DNA from: a virus
DNA: 64,000 nt
Virus record (IMG/VR): IMGVR_UViG_3300002835_000015
Coordinates: 32,001-96,000 of that record
Direction: 5' to 3' (one strand)
A program made the position numbers and the translations under genes. Numbering within the stretch: position 1 is the first letter of the stretch; each line of letters begins with the position of its first letter. The notes under the pieces were generated by a model, which searched no databases, was not told where the DNA came from, and worked only from the letters and a program-made list of their open reading frames with translations. This document shows, in pieces, positions 1 through 64,000 of the stretch.

Positions 1-1
1 G

Positions 2-628
2 CCGGGTAATTTTAATAGTACAGCTTTTAGAGGCGGTGTACAAAGAAGAGAAAACGTTGCGTTAAATAAGTCTATTCTACCACAGTCAATCAACGGTGTT
101 AGGCAGAATACTAGTCCCGGTAACGCTTGGTCAACTACACTAAATGTCACAGGCGTACCACTTGTGCATCTTCAGAATGTTAATATCAGTTGCTCTCTTA
201 ATAGAGAAAGTGTTCAAGAACTTGGAAGAAAAGCTCCATATACTCGTTATGCCAACTTCCCAGTAGAAGTTACTTGTGAAATTGAAGCAATAACAACTTC
301 TGGAGACTTTGTTCAAGCTTTAGAAGAAGGTCTAAAGGCCAATCCGCCGGGAGATCCTAATGGTCAATTTAATGTTGGTCAAGCAAATTATGGCAACAAT
401 ACTAAGAATGAAAGAATTAGAATTGTTTTACATGATGGAACCATAATAGACCTTGGTAGTAAAAATAGACTATCATCTATTAATTATACTGGCGGTGACG
501 CTGGCGGTGGTAATGCTACTGTAACTTATAGTTATAGTACATATAACTCCCTAAGTGTTCTTCATCCAAATGATCCAGCAAATGTTGCAGCAACTGATTT
601 TGGTGGATTTTTCTATAATGGTCAATAA
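2..628 (+). CDS. Probable tail tube / major tail protein, 5'-truncated by window edge
   Basis: Frame is open from position 2 (PGNFNSTAFRGG...) into the listed 164..628 ORF. Beta-rich sequence with NRESVQELG..PY.RY..FPVEVT. Lies upstream of chaperone-like genes and the TMP. Confidence 0.6.
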   Translation, partial: PGNFNSTAFRGGVQRRENVALNKSILPQSINGVRQNTSPGNAWSTTLNVTGVPLVHLQNVNISCSLNRESVQELGRKAPYTRYANFPVEVTCEIEAITTSGDFVQALEEGLKANPPGDPNGQFNVGQANYGNNTKNERIRIVLHDGTIIDLGSKNRLSSINYTGGDAGGGNATVTYSYSTYNSLSVLHPNDPANVAATDFGGFFYNGQ

Positions 629-666
629 TCAATAGTATTTATTTTTAGGATTTTTAAGGAAACAAA

Positions 667-708
667 ATGAAACTCCCGCTTGTGAGAAAGCTGTATGAAG
701 CATCATGA
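667..708 (+). CDS. Putative 13-aa leader peptide MKLPLVRKLYEAS
   Basis: AAGGA at 656-660, 6-nt spacer, ATG 667, TGA 706-708. Lies within the 670-718 hairpin and overlaps ATG 695, which is in the +1 frame. Confidence 0.35.
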   Translation: MKLPLVRKLYEAS

Positions 709-720
709 GCGGGAGTTTTT
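670..720 (+). terminator. 16-bp hairpin plus U tract (terminator/attenuator-like)
   Basis: AAACTCCCGCTTGTGA (670-685) pairs with TCATGAGCGGGAGTTT (703-718) with 2 G-U pairs; T-rich tail follows. Sits just after the tail tube gene. Confidence 0.55.
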
Positions 721-1726
721 CGTTTCTATGATAAGGTCTGGCAAAGTATTCATAAGTCATAAGGATATAGATTTAGAAATATACCCACTAACACTTGATC
801 AATCTTTCAAATCTTGCCAAGTATATCAGAAAGCCTACGATAAAGCATATTCTGAAGAAATAATGACAGAAGAGGATATGGATCAATGGATGATGGAAAA
901 TGAACTTTGGACACTGCACGATGATAAGAAGGAGGAAGGACTCAAAAAAGACATTGAAAGACTAAAAGTAGAAATCTACAACGCTAGAGATAATGCTATG
1001 CTAGCTAGTAATTTAAGAAAATATATACGGGCGGGCGAAGCTCAAATAACATCTCACCTAAATAAAAAGTATATATATCATCAAAATACTTGCGAAGGCA
1101 TTGCTTCTTCTGAAAGGTTAGCTTGGATAATAAAAAATACGACATACTTCAATGGTAAGCTCTATAATTTTGAAGAATTGTCGTTGCAATACGTTGTAGA
1201 TGAATGGCAGTCGCACTTTATTTCAGAAAGTAAATCTAGAGAATTAGCTAGAAATGACCCTTGGAAATCGTTATGGGTCACTAGAGAAAGTTCTGGCTTT
1301 ACACTTTTTGCAAATCCGCCAAATACCGAATTAACTTATAACCAAAAGAATATTTTAATTTGGTCACAAATGTATGATAATATTCAAGAGTCTATGGAAT
1401 GTCCAAACAAAGAAGTTATAGAAGATGACGATATGCTAGACGGTTGGTTTATTATTCAGCATAAGAAGAGAGAGAAGGACAGGGTAGAAAAAGAATTCGA
1501 AAATAGCACTAAAAACGAAAAAATTAAGAATGCACCAGAGGTATTTGTTGTTGCCAGCAAAGAAAAAGCAGAAAAAATTAATGATATGAATGACATGAAT
1601 GCTAAGATGATAAAGCACCAAAGAAAACTCGCCCTTGATCGTTATGGATCTTTAGACGAGCAAAATCTACCGGATCAAAGAAGAAACATACAGGCCATGG
1701 CTAATAATCAAAACAGAGGAAAATAG
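695..1726 (+). CDS. Hypothetical protein, possible tail assembly chaperone
   Basis: 343-aa charged helical ORF between tail tube and TMP; P...VIEDDDMLDGW motif near the C-terminus. Confidence 0.45.
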   Translation: MKHHEREFFVSMIRSGKVFISHKDIDLEIYPLTLDQSFKSCQVYQKAYDKAYSEEIMTEEDMDQWMMENELWTLHDDKKEEGLKKDIERLKVEIYNARDNAMLASNLRKYIRAGEAQITSHLNKKYIYHQNTCEGIASSERLAWIIKNTTYFNGKLYNFEELSLQYVVDEWQSHFISESKSRELARNDPWKSLWVTRESSGFTLFANPPNTELTYNQKNILIWSQMYDNIQESMECPNKEVIEDDDMLDGWFIIQHKKREKDRVEKEFENSTKNEKIKNAPEVFVVASKEKAEKINDMNDMNAKMIKHQRKLALDRYGSLDEQNLPDQRRNIQAMANNQNRGK

Positions 1727-1736
1727 GAGGATAAAT

Positions 1737-2069
1737 ATGGAACCAGACTATAAAAAGGTTAGAGAATCAAAATACAAAGCCGACTCAAAAGATAGGTTGT
1801 CCAAAATTCTTAAAAAGAAAATACAGACTACTATGATTGGTGCTTTGAGTACTTTAGAAGAAAATTTTAGTTTTTTGTGGACTAATGAATCTGGAGAACC
1901 CTTATCAAAAGATCAAGAAGTCATGAAGAGCTTATACAATAAAGTAAGGTCAGAAATACTTGACCGAGGAAATAATCAAGCAAGAAATATTGACGCAGAA
2001 TTGGCTCAATATGAAGTTGAGTGGACAAGATATCAAATGAAAATACCCGTAATCAATCCTAATAACTAA
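1737..2069 (+). CDS. Hypothetical protein (tail region)
   Basis: 110-aa ORF with GGAGG SD. Confidence 0.6.
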   Translation: MEPDYKKVRESKYKADSKDRLSKILKKKIQTTMIGALSTLEENFSFLWTNESGEPLSKDQEVMKSLYNKVRSEILDRGNNQARNIDAELAQYEVEWTRYQMKIPVINPNN

Positions 2070-2084
2070 TAACTGGAGGAAACC

Positions 2085-2963
2085 ATGTCGCAGGATAAGG
2101 AAAAGATCGTTGATGTTAAAACTACAAGAGATGGTAAAGAAGAAACAACTAAAATAGTTGTAAAACGCCCAAGTAGTTCAGTAATTTCTCAGGCGCAAAG
2201 AGTCGGAGCCAAAGCTTGGACTGATTGCGTTCGTGATGGGATTATGACTAAAAAGGAACTAGAAAAGTTTATGAAAGAACAAGGTATTTGGGACGAAGGC
2301 AAAGACGAAGAACAAAAGAAGGTAATTCAAGAGATTGCAAATCTTGAAAGAAGTCTATATGTGAGTGGAAATGCAGGGAAAAAGCTTAAGGCTTCTGAAG
2401 GCAAAAACATTGCTATTCAGATGAGAATTAAGAGAAATGAGCTTAGAGACTTAATTGCTGAGAAAATGAGCCTTGAGCAAAATACCGCAGAATCCATTTC
2501 TGATAACGTAAGATTTGACTACCTTGTTGCTAGTTGCACTTATTATGAAAATGGTCAGAAAGTGTATAATGATCTAGATGACTATAAGGAAAGATCTGAT
2601 GATCAGATCGCTTTTAGCGCAGCTTCTAGTCTAGCATCCATGATGTATTCTGTAGATAAGGATTTTGAGGCCAAACTGCCAGAAAACAAATTCCTTAAAA
2701 TGTTCCATTTTGTGGATGATAATCTAAGCTTGGTAAATGATAAGGGCGAAACAGTAGATACAGACGGTAAGAGAATAGATAAGCAAGGATATTGGCTTAA
2801 TGATGAAGGCAAGAGAGTAGATAAAGATGGCAATGTTCTTGATGAAAATGGCAATTATGTCCCTACCGTAACATATGTAGACGACGAGGATAAAGAAGTA
2901 AAAGTAGAAGAAACAGAAAAACCCGCTAAGAAAAAGAAGTCAACAGCAACGGATAGTGAATGA
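2085..2963 (+). CDS. Probable tail assembly chaperone with C-terminal xDxxG repeats
   Basis: 292 aa, GGAGGA SD, immediately upstream of the TMP; repeats NDKGETV/DTDGKRI/DKQGYWL/NDEGKRV/DKDGNVL/DENGNYV. Confidence 0.5.
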   Translation: MSQDKEKIVDVKTTRDGKEETTKIVVKRPSSSVISQAQRVGAKAWTDCVRDGIMTKKELEKFMKEQGIWDEGKDEEQKKVIQEIANLERSLYVSGNAGKKLKASEGKNIAIQMRIKRNELRDLIAEKMSLEQNTAESISDNVRFDYLVASCTYYENGQKVYNDLDDYKERSDDQIAFSAASSLASMMYSVDKDFEAKLPENKFLKMFHFVDDNLSLVNDKGETVDTDGKRIDKQGYWLNDEGKRVDKDGNVLDENGNYVPTVTYVDDEDKEVKVEETEKPAKKKKSTATDSE

Positions 2964-2996
2964 GATAGAGTTGTGTGGCATCAGTAAAGGAGAATT

Positions 2997-5900
2997 ATGT
3001 CCAAATTCGTACTGACCGCACAATTACAGCTACAAGCCCCGAATAATGTTAAGCAAGTTGTACAACAAATACAAACCCAGTTAAATGGCGTTAGTGTTAA
3101 CATACAAGTCCAGAATGCTGGACAAGCTCAAAAACAAATTCAGCAAGTAGCTCAAGCAACTAATCAAGCAACAACAGCAGCAGAACGCATGGGTAAAGCA
3201 TTTGCTCTATCTATTAGGCGTTTTGCTGCCTTTTCTATTGCCACGCGGGCGGTTGGCTTATTCACCAGTACTCTTGGTGATGCTGTTCAAGCATCCATTG
3301 ACTTTGAGAGGCAATTGATTAAAGTCTCTCAGGTCACTGGAAAAAGCATAGGTCAGCTTCGTGGACTAACTAAGCAAATTACTGATTTGTCTACTGGATT
3401 TGGTGTTGCATCTTCTGATTTACTTAATGTTTCTACAATTTTAGCACAAGCCGGTTTAAGTGCTGAAGACACATCGGCAGCATTAAGAACGTTAGCAAAA
3501 GCTGCTCTTGCCCCTAACTTTGATAGCATAACAGAAACGGCAGAAGGTGCTATTGCTATCTTAGCACAATTTGGTCAAGGCGTTGGAGCATTAGAAAAGC
3601 AGCTTGGTTCTATTAACGCTGTAGCCGGTGCATTCGCCGTAGAAGCCAGTGACTTAATTGACGTTGTTCGTAGAACGGGTGGTGTATTCAAATCTTCTGG
3701 TGGTAATCTTAATGAACTTTTAGCACTATTTACTAGCGTAAGAGCCACAACCCGAGAGAGTGCTGAAAGTATTGGTACTGGCTTACGTACAATCTTCACA
3801 CGTATCCAGCGACCAAAGACCATTGAATACTTAAAACAGTTTGGTGTTGAACTAACAGACTTAGATGGTAAGTTTGTTGGCCCATACGAAGCCATTAAAA
3901 GGCTAAGTGAGGCATTAGCTGGACTTGGCGATGGTGATGTTACATTTATTAGAATTGCTGAAGAGCTTGGTGGATTCCGACAAATTGGTAAAGTTCTTCC
4001 ACTATTACAGCAATTCTCTACTGCTCAGTCTGCGCTTAATGTCGCAATGAAAGCGGGCGATTCTTTAACTCAAGATGCTGCATCGGCACAGGCGGCACTT
4101 GCTGTTAGAATTATGAAAGTCAAAGAAGAATTTTTGGCATTAATTCGTAGTATTACTGAAACTTCTACTTTTCAGATAATGGCAAATACTGCGCTATCAT
4201 TAGCTTCAGCTTTAATCAAAATTGGAGATTCTATTAAACCACTACTACCAATGCTTGCTGCTTTAGCAACTTTTAGATTAGCTAAAGGATTGGGTGGTTT
4301 TTTTGGTGGCATGATGAGTGGTGCTGCTTCTGGACGAACTTATAATAAAGGTGGTAAAGTTCTTGGGTTTGCTAGAGGTGGTTTAGTTCCCGGTACTGGG
4401 AACGGAGATACTGTTCCTGCGATGTTAGCTCCCGGTGAATTTGTTATACGCAAAAGTAGCGTCAACAAGATGGGTGCTGGAAGACTAGCAGCGATGAATG
4501 AAAATCGATATGCGGCTGGTGGAATCACAAAAGCAAAACAAATGGGCATGTCTACGGCTGATGTTTTATCATCCTCTCGCGCTTCCATTAAATCTCCTAG
4601 ATTTTCAAGAGAATCTTCTGTTGGTATAGCCACTACTTCTTATCTACCGCAACCTGCTTCTTCTAATATTTCTATCGATAGAGATTCTGATGTTATTAAT
4701 CAAGTTATAGGAGGCGTTGGATATAGTTTATCTTCTAAATTTGGTCCAAAAAATTCTTTAGAGGCAATACAAAGTTTATTCAAGGGTAAGAAAAATTTTG
4801 CATTTGGAGCTACCATAGAGGGTGTTGGCAGAGATGAAGAATCTCAATTTGCTAATATAATTAATCAATCTATTTCAACAGCTATTGACACATCTGCAAA
4901 TAGATTCGCTACAGAGGTAATGAAAACATCACCACCCGGATCGGTGAAAAAATTATCATCTTTTTATAATACTTTAGACCAAGGTTTTCGTGGTCAATTA
5001 TTTGAAAATACTATTTCAGCATTAGCTGGCAAACCCCTATCTGGACAAGATTCAAGAAGACCATTTGACTTCACAAGAGGTATTGGCAAGTTTAGAAGTA
5101 TCTATGGTAATCTTGGCATGGATTATATAGATGCTAAAATTACAAAATCATCAGCTGGTTTAGGAACAACAGGTTTATTGACTAGTCCCGGTGAGGACGC
5201 TTTAAAATCTAAAGTCTCTGGTCAACTTGCCCTAGAAAGTTTGCCATTCATTCAATCTATTATTGGATCTGCTAAAAAAAGATATTTTGGTGGACTTATC
5301 CAAAAGTTTGCAGAAGGTGGTGAAGTATTAGAAAGAGGAACACAAAAATATTTAATCTCCGACGTTGTTAAGGGGATGAGAGAATTACAGGGCAATTCAG
5401 CATTAAGCGAGAAAGACGCTATTGCTTTATTTAACTCCAAAGATGCCCGTGGAGATTTTATTTATACTAACTTTGGTGGACCGGGAAGTGTAAAACTACC
5501 AAAGTGGATGGGAACTTATAGGCCACAATCGGCAGCTTATGGGGCATTTCAGAAAGCCCAAGCCGATAAACAAAATAGAATATCTGATGCAATGAGAAGG
5601 CAGGGCAAATCTATGCGAGATTATGAAACTCGCCGTGAATTTGCTACCGGCGGTGGAGTTGGTACTGATACCGTTCCCGCCCTATTAACTCCCGGTGAGT
5701 TTGTTGTTAATCGTAAGTCTGCACAGCGTATTGGTTATGGTTCGTTAAATAGGATGAACAAGGTTGGAAAATATGCGAATGGTGGAGTTGTTCAACACTT
5801 TGCGGCTGGATCTTCTGGTTCTGGAGTTAAAGCCCCCGGCGACTTAGCCGCTAGTGGAGCAAGAGTTACAGATGCAATAATGGGCAAATTAAGTCCTAAA

Positions 5901-8900
5901 GATGCAGCTTTAGTCAAAGATTCGATGAAAAAGAATTCTGACACATTTGATAAACTTACTAAAGAGATGCAGGACTTACTCTTTATGGAAGAAGAAGTAA
6001 CAGCTGCATATAAAGCATTAGCTAGAGCTTTAAAATCTGGAGTATCAGCAGAAGAAGCTCATCGTCAAGCATTAGCTGCCGCTGATGCGCAATTAAATGC
6101 TGGCAAAGGTGGAACAGGAATACCAGCTAGTAGTAGCGGCGTTTTAAGAGAAGCATCAATGACGGCAGAAGCAGAGGATGCAAAGGCAAGAACAAAGGTT
6201 GGACAATATAAAAGCGAAACAGGACCGTTAGGTAGAACTTTTGCTACTGAACAGGAAAAAAATGTAGCACTTCTTGAAAATAAAGCTAAAAAAGGACAAG
6301 TAACGGCAGAAGACCTTGGCAAAGGTCTAGGTGATGGTTTAAGTCAATCTCAAGCAAAAGCAATTGCCGCAACAAATGCCCAAGCAATAGCATCTCAAAA
6401 AGCTGCTCAGTCTAATATGACAGAAGCTGCCGCTTCAGATAAAGCAGCAAAAGCTGATGCAGCAGAAGCTGTAAGTAGTTCTAAAGCTTCTGGTATGGAT
6501 TTTGGCAATGTAGCAATGGGACTTTCTATGGTTAGTGGAACAATTCAGTCTATGCTGCCACCATTAGATGAAAATGCTAGCTTACTTACACAAATGTCTC
6601 ATGGTGTTCTTGGAGTTATAACAACTATAACTGGTTTAGCTTTTGCTGCATCTGCATTTGGTATTACTTTGAATGCTTCTACAGTTGCTTCTATGGCATC
6701 CACAGCGGCTAGTTTTTTGATGGGTACTGCCGGTGCCGCTGCTAGCACAGCAACATTAACATTAGCTGGTTCTGCTACATTAGCTGCTGCTGGAACTACT
6801 GGATTTGCTGCGGCAGCATTTACGGCTGCGGCAGGATTATTGACGGCGATGGCACCATTTATAGCTGCCGCCGTTGCTGTTGCTGGACCATTATTGTTAA
6901 TAGTTGGCATTGCATACGCTGTAACTAAAGCGTTTAATTTTATGATTGGTGCTTTTTATGATAAGTCTAAAGAATTAAAGAAAGCGACAGAAGAAGGTAA
7001 AGTACAAGAAGCTTCTAAATTAGCTGGACAACAATATGATTTAGAAGCTGCTAATAGCACTAGAGCTTTATATGGTACAATGGGTGCTGGTATTGGTGCA
7101 TTTTTTGGTGGTCCATTTGGAGCATTAATTGGTGCAGCTATAGGAAATCTTGGAGGAACGTTACTGGCTTATATTGCACCCGATTTTACAGAAGGTATCA
7201 ATGTTTTATTTGGTGGAAATACTAGAGCTAGTGCTGTTGCATTAGCCGCAGCCCAAGCTGGAGCAGTTAAGACTCAAAAATCCTTAGATGAAGCTCAAAA
7301 AATAGCTGCTAAAGCTATGGATGATTTTAAAAATGGAACCATATCTGCTTCTGATGCTCTAGCAAAGATTAGAGCTAAAAGTGGTGAAGCGGCATCTCAA
7401 GTGGGAAGAGCAGCTTCACTTGCAAAAGAAAATAGTAAAAATAGATCTACTGGGGCATTGAGCTATGGTCGAGAAACTATGGCCTATTTAAGTTTAGGTT
7501 ATGTTGACTCGGCAAAAGAAAGAAATGATAAGTTAAGCACTCAAAATGTAGAACAAATTAATAATGCATCCAAACAACAACAAGAAGCTTTTAATGTTGA
7601 AAGTCCTGCTAGGCAAGCTGCTATTAGATCTGGCTTAGCGAGGGGTGGCAATGCAAAAGATATCAGAACACAAGCGATGGGTAGTCTTCGAAGTCAGCGA
7701 GAAGAAGCTTTAAAAACCGCTCAATCTGCTGCAAAATCTGGAGATGATACAACTTATGATGCTGCTATAGCTCAAGCCAAGCAAATAGCTGATCAAATGG
7801 AGCAAGTAGATAAAGAAATAGAGAATATTGAGAAAGAGGTTAAGCGTCAAAAAGAATTGTATAATGCTATGAATCTTGGTTTGCGTTCTGCGGTTGCGAC
7901 TGCTACCGCATTATCAGCTAACATGAATAATTTTTCTGCCGGTCTAGAGGTTGGTGGATCAGCATTCGTAAATGATGTTGAATTTTTACAGCAAGCTATG
8001 AGTAGTTCTGCTCAAGCTATGGACCCCGCAGAAATTCAGAATGCTGTTAAGGGTGTATCAGATAATCTTAGACAGTTTGGATCTTCTGAGCAGTATATTA
8101 AGAAATTTGAAGGTAATGTTGCCGCATTTACTCAAGCTCAAGCCGGTTATAACACAGCTTTCAATAATATTAAGAAGTCAATGTCTGATGCCGATTTTAA
8201 GAATTTAAGTCCAGACGATCTAAAAAAGAAATTTGCAGAAGAATTAACTAAGGGTATGGGTCCAGATGTTTCCGAAGATGCCAAAAAGAATCTAAAATCA
8301 GTTATTGAAGGAATGGAATTAGATACCGGAGAAGTAGATAAAATACTTGCTGGAGATTTAAGCGTATTTGGAGATAAACTATCTGAATCTCAAAAGAAAA
8401 TGCTTGAAGATGTTCAGAAAATTGCTGCCGAAAGAGCAAAAGCTGAACAAGTATTAATTGACTTTACTAAGAAGAGAATTGATGCTGAAAGAAATCTAGT
8501 TCAAGCACAGCAAGAAGCTCTTGACTTGACTATGGAGGGTCGTGAAATTCAAGGTAAATATGGTGGCAAAGCCGTTACCGGACAAGAAAGAAGAAACAAC
8601 TTATTAGCCAAGTCTAATGCCGAAAGCGGTAGGCTAGGTCTAACAAATATGAGAACTGGCAGCATAGGAGAGTTAAGACAAAGAAATACTGAAATTAAGA
8701 ATAGTTTTGCCGCTATAGAAGCCAAAAGAAGTCAAAAGGGTGGAATGTCAGGAAAATCTGGCGTAGAAGCTGATGAAACTCAAAAAGACTTACAGAAAGC
8801 CTATAAGACACAAATTGATACAATAAGAGGATTAATCAAACTAGAAGAAGAGCAGCTTAAAATTACTCAAGAGAAAAACAAGCTTGAAAAAGATTCTATG

Positions 8901-9920
8901 GAGTCTTTAATCAAGGGAGATGTTGAAGATTTCTTTAAGAAACAATCTGCTGTTGGTGCTACTGCCGCTATAGCAAGCGGAGATAGTAGATTACAAAACT
9001 TTTATGGTGCTGATGCTCTTGGGATGGCATATCAAGATATTCAACGTCAACAAGATGCTGGCGTCCAAGAATTATATGGTCAACAACTCGCTGGCCCCGG
9101 CGGTTTAACAGAAGCTGCCGCTGGTTCTGCTCTATCAGCAAGAGGTGTAACTGATATGAGAGCAGCACAAGTAATGGCTGGAACAACAGCCGAAGAAGAA
9201 GCTAGTAAATCAAGGCTTCGTGAGCTAGGCGGAATGTTAGGAGAAACTGGACAAGTTGGAACAGAAATAGCAGAAATGCAAGTAAAAACATCCGTTGTTA
9301 ATTTAACAGCAGCACAAGTTACATTTGACAAAACTATGGAAAGGGGCAATGAAAAAGCTAAAGAAGCTCAAGCAATAGAAAATCAACGAGCAATGTCTAG
9401 GGGTGGCGTTGTATATGCAAGTCGTGGTATATTTGTACCCAGAGGGACTGACACTGTTCCAGCCATGTTAACACCGGGTGAATTTGTAGTTAATAGAGGC
9501 GCAGTCCAACGTGGTAATAATTTACAACTGCTACACGCAATGAATAACAATAACAGCGTAGGGGCTGTTAGCTCAGATGGTAGTGCCGTTGGTATGGCAA
9601 GAGGTGGTAGGGTTCAATACTTTTCTGAAGGTGGACAAGCTGGCGGTGGCGGATTCTTCTCTGGAATGTTTGATGGATTATCAAAGTTCGCTACCACGTT
9701 TGGTGCTGAAATATCTTCAGCCGTAGAAAAACTTAAAGGAATTAATATAAGTATTAAATTAGACTCTACAAATGTCAATGTTAACTTAAATGATGGAGGG
9801 TTATTAAAAGCCCTTACTGGCGAAGTTCAAACAAAGATATTTGAGTCTATAGAGTCACAGTTTAGAGTAGTAGAGGGTGGAAAACTAAAAAGAGATAGTA
9901 AGGTCTTAGGAAATAGATAA
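2997..9920 (+). CDS. Tail tape measure protein with internal cargo segments
   Basis: 2307 aa. TP901-like core (FERQLIKVSQVTG...), Ala/Gly-rich hydrophobic segment ~6500-7200, coiled coils, three DTVPA[ML]LxPGEFV modules. Confidence 0.92.
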   Translation: MSKFVLTAQLQLQAPNNVKQVVQQIQTQLNGVSVNIQVQNAGQAQKQIQQVAQATNQATTAAERMGKAFALSIRRFAAFSIATRAVGLFTSTLGDAVQASIDFERQLIKVSQVTGKSIGQLRGLTKQITDLSTGFGVASSDLLNVSTILAQAGLSAEDTSAALRTLAKAALAPNFDSITETAEGAIAILAQFGQGVGALEKQLGSINAVAGAFAVEASDLIDVVRRTGGVFKSSGGNLNELLALFTSVRATTRESAESIGTGLRTIFTRIQRPKTIEYLKQFGVELTDLDGKFVGPYEAIKRLSEALAGLGDGDVTFIRIAEELGGFRQIGKVLPLLQQFSTAQSALNVAMKAGDSLTQDAASAQAALAVRIMKVKEEFLALIRSITETSTFQIMANTALSLASALIKIGDSIKPLLPMLAALATFRLAKGLGGFFGGMMSGAASGRTYNKGGKVLGFARGGLVPGTGNGDTVPAMLAPGEFVIRKSSVNKMGAGRLAAMNENRYAAGGITKAKQMGMSTADVLSSSRASIKSPRFSRESSVGIATTSYLPQPASSNISIDRDSDVINQVIGGVGYSLSSKFGPKNSLEAIQSLFKGKKNFAFGATIEGVGRDEESQFANIINQSISTAIDTSANRFATEVMKTSPPGSVKKLSSFYNTLDQGFRGQLFENTISALAGKPLSGQDSRRPFDFTRGIGKFRSIYGNLGMDYIDAKITKSSAGLGTTGLLTSPGEDALKSKVSGQLALESLPFIQSIIGSAKKRYFGGLIQKFAEGGEVLERGTQKYLISDVVKGMRELQGNSALSEKDAIALFNSKDARGDFIYTNFGGPGSVKLPKWMGTYRPQSAAYGAFQKAQADKQNRISDAMRRQGKSMRDYETRREFATGGGVGTDTVPALLTPGEFVVNRKSAQRIGYGSLNRMNKVGKYANGGVVQHFAAGSSGSGVKAPGDLAASGARVTDAIMGKLSPKDAALVKDSMKKNSDTFDKLTKEMQDLLFMEEEVTAAYKALARALKSGVSAEEAHRQALAAADAQLNAGKGGTGIPASSSGVLREASMTAEAEDAKARTKVGQYKSETGPLGRTFATEQEKNVALLENKAKKGQVTAEDLGKGLGDGLSQSQAKAIAATNAQAIASQKAAQSNMTEAAASDKAAKADAAEAVSSSKASGMDFGNVAMGLSMVSGTIQSMLPPLDENASLLTQMSHGVLGVITTITGLAFAASAFGITLNASTVASMASTAASFLMGTAGAAASTATLTLAGSATLAAAGTTGFAAAAFTAAAGLLTAMAPFIAAAVAVAGPLLLIVGIAYAVTKAFNFMIGAFYDKSKELKKATEEGKVQEASKLAGQQYDLEAANSTRALYGTMGAGIGAFFGGPFGALIGAAIGNLGGTLLAYIAPDFTEGINVLFGGNTRASAVALAAAQAGAVKTQKSLDEAQKIAAKAMDDFKNGTISASDALAKIRAKSGEAASQVGRAASLAKENSKNRSTGALSYGRETMAYLSLGYVDSAKERNDKLSTQNVEQINNASKQQQEAFNVESPARQAAIRSGLARGGNAKDIRTQAMGSLRSQREEALKTAQSAAKSGDDTTYDAAIAQAKQIADQMEQVDKEIENIEKEVKRQKELYNAMNLGLRSAVATATALSANMNNFSAGLEVGGSAFVNDVEFLQQAMSSSAQAMDPAEIQNAVKGVSDNLRQFGSSEQYIKKFEGNVAAFTQAQAGYNTAFNNIKKSMSDADFKNLSPDDLKKKFAEELTKGMGPDVSEDAKKNLKSVIEGMELDTGEVDKILAGDLSVFGDKLSESQKKMLEDVQKIAAERAKAEQVLIDFTKKRIDAERNLVQAQQEALDLTMEGREIQGKYGGKAVTGQERRNNLLAKSNAESGRLGLTNMRTGSIGELRQRNTEIKNSFAAIEAKRSQKGGMSGKSGVEADETQKDLQKAYKTQIDTIRGLIKLEEEQLKITQEKNKLEKDSMESLIKGDVEDFFKKQSAVGATAAIASGDSRLQNFYGADALGMAYQDIQRQQDAGVQELYGQQLAGPGGLTEAAAGSALSARGVTDMRAAQVMAGTTAEEEASKSRLRELGGMLGETGQVGTEIAEMQVKTSVVNLTAAQVTFDKTMERGNEKAKEAQAIENQRAMSRGGVVYASRGIFVPRGTDTVPAMLTPGEFVVNRGAVQRGNNLQLLHAMNNNNSVGAVSSDGSAVGMARGGRVQYFSEGGQAGGGGFFSGMFDGLSKFATTFGAEISSAVEKLKGINISIKLDSTNVNVNLNDGGLLKALTGEVQTKIFESIESQFRVVEGGKLKRDSKVLGNR

Positions 9921-12900
9921 TGACTTGTTCTTCATGCGTTATAAATACTAATACTGTATTGCTTTCAGATAGTAAATTATCTGCTAAGATTTCCTCTGTT
10001 AGCAATGGTGCGTCATCAAGAATTTCATCCACATCTGCATTAAGAGAAAATGTTAGTGTATACCGAAATTTTTCAGCGAGACTATCATCTGTATGTTCTA
10101 TCGCTCCGAAAGAAAATGTAGATTTTTCTCTAAAAAAAGATCTATCTCAATCAGCTGTTGGAAATATATCATCTTACACTTCAGCACTTCTAGCTATTAA
10201 TCAAAAACTATTTGGATCTGGAAGTCTTAAGACAAAGAAACCAGACAAGTTCGCTGGATATAAACCCAGCTTTAGGGCTTCTGAAAAACTATATCCAATT
10301 CAAGATATATCTTTCAAAAGCAAACCATCAAATCAAAATATAACTGTATATAAAATTGAGAATAATATTATAAGATCTACTGCGATTTACTCTAGTATAG
10401 ATGACGGGGTTTTCACTCAAGACTATGTGGACAATGGAAAAGTTGGCTCTATTATATCAGATGATTCACAATCTTTTGGCTTTACTTATAGAGTTTTTGC
10501 TAGCGGGGATATAGAATATAAATTTGCTGTTACAACACCTCTTTCTGTCGCAAAGTTAAGTTATTTAGCAGTTAGGGCTTCAGCACCTTTCAGTAGCTAT
10601 ATCAACAAAAAGCCAGAACAGTATAGGCTATATGATATAAAGTTTGAAGACCCAAATGGAAAATTGATAATTCAATATGAAGACATTCTTATTCGCGGAG
10701 AGGGTGAGTCACAATTTACCACTTATATATCTAAACCTCTAATAAATAATTTGTTATTACCAACTTGGGACGCAAATTATCCATCAATGGATATTTCTGG
10801 ACCATATACACTAAGAACTAGTTTTGCATATGATTGTAGTTCTTCTCCATTTAATGTCAATTTTGATTCTGGATATGAACAAACATGTATAATTAATTCA
10901 AATGTTTTAAATCCAAATCCATTTATTGGTTTAAATATCTCTGCCTTAGAAATTGGCAATAGTGGCGGGGTTGGTATACAGAAAGATAATTATCTAAACT
11001 TTTTCACCCAAGTAAGATCAAAGTCTGAGCGTACTAAAAAAATAGTATTGCCTAACCAATTATTACTTACTGACTTCAATAATAAGATATATCCAGAAGC
11101 CAGCAGCGTGTGGAGAACCCCAGATGGCATTTATACAAATACCACCGATTTACAATCTAATGCATTGCTTCAAAAAGTACAAAGCACTAATGTAGATTAT
11201 GGAGATTATATTAATCTTATTTATTCTACCCCTAGTATCGATAGTGGAAGACTAGTTTTGAGATTTGGAACCAATCGGGATAGGATGAATACCTATACTG
11301 ATGGAGCATTCAACTTTGGCGGGAATAAAAGTTTTAATGATGCTATACTTTCAGAATATCAATATGAAGATTATTTTGATGTAGACTACGTTGAACTTAA
11401 AGTAATAGCTAAGAAAAATGCAAATAGTCCCGATTACCCAATAGACGTTGTAGGCTATAGTGATGATAAATTATTGTATGGCACTTCCCCAATTGGTGGA
11501 TTTTTACAGAATGGTGGTACACTAGGATTTAATGAAAACAATGTGCCAAATGTATCTGGATATAATACCTTTAACTTTGGTATGTCTAATAGCTCCCTAT
11601 CTGATCAATCCGAATACTTTAGCAATGACATATCCCCACTTGGTGATCACTATATAATTAACAACTCGGTTGTTGTAAACAGCACAAGCTTTAAAGAGTA
11701 TATAGTACCACTAGAGATTTATTCTGATCCAAGAAAGCTAGGAAATACCAGATATTCTCTTAGTCCATATTTTGAAAATTTATATGTAGACATTTGCCCA
11801 ATACCAAGCGGGGCTTCCATTGCGCATGTTAGTTTGATTTTGTACTATAAGCCCGCCAATGCTCTTTCAATGCATACTCTTGGTAGTCCATCTGATAAAA
11901 ATGCTACTAGAAAAAATATAACACTATTACCATCTTTAAGTGGAACTATTAGTAATCCTAATCTTTCTGGTGGTTCTATAGTTGGATTTACTAATCCATC
12001 TAATTTAAACACAAATTATTCAAGAAGATGGAGGGGAAACACTGGAGAAATAATAATAGGTGGTGATTTTAAGAAGATGGAATTTGATTTCTCGTTTAAT
12101 CATAAGCAAGCAAATAGTCCCTTCTTGAACACTTATATTGATTTTAATAACAAGGTTACCGATAGTAATATATACTCTGACGATGGTGCTTTGGTAGCTC
12201 AACTATCTAATGGCAATGTATCAAGCCATTTACTGTCTAATGTTGGCTGGAGATATTCTTCAGAGCAGCTATTTGGTAGCGTAAGTACTCCATATAAATC
12301 AATCAAATGGGCTAACAATATCGATGACACCTTTGATAAAGCCTTAAGATTATCTGGATCTTCAAGATATTTAAAAGTTTTTTCTACTCCATCCAACAAT
12401 TCATTTTGTATCTTTTTAAGATTTACTCCAGATTATGCAACAAGTTTTCAAACAAAGAACTTACTAGAAGTAGTTTCTCCATCAAATTTAGCCTCCCCCA
12501 AGCTAGTACTATCATATAATAGTGGATCTGATTTGAGACTTGCTACTAATAGTGCTATTATAAATGCAACATCATTTTTTAATCAAAAGTTTCCATTGTC
12601 TTTATTAATTACATATAATGACGATGGAACAAATAGATTAAAGATGTATATTAATAATTCATCAGATGTATATATATCGACACAAGTAAATAACCTTTTT
12701 GCTGGCGATGAAATAATTACTGTAGGAAATTCTATGCCTAGTACCTTCCTTGATCTTCCTATTTTCTTGCATGAATTTGGAATTTCAAAAGATAGTTGCA
12801 ATATAGTAGAGTCTAATCCAGATAGATCTAAAAATCAAATTTCTGTATCTGAATTTTTTGATTCATATAATGTTCCCGCCTCCTATATTGATGATGATAT

Positions 12901-14410
12901 ATCTCAGTGGAAATTAGGAGCTTTTAAGGTTTGTCAATTCTCACCAGATTTCGATTTTTTTACTAAAAGAATTGGTAAGGACTTTATAACATTCAACTTG
13001 AGTCATAACGGATCTGGATATTATCAAACAACAAATCTTACTTTACCAAACAATATAAATCTATCCGGGGTAGCTTATCACACTCAAATTGAAAATGACT
13101 TTTTGAGATTTGATCTATCAGATATACCACAAGTTGATCAAGATAGATTCTTTGCTATTTCTCCTAGAATATCTAAAAATTTGCCCAAGGGATATAATTT
13201 TTATGATCAAGCACTATGTGTTGATACTATCTTAGAGCATGATACATACAATAATATCATGTGGTCAAATGGAAAAGTTGGCCCCAAATTCATCGTCAGT
13301 TTATATGCTAAAACTCAAGACTCACTTGAAAGACCAAGTAAACAATTTGGACTAGTAAATAGATCAATACATCACTTAGAACCTTCTGGGTGTGTAAGGA
13401 AAATTACTAGTAAATTTACATTCGATGACATTTTAGATACGTCTGAACCTTGGGCTTCTTTTGATGTTGAGTCTTATTCAAAAGAATTTAAAGAAAAATA
13501 TTTTCTTAATGATATAAATCAGATGTTTTTACAATATGATTTGGTTTATCCTTCTGGTGAACAATTCTCATCTAAAATTAAAATTCATAGTTCTAACATA
13601 AGATCAGATAATGCAATATATTTAAGCGCAACAAAAGATGACACAATGCCTTTATATGTAAGTGGATCACCATACCAGTTTGCATTTTTAAACCTTTTTG
13701 CCCCAGAAAATGGTACATCTATTAATGGTGGATATTTTAATTTGTATGCCAATTCAAACCCACCAGTACAAATACATGAGAGCGGACTAAAACTTTTTGT
13801 TGATAGTAGTGGATATTTTGTTAATCCAGAAATCTGCAACTTGTATACTATAGCAAATGGATCTCTTGATACATCCCAACAAACATTTTCTAGCATGTTT
13901 GGATCAAGTCCAATTAATGGCTTAAATTTATTTGTTAGTGGAAAATTCATTAGAGAAGATGTGATGCCGCTTCATGCAATAGGAAGCGGCTATTATGCAG
14001 ACAATTCATTAAATTGTATGACATTTGGACCGGTGGGATCAGAATTTATAAATGAACAACTACCAATGAGGGTGCGTGGAATAAGTCAGTCTTTTAATGC
14101 CTACCCCTCTTCAGTAATGTCACTCCATACATTTAATGATCAACAGATTATTAATAATTCTAGTTCATCTTTTAATCTGTTTTTATCAGCTTTTAATGCT
14201 ACAATATTTGATACTTCCGGCAATTTACCGCTAATTACTCTAAATTATCCAATATCGGACTCATTAGCATCTAAAAGTGCCACAATCACATGGGACAGTA
14301 ATAATGTCGGTCAGGGTATAACATCTGTAGATAATGTCTATGCTTATGTTGATGCGGATGATAACATAAGAGGAGTCAATTTGGCCTGTTACGGAGACTG
14401 CAACACATGA
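9920..14410 (+). CDS. Large virion/tail protein with LamG/concanavalin-like region and C-terminal short repeats
   Basis: 1496 aa S/N/T-rich. NSFCIFLRF...LLITYND...LKMYIN pattern at ~12330-12790. TAATG overlap with the TMP stop. Confidence 0.6.
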   Translation: MTCSSCVINTNTVLLSDSKLSAKISSVSNGASSRISSTSALRENVSVYRNFSARLSSVCSIAPKENVDFSLKKDLSQSAVGNISSYTSALLAINQKLFGSGSLKTKKPDKFAGYKPSFRASEKLYPIQDISFKSKPSNQNITVYKIENNIIRSTAIYSSIDDGVFTQDYVDNGKVGSIISDDSQSFGFTYRVFASGDIEYKFAVTTPLSVAKLSYLAVRASAPFSSYINKKPEQYRLYDIKFEDPNGKLIIQYEDILIRGEGESQFTTYISKPLINNLLLPTWDANYPSMDISGPYTLRTSFAYDCSSSPFNVNFDSGYEQTCIINSNVLNPNPFIGLNISALEIGNSGGVGIQKDNYLNFFTQVRSKSERTKKIVLPNQLLLTDFNNKIYPEASSVWRTPDGIYTNTTDLQSNALLQKVQSTNVDYGDYINLIYSTPSIDSGRLVLRFGTNRDRMNTYTDGAFNFGGNKSFNDAILSEYQYEDYFDVDYVELKVIAKKNANSPDYPIDVVGYSDDKLLYGTSPIGGFLQNGGTLGFNENNVPNVSGYNTFNFGMSNSSLSDQSEYFSNDISPLGDHYIINNSVVVNSTSFKEYIVPLEIYSDPRKLGNTRYSLSPYFENLYVDICPIPSGASIAHVSLILYYKPANALSMHTLGSPSDKNATRKNITLLPSLSGTISNPNLSGGSIVGFTNPSNLNTNYSRRWRGNTGEIIIGGDFKKMEFDFSFNHKQANSPFLNTYIDFNNKVTDSNIYSDDGALVAQLSNGNVSSHLLSNVGWRYSSEQLFGSVSTPYKSIKWANNIDDTFDKALRLSGSSRYLKVFSTPSNNSFCIFLRFTPDYATSFQTKNLLEVVSPSNLASPKLVLSYNSGSDLRLATNSAIINATSFFNQKFPLSLLITYNDDGTNRLKMYINNSSDVYISTQVNNLFAGDEIITVGNSMPSTFLDLPIFLHEFGISKDSCNIVESNPDRSKNQISVSEFFDSYNVPASYIDDDISQWKLGAFKVCQFSPDFDFFTKRIGKDFITFNLSHNGSGYYQTTNLTLPNNINLSGVAYHTQIENDFLRFDLSDIPQVDQDRFFAISPRISKNLPKGYNFYDQALCVDTILEHDTYNNIMWSNGKVGPKFIVSLYAKTQDSLERPSKQFGLVNRSIHHLEPSGCVRKITSKFTFDDILDTSEPWASFDVESYSKEFKEKYFLNDINQMFLQYDLVYPSGEQFSSKIKIHSSNIRSDNAIYLSATKDDTMPLYVSGSPYQFAFLNLFAPENGTSINGGYFNLYANSNPPVQIHESGLKLFVDSSGYFVNPEICNLYTIANGSLDTSQQTFSSMFGSSPINGLNLFVSGKFIREDVMPLHAIGSGYYADNSLNCMTFGPVGSEFINEQLPMRVRGISQSFNAYPSSVMSLHTFNDQQIINNSSSSFNLFLSAFNATIFDTSGNLPLITLNYPISDSLASKSATITWDSNNVGQGITSVDNVYAYVDADDNIRGVNLACYGDCNT

Positions 14411-17400
14411 ATCGTTGTACAGAAGCTATAGTGGATATTCACGGCATTAGGTGGTATTATCCAGAAATTTGTGTAGACGGTGGCGTATTTAGAGCTAAAA
14501 ATACATATACCAACTTGACATTTCCAAGCGGTTCATTTAAGCATACTCTCACTTCTGTCAATTATATAAGTACAGAAGATGGATTATCTGTTTCTACAGA
14601 AGATAACAATCCTATTCGTACTGAATTACTTGATGTAAGTTACAACCCCATGCCATATAGTGGTCATTTCTATGGGATTAGAAAATATACAGGACTAGCC
14701 CCAAATTTGCCATATACAATTAACATAACGGGCAAGTCTGGATCATCTAGCGCAATAAATATTCCAACAGAAATTATAGAGATGGAATATAACAAAAATG
14801 AAAATTATGGAATTACTAATGACTATGCCGGTTTTAGATTAGCTGATAATATTGAGAGTAGTGGACAGTTTGGTAAATCAATAGCTTCTAAAAGTGATTT
14901 ACTAGCCATTGGGTGTCCCAAGTTATCTATAACATCGCAAAATATAACTTACAAAGACGCTGGTTCTGTTTTCTTATATAGAAGAAATCCTAGACCTTTT
15001 ACTATTGATTGGCCAATAAACAATTATAAATCTGATTGGGTTTTAGAAACACAGCTTACTCTTCCGTCTGGATTCATTGGAGATTATTACAAAAAAGAAG
15101 AAGTGGGGATTGGTGGATTATCATCAGATTTTAAAGGTATCAGAACTTCATGGTTTGTTGGACAAAACGGAAGGCAATTCGGACATTCTTTAGATCTATC
15201 AGTAAATAATAGCAGAAAATCACTTGGCGAAAATAAGCAAGAAATTCTTGTTGTTGGCGGCGTTGGTGCTAAATGGGATAGAACCTTTGAGGAAATACCA
15301 ATATCTGGAGTGTCCGTTGGATTATTTATTTTTACTGATGAATTTGAAAGTGTTATTCCAGCACCAGTGCCTGATAATCCATTAAGAAAAATAACATATC
15401 AAGATATACTATTACATATATATGGTAAAGATGAGGTATTTTATTATTTTTCTGACCCAAGGGTGAAATTTGATGTTAAAATAATGATTTGTGTGCCAAC
15501 GCTAGGATTAGATGCAGACGATCCAGTATTCCCCGACAAACCAGATTTCATAACTTTAAAACGTATAAGTAAAAACTATGGTTATCCGGTATCAGAAGAA
15601 TCTATTTCTGGTACTTTAGATGGTATAAGATCAGCTTTTTTAGAGGCTTTTCCATATTCGAACAATTTGAACAGTGGTATTCCTCCGATGATAGGAATGT
15701 GTATTGATGGCAGTCTTTCCATGGGCGGTAGAGAAGCTTTAGAGCCAGCGATTGATAGATTTATTGATTTTTACAAAAGTTATAGTTTTGCCAGTGGCCT
15801 TAAGGATTTTTATAATGTTCCATCATCTGGCTTTGTTTATGAAATAATATCCGAAAACTCTGATAGCAACTGGATTAATATGTCTAAGTCTATCTTAAAT
15901 GAGGTATTAGATACTGGCAATTTATTCAAAAATGATCAAGTAAGATTTTTTTCCAACAGTGTTGGAACATTCAATGGAAATGATAAAGATTTCAACATTC
16001 CTCCAGATAGTGGCGGTAAAGTATTCATCTTTGAAAAAGAGAGTGGATGCTGGAATTTAATACAAGCCATAAATTCACCAAATGTAACCCGTGAATATAA
16101 TGATAGATTTGGTCATGATGTTGCAATTAGTGATAATGGCGAAGTTATTGTTATAGGATCACCTTATATCAATCAAGCTGTTATGGCCTATGAAAGAAAT
16201 TATGCGGCTAGAGATATGTTCTATTATGGGCTTCCAGCGTGGATACAATCCAATCGTTCAGAAAAATATGCAATACCATTAGAAAAATATTACAAATCAC
16301 CTTCCAGATTAGATGATATAAAAGCTCTTTATTTATCTATAGATCAAGATGATAAATTTCAATCTAGACTAGATATGGGGATAGAAGAATATCAAAATAT
16401 ATATACATATGAACATAGCTCAATGCAACCGGTAGGATCATGGTCATTCATAGCCGCTGAACATGCTCCAACACCCAGACTTGGTTATAGTGTGGCTACT
16501 AATGAGGATGGTAGTGTTATTGTAGCTGGTGCGCCAACCGATAGTTTAAATTTTTACAACGATGCAGATGTATATTATGCATATAACTCTAGCTTCAAAG
16601 GTAAATATTATGGAACTGGATATGTTGATCCAAGTGGACTTATAACTGGTCCAGTAAACTCATCGTGGTCTTCTAGTTTATATGCTGGATCTGCTCATGT
16701 ATTTGAATCTAGAAAATATTATCCACATAATCGCGCTATTGAGTACGGTAGATTTGGAAACCTACATGAAAATATTAGCAATAACACAGCCGACTCTGGA
16801 CATTTTCATTATATATCACAAATTTTTTCTGATAAAAACTTTACTAAGACTGATTTTGATAACTCTGAAATTCCGAATGATGCGGGTTTAGTTTTTATTA
16901 TTACCCCAGCAGTAAATGCGTTGAGTGATGAAGTTGTAAATAATATCAAGAATTGGTTAGCACTTGGTGATAGAAATTTAGTTCTTGTGGCAAATGATCC
17001 TATATGGGAAGCAAGTGGGATTTACGGTAAGTCTAATGAAATTTTAAATAATTTGTTGGACAGGCTTCAGTCTAGGATGAGGATAGTTCCAGCAAGAAAT
17101 CACTATGAATCGCTGCCAAGTGGATATACATCATTCAACAATATTGTTCCATCAGTTATTCCACAGGGATCTACATATACTTATGTTAATAGATCACCAG
17201 CAAGGGCGAGCGGCGTTGCAGATATAAAAGTATTTTTTAGTTATGATGAGCAAATGTCTTGCAAACCAGTTCCGGGTTGTAGTTTAGAATTGGAGTCGCA
17301 GCAAATTCAAACACGATGCGAAATGCCACTAAGAAATTATGGAGATTTAAGAGCATCTTGGAATGAGTTGTGCTGTAAATCAACACCAAATGGTACATTG

Positions 17401-20400
17401 GTTCCAGTTATATATTCTCATAATTGGCCTCTTATTTTTGGTTCTTATACGCCAGACTGTGATGACGTAGCTTTTGAATCTAAACCAACAAAAAATCAAG
17501 AGCCAATTCCAATACTAGTCGCCGCAGAAAAAGTAAGACAAGAAATTATATATCCAGCAGTACCGGCATCTTCGGGATATGAAATTATATATGAAGATAT
17601 TTCTTCTAACTCTATCATACATGAATTTGGTAGTCCAGATGATGGTGCTGAAACTAGTTTTTCTTATGGTCTAAATAGTCAAGAAGGGATTGACTATAAT
17701 TCTATAGAGTACAATATAACTAATAGGCAAAATACTGAATTATTCTATAAACCATTAGATGATCTTGGTGGATTATTGCAAGCTAAAGGTATTGCAAAGA
17801 TAGATGTAGTTCCATATTTATACAAAGAGCAAATCTCAGATAGGGGCTATTTTGCTGTAGAATATTCTTACAAGAAACAAACATCTTCTAAGATAGATAT
17901 TATAGCAAATTTTGAAATTGAATCTAAGTTTGCAGAGGGTGCTGGAGATGCCAATATTTTGTTTTATCAAAATTTAGCATCATCTTCTGAGACTAGGTTC
18001 AAAGAATCTAAGATAGCTCAATTGAATTGGAATGGTAGGCAATTTTTCTCTGATGCATACCCATATTCTCAGGCAAAAGGTGCTTTACAAATTGGAAATA
18101 ATCTTGAACAAAATGTATCTGTATTAAATAGCACATACAATGTAGCTTTTCTTCCGGGCATCAATGGGCAACCATCAAGTGACAATATGCAAAATTTAAC
18201 TGAATGGTTATCATTTGGGAATAAACGCTTGATTATAACGTGTGAAAATACTCTGTCTAGCATAAAAGAAGCCCAAAAGCTATGTGAAACTTTAGAAATA
18301 AATTTAGAGTTACTTACCAATTATTACAACGATAATATTTCTGTCGGTTTTGGATCTTTAACCATAAATCAAAATCACAGAATTGGTGGTAATAATTTTA
18401 CAAATGTAAGAACGATTTTTAGAAATATCGAAGATCCAAACCCCAAATTAATTACGAGTTTATCATCATTTAATTGTGGCGGTCTTTCGTTTTATGCATT
18501 TAAGCTTAATGAAAATGCTATCCCTTTAGCATATCTTGACAGTCCAATTTATGATTACATTCCTAAAGAATATAACAATAATAATTGGGATGTTAATGCC
18601 GGTATAGTAAAATTAAATGTTCCAGTTTTACCGGGATCGGGATATAGATTATTTATCAACTCTGAAGCTCTAGATACTTCAGAAACAGTAAATTTAACAA
18701 TAGATGTAGAAAATGCTTCTTTGTTCCCAAAGATGCCGTATCCAGATTTATCATCCGCATTTATACCAGAGCTAGATAGTAATAGAGAAACATTCGACTC
18801 CAAAAATATTACTACCTCATTTTATAGTTTGAAATGTAACTCTCCAATTTTTAAAGATATTCAAGTTGGTGATACTAATAATATTAACATTTATATTTCA
18901 TGTGTGTCACCTAGACTGAAAAGTGATTATGTTCCAAAGAGCGTAAGATTATTAGGTATATCTGGCGTACCAATTCCAGTATATGAAAAAATTACTACAT
19001 CCACTGTTCAAATACCAGTTGGAGGATTTCTTTATAGAATATCTGACCCAATAGATGAAAGTAGAGAGATAATAGATGTTGTTAGAACAATAAGTACAGA
19101 TAATACAAAATACTGTAAATCTGGATGTGAGTTTTTAGGTAATCAATTAATAGAAGATGGTCCAGTAGTAGCGGCCCAAGAGCTAGAAATATTTTCATCT
19201 TTTGAAGCCGGATTTGCAAGATCAAGAGTCACTGTAATAACAGATTCTAGTATTGTGCAGGGTAGATATTTAATTGATGAAAATGAAACAATAGTAAAGA
19301 GTACTTACGATTTTATTAGAAGTTTGTATCCAGAGACTTATTTTTTCTCAGAAAGATCTGGAAGACAAGTTGATGTCTATAATAAACTTATATCTCCAGA
19401 ACGCGGAAGCCCAACTAAATATCATTCCCGAGCAACAAATCTTGGATTAAATAAGAATTTTGGTAATTTTATTAATGCTCCTTCTGCGCCTATAAATGGT
19501 AATGAATCAAAATATATTCCTAAATATGTTACTAGACCCAAACTTCCTTGGGAAGATGAAATAGATCCTAAGAAAGTAGAAGAAATTAAAAATCAATTTA
19601 TAAGTGGATTTTTACCACAACAATTTCAACACTCTGCTGTATCAAGAATAAGTGGTATTATAGATGGGGTTTCTTACTCTGATGCTACTGTAATAGGTGG
19701 AGTTCCTCAAATCTTGAAAGACAAAGGTTATGATTATCTTGATCTTGATAAATTTCCATCTGGATACCCCGGAGATTTATTTGGATATTCCATTGCCGTA
19801 AAAGGAAAAAAGATTTTAGTTGGCTCCCCATTTTCTGCATTTAATTCAGAAACAATAACACCGTGGAGTAATAATGTTTCATTACGTTTAGGATCAGATG
19901 GTGGTGCTGGTGCTGTTTATATGTTTGAAAAGTCTTCTGATAGTAAATGGGTTAATTCTAATAAATTTAGACCACAATCACTCATGGGACAGTTAAGTGG
20001 AGTAGGAATTTATTCTGACCAGTTTGGCCATTCGGTAGATATACAGAATGATGTTATAGTGGTTGGCTCACCTAATCACAGTTATGGAAATTACTATGAT
20101 TTTATTTATAACAATGGATCATTTTCTAGAAAGAACTTTAATCCACAATTTGATATTCCAGACTTGAAAGTTTATGATCTTGGATATTCTGGAGTTAGAA
20201 ATAGCTTGAATGTAAATAATGCTTATAATAAAAACGCTGGAGCAGTTTACGTTTATGAGAATAAGATTACAGATTGGGAAAATAAAAAACAATCTTGGAC
20301 TCTTGTAGAAAAACTTGTATCTAATCCATCTAATCCAAACGTAGCAAAATACTTTAATGGAAGTGGAGAGAGATTTGGAAATAATGTATATATTACTAGG

Positions 20401-21048
20401 CCATACAGAACTGATGCTGATTATTGTATATTTGCTGGATGTGGATTTGCATCTGGAGTTTCCAAAATTAATGTAGGGGCATCGTATGCAAAAGATATCA
20501 TGCTTAGATCACAAAAGCCTTCTATACCAAGTAGTTCTGCTTGGATATCTGCCAAAGTGTTTGGTAATAGGGATGCTAATGGAGATCCAACAGTCACATT
20601 AGATTTTAATAATATTGGAGATAGTAAAAAATATTATGCAAGTGGCATTGTTATTGCAAATGAAAATGGAACTTTATTTATAGAAGTTTCTGGTCAAGAC
20701 CCGTCAACAAAAGGCTTCATATCTCATAGACCATATATTGAATCTGTTTATGGGTATTACCAATACGGCAAGCTTATGGAGGTTGCTACACCTCTGTATG
20801 TTAGCGGCGGATATATATCCCCAAGCTCTCAAATGCCATTAACTATAAATGTGGAAAATTCTGCATATGTGTATAATACTGTAGGATTGTATAGTGAGGT
20901 AAAATCTGGTGATATTTCTACATATCCATCTGGATTGCCTCTATTTATAGAACCCCCATCCGGGGTATCTCTTGAGTACTTGAATTTGTATTCTAGCGGG
21001 ACAGGAAGTCAAAACGACAATCTTAACTTAAGTATAAGAGGTAAATAA
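14407..21048 (+). CDS. Large virion protein with seven FG-GAP-type propeller repeats and inserted domains
   Basis: 2213 aa. Repeats QFGKSIA..LAIGCP, QFGHSLD, RFGHDVA..VIGSP, LGYSVA..VAGAP, LFGYSIA..LVGSP, QFGHSVD..VVGSP, RFGNNV, several with GAVYxF/Y-type strands. Confidence 0.75.
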   Translation: MNRCTEAIVDIHGIRWYYPEICVDGGVFRAKNTYTNLTFPSGSFKHTLTSVNYISTEDGLSVSTEDNNPIRTELLDVSYNPMPYSGHFYGIRKYTGLAPNLPYTINITGKSGSSSAINIPTEIIEMEYNKNENYGITNDYAGFRLADNIESSGQFGKSIASKSDLLAIGCPKLSITSQNITYKDAGSVFLYRRNPRPFTIDWPINNYKSDWVLETQLTLPSGFIGDYYKKEEVGIGGLSSDFKGIRTSWFVGQNGRQFGHSLDLSVNNSRKSLGENKQEILVVGGVGAKWDRTFEEIPISGVSVGLFIFTDEFESVIPAPVPDNPLRKITYQDILLHIYGKDEVFYYFSDPRVKFDVKIMICVPTLGLDADDPVFPDKPDFITLKRISKNYGYPVSEESISGTLDGIRSAFLEAFPYSNNLNSGIPPMIGMCIDGSLSMGGREALEPAIDRFIDFYKSYSFASGLKDFYNVPSSGFVYEIISENSDSNWINMSKSILNEVLDTGNLFKNDQVRFFSNSVGTFNGNDKDFNIPPDSGGKVFIFEKESGCWNLIQAINSPNVTREYNDRFGHDVAISDNGEVIVIGSPYINQAVMAYERNYAARDMFYYGLPAWIQSNRSEKYAIPLEKYYKSPSRLDDIKALYLSIDQDDKFQSRLDMGIEEYQNIYTYEHSSMQPVGSWSFIAAEHAPTPRLGYSVATNEDGSVIVAGAPTDSLNFYNDADVYYAYNSSFKGKYYGTGYVDPSGLITGPVNSSWSSSLYAGSAHVFESRKYYPHNRAIEYGRFGNLHENISNNTADSGHFHYISQIFSDKNFTKTDFDNSEIPNDAGLVFIITPAVNALSDEVVNNIKNWLALGDRNLVLVANDPIWEASGIYGKSNEILNNLLDRLQSRMRIVPARNHYESLPSGYTSFNNIVPSVIPQGSTYTYVNRSPARASGVADIKVFFSYDEQMSCKPVPGCSLELESQQIQTRCEMPLRNYGDLRASWNELCCKSTPNGTLVPVIYSHNWPLIFGSYTPDCDDVAFESKPTKNQEPIPILVAAEKVRQEIIYPAVPASSGYEIIYEDISSNSIIHEFGSPDDGAETSFSYGLNSQEGIDYNSIEYNITNRQNTELFYKPLDDLGGLLQAKGIAKIDVVPYLYKEQISDRGYFAVEYSYKKQTSSKIDIIANFEIESKFAEGAGDANILFYQNLASSSETRFKESKIAQLNWNGRQFFSDAYPYSQAKGALQIGNNLEQNVSVLNSTYNVAFLPGINGQPSSDNMQNLTEWLSFGNKRLIITCENTLSSIKEAQKLCETLEINLELLTNYYNDNISVGFGSLTINQNHRIGGNNFTNVRTIFRNIEDPNPKLITSLSSFNCGGLSFYAFKLNENAIPLAYLDSPIYDYIPKEYNNNNWDVNAGIVKLNVPVLPGSGYRLFINSEALDTSETVNLTIDVENASLFPKMPYPDLSSAFIPELDSNRETFDSKNITTSFYSLKCNSPIFKDIQVGDTNNINIYISCVSPRLKSDYVPKSVRLLGISGVPIPVYEKITTSTVQIPVGGFLYRISDPIDESREIIDVVRTISTDNTKYCKSGCEFLGNQLIEDGPVVAAQELEIFSSFEAGFARSRVTVITDSSIVQGRYLIDENETIVKSTYDFIRSLYPETYFFSERSGRQVDVYNKLISPERGSPTKYHSRATNLGLNKNFGNFINAPSAPINGNESKYIPKYVTRPKLPWEDEIDPKKVEEIKNQFISGFLPQQFQHSAVSRISGIIDGVSYSDATVIGGVPQILKDKGYDYLDLDKFPSGYPGDLFGYSIAVKGKKILVGSPFSAFNSETITPWSNNVSLRLGSDGGAGAVYMFEKSSDSKWVNSNKFRPQSLMGQLSGVGIYSDQFGHSVDIQNDVIVVGSPNHSYGNYYDFIYNNGSFSRKNFNPQFDIPDLKVYDLGYSGVRNSLNVNNAYNKNAGAVYVYENKITDWENKKQSWTLVEKLVSNPSNPNVAKYFNGSGERFGNNVYITRPYRTDADYCIFAGCGFASGVSKINVGASYAKDIMLRSQKPSIPSSSAWISAKVFGNRDANGDPTVTLDFNNIGDSKKYYASGIVIANENGTLFIEVSGQDPSTKGFISHRPYIESVYGYYQYGKLMEVATPLYVSGGYISPSSQMPLTINVENSAYVYNTVGLYSEVKSGDISTYPSGLPLFIEPPSGVSLEYLNLYSSGTGSQNDNLNLSIRGK

Positions 21049-22898
21049 TGCTAGCTATTTATTATGATGAAGCTACAGCCTGCATTCTTAGGCCCACTCC
21101 GCTTATTTCTATAACTCAAAATGTTATTAGGAATAAGGCTGGTATGCTTGGTAGTTATTACGATATCACTTTAAATGGCACTATTCTCCCAGACGAAGGT
21201 TCCCCGTTTTATGTAACTGGCGGCGGTTCTGCAAACCACAACTCTCCAGCTACAGTACAGTCGGCGTTTTCTTCACTCTACTCAACGCCGCCAAAAGAAG
21301 CAGTACATTTTGATAATTATATGAGTTCTATTATTCATAAGCAGAATTTACTTAGAGAGTTGTTTAAGCGTGACGGTCAACTTGTTGAATTATTACCAGT
21401 TAGTGTAAGAACCGAATCAGACAGTGCAATGACGGATAATCCCGTTTTGAAGTTTCACCCCACAGTACAGTCTATTTCTTTTGAAGAAGGTATTTATGTT
21501 ACCAATTGCAAATATACTATTAATTTACGTGCAGAAGTATTATTAGACAACTCTAACAATATAATATCAGACGGTATTACCAATTCTACAATATGGCCAA
21601 CGGGTTCGGATAGAATTCCAATAAGAGCCAATGATAGAAATTTGAAAATTGTAAATGCGTTAAATGCCAGCGGTTTTGTTGAAGACTATAGCGAAAGTTG
21701 GTCTATAGAAGTAGAGGAAGGCAACGGAACAACTAATACCGCCGCCCCAATTACGACAGCTTTACCAACTAATCATATAGGATCACTCAGAACATATAGA
21801 GTGACTCGTAATATAACCGCAACTGGCCGCACAATGTATTATTCAGAAAATGGTTCAAAGGTAATTAAAAGAAGAGAGGCTTGGGAGCAAGCAAAGCAAT
21901 ACATATATAATACAGTTTTAAAAGATCAAGATAATATTTCAACAAACAACTCTACTGGATATGAACAATTTCCAGAATATACTTTAGGCCCATATTTTGG
22001 AAGTGGATATCTTAATATTGCTAAAGATATTTGGGGAGGATATAATCATTTAAGAACTGAATCTATAGATACCACGGCTGGAACTGTTACCATAAATGAT
22101 ACTTGGTTAATGTCAAGTGGCAATGCTTATGAAAACTATAATCTATCAGTATCAAAAAGTTATGATAACGCATTACATAAAGTTAGCATAGACGGAAAAA
22201 TAAAGGGCTTGTCTAGCGTACATGCTGGATCAACACAATACGGCGGCTCTAATACAAGCACAGCAACTCAATATGGAAACGCTCCACTAAACACCGCTCA
22301 CGAAAATGCAAGATACAAATGGAATCAAGTGAGTAATACTGGAGTTTATGGGCCAAACTGTTATTTATTTAGACGCGCACAAGCCTTAATGCACTTGCCG
22401 CTGAATTATATACCTTTATCAATATCATTATCTTCTAATGAATTCACGGGTGAAATAGATTACAATGTTGAATATGACACAAGACTTCAAAATGTAGTAA
22501 GTGGCACTTTATCAGAAAGTATAACTTGCAGCGACACATATCCGGGTGATGTTTTTGCTGTTATACCAGTTATTGGAAGACAACACGGGCCAGTATTACA
22601 ATATGTCGGCGGAAGAACAGAGTATCAAAGAAATTTAAGTATAGAATTGGTGATGGACAAATATTATACTTCTGGAAATGGCTCTTTAGTTAATAGGATA
22701 AGACAACAATCCGTTTTATCAAAACCAAGTTTAAACGAACCTTTTAAGGGTCAAATTAATTCTATCATTCATGCGTATAGTCCAGTACAAGAAGCTAATA
22801 TAAGAAAATATTTCGTTAGCCCGCCATCAGAAACTTGGGATCCAAGCACCGGAAGATATTCATTACAAATCAATTGGACTTATGAGGTAGGTAGGTAA
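21048..22898 (+). CDS. Putative tail/baseplate structural protein
   Basis: 616-aa beta-rich ORF in the tail operon; GAGG SD, TAATG overlap. Confidence 0.55.
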   Translation: MLAIYYDEATACILRPTPLISITQNVIRNKAGMLGSYYDITLNGTILPDEGSPFYVTGGGSANHNSPATVQSAFSSLYSTPPKEAVHFDNYMSSIIHKQNLLRELFKRDGQLVELLPVSVRTESDSAMTDNPVLKFHPTVQSISFEEGIYVTNCKYTINLRAEVLLDNSNNIISDGITNSTIWPTGSDRIPIRANDRNLKIVNALNASGFVEDYSESWSIEVEEGNGTTNTAAPITTALPTNHIGSLRTYRVTRNITATGRTMYYSENGSKVIKRREAWEQAKQYIYNTVLKDQDNISTNNSTGYEQFPEYTLGPYFGSGYLNIAKDIWGGYNHLRTESIDTTAGTVTINDTWLMSSGNAYENYNLSVSKSYDNALHKVSIDGKIKGLSSVHAGSTQYGGSNTSTATQYGNAPLNTAHENARYKWNQVSNTGVYGPNCYLFRRAQALMHLPLNYIPLSISLSSNEFTGEIDYNVEYDTRLQNVVSGTLSESITCSDTYPGDVFAVIPVIGRQHGPVLQYVGGRTEYQRNLSIELVMDKYYTSGNGSLVNRIRQQSVLSKPSLNEPFKGQINSIIHAYSPVQEANIRKYFVSPPSETWDPSTGRYSLQINWTYEVGR

Positions 22899-22902
22899 TA
22901 AA

Positions 22903-23316
22903 ATGCCAACAAGATCTGAAAATACTAATATAAATCCATCTGAACTTGTACCCGCAGGAGATAGAAAAATATCTCGGCAATTGATGGATAATATATCTGG
23001 TGTGACTCATGGATATACATATGATAGTGTATCAGTAACTAGACCTCCAAGCCCTCTAACTCCAAACGGATTAATTTTTGCTACTACTGGAGTATCAAAT
23101 GGCTATGCTTCTACTGTTAGCGGTATAACTAATTTTACTGCTTACAATGACTATATACATTATGCTCCTGTTGGTGCTGGTGGTAGCCTTGGTGGAGCTT
23201 TAACTGGGGCGGGTATAACTAATGTTGTATCACCACCAGCTAGATTTAATGTATTTAACAATTTAGTCAAAGCAAATTTTAGATTTGAAATTTATACTAG
23301 GCAATATAGAACATGA
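22903..23316 (+). CDS. Hypothetical virion protein
   Basis: 137-aa S/T/G-rich ORF in the tail operon. Confidence 0.5.
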   Translation: MPTRSENTNINPSELVPAGDRKISRQLMDNISGVTHGYTYDSVSVTRPPSPLTPNGLIFATTGVSNGYASTVSGITNFTAYNDYIHYAPVGAGGSLGGALTGAGITNVVSPPARFNVFNNLVKANFRFEIYTRQYRT

Positions 23317-26300
23317 CTACTAGATCAGAATTAACATCGGGGATTTACGGGAATCCAAATCCAGTGCCAAGGGTACAGGCTGGAATTTTAAATCCTACTG
23401 ACACTTCTAAAGTTTCTTCTATCATTCCATCTAGTGGATGGTACGGAGTTAATTGGCCCCGATATAGTGGTAGTGTTATACCACAAGGTATTTCAACTGG
23501 AGGTTGGGTTTTAGACCCTACGACTAAGGATACATATGATAGGGGATATCCTCAACAAACATTTCTTGGAGCTTCTATATGTAATTTTAGTATGAATGGT
23601 GGCTTTGGTGATAGTAGCTCAACATTGTCGTTAGATCTAGTTGCTGATGAATATAATAACTCTGATAATACCGCGCAGGGGGCGGGAGATGATGTTTATC
23701 ATAGTGGACTTGGTGATAGATTTGTACCACCTATGGCTGGCAGTCCAGTATTTTTTAAATTTGGGCAAAACTTTGCTACGGTAGAAGAAGCTTATAGATA
23801 TACCTTTGATACTATATACAGAACTAACACCATTCAACCAGCATCTATAACTCAGGGCGGAACTTTCAACAAAGATAACTTTACATCTTTGGGAGCAAAT
23901 CAATATGTTAATTTGTCTAATAATGGTATCTATAATTTTACTCAGGCTGTTACTAATCAATATGTAAGAGGATCTGGCCACATAGTATTTGGTGGTATCC
24001 TGCAATCCTATATACAAAACCGTGGCCCCGGTGGGAGTCCAACATATTCTGTGCAAGTCACAGACCCAAGAGAGATACTATCAAATGTAACAGTAATTTT
24101 GAACAACTATGCCGGAAGTACATTCAATACAAAAAATATCTTTAATGTCTATGGATTTTTAGAACATAATGTTTCGACTACACTTTCTGGACAATTAATG
24201 GGATATTTTGGTGGATTTAATCTGTTAAAAAAGTTTGTAAATCCGACAAATGGATTTGTTAGTTATAGTGGCGAACAATATCCAAAAGATTTTGTTGATT
24301 GTTGGGTTGGTAATGCACCATTCCCAGCCTTTGGTGCTACCAAGTCAGCATTTCCTTTTACTGGCACTGGCATGTCTAGAAGAGGATCTCAGGGTATTCC
24401 ATATTATCGCCTTGCTCAAGCGATGAATGCATTAATGTCTATTCAATATCCTTTACCGCAAGAATATATTAAAAAAGGATTTGGTGGTACTATAAATTTT
24501 CGTGGATATAATTATGTTGTTGATTTTAGTGGACTCCCTAATTTACCACCTTTATACTATTTAGATTTTGATCAAATAAATCTACTAGACTTAGCACTTG
24601 AGGTTTGTGAGGTCGCTAGCAGAGACTTGTTTGTTTCTTTGCTGCCAGTAATAAATCATCCTGCGTGTCAACATTTATATAATAGCCAACAAGGTGGTTC
24701 ATTTACTGGTCTAAATGCTATACCCAGTGGTTTAATAGCTGGAATTATAAGACTAGATAGTATTGATAGATCCTCGCCCCCAAATTATGGTGCAATTAAA
24801 CGATACATAGATAACTTATCTAATGCTGGAATATATGTAGAAAATCAAGATATTGGTTATGAGCTTTCTAACGTTACAACTGATAAGTTTGTTACTGGCG
24901 CACAAGAAGTTGATATGTATTGTTTTTCTACTAATTCTGATAGAGGAATAGTGAACGCTAGGAGTAGACGTAGCGGTGGTGAGGGTAACGATGCTGATTG
25001 GCAACAATGGACACTTGAAAAACAAGTTGAACAACAGATTTTACCCTATTATGGAACTTTAGGTCAAAGTGCTGTGACTATTCCCAAAGGTTGGGGTGCT
25101 TATCAACAAGTATTATTAGATGCTACAACATTAAATGCTAAAGGTGTTGGAGCATACTATGTAACAACAGAAATGGAGCTACGATGTGCTTCAGTATCGT
25201 ATGAATGCTGGAAGAATTTTTTACAACAATATAATGATACATATTTAGAATCTATAGAAGACGATGATACATTTGAGGGAGCCGCCCTTAATCAGACCCC
25301 TAATTTTGGTGGAGTTCCAGCGCGCTCAATAGCTACAAATTATGCCGTTACAGTTCCACGTTCCGTATTTGATACTTACACTGCTTCTGGCTCACGGTTT
25401 GGTCAAGATAATTTGCCTGCTAGTCCATGCAATCCTCCATATGGATATCCACTATATTATAAAAGAATGACTAAGTTAGGAATACCAGAAGGAGGATTAA
25501 CAAAATTACAATCCCGGTTAACTGGATTTATTACTGCCGCCGCGACTATTAGAGGTGCAGATGCAGATAGTTGGGAAGATATTAGAAATTCTGTATTAGC
25601 AGAATTAGAACAGATTAATTATGGTGAGTTGACTCAGCAAGAACAAACTTTTTATACTACCATTAAAAACGAGTTACAAAAAAATCCTCCAAATTTAGAA
25701 ATGTTGAATGGCATAGATGAAGGATTGCATAAAATTGGCGCGGTTTTACCAAGATTAGCAAAGAAGGGGACAGAAAATGCATTAAAAGTATATGAGTTTT
25801 TGAAAAAAATAGCTGATGAAAATTTAGGTAAAAAATTCTTAATAAAAATTCCTAGCAAGGTTAACTTTTTTTATGATGAAAATATAACTTGGAATAGTAG
25901 TTCAAATGGCGGTGAATATTTGACCGGCCCATTTGGTTTCAAGCCTAGGCCGGTTACATCTGGAATATATGAAGAGTTCTCCGCAGATTTTAAAAATGGA
26001 TATATTGCAAAAAGAGATAATTCAAAAAATTCTATTAATTCATTTTTGACCAGCGGCATCGATACAAAACAAGATGATTATGTAGGGGCTTTGAAAGTCA
26101 ATTTTAATCCCATAGCTGATAAATATGAATTCAATTATTCTCCTAGTAATTTAGGTGGATACTTTCCATTTGATTTATATACTAATACTTTAAGCTATAA
26201 AGATATACAGAAATTACCACCGAGTGTTCAACCAAAGGCTGTTTTTCAACAATTGATTCCACAGGATGCTAGTAATTTCATAGATGAAAATGGTAGGCTT

Positions 26301-28067
26301 TCAGCATATGTAAGGTTTGATCACAGTCAACATTTGACACTCAATTCTATGAACGCAGAAGATTTTACTCAACAGCTTATTACTGCTAGAGGTATGATTC
26401 CAGATCTATGTGAATTTTTAGATAATGTTGGCGAAGATGTATGGACATCTTTTAACGACGCAGATGCTAGCCGCAGAGACAATAACCCATCAGCTTCAAA
26501 GCAGTGCTTGTTTGTAAAGTGCAATGTTGATGAAAAGTTTTATTTAGCACCAAAGTTAGGATTTCGCCCAATACAAATATTCGGAGGTAGCACAACACAA
26601 AAATCAAAAGTATCTCGTCCAAGAAAAATTTTCATACCATGCTCTGGCTGGAAGGCTGGATCTTCGCCACAAACTAGAACTCGCTCAGATTTAATTCCCG
26701 GTACTGGATGTTATATAGACAGTTACAATTTTATTGAATATAATTATTCTCCAACAATTGCCGGTGGAGATACTATTAATAGATTGGATTATGATAGGCC
26801 ATATTCAACAGAATTAAATAGTCATATAGTAAATACTTCTCTAGAATCATTAGACACTAGATTTGTTTATGCTCTGATTACATTACCAAATAAAGTGTTA
26901 CCTACAAAAGATTCAAGATATAGGGATGCTGTGGGTCAAGAGGGTGATACTAAAAGCGTCAAACATTATTTAACTATGGACGTTGTTAAAGGTTTGCCAG
27001 AATTCGGTGATATAGCATATGCCAACGAAGCAACGCAGGGTGCAAACAATATCACAGCATTCCCATCTGAAATTGCTAGCAGGGCGTGGTTAGCTGCTAA
27101 AAAAGCAAAGTATGCTATGCAATTTGGTTTTCCATATCAAATCCAAATGTCAGCACCGTCGCCAGTTTATCCAGATTTAGTTGTTTTGCCGCTAATGTCT
27201 CATGAAAGATGTTATGGTCCTTGGATTTCATCTCAAGTAGATCCACAGTCAAATGCATATGTAAATGTTGGTGGTAGAGTAGAGTTCATTAAAGATGAAA
27301 ATTTAGCACCTTGGAATTACTCTGGATACGAATTGATGAATGGTGCAGGAATATTACAAGCTCAATTTGCTAATAGCTTATTATTATTTTCAGAACGTGG
27401 AGGATTTACTTTTCCCGGCATTCCAAATAGATCACTTTGTCAAGCACTGGAAAATGGTGGACCATTAGTTACAAATATATCTGTTGATGTATCTAGTGCT
27501 GGATTAAAAACAACTTATAAATTAGATCTTTACACATCTAGTTTTGGTAAATTACAAAAACAAAAACAAGATATGATTTCTAAAATTAGTAGAGAACGCC
27601 AAAAGCTTAGAGATGAGAGAAATGCATTAATTAGAAAAGGAATCGGAAAATCACAATCTAGCATTAATACTGTCGGAGCTGCAAATTTATTTGGTAATAA
27701 TGGAACCCCAATGAGAACTCCCCAAATGAATAATTACATAGTAGCATCTGTAAATGAATATGAGAGTCAAGTATATGCTCCACTATTACAAAACTATAGC
27801 AATTTTGGTGATGGCCCTTCATCTCAAGGCGAGGGGGTTGTAGATCATGGATTTGCAGTTGGAAATACATCCGAAACAGACTTATTAGATTCAATGAATT
27901 ATTTTGCTGGAGAAAAAGGGAATTTATTATATAACAATCGCTCTTACAAAACCGGCGGGGCTTCTTACGATCAAATATTTAGTCCATATTCTGAAGAATA
28001 CAATCCAAACATGCCAAACTTTTTAAATATTAATCCAAATACAAGAAGAGGATTTTACGAGAGTTGA
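23313..28067 (+). CDS. Putative baseplate hub / tail tip protein
   Basis: 1584 aa. N-terminal FxGILQSY....SPTYSVQVTDP hub-like pattern; C-terminal NISVDVSSAGLKTTYKL strand then coiled coil. Confidence 0.5.
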   Translation: MTTRSELTSGIYGNPNPVPRVQAGILNPTDTSKVSSIIPSSGWYGVNWPRYSGSVIPQGISTGGWVLDPTTKDTYDRGYPQQTFLGASICNFSMNGGFGDSSSTLSLDLVADEYNNSDNTAQGAGDDVYHSGLGDRFVPPMAGSPVFFKFGQNFATVEEAYRYTFDTIYRTNTIQPASITQGGTFNKDNFTSLGANQYVNLSNNGIYNFTQAVTNQYVRGSGHIVFGGILQSYIQNRGPGGSPTYSVQVTDPREILSNVTVILNNYAGSTFNTKNIFNVYGFLEHNVSTTLSGQLMGYFGGFNLLKKFVNPTNGFVSYSGEQYPKDFVDCWVGNAPFPAFGATKSAFPFTGTGMSRRGSQGIPYYRLAQAMNALMSIQYPLPQEYIKKGFGGTINFRGYNYVVDFSGLPNLPPLYYLDFDQINLLDLALEVCEVASRDLFVSLLPVINHPACQHLYNSQQGGSFTGLNAIPSGLIAGIIRLDSIDRSSPPNYGAIKRYIDNLSNAGIYVENQDIGYELSNVTTDKFVTGAQEVDMYCFSTNSDRGIVNARSRRSGGEGNDADWQQWTLEKQVEQQILPYYGTLGQSAVTIPKGWGAYQQVLLDATTLNAKGVGAYYVTTEMELRCASVSYECWKNFLQQYNDTYLESIEDDDTFEGAALNQTPNFGGVPARSIATNYAVTVPRSVFDTYTASGSRFGQDNLPASPCNPPYGYPLYYKRMTKLGIPEGGLTKLQSRLTGFITAAATIRGADADSWEDIRNSVLAELEQINYGELTQQEQTFYTTIKNELQKNPPNLEMLNGIDEGLHKIGAVLPRLAKKGTENALKVYEFLKKIADENLGKKFLIKIPSKVNFFYDENITWNSSSNGGEYLTGPFGFKPRPVTSGIYEEFSADFKNGYIAKRDNSKNSINSFLTSGIDTKQDDYVGALKVNFNPIADKYEFNYSPSNLGGYFPFDLYTNTLSYKDIQKLPPSVQPKAVFQQLIPQDASNFIDENGRLSAYVRFDHSQHLTLNSMNAEDFTQQLITARGMIPDLCEFLDNVGEDVWTSFNDADASRRDNNPSASKQCLFVKCNVDEKFYLAPKLGFRPIQIFGGSTTQKSKVSRPRKIFIPCSGWKAGSSPQTRTRSDLIPGTGCYIDSYNFIEYNYSPTIAGGDTINRLDYDRPYSTELNSHIVNTSLESLDTRFVYALITLPNKVLPTKDSRYRDAVGQEGDTKSVKHYLTMDVVKGLPEFGDIAYANEATQGANNITAFPSEIASRAWLAAKKAKYAMQFGFPYQIQMSAPSPVYPDLVVLPLMSHERCYGPWISSQVDPQSNAYVNVGGRVEFIKDENLAPWNYSGYELMNGAGILQAQFANSLLLFSERGGFTFPGIPNRSLCQALENGGPLVTNISVDVSSAGLKTTYKLDLYTSSFGKLQKQKQDMISKISRERQKLRDERNALIRKGIGKSQSSINTVGAANLFGNNGTPMRTPQMNNYIVASVNEYESQVYAPLLQNYSNFGDGPSSQGEGVVDHGFAVGNTSETDLLDSMNYFAGEKGNLLYNNRSYKTGGASYDQIFSPYSEEYNPNMPNFLNINPNTRRGFYES

Positions 28068-28082
28068 AACAAAGGAAAATAT

Positions 28083-31000
28083 ATGACTAATTTTTTTAAT
28101 TCAAGATCTGGATCTATTGTAAAGACTTATCACTATTATGTTACTTCTGATAAAAAGTTGCATGATATAGGATTAGCATCTTATACTAGAAATAGTTTAG
28201 AAAAGTTTGGTAAAAGGAAAAAAAACGGAGTAGAACAAAATGATCCAGATATTAGTGAATATTTAACCGGCGGTGTTGATAGCATCAAGCCAATACTTCG
28301 CGGTGATGGTAGAACACTAATTGTTTATAGATTTGACAAAGATACAAAAAGATATTTGTATACAACCAATAGTGCTACTGGTGAAGACAATATTTTTTGG
28401 ACCCCTAGTGGAGATATAGTATATACAAACCTAAAAACATTTCAAGAAAAATTTGATTTATATCAAAAGGGTTGGATCACAAATGATACAGAAGCTTTTA
28501 ATATTTCATATATTTGGTCAAAAATAAATACAAGCTTGTCTGGATGCATTAGTTTTCAAGCAAATGGATATAGTATTTTATCCCAAGCATCTAGCGGTAT
28601 TGTAAATATGTTTCTACAGTCTAAGGGAGATGGAAGTAACAGAGGGGTAGCTTTTCAAACACCAGTTATTGCTGGAGTTGCATCAACGGCTGGTGGTATA
28701 CAACACGCTTTTGGTATAAGCGAAACATTACCGCCGGGAGCTTTTTCTGCCCCAGATGTTGGCGGTGCTAAAAATCCAAATAATACAGTTGCTGGCCCGT
28801 TAAATTTACATCTTAATCGTGGAACCGGCAAGTGGGAATCTGGAACTACCCAAACATATTGTCAGATATTAGATGATGTGCCGGGAGTTCCATTGTCAGA
28901 CTTGCCTAGTAATGTAGATAATATAGACAATGAAACTTTAAAGTTACCATTTACAAGTGGTATTGCTATGGTAATGGAAACAGAAAAGGGCAATCCTCAT
29001 CTTTGTGTGCCATGTTCTATGGGGTGTAGCGTATCTGAAAAACACAAAATAACTGTAGTGAACAGAACCCCCAGAGCTTTTGTGAAAGGCGAAGTTATAT
29101 TAGCTAGTCAAATTAATGGAGATTGGGTTCCAGTACCATTGACTAATGGTGTATCGGTAGCGAAAAAATTAGTTTTTGAATGGTCACAAATACAAAAATA
29201 TATAGTAAATGCAAAAGGATTTTTTAGGAATATTAATGATGCCGGCCAGTTTATGGACAGAGAAGTATATACCGATACTATGAGAGCAAGATTTTATAAT
29301 ACTCTTCCAAGTACATCTTTTACCGATAATGCCCAATATAATAATTTGAGTAATTTAAGACTTCTTAACCTTGCTAAAGCAGAATCTGATAAATATGAAA
29401 TAACAAGTGGTGGCAGTATAAATATGAATGGAATAGATGACGCATCTTTGAACTCTCTTGGATTACAAACCTTACTAAATAACAGAGTTAGTTATAATTA
29501 CATGCAATTTTTTGATGCTGATATTATTGGTAAAGACTTGGGTGGAAACAATCTTGGAACTAAATTAAAGAATACGGTGATAGCAAAAACAGAACCAACT
29601 AGCTCAGATGGAGTTTCATCTGCAAGTGTGCCGACTAGTTGGGGCTTGTATTTTCCAGATGGATACTCAACAGCTAGTGTGGGAAGAACAATAACTAATA
29701 CCACTAGCGTTTCTCATTATAGCAGCTTAAACATTTATACTTCCTCAAGTCTTAATTTTGCAAAATATAGAAATACTGTACAAACAGATCAATTCAATCT
29801 AAAAGATATGTATTTTTATCATATGCCAGCACAAATGGCACTGAATGGTTCTGGAAATCAAAGTATAGATTACCAATTTTTTCCAATGACCTCTTCTTTT
29901 ACAAATGATGGTTTTTGTGATAAGATGATAAGATATATACAAAATCCAGTTAAGGGAGATTGGTTAAAAACTTCAACTGGTAAAAATTTATATGGATTGA
30001 CCCCCATAAATTCTACATCTGTTCAATTTACACCGCTATCATTAGAATTAGCATTATCTTCTACCAAAATCTTGGATAACGGACTTGGTGCTGTAATATA
30101 TCCAAATAATGGAGGATATAAAAAATTAAAAACTAATTTAAACAATATTAAAGCATATGGAATATATGCTACAGATGATTCATTTTTTGGTAAAGCTTGG
30201 GATCGTCTTCAAATTTCTGATGTTAATCTAGAATCAGACGGTTCAGTACTTGCAAAAATATCATTTGGAGACAGGTTAACAAATTTGGGATGGGGAAAAG
30301 AGAACTACGGTAAACTTGAGAATATAGGTAAGCCATTCCGTGGAGATAGACCAGACGGTGGACCAGATCTAATACCAACACAGGGAAACAGCATGGAAAG
30401 TTCTAATGTAGTAGGAATTATTGCTGCCAAAGCTACATTTTCACTTACTGCCGGTGGAGCAATAGAGTTAAAGACTAATAATAAATTCGGAATGCTTGCA
30501 TATAAACAGTCCACTATGGCAAATAGTAGTTTTTCAACTGTGTTCGGTGGTATAGCTGGTCTTTTTATTCAAGATAATAGTGGTCTTTCTAAAACATCTG
30601 ATAATGTTCAGTGGGGAGGAAGTCTTGGGGATGAAAAAGTACAAGATTTAGGAACAACTGCACTCTGGTGTGCCGTATATGATCACTGTCCAAATACCAT
30701 ATATGATGGAAGATATTTTGCACCACTTCAATTTAATCCTTCTGGCGCATCTGTAGACTTTGATGAAGTTAATCTTTCTGTTGGTCAAATTGTTGGTTTA
30801 GCTAATAAAACTATTCCAACAATTAAAAATAAAATTAGAAGAAACATGTTATTATCAAACGGTGGATTTGCATATGTTAAGAAAGTCATATCGGCTAATC
30901 CAGCTTCAATAAATATTAAAAAGGCTGGACGGGGTTACAGTGAAGGGGATAAAGTAGTTTTTAAAATTGGTGGTAAAGAAGCAGTATTTTTGGTATCACA

Positions 31001-31460
31001 AACTTCTGGTGGTGGTGGCATAGGAGGTTTAATTCCAGATCCAGACCTTGGAGTTGACGCATATGGCGAAACCGCTGATGGAGGAACTAGTAATCCATTT
31101 AAATCTGGAGTCATAAACGGAGTTATAACATCAAATAATGTTGATCCCGACCCCGACGCAAAAGCTGTAATAGAATTAAGTTCTGGTAAAGTCATAGAAA
31201 AACTATTAGTTGATAAGTTACAGTTTCATGGCTACAAAAAAGTTACCCCGTCTGATGCAAATGGAAAGGGTGATTCTGGAGGATTTGTTTATGGTAATAA
31301 AACTACAACTTTTTCATTACCAAAAAATAGTACTGGAAAATACGATTTATTCTTTTTCTTTGTAAGCGATATTGCTAATTATCCAGAAGGAGGAGTCCTT
31401 TGGGAAGGTGCTAGCGAACCGCAGGGAAGATATGTCAATCTAGAAATAACAACTATATAA
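28083..31460 (+). CDS. Putative tail fibre / virion protein
   Basis: 1125 aa; I..AGRGYSEGD glycine motif typical of fibre/baseplate proteins; tail operon context. Confidence 0.5.
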   Translation: MTNFFNSRSGSIVKTYHYYVTSDKKLHDIGLASYTRNSLEKFGKRKKNGVEQNDPDISEYLTGGVDSIKPILRGDGRTLIVYRFDKDTKRYLYTTNSATGEDNIFWTPSGDIVYTNLKTFQEKFDLYQKGWITNDTEAFNISYIWSKINTSLSGCISFQANGYSILSQASSGIVNMFLQSKGDGSNRGVAFQTPVIAGVASTAGGIQHAFGISETLPPGAFSAPDVGGAKNPNNTVAGPLNLHLNRGTGKWESGTTQTYCQILDDVPGVPLSDLPSNVDNIDNETLKLPFTSGIAMVMETEKGNPHLCVPCSMGCSVSEKHKITVVNRTPRAFVKGEVILASQINGDWVPVPLTNGVSVAKKLVFEWSQIQKYIVNAKGFFRNINDAGQFMDREVYTDTMRARFYNTLPSTSFTDNAQYNNLSNLRLLNLAKAESDKYEITSGGSINMNGIDDASLNSLGLQTLLNNRVSYNYMQFFDADIIGKDLGGNNLGTKLKNTVIAKTEPTSSDGVSSASVPTSWGLYFPDGYSTASVGRTITNTTSVSHYSSLNIYTSSSLNFAKYRNTVQTDQFNLKDMYFYHMPAQMALNGSGNQSIDYQFFPMTSSFTNDGFCDKMIRYIQNPVKGDWLKTSTGKNLYGLTPINSTSVQFTPLSLELALSSTKILDNGLGAVIYPNNGGYKKLKTNLNNIKAYGIYATDDSFFGKAWDRLQISDVNLESDGSVLAKISFGDRLTNLGWGKENYGKLENIGKPFRGDRPDGGPDLIPTQGNSMESSNVVGIIAAKATFSLTAGGAIELKTNNKFGMLAYKQSTMANSSFSTVFGGIAGLFIQDNSGLSKTSDNVQWGGSLGDEKVQDLGTTALWCAVYDHCPNTIYDGRYFAPLQFNPSGASVDFDEVNLSVGQIVGLANKTIPTIKNKIRRNMLLSNGGFAYVKKVISANPASINIKKAGRGYSEGDKVVFKIGGKEAVFLVSQTSGGGGIGGLIPDPDLGVDAYGETADGGTSNPFKSGVINGVITSNNVDPDPDAKAVIELSSGKVIEKLLVDKLQFHGYKKVTPSDANGKGDSGGFVYGNKTTTFSLPKNSTGKYDLFFFFVSDIANYPEGGVLWEGASEPQGRYVNLEITTI

Positions 31461-31465
31461 TAAAA

Positions 31466-31480
31466 GTGTATATTACTGTA
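31466..31480 (+). promoter_or_regulatory. Candidate phage late promoter GTGTATATTACTGTA
   Basis: Intergenic; 14/15 identical to GTGTATAATACTGTA at 20869; related copies precede other genes. Confidence 0.45.
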
Positions 31481-31506
31481 TAACCCACGAAAATAGGGAG
31501 AATTCT

Positions 31507-32226
31507 ATGGCTGAAATCAAATTTTATGGTAATTATGTAGCTTCATTGGATGAGAATCTAATAAGGCACGATTTAGGGTCTGGAATAGGATTTTATGGTC
31601 TAGACTTTGGAATTTCTGTTCCAATCGGCTCACAGCAAACATCAACTTGGATCACCAACTCTGATGGGACTGTTCCCGGCCCAAGATTGAACAATACAGC
31701 CAAAGTAGCCAGTGGTATTGGCAGCAGTAAAGGTACTGTCAGCATTAATGGTACTAATGCTATTGATTTAGATTTACTACCAAATTATTTATGCCCATTA
31801 AATATTAGATTCACTCATTCAACCCCAGTAAAAGTTCAAAATGGAAAATTAAGAATATTTGCTAGAAATGATGGAATTAGTAAGCCAGCCAGCGGAGTTA
31901 CAACTTGGGTTTATGAAGCTAGAAGACCAACATCTTCAACTAATCCAGCGTTAGGGAGTTTAAATCTCAGGGGGGTTTCAGATTTCGTGTGGGCAGAATT
32001 CGATCCATTATCGACCCAGACTGAATTGCCCCTTACTCCATCTCCGGGTATGAGTGGATTAAATACAAGTAATCTGGACGCTAATGCAAGTTTAGGATAT
32101 ACTAGTCAAAATGGTATATCTCATAGTTCTTCTAGACATGATTGGTATATTGCTCTCAGTTCAGAGCCAGAGAGTATCGGAAGTAAAACTAATTATGCTT
32201 TATATTATACAGTAGAATATCTATGA
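31507..32226 (+). CDS. Hypothetical virion protein
   Basis: 239-aa beta/Ser-rich ORF, GGGAG SD, last gene of the + arm. Confidence 0.55.
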   Translation: MAEIKFYGNYVASLDENLIRHDLGSGIGFYGLDFGISVPIGSQQTSTWITNSDGTVPGPRLNNTAKVASGIGSSKGTVSINGTNAIDLDLLPNYLCPLNIRFTHSTPVKVQNGKLRIFARNDGISKPASGVTTWVYEARRPTSSTNPALGSLNLRGVSDFVWAEFDPLSTQTELPLTPSPGMSGLNTSNLDANASLGYTSQNGISHSSSRHDWYIALSSEPESIGSKTNYALYYTVEYL

Positions 32227-32249
32227 AAAAAGGGGCGGTTTCCCGCCCC
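32226..32249 (-). terminator. Intrinsic terminator at the convergence of the two arms
   Basis: Minus strand reads GGGGCGG-GAAA-CCGCCCC-TTTTTT. Confidence 0.85.
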
Positions 32250-32256
32250 CAGATCA

Positions 32257-32538
32257 TCAGTAATTCCAGCACCTATGTCTGTGTCTTACGACCGGCATAG
32301 GTGTTGTTGTATAATAAGGATACCCCCAATAAATTCTTTGATCAATAATTGGTTGAGGATAAACTACTATTGGCACAGGAACCGTAACGATTAACTGCGG
32401 TGCTTGGTACACCATAGTTTGGACAACCACCGGTTGCTGAACAATAGGAACCGGTTGTGGTACAATGTAAACTGGATAATTAGCAAATCCCTCATTTGAT
32501 ATCCCTATCAGCATAAATAGTATTGCTAAACATCTCAT
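32257..32538 (-). CDS. Small exported Pro/Val/Tyr-rich protein
   Basis: Likely start MRCLAILFMLIG at 32538 (ATGA overlap with upstream stop); signal-peptide-like N-terminus then PVYIVPQPVPIVQQPVVV low complexity. Confidence 0.55.
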   Translation of the reverse strand: MRCLAILFMLIGISNEGFANYPVYIVPQPVPIVQQPVVVQTMVYQAPQLIVTVPVPIVVYPQPIIDQRIYWGYPYYTTTPMPVVRHRHRCWNY

Positions 32539-32870
32539 TCTGCCTTCTCCGTCTTTGGATTCCACTTGACCCAACCGTTATCGGAAAGCCAGTTACCTTC
32601 ATTGTCCTTACGCTTTGGAAATAGACCGCCACCCTTCTTGTGGACACCGAATGATAGTCTAGCACCACACTTCATACAGCGAAGTTCGTAGTACTGGTTA
32701 TCATCAACGGTACGAACCACAAATCTGATATCATCAGATCCACACTTACCACATGTGGTTTCCTCAAATACCTCTTGAAATCTACTTAGTTCATTAAATA
32801 GATCCTTCTGTGATTCGCCCTCTATTTCTGCCTGTAGTCTGCCATTCTTTGTTGTATATAGAATCTTCAT
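32535..32870 (-). CDS. Hypothetical zinc-ribbon protein
   Basis: CGKC...CMKC motifs in 111 aa. Confidence 0.6.
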   Translation of the reverse strand: MKILYTTKNGRLQAEIEGESQKDLFNELSRFQEVFEETTCGKCGSDDIRFVVRTVDDNQYYELRCMKCGARLSFGVHKKGGGLFPKRKDNEGNWLSDNGWVKWNPKTEKAE

Positions 32871-33622
32871 TTACGCCACTCCTGTTTATAGCCTATAATA
32901 TCTTGTGGAATTGAACTCTTATCACGCTGGTAATCGTTTAGTGAATCAATGATTTCACTAGCGATCTTCTTAGAAACTTTCTTTCCGCTATCAACACTAA
33001 AACGTGCAAATAGCTTCTCTCCATCAATATTGAGTTGCTTACACTTTACATCAATAAAGTTGTATTGTGCATCACTCATTCTACTCTGATCGTCATACTC
33101 GCCCTCGCTAGCATTCTTAGTATTAGAAATATCCCTGACGATCTTTGCTGTATCCTTCTTAGTTAGTTCTTCGGCAGCAACACCCTTAATCTTTAGTGCC
33201 TTACGCAAAGCCCTTGCTTCTGCTCTGGTGCTAGCAATAGCAACCGCAAAAGCACAGAACATGTCATCAGTGTTGCCTTCCCAAGAGTCTGCAACTTCCG
33301 CATACCTCATACCATTAGCAAATTCTACGCTAAATATGACGGTCGCTCTACCATGATGATCTTCTCTTTGAACTGGAAAGACCTGTGTTGGGCCACTAAA
33401 CATAATTGGACCCAGCACAAGCTCTGCTACACGCCTTAAACCGGCAACTAGAGGATGACCATCAACCATCTCTGACTCAGTGAATAGAGTCATAGCGTAG
33501 TCATGCCACTCTGGGGAAAGCATGGATGGAACATCTGACACTACAACGTCCTTAACTGATGTATTTGTATTACTAGGTGAAGATAATACCACTTCTTCAA
33601 AAATACTTTCAATATTACTCAT
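32867..33622 (-). CDS. Putative Rad52/Sak-like single-strand annealing protein
   Basis: AxTRAEARALRKAL helix and C-terminal SDAQ..FI...SKK.ASEIID tail resemble phage annealing proteins. Confidence 0.4.
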   Translation of the reverse strand: MSNIESIFEEVVLSSPSNTNTSVKDVVVSDVPSMLSPEWHDYAMTLFTESEMVDGHPLVAGLRRVAELVLGPIMFSGPTQVFPVQREDHHGRATVIFSVEFANGMRYAEVADSWEGNTDDMFCAFAVAIASTRAEARALRKALKIKGVAAEELTKKDTAKIVRDISNTKNASEGEYDDQSRMSDAQYNFIDVKCKQLNIDGEKLFARFSVDSGKKVSKKIASEIIDSLNDYQRDKSSIPQDIIGYKQEWRK

Positions 33623-34386
33623 ATTTCAATCTCTATATACCTTTCTGATTTTGGAGGGAACGACTCCTTTATTCTACTCAAACATTTTAAAATGTCAAGT
33701 CTCAACTTCTCCTTATCGGCTAAACAAACCGAGTCAGATAAGTTTTTTATTCTCAAAATAACCATCCCTTTGCTTAAGATAAGACCACTCTTTTGCGTAT
33801 CGGCCTTAATTTGCTTCTGGAGCTTTTCTTCTCCCCATATCGGAAGAAAGTGGGATGGGCCGTCTACCTCTATTATAGTCTTGATGGAGGGTACGTACAT
33901 ATCAAGTTCCATGTCGTGATTTTGGATAAGGTGCTTTTTGTGATATTCAACACTATATCCTGCCCTAGTTATTTCTTCGTATAAAAATTTCTCTAATTTA
34001 GATCCTTCTTTGCCAGCAATTTGAATACTCTTAATAGCAGCAGTCATCATTTTATCCTTTTCTACGTCGGATAATTCTTCCCACCTTTTCTTTGATTGTG
34101 CTACGCGAGATTCATATATTTCGTCTGACATATCATCCCAATACTTTTTAAGACCAGAACTAATCTTTAGCTTTTCTTCTTGTGTTCTTATCTTGCCGCT
34201 AGTTGGGTGAGTGGCAGTTCCACTCTCTATTGCATTCTTCTGCGCCTCACTTTTAGTCTTTAGATTAACGCCACTCTTGATAAGAATACGTCTTATGCGA
34301 TTGGGATAAGTATTTAACTCTTCCGCAATCTCATAAGTACTCTTATGCTGTTTGGTATACATCGTTATTATTTGATTTGTATTCAT
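33619..34386 (-). CDS. Free-standing homing-endonuclease-like protein (HTH + NUMOD3-like + DUF559/Vsr-like nuclease)
   Basis: STYEIAEEL HTH; RTQEEKLKIS; GSKLE...ELDMY....IIEVDGPSH. Confidence 0.7.
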   Translation of the reverse strand: MNTNQIITMYTKQHKSTYEIAEELNTYPNRIRRILIKSGVNLKTKSEAQKNAIESGTATHPTSGKIRTQEEKLKISSGLKKYWDDMSDEIYESRVAQSKKRWEELSDVEKDKMMTAAIKSIQIAGKEGSKLEKFLYEEITRAGYSVEYHKKHLIQNHDMELDMYVPSIKTIIEVDGPSHFLPIWGEEKLQKQIKADTQKSGLILSKGMVILRIKNLSDSVCLADKEKLRLDILKCLSRIKESFPPKSERYIEIEI

Positions 34387-34828
34387 CTTCGCACCTTGCT
34401 ATTAAGTTGATAATGTCATTAAAATTTTCTGATATTCCTATTGGACATTTACCTGTGATTCTATATATTTCTTTTGAGTCTTTTTCTGATCTAGATATAA
34501 TTTGCACATTTTGTACAGATGTCACCAATCTCAGAGTATTCTTCTCTTCATTCCATCCATGATAGTAAAAGATATTAATATTATTCACTACCTTTAAGGA
34601 CGTTGCTAAAGCCTCTAATGATGTGACTATCAAATTTCCATTGAAACTCCATAAGTCTGTTGAATTAAACATTCCGCACAGAGTATGATTTTCATTAAAA
34701 TCTACATCATCATAAAAGATACTTATATCATGTATTGATTTATTGTTTATATTGTTATTAACTAGAGAGCTTATATAATGTAGTTGTTCTTTATCTGATA
34801 ATCTAGATATATATATTCCTAAATTCAT
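34343..34828 (-). CDS. Hypothetical protein of the glycosylation cluster
   Basis: Likely start MNLGIY at 34828 (ATGA overlap); alpha/beta pattern, no clear catalytic motif. Confidence 0.5.
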   Translation of the reverse strand: MNLGIYISRLSDKEQLHYISSLVNNNINNKSIHDISIFYDDVDFNENHTLCGMFNSTDLWSFNGNLIVTSLEALATSLKVVNNINIFYYHGWNEEKNTLRLVTSVQNVQIISRSEKDSKEIYRITGKCPIGISENFNDIINLIARCEDEYKSNNNDVYQTA

Positions 34829-35565
34829 TGATCCCACGCTCCTGTCATGTTTGAAAAATAATTGTTTCCTAAATAATAATGTCTATCAAATTCAGCGGAT
34901 TGTAAAAATGGATTCAGCGTTGATCCAATATCTAGGTATGTATTGTCTTCACAGTGTTTAGTTAGTTCATAACACAATATATTACCAAATGGCCCGCAAC
35001 AGAATAAGAATATCATATCTTTTAAGTTTCTATCGGTAATCATAGACTTACTTTTTTCAATTAGATCCCAATTGCTTTGCCAAGCATTGTTCTCTACCGG
35101 AAAAACTATTTTAGGTCTAAATGGTAGACGTTCTATTTTAGCGTTCTTATTACAAAATAAAACAACGGGTCTTTCCTTGTAGTGGGGCAATATGTTATTG
35201 ATATAATATTTATAATTGCTATTTACCCATATGTCTGCCCATGTCAAATGACTTTCTTCTTGACCGGACAACTCTTTCATTTGCTGGTGAGTTTCTAAGC
35301 CAAAAACGTTAACGCACGTAACTCCTACAAAATATCTAGAATTTTTATATTGAAAAGCATTTATTAGTTCTTGTCTCTTCAATTGATCTTGCTCATTATT
35401 AGGATCAAACCAAAACTCTTTATTGTTTATTGGTTGATTGCACATGACAGACCATTCTCCATCACAAAACTTCGAAAAGCTTATATTATCCTTAGACTTT
35501 AGTGCAGACTCTAAAACCTTGATATCTTCTCTATAATCTTTATTCGGTGGCGTTGTGAATTTCAT
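34825..35565 (-). CDS. GT-D fold (DUF1792-like) glycosyltransferase
   Basis: SFSKFCDGE, LFCCGP and YLDIGS motifs. Confidence 0.65.
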   Translation of the reverse strand: MKFTTPPNKDYREDIKVLESALKSKDNISFSKFCDGEWSVMCNQPINNKEFWFDPNNEQDQLKRQELINAFQYKNSRYFVGVTCVNVFGLETHQQMKELSGQEESHLTWADIWVNSNYKYYINNILPHYKERPVVLFCNKNAKIERLPFRPKIVFPVENNAWQSNWDLIEKSKSMITDRNLKDMIFLFCCGPFGNILCYELTKHCEDNTYLDIGSTLNPFLQSAEFDRHYYLGNNYFSNMTGAWDQ

Positions 35566-36331
35566 TTTGTTCCTTTTCTGATTCTTCTTCAGCTATTGTA
35601 TATCCCATTTGTCTCACAAAGTTCCAATATCTATTCATACCAATATTTGCGTGATAATCCATAGATATTGCTACTGGCTCTTCACCGTATTTTAATGCTG
35701 TCTCTGGCATAGATCCCCACATGTCCATATCACCTTTTGGGTGCGGTGGAACATATGTATTTAATCCAAAATGCCTTTTTACAGCGAATGATAGATGCGT
35801 ATCCTCTCCGTATCTCATTGGATTTATATCCGGCATTTCTGCCCAGAAAGCTCTCAACCAATTTTTTTCAAAGAACCAAGAATGACAACCCATGTCTACT
35901 CTTACGGTTTCTTCATTAGGATTACACCATCCAACGGCTGTATAGCTTTTTGGTGCTGGGTATGTCAGGTCATAACCTTTGTGTGCTATTACTCCCCTAG
36001 TACTCAATATACCATTATGAGTTTCCAATGTTTTTAAACAGTTTTCTAGCCACTTTTTACCCGGAATGGTATCATCATCAATTACACACACGTATTTAGT
36101 TCTTGCATTTAAAGCTACGGCAAATCTTCCCCAGCTACCATAATCAGTGTTTGATATTATTGTATTGCACTGGTTTAATATATCTCTGTCAAATTGTACA
36201 TTATCAACAACATTGACCCACATCATTATATCTATATCACTCACTGTTTGAGATTTGATGGCTTCAAACTGTTGCTTTAAAACGTGCGGCCTTTTGAATC
36301 CGCTAAGAACTATAGTAATTAGATTACTCAT
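35540..36331 (-). CDS. Glycosyltransferase, GT-A fold (GT2-like)
   Basis: ITIVLSGFKR, CVIDDD, GED motifs. Confidence 0.8.
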   Translation of the reverse strand: MSNLITIVLSGFKRPHVLKQQFEAIKSQTVSDIDIMMWVNVVDNVQFDRDILNQCNTIISNTDYGSWGRFAVALNARTKYVCVIDDDTIPGKKWLENCLKTLETHNGILSTRGVIAHKGYDLTYPAPKSYTAVGWCNPNEETVRVDMGCHSWFFEKNWLRAFWAEMPDINPMRYGEDTHLSFAVKRHFGLNTYVPPHPKGDMDMWGSMPETALKYGEEPVAISMDYHANIGMNRYWNFVRQMGYTIAEEESEKEQNEIHNATE

Positions 36332-37137
36332 TTAATTTCTCCAATAATTTTAGTAAGTTCTGATGCTTTGTCATCAATATGTAAACTATTTAATAGTGTT
36401 TTTAGTCTGTGTAAACAAGTGTGCTTGTTTTTTACTGATGATAATAATTTTTGCCCCTTGAATATATCGTCTATTTTATCTAGATCCTTGGTGTCTTTTG
36501 TGTCAAATGTGACCTTAGTTCCACTATATATAGAATTAAAAGCTAATTGTGAACCTATATATGATCTACCCTTAAACACAATCTCTTTGTAGTTACGGAA
36601 TAAAGTGTTCAAAACATGAACAGGCAAAATAAAATCTACTTTATCAGCTAACTTATGATTCCATGAAGAGTAATGATAAGTTCCATCTAATTCCACTATA
36701 TCCTCTTCTTTTTCTACAAAAATCAATTTTTCTATAGAATATTCAGCATTTCCAGAATTCAAAAATATATCTGCTGATTCTAGTATTTTAATATATGAGC
36801 CATTCTTTAGCTCAAGATTGCTATTTCCAAAAAATTTAGCATTTATTTTTTTGTCACTTAATGAGGCGGCAAAATCTTCTAATGATGTAGTATCTATATT
36901 ATTGATATTTATTAATAGTGATATATTTTTATTGGATAACATATAGTGTATCATATCTTTTGAAACACCGCTTATGTGAGTTATTAAAATATCCGGCTTG
37001 AAAAGATCAAATTCGTCATATATGCTGCTTCTACTATCGAAAATCTTAGACTCGATATTTATCTTAGAGAGGGCAGCATTGATATAAAACGGCTCAGTAT
37101 TCCAAGGTGTGCTGTAATCAGATATTAAAAATTTCAT
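36328..37137 (-). CDS. Degenerate GT-B / CgeB-like protein
   Basis: FKPDILI and C-terminal HTCLHRLKTLL resemble Glyco_trans_1_2/CgeB; catalytic motifs poorly kept. Confidence 0.4.
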   Translation of the reverse strand: MKFLISDYSTPWNTEPFYINAALSKINIESKIFDSRSSIYDEFDLFKPDILITHISGVSKDMIHYMLSNKNISLLININNIDTTSLEDFAASLSDKKINAKFFGNSNLELKNGSYIKILESADIFLNSGNAEYSIEKLIFVEKEEDIVELDGTYHYSSWNHKLADKVDFILPVHVLNTLFRNYKEIVFKGRSYIGSQLAFNSIYSGTKVTFDTKDTKDLDKIDDIFKGQKLLSSVKNKHTCLHRLKTLLNSLHIDDKASELTKIIGEIK

Positions 37138-37879
37138 GATTATCCTTTATAGTGTGATAAGTTTTGATGTTATTTATTTTATAGATCGGAAATTTGTTTT
37201 CGATGCAAGAAATGGAGTAATCATTTTTGATAATGTCGTTTATAGCTTCAAAGATAAACTTTTTCTTACTATCTTGATGATTCAAAAATTTTCGTAATGT
37301 GTCTATTACCTCTGCACCGTTTAAATATAATAGCTCTGACCAAGTTTTATATGCACCAAAAGAAAAATGCTCTGCTATATTTTGAGAGTTTACATTTATG
37401 CCAATCTCTAGGTTTTCGCATGGGTTTCGTTCAACAACGGCACATATTTTATTAGTATCTATTAGCGATAAAGCTTTTTTGTTTATTAATAGACTCCCAT
37501 CCACGACAAGAATTTTCTCATTAAAAGTATTATTAATTGCTATTCTGAAGCCCTCACATGAATTGCAAGATCCAAATACTTGATTTTCAACTATTCTTAT
37601 ATTAAGATTTTTATACTTTGAGCGTATATACTTTGATATCTTTTCACCATCAAACCCAATGCAAACTATTATTTCGCTATTTGGGAAACATTTTTTAATG
37701 CATTCTATTTGTATATCTATTAACACTTTCTTATTTATTTGAATCAATGATACTGGACCATAAGATTTCATTCTATATCCCGGCAGATCACATAGCATTA
37801 TTATTGTAACAAAATCATGTATTTTTTCTTCGGCCTGTTTTTTGATTATTGTTCGTTTTTTCTTTATTATTCTTACCAT
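37118..37879 (-). CDS. NTP-transferase (sugar/choline-phosphate nucleotidyltransferase)-like protein, possibly inactive
   Basis: IIMLCDLPGYRMKSYGPVSLI aligns with LAAGxGxRM..PKxL but lacks the Gly loop and Lys; IRIVEN, VVDGSL. Confidence 0.6.
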   Translation of the reverse strand: MVRIIKKKRTIIKKQAEEKIHDFVTIIMLCDLPGYRMKSYGPVSLIQINKKVLIDIQIECIKKCFPNSEIIVCIGFDGEKISKYIRSKYKNLNIRIVENQVFGSCNSCEGFRIAINNTFNEKILVVDGSLLINKKALSLIDTNKICAVVERNPCENLEIGINVNSQNIAEHFSFGAYKTWSELLYLNGAEVIDTLRKFLNHQDSKKKFIFEAINDIIKNDYSISCIENKFPIYKINNIKTYHTIKDNHEIFNI

Positions 37880-38605
37880 TTAGAACTCAATATATAAGTT
37901 GTTATTTTTTATTTGTTGTTCTACTTCTGGGTATTTATTTTCGAAATCTAAATACAATTCTGGATATAGTATTTTAAAAGCTAATGTTGATATAGCTGTT
38001 TTCGATCCACTCTTAAATATTAGACCTCTCCCAAGATCCTCATTTATAATAGTATCAATATCTAGTATAAATTTTTCTATTCCTATGTAATTAGTTTCAT
38101 CTACTATGGTATGAAATGCACTAGCAGACTTGAGTAATGTCAAGTATATGTATTCGGCCTTATTAATGTACATAGAGACAAATATGTTATGATCAGTATA
38201 AACTAGATTTTTGATTTTCTCTTTTTTGTCATCAGAAATTTGATATGAATGAAACAACTTTAGTATGTATTTTTTATTGATTGTTGATAAAAGTGATTGA
38301 ATATATTCCATCATTTCATCATCTATATTATCGCAATTAATTAAAATATCACAGGTTATTGAAGATTCAAGCCTTGCTTTGCTTAAATCCTTTTGTCCAT
38401 TATTCCAATCCTTAGTTTTGTATAGGTTACATATTCTATTTATTACAAAAAACTCTTTTTCGTTATCATAGGCTTCTATAATATCCTTTTTGAATTTTTC
38501 TATCCGATTAGCTTCACATGCAACCTGAGTGTTATCTTCGTATATGGCAAAGATACATTCTTTACAGCTAGTTTGGCTAATTGTGCCTGACGGCATGTAA
38601 TTCAT
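37880..38605 (-). CDS. Hypothetical protein with N-terminal Cys cluster
   Basis: CKECIF...C...RICN in a 241-aa ORF. Confidence 0.55.
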   Translation of the reverse strand: MNYMPSGTISQTSCKECIFAIYEDNTQVACEANRIEKFKKDIIEAYDNEKEFFVINRICNLYKTKDWNNGQKDLSKARLESSITCDILINCDNIDDEMMEYIQSLLSTINKKYILKLFHSYQISDDKKEKIKNLVYTDHNIFVSMYINKAEYIYLTLLKSASAFHTIVDETNYIGIEKFILDIDTIINEDLGRGLIFKSGSKTAISTLAFKILYPELYLDFENKYPEVEQQIKNNNLYIEF

Positions 38606-38993
38606 ATGTCGATCCTTTCAAAAACATTTTTTCAGTTTTGATGCCTAATGCATCTAATCTATCAGATAGATTTTTGCAGTCATAAATAGCTTTTCTGTTA
38701 TATACGACCTCATTGAATACATCGCAGTCAAGAACCTTATTTATCATATCCATGCATAGACAATTTGCATCAACCCCAGTAATTAAGAGATTACCATTCA
38801 TTCTAAGTAATTGTCTTATCTTTCCAAGAAAATTATTGATGTTATTGTGTGGTACTTGCTCTATGGTATTTATCATCACGATAGAACTGATAGAATTATC
38901 TGGTACATCTAAATTGATCATACCATTTTCTATCATAACTGGATTATAACCATCTACGCAGTCAGATATATCGTTTAATATCTGTATCTTCAT
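38577..38993 (-). CDS. Truncated/degenerate class I methyltransferase-like protein
   Basis: VPDNSISSI...IEQV...IRQLLRMNGNLLI matches the Methyltransf_11 core; no GxG SAM motif. Confidence 0.5.
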   Translation of the reverse strand: MKIQILNDISDCVDGYNPVMIENGMINLDVPDNSISSIVMINTIEQVPHNNINNFLGKIRQLLRMNGNLLITGVDANCLCMDMINKVLDCDVFNEVVYNRKAIYDCKNLSDRLDALGIKTEKMFLKGSTYELHAVRHN

Positions 38994-39982
38994 TTTGTTG
39001 ATTCCTCATAGGCTTCATCGAACAACTTATTCCAATTATTTACAAACTGTGTTTCTGAAAAATTATCTTCTATAGTTTTTCTAGCATTAGCACCGATTTT
39101 TTCTCTTAGGCTTTTATCATTTAATAGTAATTCTAGATATGACCTTAACTCACCCTCGTTATTTGAGATAAAGCCATTTTCTCCATTCTTGATTATCTTT
39201 GGTATCATGCACGTTGCCGTGGAAACAACAGCACACCCACAGGACATAGCCTCTAGCAAAGACATGGGTATTGGACTAAGAGTTGAACTATTAAAATATA
39301 CAGCGCACTGATTATATGAATCGACCAAATCATTTATACTTTTAGCAGCTTCTGAAAGCCCTTCTGTATCTCCTATTAGTTTTGTATTTAGTCCACTTGT
39401 TATTCTTTTCCACCCGGAGAAATTCAAACAATAATCTCTTTTAACAAAGTCATTAGCAACTGTTAAAATTGTATTATTTTTTTCAATGTCTTTGACACTA
39501 AAGGTGCTGGTATCTAATCCATGATGAATAACTTTTCCATCTAACTCCCAAGCAGATCTAGAAAAATCCGATATAAAAACATTTATGTCGCCATTCATAC
39601 TCCGCATTTCTTCAATTTGCTTTTGTGCCATTGAATTAGGGGTTGGTAAGGTGTGTTCTAAACATATGATTGGCAATCCAAGCTGCCTATTTATATTTTG
39701 AGCCATTTGAAACTGTCCAAATTTGCTCTGAACAAGAATCATATCAAAATTTAAATAATCACACAATTGATTTTCTGGTAGAATATGATAATTTGCTGGA
39801 ATATCTGTTTGATTTGAATTCCACTTTTTCATGTTTGAAATATTCAACGCATAAAACTCATGATTTGTTTTACATAGCCCTGTCTCATACCTTTCGTGAG
39901 TAGGAAAAGTAAGAATATTATACTTATCCTTTTTTGGACTATTTGCTAGACTAATAATTCTATTTGTTGTATTATTCAGCAT
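38990..39982 (-). CDS. Glycosyltransferase GT4 (GT-B)
   Basis: PMSLLEAMSCGCAVVST, IKNGENGF. Confidence 0.88.
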   Translation of the reverse strand: MLNNTTNRIISLANSPKKDKYNILTFPTHERYETGLCKTNHEFYALNISNMKKWNSNQTDIPANYHILPENQLCDYLNFDMILVQSKFGQFQMAQNINRQLGLPIICLEHTLPTPNSMAQKQIEEMRSMNGDINVFISDFSRSAWELDGKVIHHGLDTSTFSVKDIEKNNTILTVANDFVKRDYCLNFSGWKRITSGLNTKLIGDTEGLSEAAKSINDLVDSYNQCAVYFNSSTLSPIPMSLLEAMSCGCAVVSTATCMIPKIIKNGENGFISNNEGELRSYLELLLNDKSLREKIGANARKTIEDNFSETQFVNNWNKLFDEAYEESTK

Positions 39983-41087
39983 TTAGTATTTCCTTTATAA
40001 TATTTCCCACATTTTCATAAGAAAACTTTTCTGCACACTCTAGCCCTTTTGTTTTATCTATATTACCCCTATTGTCATAATAGAATCTCATGGCAGATTT
40101 TATCTCTTGCTCATCTGGAGTAAACCACAATTCCCTACCGGTAAAAATATTGGGAAAAGCAGAATCAGAATGTTCACAAACAGACTGTACCCCATTTATT
40201 AGTGTTCCATGATTTCTATCTAAGATATATTCTTTTGGTCCACCCTCATTGCTACATATTGGAGTATTGCCAAAGCACATAGCATCAAATGAAGGAATAG
40301 ACCACCCTTCACCGTGAGTTGTGTTGACCATACAATCACAAGATTTATGTAATATATCTATCTCTTCTGAAGTCATTTCGTCTGATATTATGATTTCTTC
40401 ATGATAATCTTCAATCTTAGGATAGATTCTTAGAGTCTTTTTAATTGAATCACACATACTTTTTACATGATTTTTTAAATCTGTTGAATTTACTCCAAAT
40501 TTCTTAATCTTAAGAACCAACGAAACCGGCTCATATGCATGAAATTCGCTATGAAAAGATTTGATAACTGATTCTATATTTTTTCTTTCATTTATATCTG
40601 CAATATAATAAAATTTGAAGCTGCTATTTTTAGCTCCAAAATTAACTCTCGTCTTTATGTCTTTTTTGTATCTACTAATATCAAATGCGTGTGGAACGTA
40701 TTTTACATTACTAAAGCCATCTTTTTTCATATTATGCAATTGAGTATTATTTGGAACCCATATTTCATCAACAAGACTCAGGCTTGTTTTCCAAGGATTG
40801 TATTTTAAAGTATTAGACTCACCAACATAGTAGGCAATATTCTTTTTGAACTTAGAAGTTCCAACTATATGGTGTGGTAATAGGTGCTGGATGCAAAAAT
40901 CAATATTGTCTAAAGACTTTTTTTCTAGCTCTGTTATCTTATCTGGTATACTAAATGGTTTTGGTGTTAGTTTTACATTCCTACAAACTACATCTATACC
41001 AGCTGAATCTATAGCATGTATTAAATCTATAGCTGCTTTTGACCAGCCGCTACTTTCTTTATAATGTCCTATATATAATAATTTCAT
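39972..41087 (-). CDS. Glycosyltransferase GT4 (GT-B)
   Basis: ERKN, HGEGWSIPSFDAMCFG. Confidence 0.88.
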   Translation of the reverse strand: MKLLYIGHYKESSGWSKAAIDLIHAIDSAGIDVVCRNVKLTPKPFSIPDKITELEKKSLDNIDFCIQHLLPHHIVGTSKFKKNIAYYVGESNTLKYNPWKTSLSLVDEIWVPNNTQLHNMKKDGFSNVKYVPHAFDISRYKKDIKTRVNFGAKNSSFKFYYIADINERKNIESVIKSFHSEFHAYEPVSLVLKIKKFGVNSTDLKNHVKSMCDSIKKTLRIYPKIEDYHEEIIISDEMTSEEIDILHKSCDCMVNTTHGEGWSIPSFDAMCFGNTPICSNEGGPKEYILDRNHGTLINGVQSVCEHSDSAFPNIFTGRELWFTPDEQEIKSAMRFYYDNRGNIDKTKGLECAEKFSYENVGNIIKEILNAE

Positions 41088-42754
41088 GTCATCCCTCTAG
41101 CTTTCAGCATTTCGATTCTTTTGTTTTCCCAAAAATTTCTTCTTTGGCATAAATAAGCCATTTGATCATAAGCGGTATTAAAATCAAATGCATTTCTGCT
41201 ATTTTTTCCATCAAACATAGATGAATTTTCATTAAAATACATTCCACCAGTTGTGGATGTAGAACTTTGATATGTCAAATCTCTTATCATCCTTGATTCA
41301 AAGTATGAATTTAATCTTTCTGGTTCTCCTAGCACTTCCGCAATGAGCCATCTAGCAATATCTTTATGCGGTATGTTATTAGGTAATTTTTCTGGCTTTG
41401 GTTTTGGGGTAGATATCCTTGGTTGATTTTTCCAATTATCAAAATCTTCTGATATTTCTATACTATCAAAGAAACTTTCCCAAGCACTTCCGCTCTTATC
41501 CCACTGATAATGCTTTAGAAACGCTTGTCTGGTATCAAAACCTAGTCTTCTTCTTATACTGACAGGCTGTTCGAAAAACTCTTTAAACTTTTGAGCGGCT
41601 AATATATTGTCTGGAACCGCTCTAAAACATCCAGTTTCAAGTTCTTTGTATAAAGCTTTTGGAGTAAGTGGAGTTCCACCAAGATTTCTGACTACACTTT
41701 CCATAGCAGAATAATCTGTGGCCATTACTGGTACTCCACATGCGGCGGCTTCTACTTGTGGTAATCCAAAACCCTCACAATTAGCATACTGAACATATAG
41801 ATCAAACAAGTTTATGATCTTAGAAAGTTCTTCATATTCTACGCCGTGCTTTACGTTAGACAAAGATGAACCAAATTGACCAGTATATGGAGATTGTGTA
41901 ATAGCACCCTTAAATAAAGATGGGAAAGGTTTTCCAGTTTGTCCACATATATATGTAAAATATACTTTAGATGATAGCTGGTATTGCTGTAATAACTCTG
42001 GAATGTCCCAACCTAAGTCGGGGTAACTTGTATGACAATATAAATAATAATTACTGCTATCTTCTACGCTGTCTAATAAAAGTCTAAATGCTTGAAATAA
42101 ATCTGGATATAATTTTCTTCGCTGGTTTCTCATCACTGTTCCAATAATTTTAGCATCTGGATTAATTCCCATTGATGCTCTAAGTCCAGCCTTATCTTCT
42201 ATTGGTTGATAAGCACTGTGTGCAGACGGAGGAGAAATGCCAATATAGTTTATCTTACCGCCAGACTGTTGTTTCAATACCTCGCCAGCCCACTCAGAAT
42301 ATGTTAAACAGGCATCAGCGGATTCATATGTTGATACCCACTGCCTAGCCTGCGGTCTAGCATCTACTGTGGGCATAATGCACCATTTAAAATTTCTTCT
42401 AAAGGGCGACCGTTCAGCAAAATCAAGCATCCAAAAATCTCGTATATCGCATACAACGTCTGGTAAAAAGTCTAAACATACATGCTCAAACATTGTTTCT
42501 CCAAACTGAGCCATTGGATTTTGTGCGTATTGATCTTTTTCTTCTTGTGAGCAGGAATTGTCTGGAACAACTCCATAAAATTTCCAAGGTATATTTGATG
42601 CTCTTGGGTCGCTTCTTTCGCCATATGAAGCCATTTCCGCAATATCATACTTGCCAGTGCTGTATAAATAATTGAGTATTTCTCTTGTGTAAGTAGCATA
42701 ACCAGTATTTAAAAATGTTGCTTCACTGCAAAATAATATTCTGGGTTTTCTCAT
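41084..42754 (-). CDS. Glycosyltransferase GT4 (GT-B)
   Basis: TGYA, MRNQRRK, EGFGLPQVEAAACGVPV. Confidence 0.9.
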   Translation of the reverse strand: MRKPRILFCSEATFLNTGYATYTREILNYLYSTGKYDIAEMASYGERSDPRASNIPWKFYGVVPDNSCSQEEKDQYAQNPMAQFGETMFEHVCLDFLPDVVCDIRDFWMLDFAERSPFRRNFKWCIMPTVDARPQARQWVSTYESADACLTYSEWAGEVLKQQSGGKINYIGISPPSAHSAYQPIEDKAGLRASMGINPDAKIIGTVMRNQRRKLYPDLFQAFRLLLDSVEDSSNYYLYCHTSYPDLGWDIPELLQQYQLSSKVYFTYICGQTGKPFPSLFKGAITQSPYTGQFGSSLSNVKHGVEYEELSKIINLFDLYVQYANCEGFGLPQVEAAACGVPVMATDYSAMESVVRNLGGTPLTPKALYKELETGCFRAVPDNILAAQKFKEFFEQPVSIRRRLGFDTRQAFLKHYQWDKSGSAWESFFDSIEISEDFDNWKNQPRISTPKPKPEKLPNNIPHKDIARWLIAEVLGEPERLNSYFESRMIRDLTYQSSTSTTGGMYFNENSSMFDGKNSRNAFDFNTAYDQMAYLCQRRNFWENKRIEMLKARGMT

Positions 42755-43416
42755 ATAAAAAATCCTATTTCTTTATCTGTTCCGGGTGAATTTTTTCTGT
42801 AAGTTTCATATCTTGAGAAGGCTATGAGCCGGTTTTTATATACGCAGCACCACCTATTATTCATTGGAGTTTCTTGTCCTATACCTATAATTTTATCATT
42901 ATCAATATAGTCATTTGATATAACCTCATCTACTGAAAGGAAGTTTTTAATATTTTTATACATATCTCTAGTAGTAAAATAGAAGGCGTCATTTGATGAG
43001 GTCGGATTCATTATGTCTAATATGCAATTTTTAATGATTGGGTGATCTGATTCACAATATAAAAGAGCTTGAAATGTAGTATTCTGGCAAGCACCAGAAT
43101 TAATGCTGAAAAATTCTATGTTATCAGAAATATAACTTGATATTGGGGCAATATGTTCAATGTCTATATCGCAATAATAACCACCATACTTTAGTAGATA
43201 ACAATATCTAAAAAAATCACCTCTTGTGCATCCAAGATTTAGGCTATTAAAAAAGTCTACATACGATGAATCGTATTCTTTTGATAAGAATGAAACAATA
43301 TCATTATCTGTAAAAAAGAGTAAATTTTTATCTGAATTCAATCTTTTGATGTTATTGAATACATAGTTAGGAATATTATCATTTCTATATGTTAGTATGA
43401 TATTATTTGGTATCAT
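42751..43416 (-). CDS. DxD glycosyltransferase (GT32/OCH1-like)
   Basis: MIPN start, RGDFFRYCYLLKYGGYYCDID. Confidence 0.88.
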   Translation of the reverse strand: MIPNNIILTYRNDNIPNYVFNNIKRLNSDKNLLFFTDNDIVSFLSKEYDSSYVDFFNSLNLGCTRGDFFRYCYLLKYGGYYCDIDIEHIAPISSYISDNIEFFSINSGACQNTTFQALLYCESDHPIIKNCILDIMNPTSSNDAFYFTTRDMYKNIKNFLSVDEVISNDYIDNDKIIGIGQETPMNNRWCCVYKNRLIAFSRYETYRKNSPGTDKEIGFFI

Positions 43417-43728
43417 TCAGTCCTCAATGTCGCCATGGCAAAAATCAAATTCATTTACCCTAAATATTATTTCAGAACTATCCTTATCTGGATGTTTGGC
43501 AGAAGCACTAACCACTAATTTGGTTCCTTTTGTTGCATATTTTTCTATGGTTTCTGCACCAGTATGCCAAGCTTCACAATTTATATAAGTTGGAATTCTA
43601 TTTTTTTCCCCGCTTTTAGTTTTGCGGTAAGTATAGACTACCATAGTAAATTCTGCTAAAACTACATCATTCACAACAGAAACGTTGGGATTTTCTACTA
43701 AATATCCCGTAAAAGAACATATATTCAT
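43417..43728 (-). CDS. ssb: Single-stranded DNA-binding protein (short)
   Basis: MN...FTGYL..NP, YINCEAW..AE.I.KY..KG OB-fold pattern; AGGAG SD. Confidence 0.8.
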   Translation of the reverse strand: MNICSFTGYLVENPNVSVVNDVVLAEFTMVVYTYRKTKSGEKNRIPTYINCEAWHTGAETIEKYATKGTKLVVSASAKHPDKDSSEIIFRVNEFDFCHGDIED

Positions 43729-43779
43729 TCAAATCTCCTATCTTAATATATTAGCAACGACTGATCAAAAAAACAACCG

Positions 43780-45351
43780 TTAAATTTCATGAATCTTATC
43801 TACTATAAATGATGTATCTTTATCACTTACTGACCCACAGAAAATTAAGTTGTTTCCTTCATATAGAATATATTTATACTTTTCACGGGTCTTTGGAAAT
43901 ACTATAACACTGTCTAATATGCACGTATCATCCTCTATAGTCAAAAATGACATGACCTGACCCTTAGATTCGCCTTTATTGATGGTATAATCTGATAGTC
44001 TTTGAATGTTGGCAACTACGCACATATCCTTACCCTTCTTGCCATTGATTATTTCTTTGCAAGTTGTGTTAGCAGCAGAAGTGTCAGAAGTCTCAACCTT
44101 CGTCATTGTAACTGGACATCCTAGAAATTTGACCTCTTGATCTATAATCCAAGTTGGATCGTCTTCTAGATCATACGGTGGACTTACTAATAGTTGTATT
44201 TCATTTTCTATAGCCTGCTTCCTGTCAGCTTTGCTAGTTCCACCACCATCTTTTTTAGTCGGTGCTAAATCTCTCAAGCAATCCACAAAGGAACTCCACT
44301 TTTTATCACTATAATGATTTAATATCCAAGTCTGTTCTGCTTTGGTGAGAGTTCTATAAATTTCATAATCATAGAGAGCTTTGTTTCTAGTAACACTGCT
44401 CTTGAAATTTCTAAAGAATCCTATTGAGGCTAAAGCCTTGAATGCAGTAGAGCTAATATTTGATCCTATAAAAAGCAAGATTTCAAGCCAAGTAAATTCC
44501 TTTACTGGTTTACTCAAAGTCTTTTCAGCTTCATTTATAGTTTCTATTAACTTATCTCCGGTCGCACCCGTTAGTGACTTTACATCCTTAATACCAAAGT
44601 ATATCTTACCACGCTTAATATTGAACTTTCTTTCAAAGTTGGTTAAGCTTGGAGTTCTTGTCTCAATATCAAATAGTTTTGCCTCAGATATCAATTCATA
44701 AACTTCTTGATGAGGGTCTTGCTTTTCATTCGCGTAGAACAGGTAAGACAAAAAGAATTCCTTGGTGTTATGAGCCTTAAAGTATGCACTCCAATAAGAA
44801 CATACAGCATATGAAACACTGTGGGATTTATTAAATGCGTATCTTGATGATTTCTCAATCCATCCGAAAATTTCTTCTGCGTTCTCCTTACTTACAATTC
44901 CAACACGCTCTGCCCCCGCTATGAATGATTTTTTGACTTCATTCATGAGGTCAGCCTTTTTCTTTCCAATGGCCTTACGAAGAACGTCTGCCTCTTGTAA
45001 ATTGAAACCAGCGATTTTCTCTGCTATACGCATAGACTGCTCTTGATATACAAGAACTCCATATGTTGGCTTTAGAATCTCTTCAAGTGCTGGATGAAGA
45101 TATGTTACTTCTTCTCTACCGTGCTTACGGTCTACATAATGCTGGGTCATGCTTTTCCCATCAACAATTGCTTTCAAAGTTCCCGGCCTAATGATAGCAA
45201 TTAGTGCTGATAGTTCTTCAATATTATTTGGTGCAACTTTTTTAGACCATGATTTTCCAAGGTTACTTTCTAATTGAAAGATTCCCTTAGTCTTGCCTTC
45301 TGCGAACAGTTGCCAAGTTGTTTTATCATTATAGTCTAAATTATTTAACAT
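43780..45351 (-). CDS. dnaE: DNA polymerase III alpha, C-terminal half (fingers, HhH, OB)
   Basis: GIFQLES, RPG, TYGVLVYQEQ, YAFNKSHS. Likely start MLNNLD at 45351, overlapping the exonuclease stop. Confidence 0.9.
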   Translation of the reverse strand: MLNNLDYNDKTTWQLFAEGKTKGIFQLESNLGKSWSKKVAPNNIEELSALIAIIRPGTLKAIVDGKSMTQHYVDRKHGREEVTYLHPALEEILKPTYGVLVYQEQSMRIAEKIAGFNLQEADVLRKAIGKKKADLMNEVKKSFIAGAERVGIVSKENAEEIFGWIEKSSRYAFNKSHSVSYAVCSYWSAYFKAHNTKEFFLSYLFYANEKQDPHQEVYELISEAKLFDIETRTPSLTNFERKFNIKRGKIYFGIKDVKSLTGATGDKLIETINEAEKTLSKPVKEFTWLEILLFIGSNISSTAFKALASIGFFRNFKSSVTRNKALYDYEIYRTLTKAEQTWILNHYSDKKWSSFVDCLRDLAPTKKDGGGTSKADRKQAIENEIQLLVSPPYDLEDDPTWIIDQEVKFLGCPVTMTKVETSDTSAANTTCKEIINGKKGKDMCVVANIQRLSDYTINKGESKGQVMSFLTIEDDTCILDSVIVFPKTREKYKYILYEGNNLIFCGSVSDKDTSFIVDKIHEI

Positions 45352-46021
45352 ACAAATTTCCGTCAGCAAAAGCCTTATCAAAGTTCATGTTTTGGTATAC
45401 CGCACGATGAGTTTTCATAAGCTTAATAAATATATTTGCTTCATCTTTAACGTCCTGTAGAGCATCGTGAGCATTGTCAAAACTTAAGCCCATTCTCTCA
45501 CGCAAAGAATCCATGCTTATAGATCTAACACTGGGATCGCTTTCAGTCCAAGCAAATACACTATCCATGATATCTATCTTATAGACTCTACTGAATAGTT
45601 TTTGCTGCTCTCTCTCTTTGTCCCAAGGTCCAAAATCTCTACATAGTCTGTTTATTATGTGCATATCGAAGCCAATTATATTAAAACCAACAGGGATAGG
45701 ATTAAAAAATGGTTCACCCTTCCAGTTGTATTGATCAACAAATTTTGTAAATTTATTCCATACGGACTTTAAGGATGGTGCTAATTCTAATTGCTCCCTT
45801 GTCTTCTTTGTTATCTTTAGAGCTTCATCTTGTATGGGGTCAAATCCAGCCGCTATAGCTTTTTCATCATCAAAAATAGGCTTAATTTCACTGTTGAATT
45901 GCCCCTTCATCTGCAATGTTCTTCCATCTAAGGCAATAGCGGCGATTTGTGTTGGTTGAGTACGATGTGGATTGCGTGATCCTGTTTCAAAATCAAATAT
46001 AATATAGTCTCTATTAGCCAT
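45341..46021 (-). CDS. DEDDh 3'-5' exonuclease (DnaQ/epsilon-like)
   Basis: FDFETG, GFNIIGFD, HDALQD. Confidence 0.88.
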   Translation of the reverse strand: MANRDYIIFDFETGSRNPHRTQPTQIAAIALDGRTLQMKGQFNSEIKPIFDDEKAIAAGFDPIQDEALKITKKTREQLELAPSLKSVWNKFTKFVDQYNWKGEPFFNPIPVGFNIIGFDMHIINRLCRDFGPWDKEREQQKLFSRVYKIDIMDSVFAWTESDPSVRSISMDSLRERMGLSFDNAHDALQDVKDEANIFIKLMKTHRAVYQNMNFDKAFADGNLYVK

Positions 46022-47639
46022 TAGATACTCCTGTTAGTTCTTCAATCTTCATAATTTTATCTAGCAAATTGATTCCTAGAACGTCAAACTTTACGTGGCC
46101 CAGTGCCTCTAAGTCTGCCATTTCAAGTCCAGCCACCTTTTCTGACGAGCCTTTTTGTTTTACCATTGGGCATACCTTTTGAAGTGGCTCTGCTGAAATT
46201 ACCACACCGGCAGCGTGTTTGCCTTGAGTTTTAAATGTTCCCTCTATCTGAATAGCTTGTTCAAAATATTCAGCATACTCTCCCTCAAGTTTTCCATCTT
46301 CTGATATTCTACAGAAATCTCTTAGATCCTCAGAGTTATTAATCAAAGCCCACTTAATAATAGATCGATCTTCATCATCCATTTCTGCTAATTGATCTGA
46401 GATTCTTGCTTCGTCTGGTATACAGTTACTTATAGCATTCATTTCAGAGAATGAGCAAGCCTCATTAACACGTAAAACTTCCTTAATAGCACTCTTTCCT
46501 TGAAGTCTTCCAAACGTTAACATTTGGCTAACTCGACTATTCCCATACTTATCTTTTAGATATGCAATAATTTCATCACGCTTAGTACCGGGAACGTCTA
46601 TATCAATATCTGGTAGAGATATATGATCAGCACTGTTTCTTCCAGCGTTATAAAATCGTGCAAATAGAAGGTCAAACTCTATTGGGTCAATCTTCGTTAT
46701 GCCAATTAAATATGAGATTAAACATCCTGCGGCAGATCCTCTACCGGGACCAGATAGCCAACCCATATCATTAACGTGCTTTATAATATCACGAACAATA
46801 AGAAAATATCCGAATAGATTAGCATCTTTAATAACATCAAACTCTTCCTTGAATCTACTCAAATACTTCTGCTTATCTTCTTCGTTTGATACCTTGTTTT
46901 GATCTATTAATATTTTCTTCCAGCCAATACGACATAGTTCCTTGAGATAATCTTCTTCTGATGCCCCTTTTGGACATTCAAATTTAGGCAACATTGGCTT
47001 GCTGAGAATATCGTAGTCTTCACACTGGTCATAAATCTCTTTTAGTTTAGATGAGTCTAAGCCCTTAGATTCGTCTTTGTCTTTAACGTAGAAAGAGTCT
47101 TGCATAAAATATACCAATTTATCCATATGCTCTTGGGGATATTTTGAGTCTACATTTATACCACCGCTGTTGTCTGGCCTAATGCATTTCTTTATTTTTG
47201 GTAGCGTAGTCTTCATATCAGAACATAATAATATTCTGTGAAGTTTGGCATCTTCCCTATTTGTATAATAACTAATAGGCATTGATTCAGTAGGAGCATT
47301 ATAGACACTAATCAAATTTTTACTGATATTTGTGTTGTCATATTGCTCTGGTAATTTACCATTTTCATCTAGTGATGAAACCATCTCAATTAACTCGTAC
47401 CACCCATCTTTATTCTTAGCAAAAAGTGTAGCAAAATCAAATGAGCATCCAATGATGGGCTTTATACCCTGTTTTTTGCAGGCTTTATAAAAAGCAACTG
47501 CACCAGATAATGTTTTATAATCACAAATACCACATGCTGGATATCCATTATACTTACATTTTTTAGCCAATTCTTCTGGCTTTGAATAACCTTTGAGCAA
47601 ACTGTAATGGGTATAATTCTTCAACGGGAACCAGTTCAT
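46014..47639 (-). CDS. dnaE: DNA polymerase III alpha, N-terminal half (degenerate PHP + palm)
   Basis: THYSLL, GPGRGSAAG, LPDIDID, GKHAAGVVI, KFDVLG. Confidence 0.92.
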   Translation of the reverse strand: MNWFPLKNYTHYSLLKGYSKPEELAKKCKYNGYPACGICDYKTLSGAVAFYKACKKQGIKPIIGCSFDFATLFAKNKDGWYELIEMVSSLDENGKLPEQYDNTNISKNLISVYNAPTESMPISYYTNREDAKLHRILLCSDMKTTLPKIKKCIRPDNSGGINVDSKYPQEHMDKLVYFMQDSFYVKDKDESKGLDSSKLKEIYDQCEDYDILSKPMLPKFECPKGASEEDYLKELCRIGWKKILIDQNKVSNEEDKQKYLSRFKEEFDVIKDANLFGYFLIVRDIIKHVNDMGWLSGPGRGSAAGCLISYLIGITKIDPIEFDLLFARFYNAGRNSADHISLPDIDIDVPGTKRDEIIAYLKDKYGNSRVSQMLTFGRLQGKSAIKEVLRVNEACSFSEMNAISNCIPDEARISDQLAEMDDEDRSIIKWALINNSEDLRDFCRISEDGKLEGEYAEYFEQAIQIEGTFKTQGKHAAGVVISAEPLQKVCPMVKQKGSSEKVAGLEMADLEALGHVKFDVLGINLLDKIMKIEELTGVSNG

Positions 47640-47675
47640 ATATTTCCTTATTCAAAATCAAGAGATCAACAACTT

Positions 47676-47704
47676 ATTATACCGCCTTGGGGGCCATAAG
47701 TCAA
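47676..47704 (-). promoter_or_regulatory. Sigma70-type promoter for dnaE-N
   Basis: Minus strand TTGACT-N17-TATAAT, 36 nt upstream of ATG 47639 (AAGGA SD). Confidence 0.75.
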
Positions 47705-47714
47705 TATGACCCCC
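47689..47714. repeat. 10-bp inverted repeat with the -35 hexamer as its spacer
   Basis: GGGGGCCATA-AGTCAA-TATGACCCCC (1 mismatch, G-U in minus-strand RNA). Confidence 0.75.
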
Positions 47715-47727
47715 ATTCAAAATTTAA

Positions 47728-48714
47728 TTACCAACTCTTACACGCCCAATATCGACTTTTCCACTTTGGACCCGGATTATCACAATTGTGTCTAGCTCTG
47801 AAACTCTTACGTCTTTCTGGAATGTTTTTCTTAATTGTCATATTTGGATCGCCAAATCTAACAATAACAACATTTCCACTCTCATTTTTGACGTATACTG
47901 CAAACTTTTTAGGACCATTAGAAGTTCTAAATGGTTTATTAAGAGTAACTTTTCTTCCTTGGTACTCGCTGCCTTCACCCATATACATTAAGACTCTGCC
48001 ATCTTTTTCGTAATAGCCTTTGCGTCTGTATGTATAAACTTCTCCAGTTTTTGTATCTTGATATTCATATGAACCTTCTGTTTCTTCTTCATCGTCGCCG
48101 GTATATTCATCTTCGTATTTCCCCGGTTCATAGTATTTAACGAAATCATATACATTTTGTATATAGATTTCTGCTTTGGAAATCATATCCTTAGTCCAAT
48201 CTTGGAATTCTACTGACAACTGCATAACTTTTAATTTTGTGACTATTTCCATAAGCTGATCGTGCATTTTTTGTATTTGCTCAAGAGCCATTTCATCACC
48301 ACCATCAGATTGAGCTTTTTTCCAAGCTTCTGGATCTGGACGATCTTTGTCGCCCCTTTTTGCTGGCTTGTAGTTTTTACCTTCACGTTCTTTTTTCTTA
48401 CGTATATTTTCCCATAAGCCGGGTTTTTCTGCTGCAATATCATACTCTTCTACTTCTTCGCCAAAGTCTTCATACTCTGCTTGAGTTGGGATATAAAAAT
48501 TTTCTTCTGTGATTTCTTCTTCGTATCCATAATTTTCCATTTGCAATTTAAAATCAGCCGCTTCTACGCACCCACAATCTGCGGTAGCTTGACCAATACA
48601 AATTGCCACTCTTTGAGAATTATCTGGATATTCTTTTTTCATAACTTCGCTACCCATGCATCGTGCTACGAACTTATCTTTGTCTTCATCTTTATTTCTT
48701 TTAGGAAGTGGCAT
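47728..48714 (-). CDS. Multi-module hypothetical protein (possible internal head polyprotein)
   Basis: Short modules separated by acidic linkers; C-terminal EYQGRKVTLNKPF...FRARHNC...YWAC module recalled from large myophage proteins. Likely start MPLPKR. Confidence 0.55.
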   Translation of the reverse strand: MPLPKRNKDEDKDKFVARCMGSEVMKKEYPDNSQRVAICIGQATADCGCVEAADFKLQMENYGYEEEITEENFYIPTQAEYEDFGEEVEEYDIAAEKPGLWENIRKKKEREGKNYKPAKRGDKDRPDPEAWKKAQSDGGDEMALEQIQKMHDQLMEIVTKLKVMQLSVEFQDWTKDMISKAEIYIQNVYDFVKYYEPGKYEDEYTGDDEEETEGSYEYQDTKTGEVYTYRRKGYYEKDGRVLMYMGEGSEYQGRKVTLNKPFRTSNGPKKFAVYVKNESGNVVIVRFGDPNMTIKKNIPERRKSFRARHNCDNPGPKWKSRYWACKSW

Positions 48715-49573
48715 AATTGTCTCCAAGTATTAGTTTTTTAGCGTCGTTAAAAATGTTATCTAAGCTTTCTCTGGGTATTCTATTTCTAAAATAGTTGTAA
48801 GCACCCAACACCATTATGTCATTTGGATCTTTAGTTATTTCTAGCCATCCAACGAAATAATTCCAAACCCTGTCCTCTAAGACTAGTCTATATTTAACAC
48901 CTTCTGGTCTACCAAATCTATGTAACCATCCTAGTTGTGGTAAGCATATTGCCCGTCCACCATTTCTTCTAAATTTTTCGTGTATATATCCTTCTTCTCC
49001 ACCAAATCCTTTGAAGTGCTTATTAAAGCCTAGCCAGTTTTTTGTCTCGCATGAAAAAAGTCCAAGCCCCATCATTGGTATATCAAAAGGTTCTCCCTTT
49101 TCGTAAGCTTCTGTATTTGTCCCCCATGTTCCAAACATATCTCCACGCCAAGCGGGATCAAATTGAGTTGAATAACTAACTTGATCGTCATATATCATTG
49201 GTCCTTGTATTATATCTTTGCAGTCTGGATTACTTTCATAGTATTTTAATAGCGATTCTATTGCACCGGGCTTGATTAAAACGTGGCAGTCAATAGATAT
49301 TGCATATTTACCAGACGAGTTAGAAAATATTTCATTTCTTACTGCTGTACTAGCCTTTTCTTCATATGGTATATATTTTACGTGATTTCTAAGCCACCCA
49401 GATACGTCTTTAACAGCCTGCCCGTGCTTTCCTGTTGGATTATTGTCTATAATTATTATCTCATAGTCAATATTTTTTAGTATCTCTTGGTACATTACTA
49501 ACGATTGAGTGGTAAAATACACTCCATCAAAATCGTCATATGTAGCCATTCCTATTGTAAGTAATTTACTCAT
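48701..49573 (-). CDS. Glycosyltransferase GT2
   Basis: LTIGMATY, IIIIDN, ISIDCH, GFGGEE; likely start MSKLL with AAGGA SD. Confidence 0.85.
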   Translation of the reverse strand: MSKLLTIGMATYDDFDGVYFTTQSLVMYQEILKNIDYEIIIIDNNPTGKHGQAVKDVSGWLRNHVKYIPYEEKASTAVRNEIFSNSSGKYAISIDCHVLIKPGAIESLLKYYESNPDCKDIIQGPMIYDDQVSYSTQFDPAWRGDMFGTWGTNTEAYEKGEPFDIPMMGLGLFSCETKNWLGFNKHFKGFGGEEGYIHEKFRRNGGRAICLPQLGWLHRFGRPEGVKYRLVLEDRVWNYFVGWLEITKDPNDIMVLGAYNYFRNRIPRESLDNIFNDAKKLILGDNYATS

Positions 49574-49584
49574 ATTTCCTTTTC

Positions 49585-50607
49585 TCAACCGGGAGCAGAA
49601 TAGAATCCAATATCAAATCCTGACCTTGTACAATCCTTTATGGTTTGTTCCATACCATTAGTTTTTATGCTATTCTCTATATATATACACATGTTCTGGT
49701 CGGTTTCGGGCCACTTGTTTTTGCAATAATGGCACAATTTAGTGCATTTCCAGTTCTCTCTATTGGGCGAAATTGGCTGTGGTTTTTCATTCTTTTTGAT
49801 GTCTAGAAACCTTTCCTTTAGCATCTCCAAGAACCTTTTTTCATCAGCTTTATCAAAACACATCGAAAATGGACCACCATCCTTAATAAAAAAGATACTC
49901 ATTATTGACTGCTTGTACTGGGGGAAGAGCTTAGAAATTGCATAATTATATAGCAATAACTGAGGATCTGAACATAGCTTACCATATGTCTTTTCCTCGC
50001 CGGTTGCCCAATCTAGCCTACGACCTGTCTTCCAATCTATTACTTCAATAATACCTTCTTCTGTTTCTGTTACTAAGTCAATAGTACCCTTAATAGCAAG
50101 CTGCCCTTTTATCTTTTGACCATTTACTTCATACTCATAGAAAGCCCAATCTTCATCGATTGGTATATCAAAGTGAGGCTCTGCCGCCACTATTTTCCTT
50201 AGTCTTGGATCAAACTGACCATTGTTATATCTAACAGCGTCAAAACACATTTTTAAACAATCTTCTCTATCTTTTTTGGTAAATTTATTATGAGAAGATC
50301 TATTAGAATAATAATCAAAACTAAGATTTAAAAGTTTATCTATTATCTTATCTGTCAAAAATTCATTTTTATCAATGATAATAGACCCTAAAGCATCATC
50401 TTGAAATTGTATTTTTTTGATCTTTAGATTTTGTTGAATTTTTTCTTTGGTTTTAGCTAATATTTCCATAACCTTGTGGACAATAGTACCCATATCTGCA
50501 CGTTTACCAGACGGTTGATTAAATCCTAAGTTATAAGTAATAAAATAACTCATTTGACAATATTCATATTGGTTATATGAAGAACTTCTAATATAAGTAC
50601 ATAACAT
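49585..50607 (-). CDS. RecB-family/Cas4-like PD-(D/E)XK exonuclease
   Basis: N-terminal Cys, GTIVH, GTIDLV, VIDWKTG, QLLLY, C-terminal CTKLCHYC. Confidence 0.85.
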   Translation of the reverse strand: MLCTYIRSSSYNQYEYCQMSYFITYNLGFNQPSGKRADMGTIVHKVMEILAKTKEKIQQNLKIKKIQFQDDALGSIIIDKNEFLTDKIIDKLLNLSFDYYSNRSSHNKFTKKDREDCLKMCFDAVRYNNGQFDPRLRKIVAAEPHFDIPIDEDWAFYEYEVNGQKIKGQLAIKGTIDLVTETEEGIIEVIDWKTGRRLDWATGEEKTYGKLCSDPQLLLYNYAISKLFPQYKQSIMSIFFIKDGGPFSMCFDKADEKRFLEMLKERFLDIKKNEKPQPISPNRENWKCTKLCHYCKNKWPETDQNMCIYIENSIKTNGMEQTIKDCTRSGFDIGFYSAPG

Positions 50608-51291
50608 TTATTGTTCCTTTGTTATTAATTTGCATAGCTCTATAAATCTCTCTTGACTTAATTCCCACTTCATTTTATTTATATCTTTGTGTAACCACTG
50701 GATATTGTCTGTCGTATACCCTAGATCACTGTTTATTCTGTCTAATGATGCGGTTTGTACTGTTGGTTTTTCTCCAAACTTTGGGAATTGTAATTCTAAT
50801 CCAGACAAAGAACATTTTCTATTTTGCATTTTAAATTGTTGCCATAGATCATCAACAGTAATTTGAAAATTAATCTTTCTTTTTTTCGCTCCATGCTTTA
50901 ATGAATAAAAATACCTTGCTGGTATAGTGTGATGTTTTCTATTATTTTCTATTGCTATTTGGAATTTTGAACTTTTAGTGTGTTCTCTCTCTGTAATTCC
51001 ATGTTTTTCTAGAGCCTTTTTTACTATAGCTTTTCTTTGAAATCCTGCAAGTATAGCTACGTCTTTTAGACTTAAATTTTGTTTGATATAATACTCTTCA
51101 AGGAATTCTTTGGTCAATATTTTAGAACTATCTTTTAAGTTAGATCTATACAGGCCATATTTTTTTATATATTGACTTATTGAATTATGAGAATTGATAT
51201 TGAATTCTTTAGCTATTTGGTTAATGCTCTTTCTTTGTTTAATATAATGCTCTTCAAGAAATTCTTTGGTTAAAAGATCTTTTGGTTTCAT
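50608..51291 (-). CDS. Free-standing HNH-like homing endonuclease with duplicated HTH
   Basis: LTKEFLEExYIKQ twice; CSLSG...SLDRINSDLGY..DNIQW....N. Likely start MKPKD with AAGGAG SD. Confidence 0.7.
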   Translation of the reverse strand: MKPKDLLTKEFLEEHYIKQRKSINQIAKEFNINSHNSISQYIKKYGLYRSNLKDSSKILTKEFLEEYYIKQNLSLKDVAILAGFQRKAIVKKALEKHGITEREHTKSSKFQIAIENNRKHHTIPARYFYSLKHGAKKRKINFQITVDDLWQQFKMQNRKCSLSGLELQFPKFGEKPTVQTASLDRINSDLGYTTDNIQWLHKDINKMKWELSQERFIELCKLITKEQ

Positions 51292-51344
51292 ATTATGCTC
51301 CTTAGTGAAGGACTTTAGTACATAATATGTATACACATAAAATA

Positions 51345-52085
51345 CTAATTTCTCCAAAAGGTATTATTCTTGAGTTCGTCACATAGAACTTCTAGTGTCA
51401 TATTATGATTATCAATTACTGTATCAAAATTGTGCCAATCAAATCTGTCGCTATCTAATGATGATTCTGATTCAGAATCACTATTGAACATGTTCCTAGT
51501 TAATCTTATAACTATTCCGCCATTGTCCTTGATAGCCTTGACTTCGTTTGGGAATCTAACATCTGGAACAATAGCCAACTGAGAATCTTCATTTAGTATT
51601 TTGTTTATTGTTGCGTGTACCCAAGCATCTGACTTAACCCGTCTTATTATTTTAGTTCCAAAGTATTCTAAAAACTCTCTATGAGTCATATTTCCAGTTT
51701 TATTTGTTGGGGTTGGCATTTCTTCCCATAGAAATGGGGTATGTTCATTCTTTTGATCGTCAGTGCCATATACATTCTTAGAATTGAGTCCAAATAAATT
51801 AACTGACATGTCTTTCAAGTAATCTGCGAAATGGTACACCTTGACATAAGGCCACAATTCTTTTTCTGCATACTCAATAAAAATTGAGTCTTTTCTAGTA
51901 ACATCAAATATTCCATATCCACTTGTTCCAGTTATATCCTGAGTATTTATTAGTAGGTTGCCATCGTCGCTGATAGCAAAATCATTAATCATAGACCTTT
52001 CTTTCAGCACTTGGCCATTAATATAATTCGCTACTGTGTTTTTACCAGACTGTTTTCTACCAGAAATCCCAATAATTTTAACCAT
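51345..52085 (-). CDS. Deoxynucleoside monophosphate kinase
   Basis: GISGRKQSGKNT P-loop, HFAD.LK, PDVRFPNE. Confidence 0.85.
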   Translation of the reverse strand: MVKIIGISGRKQSGKNTVANYINGQVLKERSMINDFAISDDGNLLINTQDITGTSGYGIFDVTRKDSIFIEYAEKELWPYVKVYHFADYLKDMSVNLFGLNSKNVYGTDDQKNEHTPFLWEEMPTPTNKTGNMTHREFLEYFGTKIIRRVKSDAWVHATINKILNEDSQLAIVPDVRFPNEVKAIKDNGGIVIRLTRNMFNSDSESESSLDSDRFDWHNFDTVIDNHNMTLEVLCDELKNNTFWRN

Positions 52086-53118
52086 TTATTGTTCCCCTAA
52101 CCTGTGGTATGATAATATTCTGTATTTGTTCGACTCTCATCTCGCCAACGTCTTTGGTTGGTATTTTGGGGAAAGATAACTTATACATTCTACCCAATTG
52201 TCTTTGGAGTTGAACTTTTGCCTCTCGACCCGCTTGATCATTGTCTAGTAAGACTATTATATGAGTGAGGGGCATTTTAGACAGTTTTAATTCTTGTTCT
52301 TTGCTAAGATTCCTACCAAAAAGACTCATTGACTGAGTAATACCAGCTTCATATAGTCTCCAAACATCGCCCTGTCCTTCTACTAGAAATAATGATGATG
52401 TTTGTTTAACACTTTCTATAGCTCGGTGATAGTTATAAAAGAAATATCTCTTATCAAACCCCTTTGGGTCTAGAAGAAACTTTGGGCTTCTATATTCTTT
52501 TATAGACCTTGCTATACAAGCTATTACTTTATCGCCCGTATCATTATGAATGGGGACTACTGATCTTTCGTATAATTTTGATCCACGATCATAACAATCT
52601 CCAACATCAAAATGAACTAAAGTTTCTGGTTTGAATCCCCTAGATATAAAATATTGTGACGGTGTTTTTACGCATTCTTCTATTTCAATTGCTGGATAAT
52701 TATCATCTAGTTTAACTTTAGAGTTTATTGTGTTTACTAGTTTATTAAAGTCATCTTCTTTTATTGGTTCTTTAACAATAGTTTTTTGAGATGAGCTTCT
52801 ATCTTTTTTGATACCTAGAAAATCACACGCCCATTTTAGAGCATCAGAAAATTCAGCCTCTACTCCAATCTCCTTTGAAAGTGATCCTCTTATAACTCCA
52901 AATATATCATTCCTGTATTGTTGCTGACAATCTCTAGTCCAGCATTTCCATATGCCTTTATCTTTAGAGAATGAGAATGCTCTTGGGTTATCGCTGCCTT
53001 CGTGGACAGGACAATTACAATAGATGTTATCTCCCAAAACTTCGTATTTCATACCTAGTTTTGAGAATACTTCTTCTGATTGCTCGTTAAGACTATTCTT
53101 GATCTTCTGCAAGTCCAT
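52078..53118 (-). CDS. dnaG: DNA primase (CHC2 zinc finger + TOPRIM)
   Basis: CPVH...WKCWTRDC; LVEGQGD; DNDQAG; KDVGE. Confidence 0.88.
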   Translation of the reverse strand: MDLQKIKNSLNEQSEEVFSKLGMKYEVLGDNIYCNCPVHEGSDNPRAFSFSKDKGIWKCWTRDCQQQYRNDIFGVIRGSLSKEIGVEAEFSDALKWACDFLGIKKDRSSSQKTIVKEPIKEDDFNKLVNTINSKVKLDDNYPAIEIEECVKTPSQYFISRGFKPETLVHFDVGDCYDRGSKLYERSVVPIHNDTGDKVIACIARSIKEYRSPKFLLDPKGFDKRYFFYNYHRAIESVKQTSSLFLVEGQGDVWRLYEAGITQSMSLFGRNLSKEQELKLSKMPLTHIIVLLDNDQAGREAKVQLQRQLGRMYKLSFPKIPTKDVGEMRVEQIQNIIIPQVRGTING

Positions 53119-54559
53119 TAATTTTTAGCTTATCTAATGTATTCTGATCTACCATACCAGTATCTCCAACTGGTTGATTCTTAAATTCATTACGTGTTTT
53201 AAGTTCTCTTAACTTGGCGTGAGATCCCTGCATTACCATGTTGATATAATCACCATCGTCCAAACCTCCACCATGCCTTGAAACAATTGGCACAAGCTTC
53301 CTATTGCCAGCATTTGGCCCATCTTCTGCTAGTTCTTCTGGAGATTTGATTTTGAATATACTGAATGATGTACATAGCCAAATCAATCTGTCCGATCCAG
53401 AAACAGCGTCTGTGCTTTCTTTTGTTATGCCGTCACGGTTCAATTGTACAAAGGACAAGCATGGTATGTCAAGCTTGACGCAAAGATTATGTAGCGATGT
53501 AATCTGAAAACCAAGTGCTTGGTACTCTTGTATATTATTAGTAATAGAAGTGGATGACATTAACTTAAGATAATCATATATAATAAGACAGTTATTTGTC
53601 TTGCCATTATCACCCATCTTGACTTCTTGCATAACCCAACGTTTAATTAGGTTAAGTATTTGTTCAAATGGTTTTCCAGCAACGCTAACATAACTATAAG
53701 GTATAGACTCAATCTTTTCAATTGCTTCCATTACCTTGCGTCGTTTTTCTTCATCTTCTGTAAACTTACCAGTGGCTACTTCATTGATTGGAACTCCACT
53801 TATGTTTGCCAATAGTCTATTTAAATGATCTTCCTTACTCATTTCAGTATCTAACATCAATACTGGAACTCCACCAGAAGATACATTTAATGCTACATTA
53901 TCAGCGAACACGCTTTTCCCAACTTTGGGTCGTGCTGATATTAAATCAACACACTTCCTTCGCAATCCACCGCCAATTGCTTCATCATACTTGTTGAAGC
54001 CGGTTGGAATGCCTATAATGTCACATTTATTTTCTTCTAGAAACTGTATATAATCTTTGGCATCCTTGCCAATCTTTTCTGGAAGATCGCCGCTATCATC
54101 TTCCCTTAAGAAATCAGTAACTGGATTCTCCAGTATTTGTATAATCTCATTTATAGACTCAGCACCAGTAACACTATCTACATCTTTATGAATTTTTGCA
54201 GTAAGACCTTTTATCTTACGTGCAAATTCAAACTTCTTCATCTGTATTGCAAAGCTAAACACATTATCTTTGTTGATTGGGAAGTCCATTAAAGACTTAA
54301 TATACTTCAACTCTTGATCTGTGTTTATGCTTTCAGAAAGATTCAACTGATCTGCTGCCGACAGTATTGATGGTATATCTACTTTCTGATCGTTGAGAAT
54401 AACCTTTTCAATGCACTTAAACAATATTTGATTATTCAAATGTCCGAAAGTATCTTGACTCACTACGTCAGATATAGCTACATATCCATCTATACCGTGC
54501 TGCAATAGTCCAGCTAAAACGGCTCTTTCTGATCCAATATCAGTTAGTTTAACTTCCAT
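53093..54559 (-). CDS. dnaB: Replicative DNA helicase
   Basis: SERAVLAGLL, ARPKVGKS, DTEM, YDYLKL, QLNR. Likely start MEVKL at 54559. Confidence 0.92.
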   Translation of the reverse strand: MEVKLTDIGSERAVLAGLLQHGIDGYVAISDVVSQDTFGHLNNQILFKCIEKVILNDQKVDIPSILSAADQLNLSESINTDQELKYIKSLMDFPINKDNVFSFAIQMKKFEFARKIKGLTAKIHKDVDSVTGAESINEIIQILENPVTDFLREDDSGDLPEKIGKDAKDYIQFLEENKCDIIGIPTGFNKYDEAIGGGLRRKCVDLISARPKVGKSVFADNVALNVSSGGVPVLMLDTEMSKEDHLNRLLANISGVPINEVATGKFTEDEEKRRKVMEAIEKIESIPYSYVSVAGKPFEQILNLIKRWVMQEVKMGDNGKTNNCLIIYDYLKLMSSTSITNNIQEYQALGFQITSLHNLCVKLDIPCLSFVQLNRDGITKESTDAVSGSDRLIWLCTSFSIFKIKSPEELAEDGPNAGNRKLVPIVSRHGGGLDDGDYINMVMQGSHAKLRELKTRNEFKNQPVGDTGMVDQNTLDKLKINGLAEDQE

Positions 54560-54560
54560 A

Positions 54561-54980
54561 TTATTTGCCGGTGCATCGATTGCAACGGTAGTAATCTCCA
54601 TGAACAAACTTGGGATCTTCCTTGAATGATTTTCCACAAACGTGGCACTCTACTTCTACTCTTTTATGTGGTTGACGGCGACGGGGTGTTCTCTCAAACT
54701 GTGGAGTTTCTACATCCTTAAACTCGCCCGTGTCTTTCCACTCGTTCTTTCTGGCTCTCACGGCTTCTTTTCTCCTAGTATTAGAATTACTATCCTGCTT
54801 AAAAACAGTAAAATCTTCATTCACGCTTGCAGGAGGCGTGGAAGATTGTATTTTCTTTATGCTTTCCTTTTTCACTTCTTTTGGAACGCTGGCTACGGTT
54901 GGACTATCACCAACTAGTGCTTTTAATAAAGCTTGCTTTTGCTCATCGTTAAGCATATTTATAAAATCGTTCATACTCAT
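54561..54980 (-). CDS. Hypothetical protein with C-terminal zinc ribbon
   Basis: CHVCGK...CNRC. Confidence 0.6.
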   Translation of the reverse strand: MSMNDFINMLNDEQKQALLKALVGDSPTVASVPKEVKKESIKKIQSSTPPASVNEDFTVFKQDSNSNTRRKEAVRARKNEWKDTGEFKDVETPQFERTPRRRQPHKRVEVECHVCGKSFKEDPKFVHGDYYRCNRCTGK

Positions 54981-55453
54981 GATCGTTTACCTTTCTCAAG
55001 TAGTATATCGGCTTTTCTCTTTAGTTCAAATACTTTACCATCTAATGATTGTAGCCTAGCCTCTGCTACTTCTCTCATATTTTCTAGCGATGCAGCATAT
55101 GAATTACTATTAGCTAATATGTGCTTCTTAGATTCGTGCTTAGTATACTGACCAAACTCTTGACTATTCTTAACAATTAGCTTTTCCATTTGATCATTGC
55201 ACCAGTTCAATGCCACTTTATTCTTACTTATTTCGTCTTGAATGTAGGTAGCGTAACCATATAAAAGATATGCGGCATCAAATAGTTCTGTTTGTGTTAA
55301 CTTCCTAAGTTGATCAGAGGACATATCTGCTACAAACAAATATTCTTCTCTAAAAGAAGAGAACTTTGTATTACTCAAATTTATATAGTCATTAATTGAT
55401 GCTATATATTCTGCTAACTTATCAGATGCCTTTAATTCTTTGTCGCCACTCAT
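54977..55453 (-). CDS. Coiled-coil protein, possible UvsY-like recombination mediator
   Basis: 158-aa helical ORF near recA; assignment by size and context only. Confidence 0.35.
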   Translation of the reverse strand: MSGDKELKASDKLAEYIASINDYINLSNTKFSSFREEYLFVADMSSDQLRKLTQTELFDAAYLLYGYATYIQDEISKNKVALNWCNDQMEKLIVKNSQEFGQYTKHESKKHILANSNSYAASLENMREVAEARLQSLDGKVFELKRKADILLEKGKRS

Positions 55454-55844
55454 CGTCGCTTTCTGAATATTTTAGGGTTATTAGTTCAATTCCATTCAAC
55501 TCACACCAGTTTATCTTATCATCGTCACGAACTTGACCTTTTATGAAGTCTGCTTTGCTCCTATGAAAGAATGGATTGTACTCATAGTGCTGCTCTCCAT
55601 GAACCTCAACCCCCAGTTTAATAGAAGGAATATAAAAGTCAAGGTACAGTACAGATTTTCTATGTAAGGCTGTGCTTCCCGGTAACTTTACTTCTTCTAG
55701 TATTCTATAACTATTGTAGATTTCTTTTAGTAAGTTTCTAGCCCGAATATGATATTTAGATCGCTTACGCTTGTCATCATTAAAAACATCATATCCAGTT
55801 AGATTCCACGCATATTCTTTACCATTTATGCCGGTAACTTTCAA
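55422..55844 (-). CDS. DUF559/Vsr-like endonuclease
   Basis: LYLDFYIP...VEVHGEQHY...RDDDK..WC..NGI.L. Confidence 0.75.
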   Translation of the reverse strand: MKVTGINGKEYAWNLTGYDVFNDDKRKRSKYHIRARNLLKEIYNSYRILEEVKLPGSTALHRKSVLYLDFYIPSIKLGVEVHGEQHYEYNPFFHRSKADFIKGQVRDDDKINWCELNGIELITLKYSESDDEWRQRIKGI

Positions 55845-56947
55845 TGAAGCTCCTTTATCTTGTTATAAATAAATGATGAAATTGCTAGATTGCCATTCAA
55901 GAATTCTGCTACGTTGTTAACGCCTTGAAACTTAAAGAATCTTTCTATTTCGTCTGGAGTCTTGCCTATCTGGTTTTCTTCTAGCACCTTAGAAACAATG
56001 GGATTTTCTGGTTCATCTACGGCACACTGTATAGTATACCAAGCACCAGCCGCTTTGATAAGTCTAAACTCACAGGCAATCTGAATTATCTCTTGTACTT
56101 CGTCAACTCCAACCCCGTACTTAATCCAACTTTCTGCTGTACTATTTGGCCTACCGCCAGCGGTTGATGTTTTTATTACCCAGTTTGCTATCTGACCAAC
56201 GTGTACACCAGTATCTTTTGGAACTTGCCACTTTCCGCGATGGGTGATCACCATGTTTGTACCGGCTTGATATTGTAACATGTTTCCACAATCTGCCATT
56301 TTTTGTGGTGCATATGGAGATCCACCAGTATTAGCAATATTGTGAGTGATACAAATTAGTATAGTCTTATTCTTCATAAGCGTACCACTGATACGCTTGA
56401 AAAACATGGAGAGTAATCTAGGCAAAGCATTTCTTACGCCAGTTCTAACTTCTCCCTCTAGTTCACACGCAGGAACCATGTTAGATAGTGAATCCGTAAT
56501 TATAACACAGCCGGGATCATTATTAATATAAAACTCAATAATGTTTAAGAAGTCTTCAGCAGATAGAACTCTCTCGTCGGTTGATTCTATAATGATGATG
56601 TTATCTGGCTCTAGACCTCTAATACCATCAAAGTTTTGCTTAGATAGTCTACCCTCTGTGTTTATATAAATGATTCTCTTACTGAGCTTTTGACATTTGG
56701 CAGCAAAGTGCAAAGCTGTGGTGGTCTTTCCGCTCTTTGGATCTCCTGTCATTACTACAACAGACCCCTCTCTTAGTCCACCACCAAGAGCAATATCTAA
56801 TGCTGGAGATATGCCTATAACTCCAAGATTATTTATATTTTGAAGAACCTCCGTTCCGCTCCTAACAACATCGCCATATTTACTAACTATTGAATTGCTA
56901 ACTGCATCTTCTGAAAACTTACCTGTTATCTTCTTGGCTTTGCTCAT
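55841..56947 (-). CDS. recA: RecA/UvsX recombinase
   Basis: LDIALGGGL, GDPKSGKTT, YINTE, ITDSL. Confidence 0.88.
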   Translation of the reverse strand: MSKAKKITGKFSEDAVSNSIVSKYGDVVRSGTEVLQNINNLGVIGISPALDIALGGGLREGSVVVMTGDPKSGKTTTALHFAAKCQKLSKRIIYINTEGRLSKQNFDGIRGLEPDNIIIIESTDERVLSAEDFLNIIEFYINNDPGCVIITDSLSNMVPACELEGEVRTGVRNALPRLLSMFFKRISGTLMKNKTILICITHNIANTGGSPYAPQKMADCGNMLQYQAGTNMVITHRGKWQVPKDTGVHVGQIANWVIKTSTAGGRPNSTAESWIKYGVGVDEVQEIIQIACEFRLIKAAGAWYTIQCAVDEPENPIVSKVLEENQIGKTPDEIERFFKFQGVNNVAEFLNGNLAISSFIYNKIKELH

Positions 56948-57465
56948 AAATTCCTCAATTGGTTCAACGTTGTCCTTTTTGTATTATAGCTGCTAGACGA
57001 TCTAGTTTCAAGCGGTTTATTTTCTTCTTTAACTTCGAGATTGACTTGGGGTTTATTTTGTTCTTCCTCAATCTTCTTTTGATATTTTGCAATTACTTTT
57101 TCTGCTTCTGGACTAATCTTATATCCTCTACCGTTTTGCACCCCAAGTACTAATAGTCTATCAAAGTCTTTTGACTTTATGGCTTGTAATATAGCTTCTT
57201 CGCTATATTTTTTTCTAAGCTGAACCGCAGCACCATGCTGTTTCTTCCACAGCCAATGTAGAGGATCACCTTTGGTCCAGAACTTATATGAAGGCTTGCC
57301 CAAGTTCAACTTCTCTGATCTTCTTAAAACTATATATTCTGCAACGTATGCTTCAAAAGTGCAATATTCACCAGTATGAATATGCTTGTACTTATGAGTT
57401 TCAGACCATTGCTTTTGATAGTCTTGATTAAAAAGGTCAGGCTTCTCTTTTTTTGGTGTAGTCAT
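56944..57465 (-). CDS. Hypothetical protein
   Basis: 173-aa ORF overlapping its neighbours in the operon. Confidence 0.6.
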   Translation of the reverse strand: MTTPKKEKPDLFNQDYQKQWSETHKYKHIHTGEYCTFEAYVAEYIVLRRSEKLNLGKPSYKFWTKGDPLHWLWKKQHGAAVQLRKKYSEEAILQAIKSKDFDRLLVLGVQNGRGYKISPEAEKVIAKYQKKIEEEQNKPQVNLEVKEENKPLETRSSSSYNTKRTTLNQLRNL

Positions 57466-57871
57466 ATATTAATGCTTCCTCAAAACAATCCTCAACATTA
57501 TCTTCGTCTTCTAATTCTTTAATCAATTCTGGGATAACCCAAATAGTTTTCTTAACAATATCATCGTGTAACATACCAATAGTAAATGTTTGGCGTGTTG
57601 ATTGACCGAATGATCCTATGATGGATCGTGTCAAGTATACACCATCTGAGTTTAGTGTGTCAACCTCTATAGAATGAGATCGGTACTGTAGCCCAACTTT
57701 CTTTACTGATAACTTGTTTTCTTTGCAATATGTTTTTAGTTCAAACCAATCTGAATAATCTGTTAGATATATCTCTAAATCATTAGATAAGATTGCTCTT
57801 ATCCAAGTCTTATACTTATCTTTTTTATACTCTTCAAGCCAATCTTTATATGATATTATGAAGTTTTTCAT
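57437..57871 (-). CDS. Hypothetical protein
   Basis: 144-aa ORF, ATGA overlap with the upstream gene. Confidence 0.6.
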   Translation of the reverse strand: MKNFIISYKDWLEEYKKDKYKTWIRAILSNDLEIYLTDYSDWFELKTYCKENKLSVKKVGLQYRSHSIEVDTLNSDGVYLTRSIIGSFGQSTRQTFTIGMLHDDIVKKTIWVIPELIKELEDEDNVEDCFEEALIYDYTKKREA

Positions 57872-58152
57872 CTGATCTTGGTCACGCAGTCGTGTTTTAC
57901 TGGGGTAGTCTTTTTATTCTCATCTATCATTGTAGATGCATTTTCAGTCATTATGGTAGCACCGCTCTGACGGGCAAATTGCTGATCAATCAAAGTTCTT
58001 GGTGCTTCGACTTTACTCTTTTTTATATATTTTTCTATAGCACCAGCTGCTCTATCTAAATCTGTTGCTATTTGTTCTATTGATTGTCCAGATTTAAATT
58101 TTTCCTCAACATAAAAAGCTTCTGCTTTACCAAGCGGTCCTGTCTTAGCCAT
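57868..58152 (-). CDS. Small HTH DNA-binding protein
   Basis: GQSIEQIATDLDRAAGAIEKYI; AAGGAG SD. Confidence 0.6.
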   Translation of the reverse strand: MAKTGPLGKAEAFYVEEKFKSGQSIEQIATDLDRAAGAIEKYIKKSKVEAPRTLIDQQFARQSGATIMTENASTMIDENKKTTPVKHDCVTKIR

Positions 58153-58492
58153 TAATGAAACTCCTTTGCGCTCTTGTCATATATAATGAGTTTTTGGTTT
58201 TTAAGTACGATGTATAATAACTGTGAGTTTGCTTACTAACGGGCTTGTATTCTAATCTTAGATTTGATTCTCTATGACTATCAGCACCATAAGGATCATA
58301 TGGTTGATTATTAAAAGTAAGAATAGCATATTTCATCTGAATTCTTCCTTCTCCCATATCTGTTGTAATAGTTTTAGCAAAAATTCTTTCTGACTCATCT
58401 GCAATTGGTAAACCCAACTTATTCAATGATACTTCATGAATTTCTTTTTTATCAATATTTTCAACACTATCTGATGAATTTATAAACTTCAT
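58145..58492 (-). CDS. Hypothetical protein
   Basis: 115-aa ORF in the operon. Confidence 0.6.
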   Translation of the reverse strand: MKFINSSDSVENIDKKEIHEVSLNKLGLPIADESERIFAKTITTDMGEGRIQMKYAILTFNNQPYDPYGADSHRESNLRLEYKPVSKQTHSYYTSYLKTKNSLYMTRAQRSFING

Positions 58493-58839
58493 TTTTCACC
58501 TGTCATTATGTATTTAGTTCTTTGAGTCTCAGTCATTTTATTTATCTCTTTTTTAGATGCGGACCCAAAAGTAGAAAGTGGAGAAGATTCCTGTGTATTC
58601 TTTTTAGAATTTGCTTCTATTTCAGATCTTTCATAGTGTCCTTTTTTGGACCAATTTTTGTCTGCCAAACTACCTATTGTTTTAGGATCAGACATAAAAG
58701 AAGCTATGCCACCATATATTACCCTTCTCAGACCATCTTTTCCACAACTTGGGCATTGTGTAAAAGCTTCATCTTTAATAGATTGGTAAACGTCATTCAT
58801 TTCATGCGAACATTCGTCGCAGATATAATCATATAGCAT
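58489..58839 (-). CDS. FmdB-family zinc ribbon protein
   Basis: MLYDYICDECSH...CPSCG...LRRVI. Confidence 0.8.
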   Translation of the reverse strand: MLYDYICDECSHEMNDVYQSIKDEAFTQCPSCGKDGLRRVIYGGIASFMSDPKTIGSLADKNWSKKGHYERSEIEANSKKNTQESSPLSTFGSASKKEINKMTETQRTKYIMTGEK

Positions 58840-58840
58840 A

Positions 58841-59518
58841 TTATTCCTTATCTATTGAATTAGCCCACATCTTCATTTTTGATACCATATCCTCATGCAT
58901 AGTTGCATGTAAAATTATCCCATCATTTTCACTGTTTTCATTATACCTCTTATCATGTAAATGTACATTATAGATAAAAGGTAACTGACATGTTTTTTCG
59001 AACAAGTCTTTTTTTTCTTTAGTAATTGGATTTCTGAACATTACATCTATAAGAGATCCTTGTTCCCACCATAGTGGATCTATAGAATTTTTGTTATTCC
59101 ATATATCATTTAATAGCGATATACATTCCTGTTTTAAAACCCAAGCCCCACAATTTGGAACATTAAAATTAATGCCCGGAATTTGATGAAAAACCAAGCC
59201 TTGGATGTAAGATGATTCAAAAAAACCATCAAAAATATCTTTAGAAGTTTTGTTTATAATAATATCTGAGTCTAACCATAAAACCAAATCATATTTTTCT
59301 ATTTCTAATAAATATTTTAGTATTGGAATTTTTAACCAAGACGGTGGCCTTTCATGATCCCAATCAAATAAGTTACATATAGCTTTTACTTTTTCATGTG
59401 ATGGCATGAACAAATCATAATTATGCTTTGTGGCATATTTATAAAATGATGGTAGAGCTATTTGCAACAAATTTGAATGCTTGTCCCCTAGTGCAAAACT
59501 AACAATTGCTTTTTTCAT
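58841..59518 (-). CDS. Glycosyltransferase GT34-like (GMA12/MNN10)
   Basis: YATKHNY, SWLKI, LWLDSD, NCG, WEQ. Confidence 0.8.
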   Translation of the reverse strand: MKKAIVSFALGDKHSNLLQIALPSFYKYATKHNYDLFMPSHEKVKAICNLFDWDHERPPSWLKIPILKYLLEIEKYDLVLWLDSDIIINKTSKDIFDGFFESSYIQGLVFHQIPGINFNVPNCGAWVLKQECISLLNDIWNNKNSIDPLWWEQGSLIDVMFRNPITKEKKDLFEKTCQLPFIYNVHLHDKRYNENSENDGIILHATMHEDMVSKMKMWANSIDKE

Positions 59519-59535
59519 GACTTCCTTATATTTAA

Positions 59536-60213
59536 CTAAGATTCAAGTGCAAATAAAACCGCACCTAATATACCATTTCTCTGTATATCTTGATAATCTA
59601 ATCCACAAACTCCAACACCATTTATGCCAGATAATTTAGTTATACATTCTATTAATCCATTACCGTGATATAAGTCAGTTTGCTTAGTATCGCCATTGAT
59701 CATAACTTTAGACTTTTCGCCCATTCTTGTAATAAACATTTTTATCTGTTCTAATGTACAATTTTGTGCTTCATCTAGAATCATGTAAGCATTATGGAAT
59801 GTAGAACCTCTCATGGTTTCTAATGGTTCAAATCTAATTCTTCTAGTATTATAATAAAGACCAAATTTATCTCTACCAAGAAAGTACTTTAGATTTTCTT
59901 CCATTGGTTGTAGGTATGGTTTTATTTTCTCATTAAGTTCTCCCGGTAAAGAGCCAATGTCTTTTCCGGTACAAACTAACGGTCGTGTTACTATTATAGA
60001 ATCTATTTTATCCTTTAACAAGTGGTCCGCAGCTATTCCAGCAGCGATAAATGACTTACCAGTACCAGAAGGTCCGGTGCAGAATATAATATCATTCTCT
60101 ACAATAGATCTGATATATTCTTTTTGATTGTCAGTTTTAGCAACTAGAACATTGTCTTTTGGTTGATTCTTGTTTTTCTTATTTTTTCTCGGATTGTTGG
60201 CCGCTGCTGACAT
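59536..60213 (-). CDS. phoH: PhoH-family ATPase
   Basis: GPSGTGKS, LPG, MRGSTF, ILDEAQN, GDTKQTD. Likely start MSAAAN at 60213. Confidence 0.92.
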   Translation of the reverse strand: MSAAANNPRKNKKNKNQPKDNVLVAKTDNQKEYIRSIVENDIIFCTGPSGTGKSFIAAGIAADHLLKDKIDSIIVTRPLVCTGKDIGSLPGELNEKIKPYLQPMEENLKYFLGRDKFGLYYNTRRIRFEPLETMRGSTFHNAYMILDEAQNCTLEQIKMFITRMGEKSKVMINGDTKQTDLYHGNGLIECITKLSGINGVGVCGLDYQDIQRNGILGAVLFALES

Positions 60214-60934
60214 TGATTTCTCCATTGTTACATGGGGGGTTGTTTTCATACCACCATTTTATAGACTTTATCATGTCCTCAAACGACTTTAATCCCAATG
60301 ATTGTTTGAAGGAATTTATTCCAAATATACACCATATTACATTCCCCTTCACATAACCATCTGTCGGTTCGATTCTATCCAAAGATGGACCATCCCACGA
60401 TTGAAATCCATCCTGCTTCATAGAATTTTTCATAGGTATGTTTGAATAAAAACAGTGTCCATTTTGTTTTTTCCATAGATCAATAAGATATTCTATATCT
60501 AAATCAAATTTAATACCATTTTTTTCTGCTCTAGATTTTATCGTACCAATACGTCTTTTAATATAGAATTCAAAATCTCCATTTTCAATAGCAAATTTAA
60601 ATCTACGAGATCTAGATCGATTACATCTAATAACTGATTTTTCTTTGTTATAGCATTCTCGACATTCTTTTGAAACGCCTCCAGAAAGCTTACGACTTTT
60701 GTTAAAAAGGCTTAAATCTTTCCATTGTTTGCATTTATAACATCTTTTTGAATTTTCTACAACAGTAGGGCATTTATGTTTTGCATAAGCATTTCTACAC
60801 TCTCTATGTATATTTGAGTAACAATTATCACAAGTCACTACTATTTTTGAATGAGAACCTTTGTGCAAATCTGAAACTTTGTAACCAAAAGTTGCTAATG
60901 TCAATTCTTCATTAGGTGTAACGTCTGATAGCAT
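60179..60934 (-). CDS. Free-standing HNH-like homing endonuclease with zinc fingers
   Basis: CDNC, CYKC, CREC; CFYS...SLDRIEPTDGYVKGNV....IN. Likely start MLSDV with GGAG SD. Confidence 0.7.
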   Translation of the reverse strand: MLSDVTPNEELTLATFGYKVSDLHKGSHSKIVVTCDNCYSNIHRECRNAYAKHKCPTVVENSKRCYKCKQWKDLSLFNKSRKLSGGVSKECRECYNKEKSVIRCNRSRSRRFKFAIENGDFEFYIKRRIGTIKSRAEKNGIKFDLDIEYLIDLWKKQNGHCFYSNIPMKNSMKQDGFQSWDGPSLDRIEPTDGYVKGNVIWCIFGINSFKQSLGLKSFEDMIKSIKWWYENNPPCNNGEINVSSGQQSEKK

Positions 60935-60997
60935 AATATTTCTCCATGCGGTTTGAAAAATCATACTATTTTATACACCAAAAAGGTCATAAAGCCT

Positions 60998-61417
60998 TTA
61001 GTTTCCAGAACTTCCAAAGCCATTGTCTCCTCGTTGCGAGGAACCTAACGTTTCATGGACCTCCATACTTACGCGAGGAACCTCTTGGAATATAATCTGA
61101 GCGATTCTATCCCCGGTATTTATACCTACAACTTCATCAGAAGTGTTGTATAAGCATACCATTATTTCTCCTCTATATCCGCTATCCACTACCCCTGCTA
61201 AAACATCAATTCCATGTTTAACTGATAGTCCCGATCTGGGCCAAATTAAACCGGCAAAGTGTTCTGGCATTTGTATTGCTATCCCCGTTCTGACAGTCTT
61301 ACGTTGTTTTGGTGGTATGACGGTATCAAGCACTGAGTATAAGTCAAATCCTGCGTCATTTATATTAGCTTTTGTTGGAACTTTGGCATTATTATCAAGT
61401 AATTGAACAGAAATCAT
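60998..61417 (-). CDS. dut: Trimeric dUTPase
   Basis: AGFDL, PRSGL, GVVDSGYRGE, GDRIAQ, RGDNGFGSSG. Confidence 0.95.
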   Translation of the reverse strand: MISVQLLDNNAKVPTKANINDAGFDLYSVLDTVIPPKQRKTVRTGIAIQMPEHFAGLIWPRSGLSVKHGIDVLAGVVDSGYRGEIMVCLYNTSDEVVGINTGDRIAQIIFQEVPRVSMEVHETLGSSQRGDNGFGSSGN

Positions 61418-62493
61418 AGATCGAATCCTCCTAGGTCAACATCCTCTAAGTCATTCTTACTAGCACCAATCTTATATGAAGTAATTTCATGCTCTTGTGG
61501 TGCAACTTGTACTGATTCACTATTCATCCAAGGGTCAGTCCATCCAGATATTGGGTTTCTACAACCCTTATCGTATGGTAGTCCTATATTCTTTCTTCTG
61601 GTCATACATAGCCAATCAATGTATTCAGCCATTACCTTTTCATTTAAGCCAATGATTGATCCATCTTTAAATAGATATTCTGCCCATGCTTTTTCCTCAT
61701 TTGCTGCGGATTCAAACATTGCTACGGCTTCTTCTTGGCATTCTTCTGCTATCTTTACAAATCCCTCTTCTGGAACATTATGAAGAATCTTAATAATTTC
61801 CTGAGTATTATAAAGATGTAATGCCTCATCGCGTTTTATTAGTTTAATAATGTCTGCATTACCGATCATTTTCTTATTTTCTGCAAACGCGAATGCAGAA
61901 ATAAATGAGACATAAAATCTAACTGCTTCAAGTATGTTAACGCTAATGAGAGTTAGGTAAATCTGCTTTTTTATATCTTTAACTTTGCCGGAATGACCTA
62001 CTTCTCGTAAAGCGTTATATTCTTTTATTGCTACATTAGCTCGTTTGAGAATTTCTTTGTCTGTTAAACAGCTATCTAATATTTCACTAGGATTATTATA
62101 TACGTTCTTAATAATATATGTATAGCTGTAACTATGAATTTGTTCGAAAAATTGCCAAACATTCATACAAGCTTCTAATTCTGGATTAGAAACATACTGA
62201 TTGAAGCTTGGAACACCCCTACAAATAACTGAATCAAGCATAGTTTGATATTTAAGATTAGATGTGAAAATAAATCTTTCATTCTCACTCATAATATCAT
62301 CATTTTTGAAGTCATTACGATCTTTCTTCAGTTCTATTTCTTCTGGACGCCAAAAGAATTCAATTTGTTTCTTATATAAATCAAAAAATACTGGATATTT
62401 AAATTTATCATATCTCTGTAATGATAAGTTTTCGCCTAAAAATAATGGTTGCTTCAAGTAGTCAACGTTTTTAGTATTTAATATTGTTTTCAT
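61414..62493 (-). CDS. nrdB: Ribonucleotide reductase class Ia beta subunit
   Basis: FFWRPEE, LDS, EQIHSYSY, LEAVRFY, RDEALH, QVAPQE. Confidence 0.95.
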   Translation of the reverse strand: MKTILNTKNVDYLKQPLFLGENLSLQRYDKFKYPVFFDLYKKQIEFFWRPEEIELKKDRNDFKNDDIMSENERFIFTSNLKYQTMLDSVICRGVPSFNQYVSNPELEACMNVWQFFEQIHSYSYTYIIKNVYNNPSEILDSCLTDKEILKRANVAIKEYNALREVGHSGKVKDIKKQIYLTLISVNILEAVRFYVSFISAFAFAENKKMIGNADIIKLIKRDEALHLYNTQEIIKILHNVPEEGFVKIAEECQEEAVAMFESAANEEKAWAEYLFKDGSIIGLNEKVMAEYIDWLCMTRRKNIGLPYDKGCRNPISGWTDPWMNSESVQVAPQEHEITSYKIGASKNDLEDVDLGGFDL

Positions 62494-62941
62494 GTTCCAA
62501 TCTTCTTTCTATAGCTTTATTTATATCATCAAAAAAGCCTAACTCTTTGCGTTTACCATTAATTTGTATTCTTACTTGCCACTTTTTTCTTATTTTATTC
62601 CAAGAAATACCTCTATACCCACTAGTTGAATCTTTTCTAACATGTGAATTACTTTGATTAATTTCTTGTGTGACATCTCGTAAATTATTAATACAATTAT
62701 TCTGTTTATTTCTATCAATGTGATCTATTTGATTTTTAGGCCATTCATCATAATACAAATACCATGCCAATCTGTGTGCTTTATATCTTTTATATCCTAC
62801 TGATATTACTATATACCCCTTATTATCAATAGTACCTGCGATATCTCCCGCCTTTGTATATCCCAAATTAGGATTTATTTTCCAGAATATATTTCCAGTG
62901 TTGGGGTCATATAATAACATTTCTTTTAAATTATATTGCAC
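62471..62941 (-). CDS. Free-standing HNH homing endonuclease with AP2-like C-terminal domain
   Basis: LLYDPNTG, AHRLAW, IDHIDRNKQNN.I.NLR, SGYRGISW...KW. Likely GTG start at 62941 after GAGGG. Confidence 0.85.
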   Translation of the reverse strand: MQYNLKEMLLYDPNTGNIFWKINPNLGYTKAGDIAGTIDNKGYIVISVGYKRYKAHRLAWYLYYDEWPKNQIDHIDRNKQNNCINNLRDVTQEINQSNSHVRKDSTSGYRGISWNKIRKKWQVRIQINGKRKELGFFDDINKAIERRLEHENNIKY

Positions 62942-63998
62942 AAGAACCACCCTCACAGGTAGATAACAAATCTTTTTCAGTATTACCATCAGAATCTGGC
63001 GTATTGCAATAATAAAAGTTCTTTACACCATATTTATACCCCTGTATCTGATCTTTGATCAAAATACTCAAAGGAATATTGCCGTCAGGATAATGGGAAT
63101 AATTATAGTATAAATTAACACTTATGCTCATATCAACAAATTTTTGTAACACTGCACAAATATTTAATATTGCTTTGTTGTTTGGCATTTCCCACGCTAA
63201 AGTATAGTAATTTTTACGAGAAGCATAATTTGGCACTAATTGCTTGAGGATGCCGTTCTTAGCCTTTTTATAAGACATGAGGCTACGGACAGGTTCAATT
63301 CCATTTGTGCTGTTCTGGATGACGCTAGAGGACTCACAGGGCATTATAGCAGTCAGAGTAGAGTGTCTTAGACCATGAATTTTGATCCTAGCTCTCAAAC
63401 CCTCCCAATCCATAATATACTCTGGCTTAACCAGTTCGTCAACTGTTTTTTTGTACCAATCGATTGGAAGCAATCCGCGAGAATATTTAGTCTCATTAAA
63501 TTTATTACATGGACCCTTGAGTTCAGCAAGTTTGCAGGACTCATTTAGTAAGTACCACTGAATTTTTTCCATGATTTCATGAACTAATCTTAATGTTTCG
63601 GCATCATCATATTTTAGCTTGTGCTTTGCTAAAAATGCAGCAAAATTAGTAATACCAATTCCAAGTGATCTACGATTCTTTGTAAAGTTTTCACCAGCCG
63701 CTACTGGATAATCTTGATAATCAATAATAGATTCTAAAGACTTTACAGCAATAGAGCAAGCTTTTTCTATGTCCTTGTTATCTTCCAGTTCAAGTAGGTT
63801 TAATGCTGACAGAATACAAATACCAATTTCGCCTTCTTTGTCATCTATAGATGATATTGGTTTAGTTGGATGGATAATTTCTTGACATAGATTACTCATG
63901 TAAACTGGGGCATCCCATGATCCATGCTCATTAGCATTATCAATATTCATAACATAAATGCGACCAGTTTCTAATCTCTCTTTGGTAAAAATTTCAGC
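62931..63998 (-). CDS. nrdA: Ribonucleotide reductase class Ia alpha subunit, 5'-truncated by window edge
   Basis: Open to the window end (..ERLETGRIY). SNLCQEI, AIMPCESSS, NGIEP, KNFYY, C-terminal CEGGSC. Confidence 0.95.
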   Translation of the reverse strand, partial: AEIFTKERLETGRIYVMNIDNANEHGSWDAPVYMSNLCQEIIHPTKPISSIDDKEGEIGICILSALNLLELEDNKDIEKACSIAVKSLESIIDYQDYPVAAGENFTKNRRSLGIGITNFAAFLAKHKLKYDDAETLRLVHEIMEKIQWYLLNESCKLAELKGPCNKFNETKYSRGLLPIDWYKKTVDELVKPEYIMDWEGLRARIKIHGLRHSTLTAIMPCESSSVIQNSTNGIEPVRSLMSYKKAKNGILKQLVPNYASRKNYYTLAWEMPNNKAILNICAVLQKFVDMSISVNLYYNYSHYPDGNIPLSILIKDQIQGYKYGVKNFYYCNTPDSDGNTEKDLLSTCEGGSCAI

Positions 63999-64000
63999 AA

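What the first reader, a model, noticed from the sequence alone, without database searches (positions are those of the whole stretch)
4341..5810. Tape measure protein carrying cargo domains between [FY]AxGG motifs: a candidate tail-delivered effector system
Seen: the TMP has three copies of a ~50-aa module ending ...DTVPA[ML]LxPGEFV[IV]...L..MN (~4370-4520, ~5640-5790, ~9400-9545) and about a dozen related [FYM]xxGG-type motifs (YNKGG, FARGG, YAAGG, YFGG, FAEGG, FATGG, YANGG, FAAGS, MSRGG, MARGG, FSEGG). Between modules 1 and 2 are two segments unlike the surrounding TMP repeats, ~255 aa (4524-5280) and ~105 aa (5322-5640). Known: a FATGG...GEFV...YATGG module lies near the C-terminus of lambda gpH, whose C-terminal part is proteolytically removed, and TMPs are ejected into the cell. 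Inference: the duplicated modules act as processing or recombination boundaries, making the TMP a polyprotein that injects swappable effectors, analogous to MuF polymorphic toxins but tail-borne.
Basis: partly seen in the sequence, partly recalled or inferred. Interest (0 to 1): 0.85.

Follow-up and report, generated by a model that had tools for sequence, protein, structure and literature searches.

The report
Tape measure protein with swappable cassettes
The tail tape measure protein of this uncultured 159-kb phage has a hypervariable insert region, bounded by copies of a lambda-gpH-type module, in which domains such as an ADP-ribosyltransferase in relatives are exchanged at short [FY]AxGG joints, so the tail may deliver interchangeable enzymes into the host.

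Summary
The 2307-aa tape measure protein (TMP, 2997-9920) has three copies of a module that is homologous to the one near the C-terminus of lambda gpH. It also has nine [FYM]xxGG motifs, against 2.2 expected, all at the modules or at one internal joint.

In 119 relatives, residues 1-500 are 71-91% identical. Identity drops to 13-31% between modules 1 and 2, and the module 1 to module 2 distance ranges from 275 to 679 aa.

The first segment (segA) is not swappable. All 119 relatives have it, it evolves fast, and it keeps an invariant Glu, Asp and Lys in PD-(D/E)xK order. No fold match supports a nuclease.

The second segment is a true cassette slot. It is empty in 49 relatives and holds at least six unrelated cassette types in the others. 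One type is an ADP-ribosyltransferase that scores above Pfam cut-offs. In each of the 34 relatives listed, n cassettes come with n+1 FAxGG joints. TMPs with identical N-termini diverge exactly at a joint.

The reading "polymorphic cargo slot with recombination joints" is supported. Cleavage at the joints is untested; the only hint is that T5 pb2 is cut at R1127 just before AEGG. The functions of this window's own two segments remain unknown. I found no description of this architecture in the papers searched.

The parts
2997..9920 (+). Tape measure protein gene, 2307 aa
   Evidence: ORF. PF10145 PhageMin_Tail E=6.2e-26 and TMP PHROGs. Relatives are named TP901-family TMP by JGI.
3372..3935 (+). 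PhageMin_Tail domain (aa 126-313), inside the conserved N-terminal 500 aa
   Evidence: Residues 1-500 are 71-91% identical across 118 relatives.
4239..4340 (+). Hydrophobic, glycine-rich stretch just upstream of module 1 (aa 415-448). Lambda gpH has the same order: a hydrophobic, Gly-rich stretch followed by the module.
   Evidence: Read from the sequence. Lambda arrangement and PMC12617516.
4341..4526 (+). Module 1 (aa 449-510): YNKGG, FARGG, DTVPAMLAPGEFV ... MN, YAAGG
   Evidence: Invariant in position (aa 471) in relatives. 65-98% identical across the 26 loci.
4527..4823 (+). Variable linker between module 1 and the segA core (aa 511-609). The equivalent stretch is 56-232 aa in relatives.
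4824..5312 (+). segA core domain (aa 610-772), with invariant E670 (nt 5004), D691 (nt 5067) and K714 (nt 5136) in the order G..FE / pFDF / DAK
   Evidence: Invariant in 60 sequences (A5). The HMM hits 119 of 119 relatives. 464 representatives, nearly all inside long TMPs. AF2 pLDDT 72-90.
5307..5321 (+). Internal joint FAEGG (aa 771-775) between segA and the cassette
   Evidence: Breakpoints of near-identical TMPs fall here.
5322..5639 (+). Cassette of type T1 (aa 776-881), function unknown. Optional in the family.
   Evidence: Present in 24 of 119 relatives, also in tandem with other cassettes; the slot is empty in 49. AF2 pLDDT 79-91 for its first half.
5640..5813 (+). Module 2 (aa 882-939): FATGG, DTVPALLTPGEFV ... 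MN, YANGG, FAAGS
   Evidence: Forms an identity peak between two hypervariable zones.
5847..6446 (+). Second hypervariable zone (aa 951-1150), helical and low-complexity. It is the least conserved part of the protein.
   Evidence: 3-9% mean identity, and only 11-31% of relatives can be aligned.
6594..7181 (+). Hydrophobic, transmembrane-like Gly/Ala-rich region (aa 1200-1395)
   Evidence: Kyte-Doolittle windows.
9393..9635 (+). Module 3 (aa 2133-2213): MSRGG, DTVPAMLTPGEFV ... MN, MARGG, FSEGG
9636..9917 (+). C-terminal ~94 aa, presumed hub-binding end of the TMP
   Evidence: Inferred by position, from lambda gpH residues 818-849 bound to gpI (PMC12617516). Not tested here.

Best explanation
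This is a tape measure protein with a built-in polymorphic insert region. The duplicated gpH-type modules 1 and 2 are conserved anchors that bracket the region. Inside it sit two things. The first is a family-wide, fast-evolving ~160-aa domain (segA) with an invariant Glu/Asp/Lys triad. The second is a slot holding 0 to 2 or more unrelated cassettes in series. Each cassette is delimited on both sides by a [basic][basic]-[FY]-A-x-G-G joint. Cassettes are gained, lost and exchanged between related phages by recombination at these joints. Because tape measure proteins leave the tail lumen and enter the cell envelope before the DNA, the inserted domains are most likely delivered to the host at the start of infection. 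They would act there as early effectors, much as T4 Alt does; the clearest case is the ADP-ribosyltransferase cassette in relatives. Shown here: the architecture, the hypervariability, the rule linking joints to cassettes, the breakpoints at joints, and the ART identity of one cassette type. Inferred: delivery, activity in the host, and any proteolytic release at the joints.
For: (1) 111 of 128 family TMPs have three modules. Module 1 is fixed at aa 471, while the module 1 to module 2 distance is 275-679 aa.
(2) Identity to 118 relatives is 0.71-0.91 for aa 1-500 and 0.13-0.31 for aa 501-850. It peaks again at 0.46-0.61 at module 2.
(3) The slot after segA is empty in 49 relatives. In the others it holds T1 (24), T2 (17), a coiled type (9), ART (7), tandem T2+T1, P-loop+T1, T2+new, or singletons.
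(4) The ART cassette passes Pfam gathering scores. P0005 scores 32.0 bits on PF03496 (cut-off 23.4). L050 scores 25.4 bits on PF03496 and 23.0 bits on PF01129 (cut-off 22.3). The STS and ExE motifs are conserved.
(5) In all 34 TMPs listed, n cassettes come with n+1 joints. In several empty slots the segA end ...GGIIQKFA runs straight into TGGGVGTDTVP of module 2.
(6) P0126 and P0127 are 99% identical over 780 aa, diverge at KFA(F/T)GG and rejoin at module 2. P0105 and P0108 are 100% identical over 750 aa, after which P0108 has a 170-aa P-loop cassette inserted at the joint.
(7) Slot content changes at least 47 times on the 119-tip N-terminal tree. Shuffled labels give a mean of 63 and a minimum of 55.
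(8) Other TMP families place their own inserts between copies of the same module. One insert has LysM and SLT-like domains (L074). Others have an ART cassette (L050), or an HExxH motif seen by eye in a cassette with no Pfam hit (L069).
(9) Precedent: TMPs are ejected ahead of the DNA, and lambda gpH and T5 pb2 are cleaved. The T5 cut separates an enzymatic C-terminal piece from the rest (PMC12617516, PMC10038345).
Confidence: 0.6

Rival explanations
1. The joints are proteolytic processing sites. The TMP would be a true polyprotein, cut at or next to [FY]AxGG during tail maturation or after ejection, so that segA and each cassette are released as separate proteins.
For: Lambda gpH is cut in the Gly-rich region just upstream of its module, which starts with FATGG at 733. 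The fragment gpHC starts at about residue 690, and the exact site is unknown (PMC12617516). The T5 pb2 cut was mapped after R1127, and the next residues are AEGG (PMC10038345; sequence checked). Joints in this family are usually preceded by one or two basic residues, as in RREFATGG, RKRFAAGG and RRRFATGG. Only module 1 has the lambda-like hydrophobic, Gly-rich stretch upstream.
Against: There are no proteomic data for any family member. The T5 C-terminus does not score above shuffled controls with the module HMM, so the AEGG match is a five-residue resemblance. No protease was identified near the gene; the neighbouring ORFs have no Pfam or PHROG hits, and some were scanned with only one library. 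Conserved joints are explained equally well as flexible linkers that tolerate domain insertion.
Confidence: 0.25
2. The inter-module region is a structural or host-interaction part of the injection conduit, not an effector carrier. It would contact envelope or inner-membrane host factors. It would diversify under selection from receptor variation and superinfection-exclusion proteins, and most 'cassettes' would be spacers.
For: segA is present in every relative, as expected for a core functional part. The zone after module 2 (aa 951-1150) is even more variable and is plain helical TMP sequence. T1, T2 and the coiled cassette have no enzymatic signature. By my own recollection, not searched here, TMPs are targets of superinfection-exclusion proteins. 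HK97 TMP depends on host inner-membrane and periplasmic proteins (Cumby 2015, as cited in PMC10240207).
Against: A bona fide ADP-ribosyltransferase cassette occupies the same slot, and such an enzyme needs a cytoplasmic substrate (NAD). P-loop and HExxH motifs were also seen by eye in other cassettes, without a family hit. The invariant E/D/K amid ~20% identity looks catalytic rather than purely structural.
Confidence: 0.25
3. segA is a PD-(D/E)xK (restriction-endonuclease-fold) nuclease delivered by the tail to attack host or competitor DNA.
For: The invariant residues follow the canonical order: E670 in a helix (G..FE), D691 in pFDF, and D712-A-K714 at the end of a strand. Other TMP families carry a compact domain with a textbook FE..., PxD, ExK pattern at the same position after module 1 (L063, L066, L083, L084, L055). 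hhalign aligns the FE...PxD parts of the two families (E=0.0019). The weak Foldseek rows include three PD-(D/E)xK enzymes: PA endonuclease, Mus81 and XPF.
Against: The hhalign probability is only 14%. The Foldseek rows have E>3 and vanish on VIA re-alignment. The model lacks the full four-stranded sheet. There is no Pfam, PDB or NCBIfam hit with profiles. In some distant TMP families the Lys is replaced, giving DAT, DVT or DTT.
Confidence: 0.35
4. The three modules are relics of gene fusion or internal duplication of TMP-like units. Residues 1-510 resemble a complete short TMP ending in its own module. On this view the modules have only an assembly role, docking to tube, hub or chaperone, with no link to cargo.
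For: In many PHROG TMP families the module lies near the C-terminus. The order PhageMin_Tail, hydrophobic Gly-rich stretch, module 1 mimics a whole TMP. The copies are old at DNA level.
Against: This does not explain why variable content is confined between modules, or why breakpoints fall on the joints. The three-module plan is kept in 111 of 128 relatives, which implies selection on the arrangement.
Confidence: 0.15

Closest known systems
Lambda gpH and T5 pb2 tape measure proteins (C-terminal module, proteolytic maturation)
   Same: Same kind of protein. The lambda gpH module FATGG...GEFV...YATGG is homologous to the module here (27.4 bits). Both known TMPs are cleaved near a Gly-rich or AxGG site, and the T5 cut frees an enzymatic piece.
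   Different: Lambda and T5 have one module near the C-terminus and no insert region. Here there are three modules, two of them far upstream, bracketing hypervariable content. Cleavage is not shown here. T5 does not match the module HMM.
TMPs with embedded peptidoglycan hydrolase domains (actinophage TMPs; SPbeta YomI; T5 pb2C)
   Same: Globular enzymatic domains are embedded in a tape measure and carried in the tail. In L074 the LysM and SLT-like domains also lie between copies of the same module. YomI-type TMPs matched the N-terminal domain.
   Different: Those domains act on the cell wall and are fixed features. Here the inserts are exchanged among close relatives and include an ADP-ribosyltransferase, a class that acts on cytoplasmic targets.
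MuF-associated polymorphic toxins and polyvalent proteins of phages (Jamet 2017, cited from memory; Iyer et al. 2017, PMC5512222)
   Same: A virion protein carries variable effector domains, ART among them, that are thought to be injected with the DNA. The domain content is mosaic.
   Different: Those carriers are head or portal-associated, with terminal toxin domains. Here the carrier is the tail tape measure, the inserts are internal, and a repeated joint motif delimits each one. The polyvalent-protein paper does not contain the word 'tape'.
Demarcation motifs of bacterial polymorphic toxins (VENN in CdiA, PxxxxDPxGL in Rhs; from my own knowledge)
   Same: A short conserved motif marks the border between a conserved delivery part and variable toxin domains, and it coincides with recombination breakpoints.
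   Different: Those systems have one motif with a C-terminal toxin and a downstream immunity gene. Here there are n+1 motifs for n internal cassettes, and no immunity gene is evident.
T4 Alt (ADP-ribosyltransferase injected with the DNA)
   Same: A phage ART is delivered at infection to modify host proteins (as summarised in PMC5512222).
   Different: Alt is a separate head-packaged protein. The ART here is a cassette inside relatives' TMPs and is absent from this window's TMP.

Membership tests
Phage tail tape measure protein (TP901 / PhageMin_Tail type) | PF10145 PhageMin_Tail domain and TMP profile matches | tested here: met
   PF10145 E=6.2e-26, 92 bits against a cut-off of 33.2. phrog_28, 4211, 167 and others.
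Phage tail tape measure protein (TP901 / PhageMin_Tail type) | Very long, largely helical protein with hydrophobic segments, located in the tail gene block | tested here: met
   2307 aa, with hydrophobic windows at aa 1200-1395. It is followed by giant structural-size ORFs on the same strand. The neighbours themselves have no family hits.
Lambda gpH-type C-terminal module | Sequence homology to the gpH segment FATGG...GEFV...YATGG | tested here: met
   An HMM of 563 modules scores gpH at 27.4 bits, against at most 4.9 bits for 100 shuffles. Many PHROG TMP families match it near their C-termini.
Lambda gpH-type C-terminal module | Proteolytic cleavage next to the module (gpH to gpH* plus gpHC) | not testable with these tools
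   Needs virion proteomics. The literature gives only approximate lambda coordinates.
PD-(D/E)xK nuclease superfamily (for segA) | Ordered motif: E in a helix, then D, then (D/E)xK in strands | tested here: met
   E670, D691 and D712-A-K714 are invariant in 60 sequences. The secondary-structure context agrees in part.
PD-(D/E)xK nuclease superfamily (for segA) | Alpha-beta-beta-beta-alpha-beta restriction-endonuclease fold | tested here: inconclusive
PD-(D/E)xK nuclease superfamily (for segA) | Metal-dependent nuclease activity | not testable with these tools
   Needs biochemistry.
ADP-ribosyltransferase toxins (PF03496 / PF01129), cassette in relatives | Profile match above the curated cut-off, with STS and ExE motifs | tested here: met
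   P0005 scores 32.0 bits (cut-off 23.4). L050 scores 25.4 and 23.0 bits (cut-offs 23.4 and 22.3). The motifs are conserved in 8 sequences.
ADP-ribosyltransferase toxins (PF03496 / PF01129), cassette in relatives | Present in this window's TMP | tested here: not met
   The window carries a T1 cassette instead, and no ART hit was found.
Polymorphic toxin systems (CdiA, Rhs, MuF type) | Conserved delivery part, demarcation motif, and variable toxin domains exchanged by recombination | tested here: met
Polymorphic toxin systems (CdiA, Rhs, MuF type) | Toxin at the C-terminus with a cognate immunity gene immediately downstream | tested here: not met
   The cassettes are internal. The next gene is a 1496-aa ORF overlapping the stop codon. 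A lytic phage may not need immunity.
Polyvalent proteins (Iyer et al. 2017) | Several unrelated effector domains in one virion-delivered protein | tested here: inconclusive
   Tandem cassettes exist in relatives: ART+T1, P-loop+T1 and T2+new. Only ART is identified, and the carrier type (TMP) differs from those described.

The most novel reading that the evidence does not exclude
The [basic]-[FY]AxGG joints are the long-sought cleavage sites of tape measure proteins. This would include the unmapped gpH to gpH* cut in lambda and the R1127/AEGG cut in T5. In this large environmental phage family the TMP would then be a tail-lumen polyprotein, cut at each joint to release a nuclease-like domain and interchangeable effectors (ART, P-loop enzyme, metallopeptidase) into the cell ahead of the DNA. 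That would make it a tail-borne polymorphic effector delivery system.
Probability: 0.2. Interest if true: 0.9.

Novelty: new variant of a known kind. Interest (0 to 1): 0.72.

Why it matters
Tape measure proteins are usually treated as rulers and channel formers that sometimes carry a fixed cell-wall hydrolase. Here a family of more than 2000 environmental TMPs uses duplicated copies of the gpH-type module and a five-residue joint as a plug-in system for unrelated domains. One of those domains is an ADP-ribosyltransferase. If the cassettes are delivered, the tail lumen is a second route, besides the head, for injecting anti-host or anti-defence enzymes, and the slot is a ready catalogue of such effectors. 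The joint motif also gives a concrete, testable candidate for the unknown cleavage site of lambda gpH. For phage engineering, it marks a natural position where foreign domains are tolerated inside a TMP.

Tried and rejected
- AF2 on a 22-sequence alignment of the inter-module region gave a useless model (pLDDT 43.5). A 60-sequence alignment raised this to 64.
- All fold searches of that 492-aa model gave only noise or helical-hairpin matches. These were Foldseek PDB, VIA-align wide, VIA second look, ESM Atlas by shape and BFVD.
- ESM Atlas feature searches of segA and T1 returned only unnamed clusters below 0.9.
- PDB sequence and profile searches with the segment, A1 and A7 found nothing.
- Pfam and NCBIfam found nothing for segA, T1, T2 or the compact PD-ExK-like domains.
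- Aligning full-length TMPs to deepen the alignment failed on size limits or internal errors. The search for related loci with the segA alignment found no conserved stretch to seed on.
- T5 pb2 as a module homologue is rejected at HMM level: it does not score above shuffles. Only the AEGG resemblance at its cleavage site remains.
- Intragenic homologous recombination between the three modules is unlikely, because only a 38-nt core reaches 82-84% identity.
- No close relative exists among 50,697 deposited phage genomes.
- Literature searches for TMPs with ART, toxin or polyvalent domains found no description of this architecture. The library is incomplete, so prior description cannot be excluded.
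Full report
**What is there.** The window lies in a 158.8-kb IMG/VR virus record. The ORF 2997-9920 (+) encodes a 2307-aa protein with a PhageMin_Tail domain (PF10145, E=6.2e-26). It also matches tape-measure PHROGs. No deposited phage genome is close to it. The neighbouring giant ORFs match no Pfam or PHROG family.

**The observation.** The core DTVPAxLxPGEFV occurs three times, at aa 471, 891 and 2152. It occurs nowhere else in the genome.
- Nine [FYM]xxGG motifs are present, against 2.2 +/- 1.5 in shuffles; 0 of 2000 shuffles reach nine.
- Eight of the nine belong to the three modules.
Its C-terminus reads FATGG (733), GEFV (754), YATGG (778).
- An HMM built from 563 modules scores gpH at 27.4 bits, against at most 4.9 bits for 100 shuffled controls.
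- PHROG profiles show the module near the C-terminus of many TMP families. tblastn finds it in TMPs of cultured Gordonia, Mycobacterium, Shewanella, Acinetobacter, Nodularia and other phages.
- At DNA level the three copies share only a 38-nt core at 82-84% identity. They are therefore old duplicates maintained at protein level.

The N-terminal 458 aa retrieved 26 IMG/VR loci at 50-93% identity. The inter-module segment retrieved only one locus, at 44%.
- A protein search with residues 1-470 found more than 2180 TMPs at E<=1e-30. Of 128 TMPs examined, 111 have three modules.
- Module 1 is fixed at aa 471, whereas the module 1 to module 2 distance ranges from 275 to 679 aa.
- Mean identity of 118 relatives to this TMP is 0.71-0.91 over aa 1-500. 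It falls abruptly to 0.13-0.31 over aa 501-850 and peaks again at module 2 (0.46-0.61).
- Identity is lowest (0.03-0.09) over aa 951-1150. It is intermediate for the rest of the protein, with a further peak at module 3.

**The first segment is not swappable.** An HMM of its core (A2, 160 positions) hits all 119 inter-module regions. It hits 464 representatives in a 1.8-billion-protein library, almost all at position 600-900 of long TMP-like proteins.
- The domain diverges fast (about 20% identity) but keeps three invariant residues in 60 diverse sequences: E670, D691 and K714. They lie in the pattern G..FE, pFDF, DAK.
- This is the order of a PD-(D/E)xK nuclease motif.
- AF2 with 60 sequences models the core at pLDDT 72-90. 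E670 lies in a helix and D712-A-K714 at the end of a strand.
- No fold search gave a match above noise. No profile hit any Pfam, NCBIfam or PDB entry.
- Other TMP families carry a compact domain at the same place with a textbook FE, PxD, ExK pattern. hhalign aligns the FE...PxD part of the two families only weakly (E=0.0019, probability 14%).
- I therefore rate the nuclease reading at about one in three.

**The second segment sits in a real cassette slot.** The slot lies after segA. It is empty in 49 of 119 relatives, and the others fall into several types:

| Slot content | Relatives |
|---|---|
| Empty | 49 |
| T1 (this window's type) | 24 |
| T2 (unrelated, 146-182 aa) | 17 |
| Coiled type | 9 |
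| ADP-ribosyltransferase | 7 |
| Short type (46-50 aa) | 3 |
| Tandem sets (T2+T1, P-loop+T1, T2+a new domain) | 5 |
| Singleton types | 5 |

- The ART assignment is solid. P0005 scores 32.0 bits on PF03496 (cut-off 23.4). L050, from another TMP lineage, scores 25.4 bits on PF03496 and 23.0 bits on PF01129 (cut-off 22.3).
- The STS and ExE motifs are conserved in all eight ART sequences.
- The order of cassettes also varies, with both T1+ART and ART+T1 found.

**The joints.** In several TMPs with an empty slot, the end of segA (...GGIIQKFA) runs directly into TGGGVGTDTVP of module 2.
- With one cassette there are two FAxGG joints, and with two cassettes there are three. This held in every one of the 34 TMPs listed.
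- Each cassette therefore behaves as a unit: xGG, then the domain, then (K/R)(K/R)FA.
- Pairs of TMPs that are nearly identical elsewhere break exactly at a joint. P0126 and P0127 are 99% identical over 780 aa, diverge at KFA(F/T)GG and rejoin at module 2.
- P0105 and P0108 are 100% identical over 750 aa, and then P0108 has a 170-aa P-loop cassette. Two further pairs diverge at the [FY]AxGG that ends module 1.
- On a tree of the N-terminal 458 aa, slot content changes at least 47 times among 119 tips. Shuffled labels give a mean of 63 and a minimum of 55. Presence or absence alone changes at least 28 times. Turnover is thus very frequent.

**Generality.** A scan of viral contigs with the module pattern found at least 527 confirmed stretches. 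Many belong to other TMP lineages that also have two or more modules with their own inserts between them.
- These inserts include segA-like domains, compact PD-ExK-like domains, T2 cassettes and an ART.
- One cassette has an HExxH motif.
- In an actinophage-type TMP (L074) the insert has two LysM domains and an SLT-like region.
- So the known cell-wall-hydrolase inserts of TMPs appear to use the same module framing.

**How it most likely works.** What is shown is a conserved tape measure scaffold with a polymorphic insert region, whose units are exchanged at [FY]AxGG joints.
- The inference starts from known biology: TMPs exit the tail and enter the envelope ahead of the DNA (PMC12617516, PMC10038345). 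The inserted domains are therefore probably delivered to the host at the onset of infection.
- The ART cassette needs NAD and cytoplasmic targets, which argues for delivery beyond the periplasm, in the manner of T4 Alt.
- Whether the joints are also cleavage sites is open. Lambda gpH is cut in the Gly-rich stretch just upstream of its module, at an unmapped site.
- T5 pb2 is cut after R1127, and the next residues are AEGG. However, T5 does not match the module HMM, so this is only a motif-level hint.
- Only module 1 here has the lambda-like hydrophobic, Gly-rich stretch upstream. If a lambda-type cut exists, aa 435-460 is the likeliest place.

**Rivals.** Four alternatives were considered.
- The region is a host-interaction part of the conduit that evolves under an arms race, and most cassettes are spacers.
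- segA is a nuclease.
- The modules are relics of fusion with assembly roles only.
- The full polyprotein reading, in which the joints are cut.

These are scored in the rival explanations section. The functions of this window's own segA and T1 remain unassigned.

**Comparison with what is known.** The protein is a member of the TMP family and carries the gpH-type module. It works like MuF-type polymorphic toxins and polyvalent proteins, and its joint behaves like the VENN or Rhs demarcation motifs. It differs in three ways: the carrier is the tail tape measure, the inserts are internal, and one joint is repeated per cassette.
- The polyvalent-protein paper does not mention tape measures.
- Four literature searches found no description of ART or toxin cassettes in TMPs.
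- The library is incomplete, so I class this as a new variant of a known kind.

**Verdict.** The cassette and recombination part is well supported by comparative evidence. The cleavage and injection parts are plausible but untested.

Noticed in passing
window 5847-6446 (TMP aa 951-1150): A second hypervariable zone lies directly after module 2. It is the least conserved part of the TMP (3-9% mean identity, and only 11-31% of relatives can be aligned). It is plain helical, low-complexity sequence, and near-identical TMP pairs are mosaic here as well.
   Followed up: partly
L063:3223-3606, L066:3247-3630, L083, L084:3277-3669, L055:3304-3711, L053, L056, L091: Other TMP lineages carry a compact ~100-aa domain right after their first module, with a textbook FE ... 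PxD ... ExK pattern (PD-(D/E)xK-like). It has no Pfam or PDB hit. In L045 and L063 it stands in tandem with a segA-like domain, separated by a KFAAGG or RFAAGG joint.
   Followed up: partly
L069:922-3009: A multi-cassette insert in another TMP includes a domain shared with P0097's 'new' cassette and a region with an HExxH (HELTH) metallopeptidase-like motif. There is no significant Pfam hit.
   Followed up: no
L110:14122-14781 (T5 pb2 C-terminus): The published T5 pb2 cleavage site (after R1127) is followed immediately by AEGG. About 14 residues later comes GEHGTEVV, which loosely resembles the AxGG...GEFV arrangement, but the module HMM does not score it above shuffles.
   Followed up: yes
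phage records H48-H49, H54-H57 and H62-H63: The module also occurs in proteins annotated as endolysin or lysozyme in Streptomyces phages SF1, SF3 and VWB and in Synechococcus phage S-SCSM1. It occurs too in unnamed proteins of cyanomyophages (P-TIM68, Bellamy). These may be tail-lumen proteins rather than true endolysins.
   Followed up: no
window 9920-31460: Five very large ORFs lie downstream of the TMP on the same strand (1496, 2213, 616, 1584 and 1125 aa). None matched a family in the libraries tried: the 1496-aa ORF was scanned with Pfam and PHROGs, the other four with PHROGs only. The tail-tip apparatus of this lineage is essentially unannotated.
   Followed up: partly
P0041, P0049, P0072 (relatives' TMPs): Precomputed Pfam lists glycine-zipper families (PF13441, PF13488) in some relatives. 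A T6SS paper (PMC10240207) reports that TMP glycine zippers resemble the membrane-translocation motif of the effector Tde1. This may bear on how TMP inserts cross the inner membrane.
   Followed up: no
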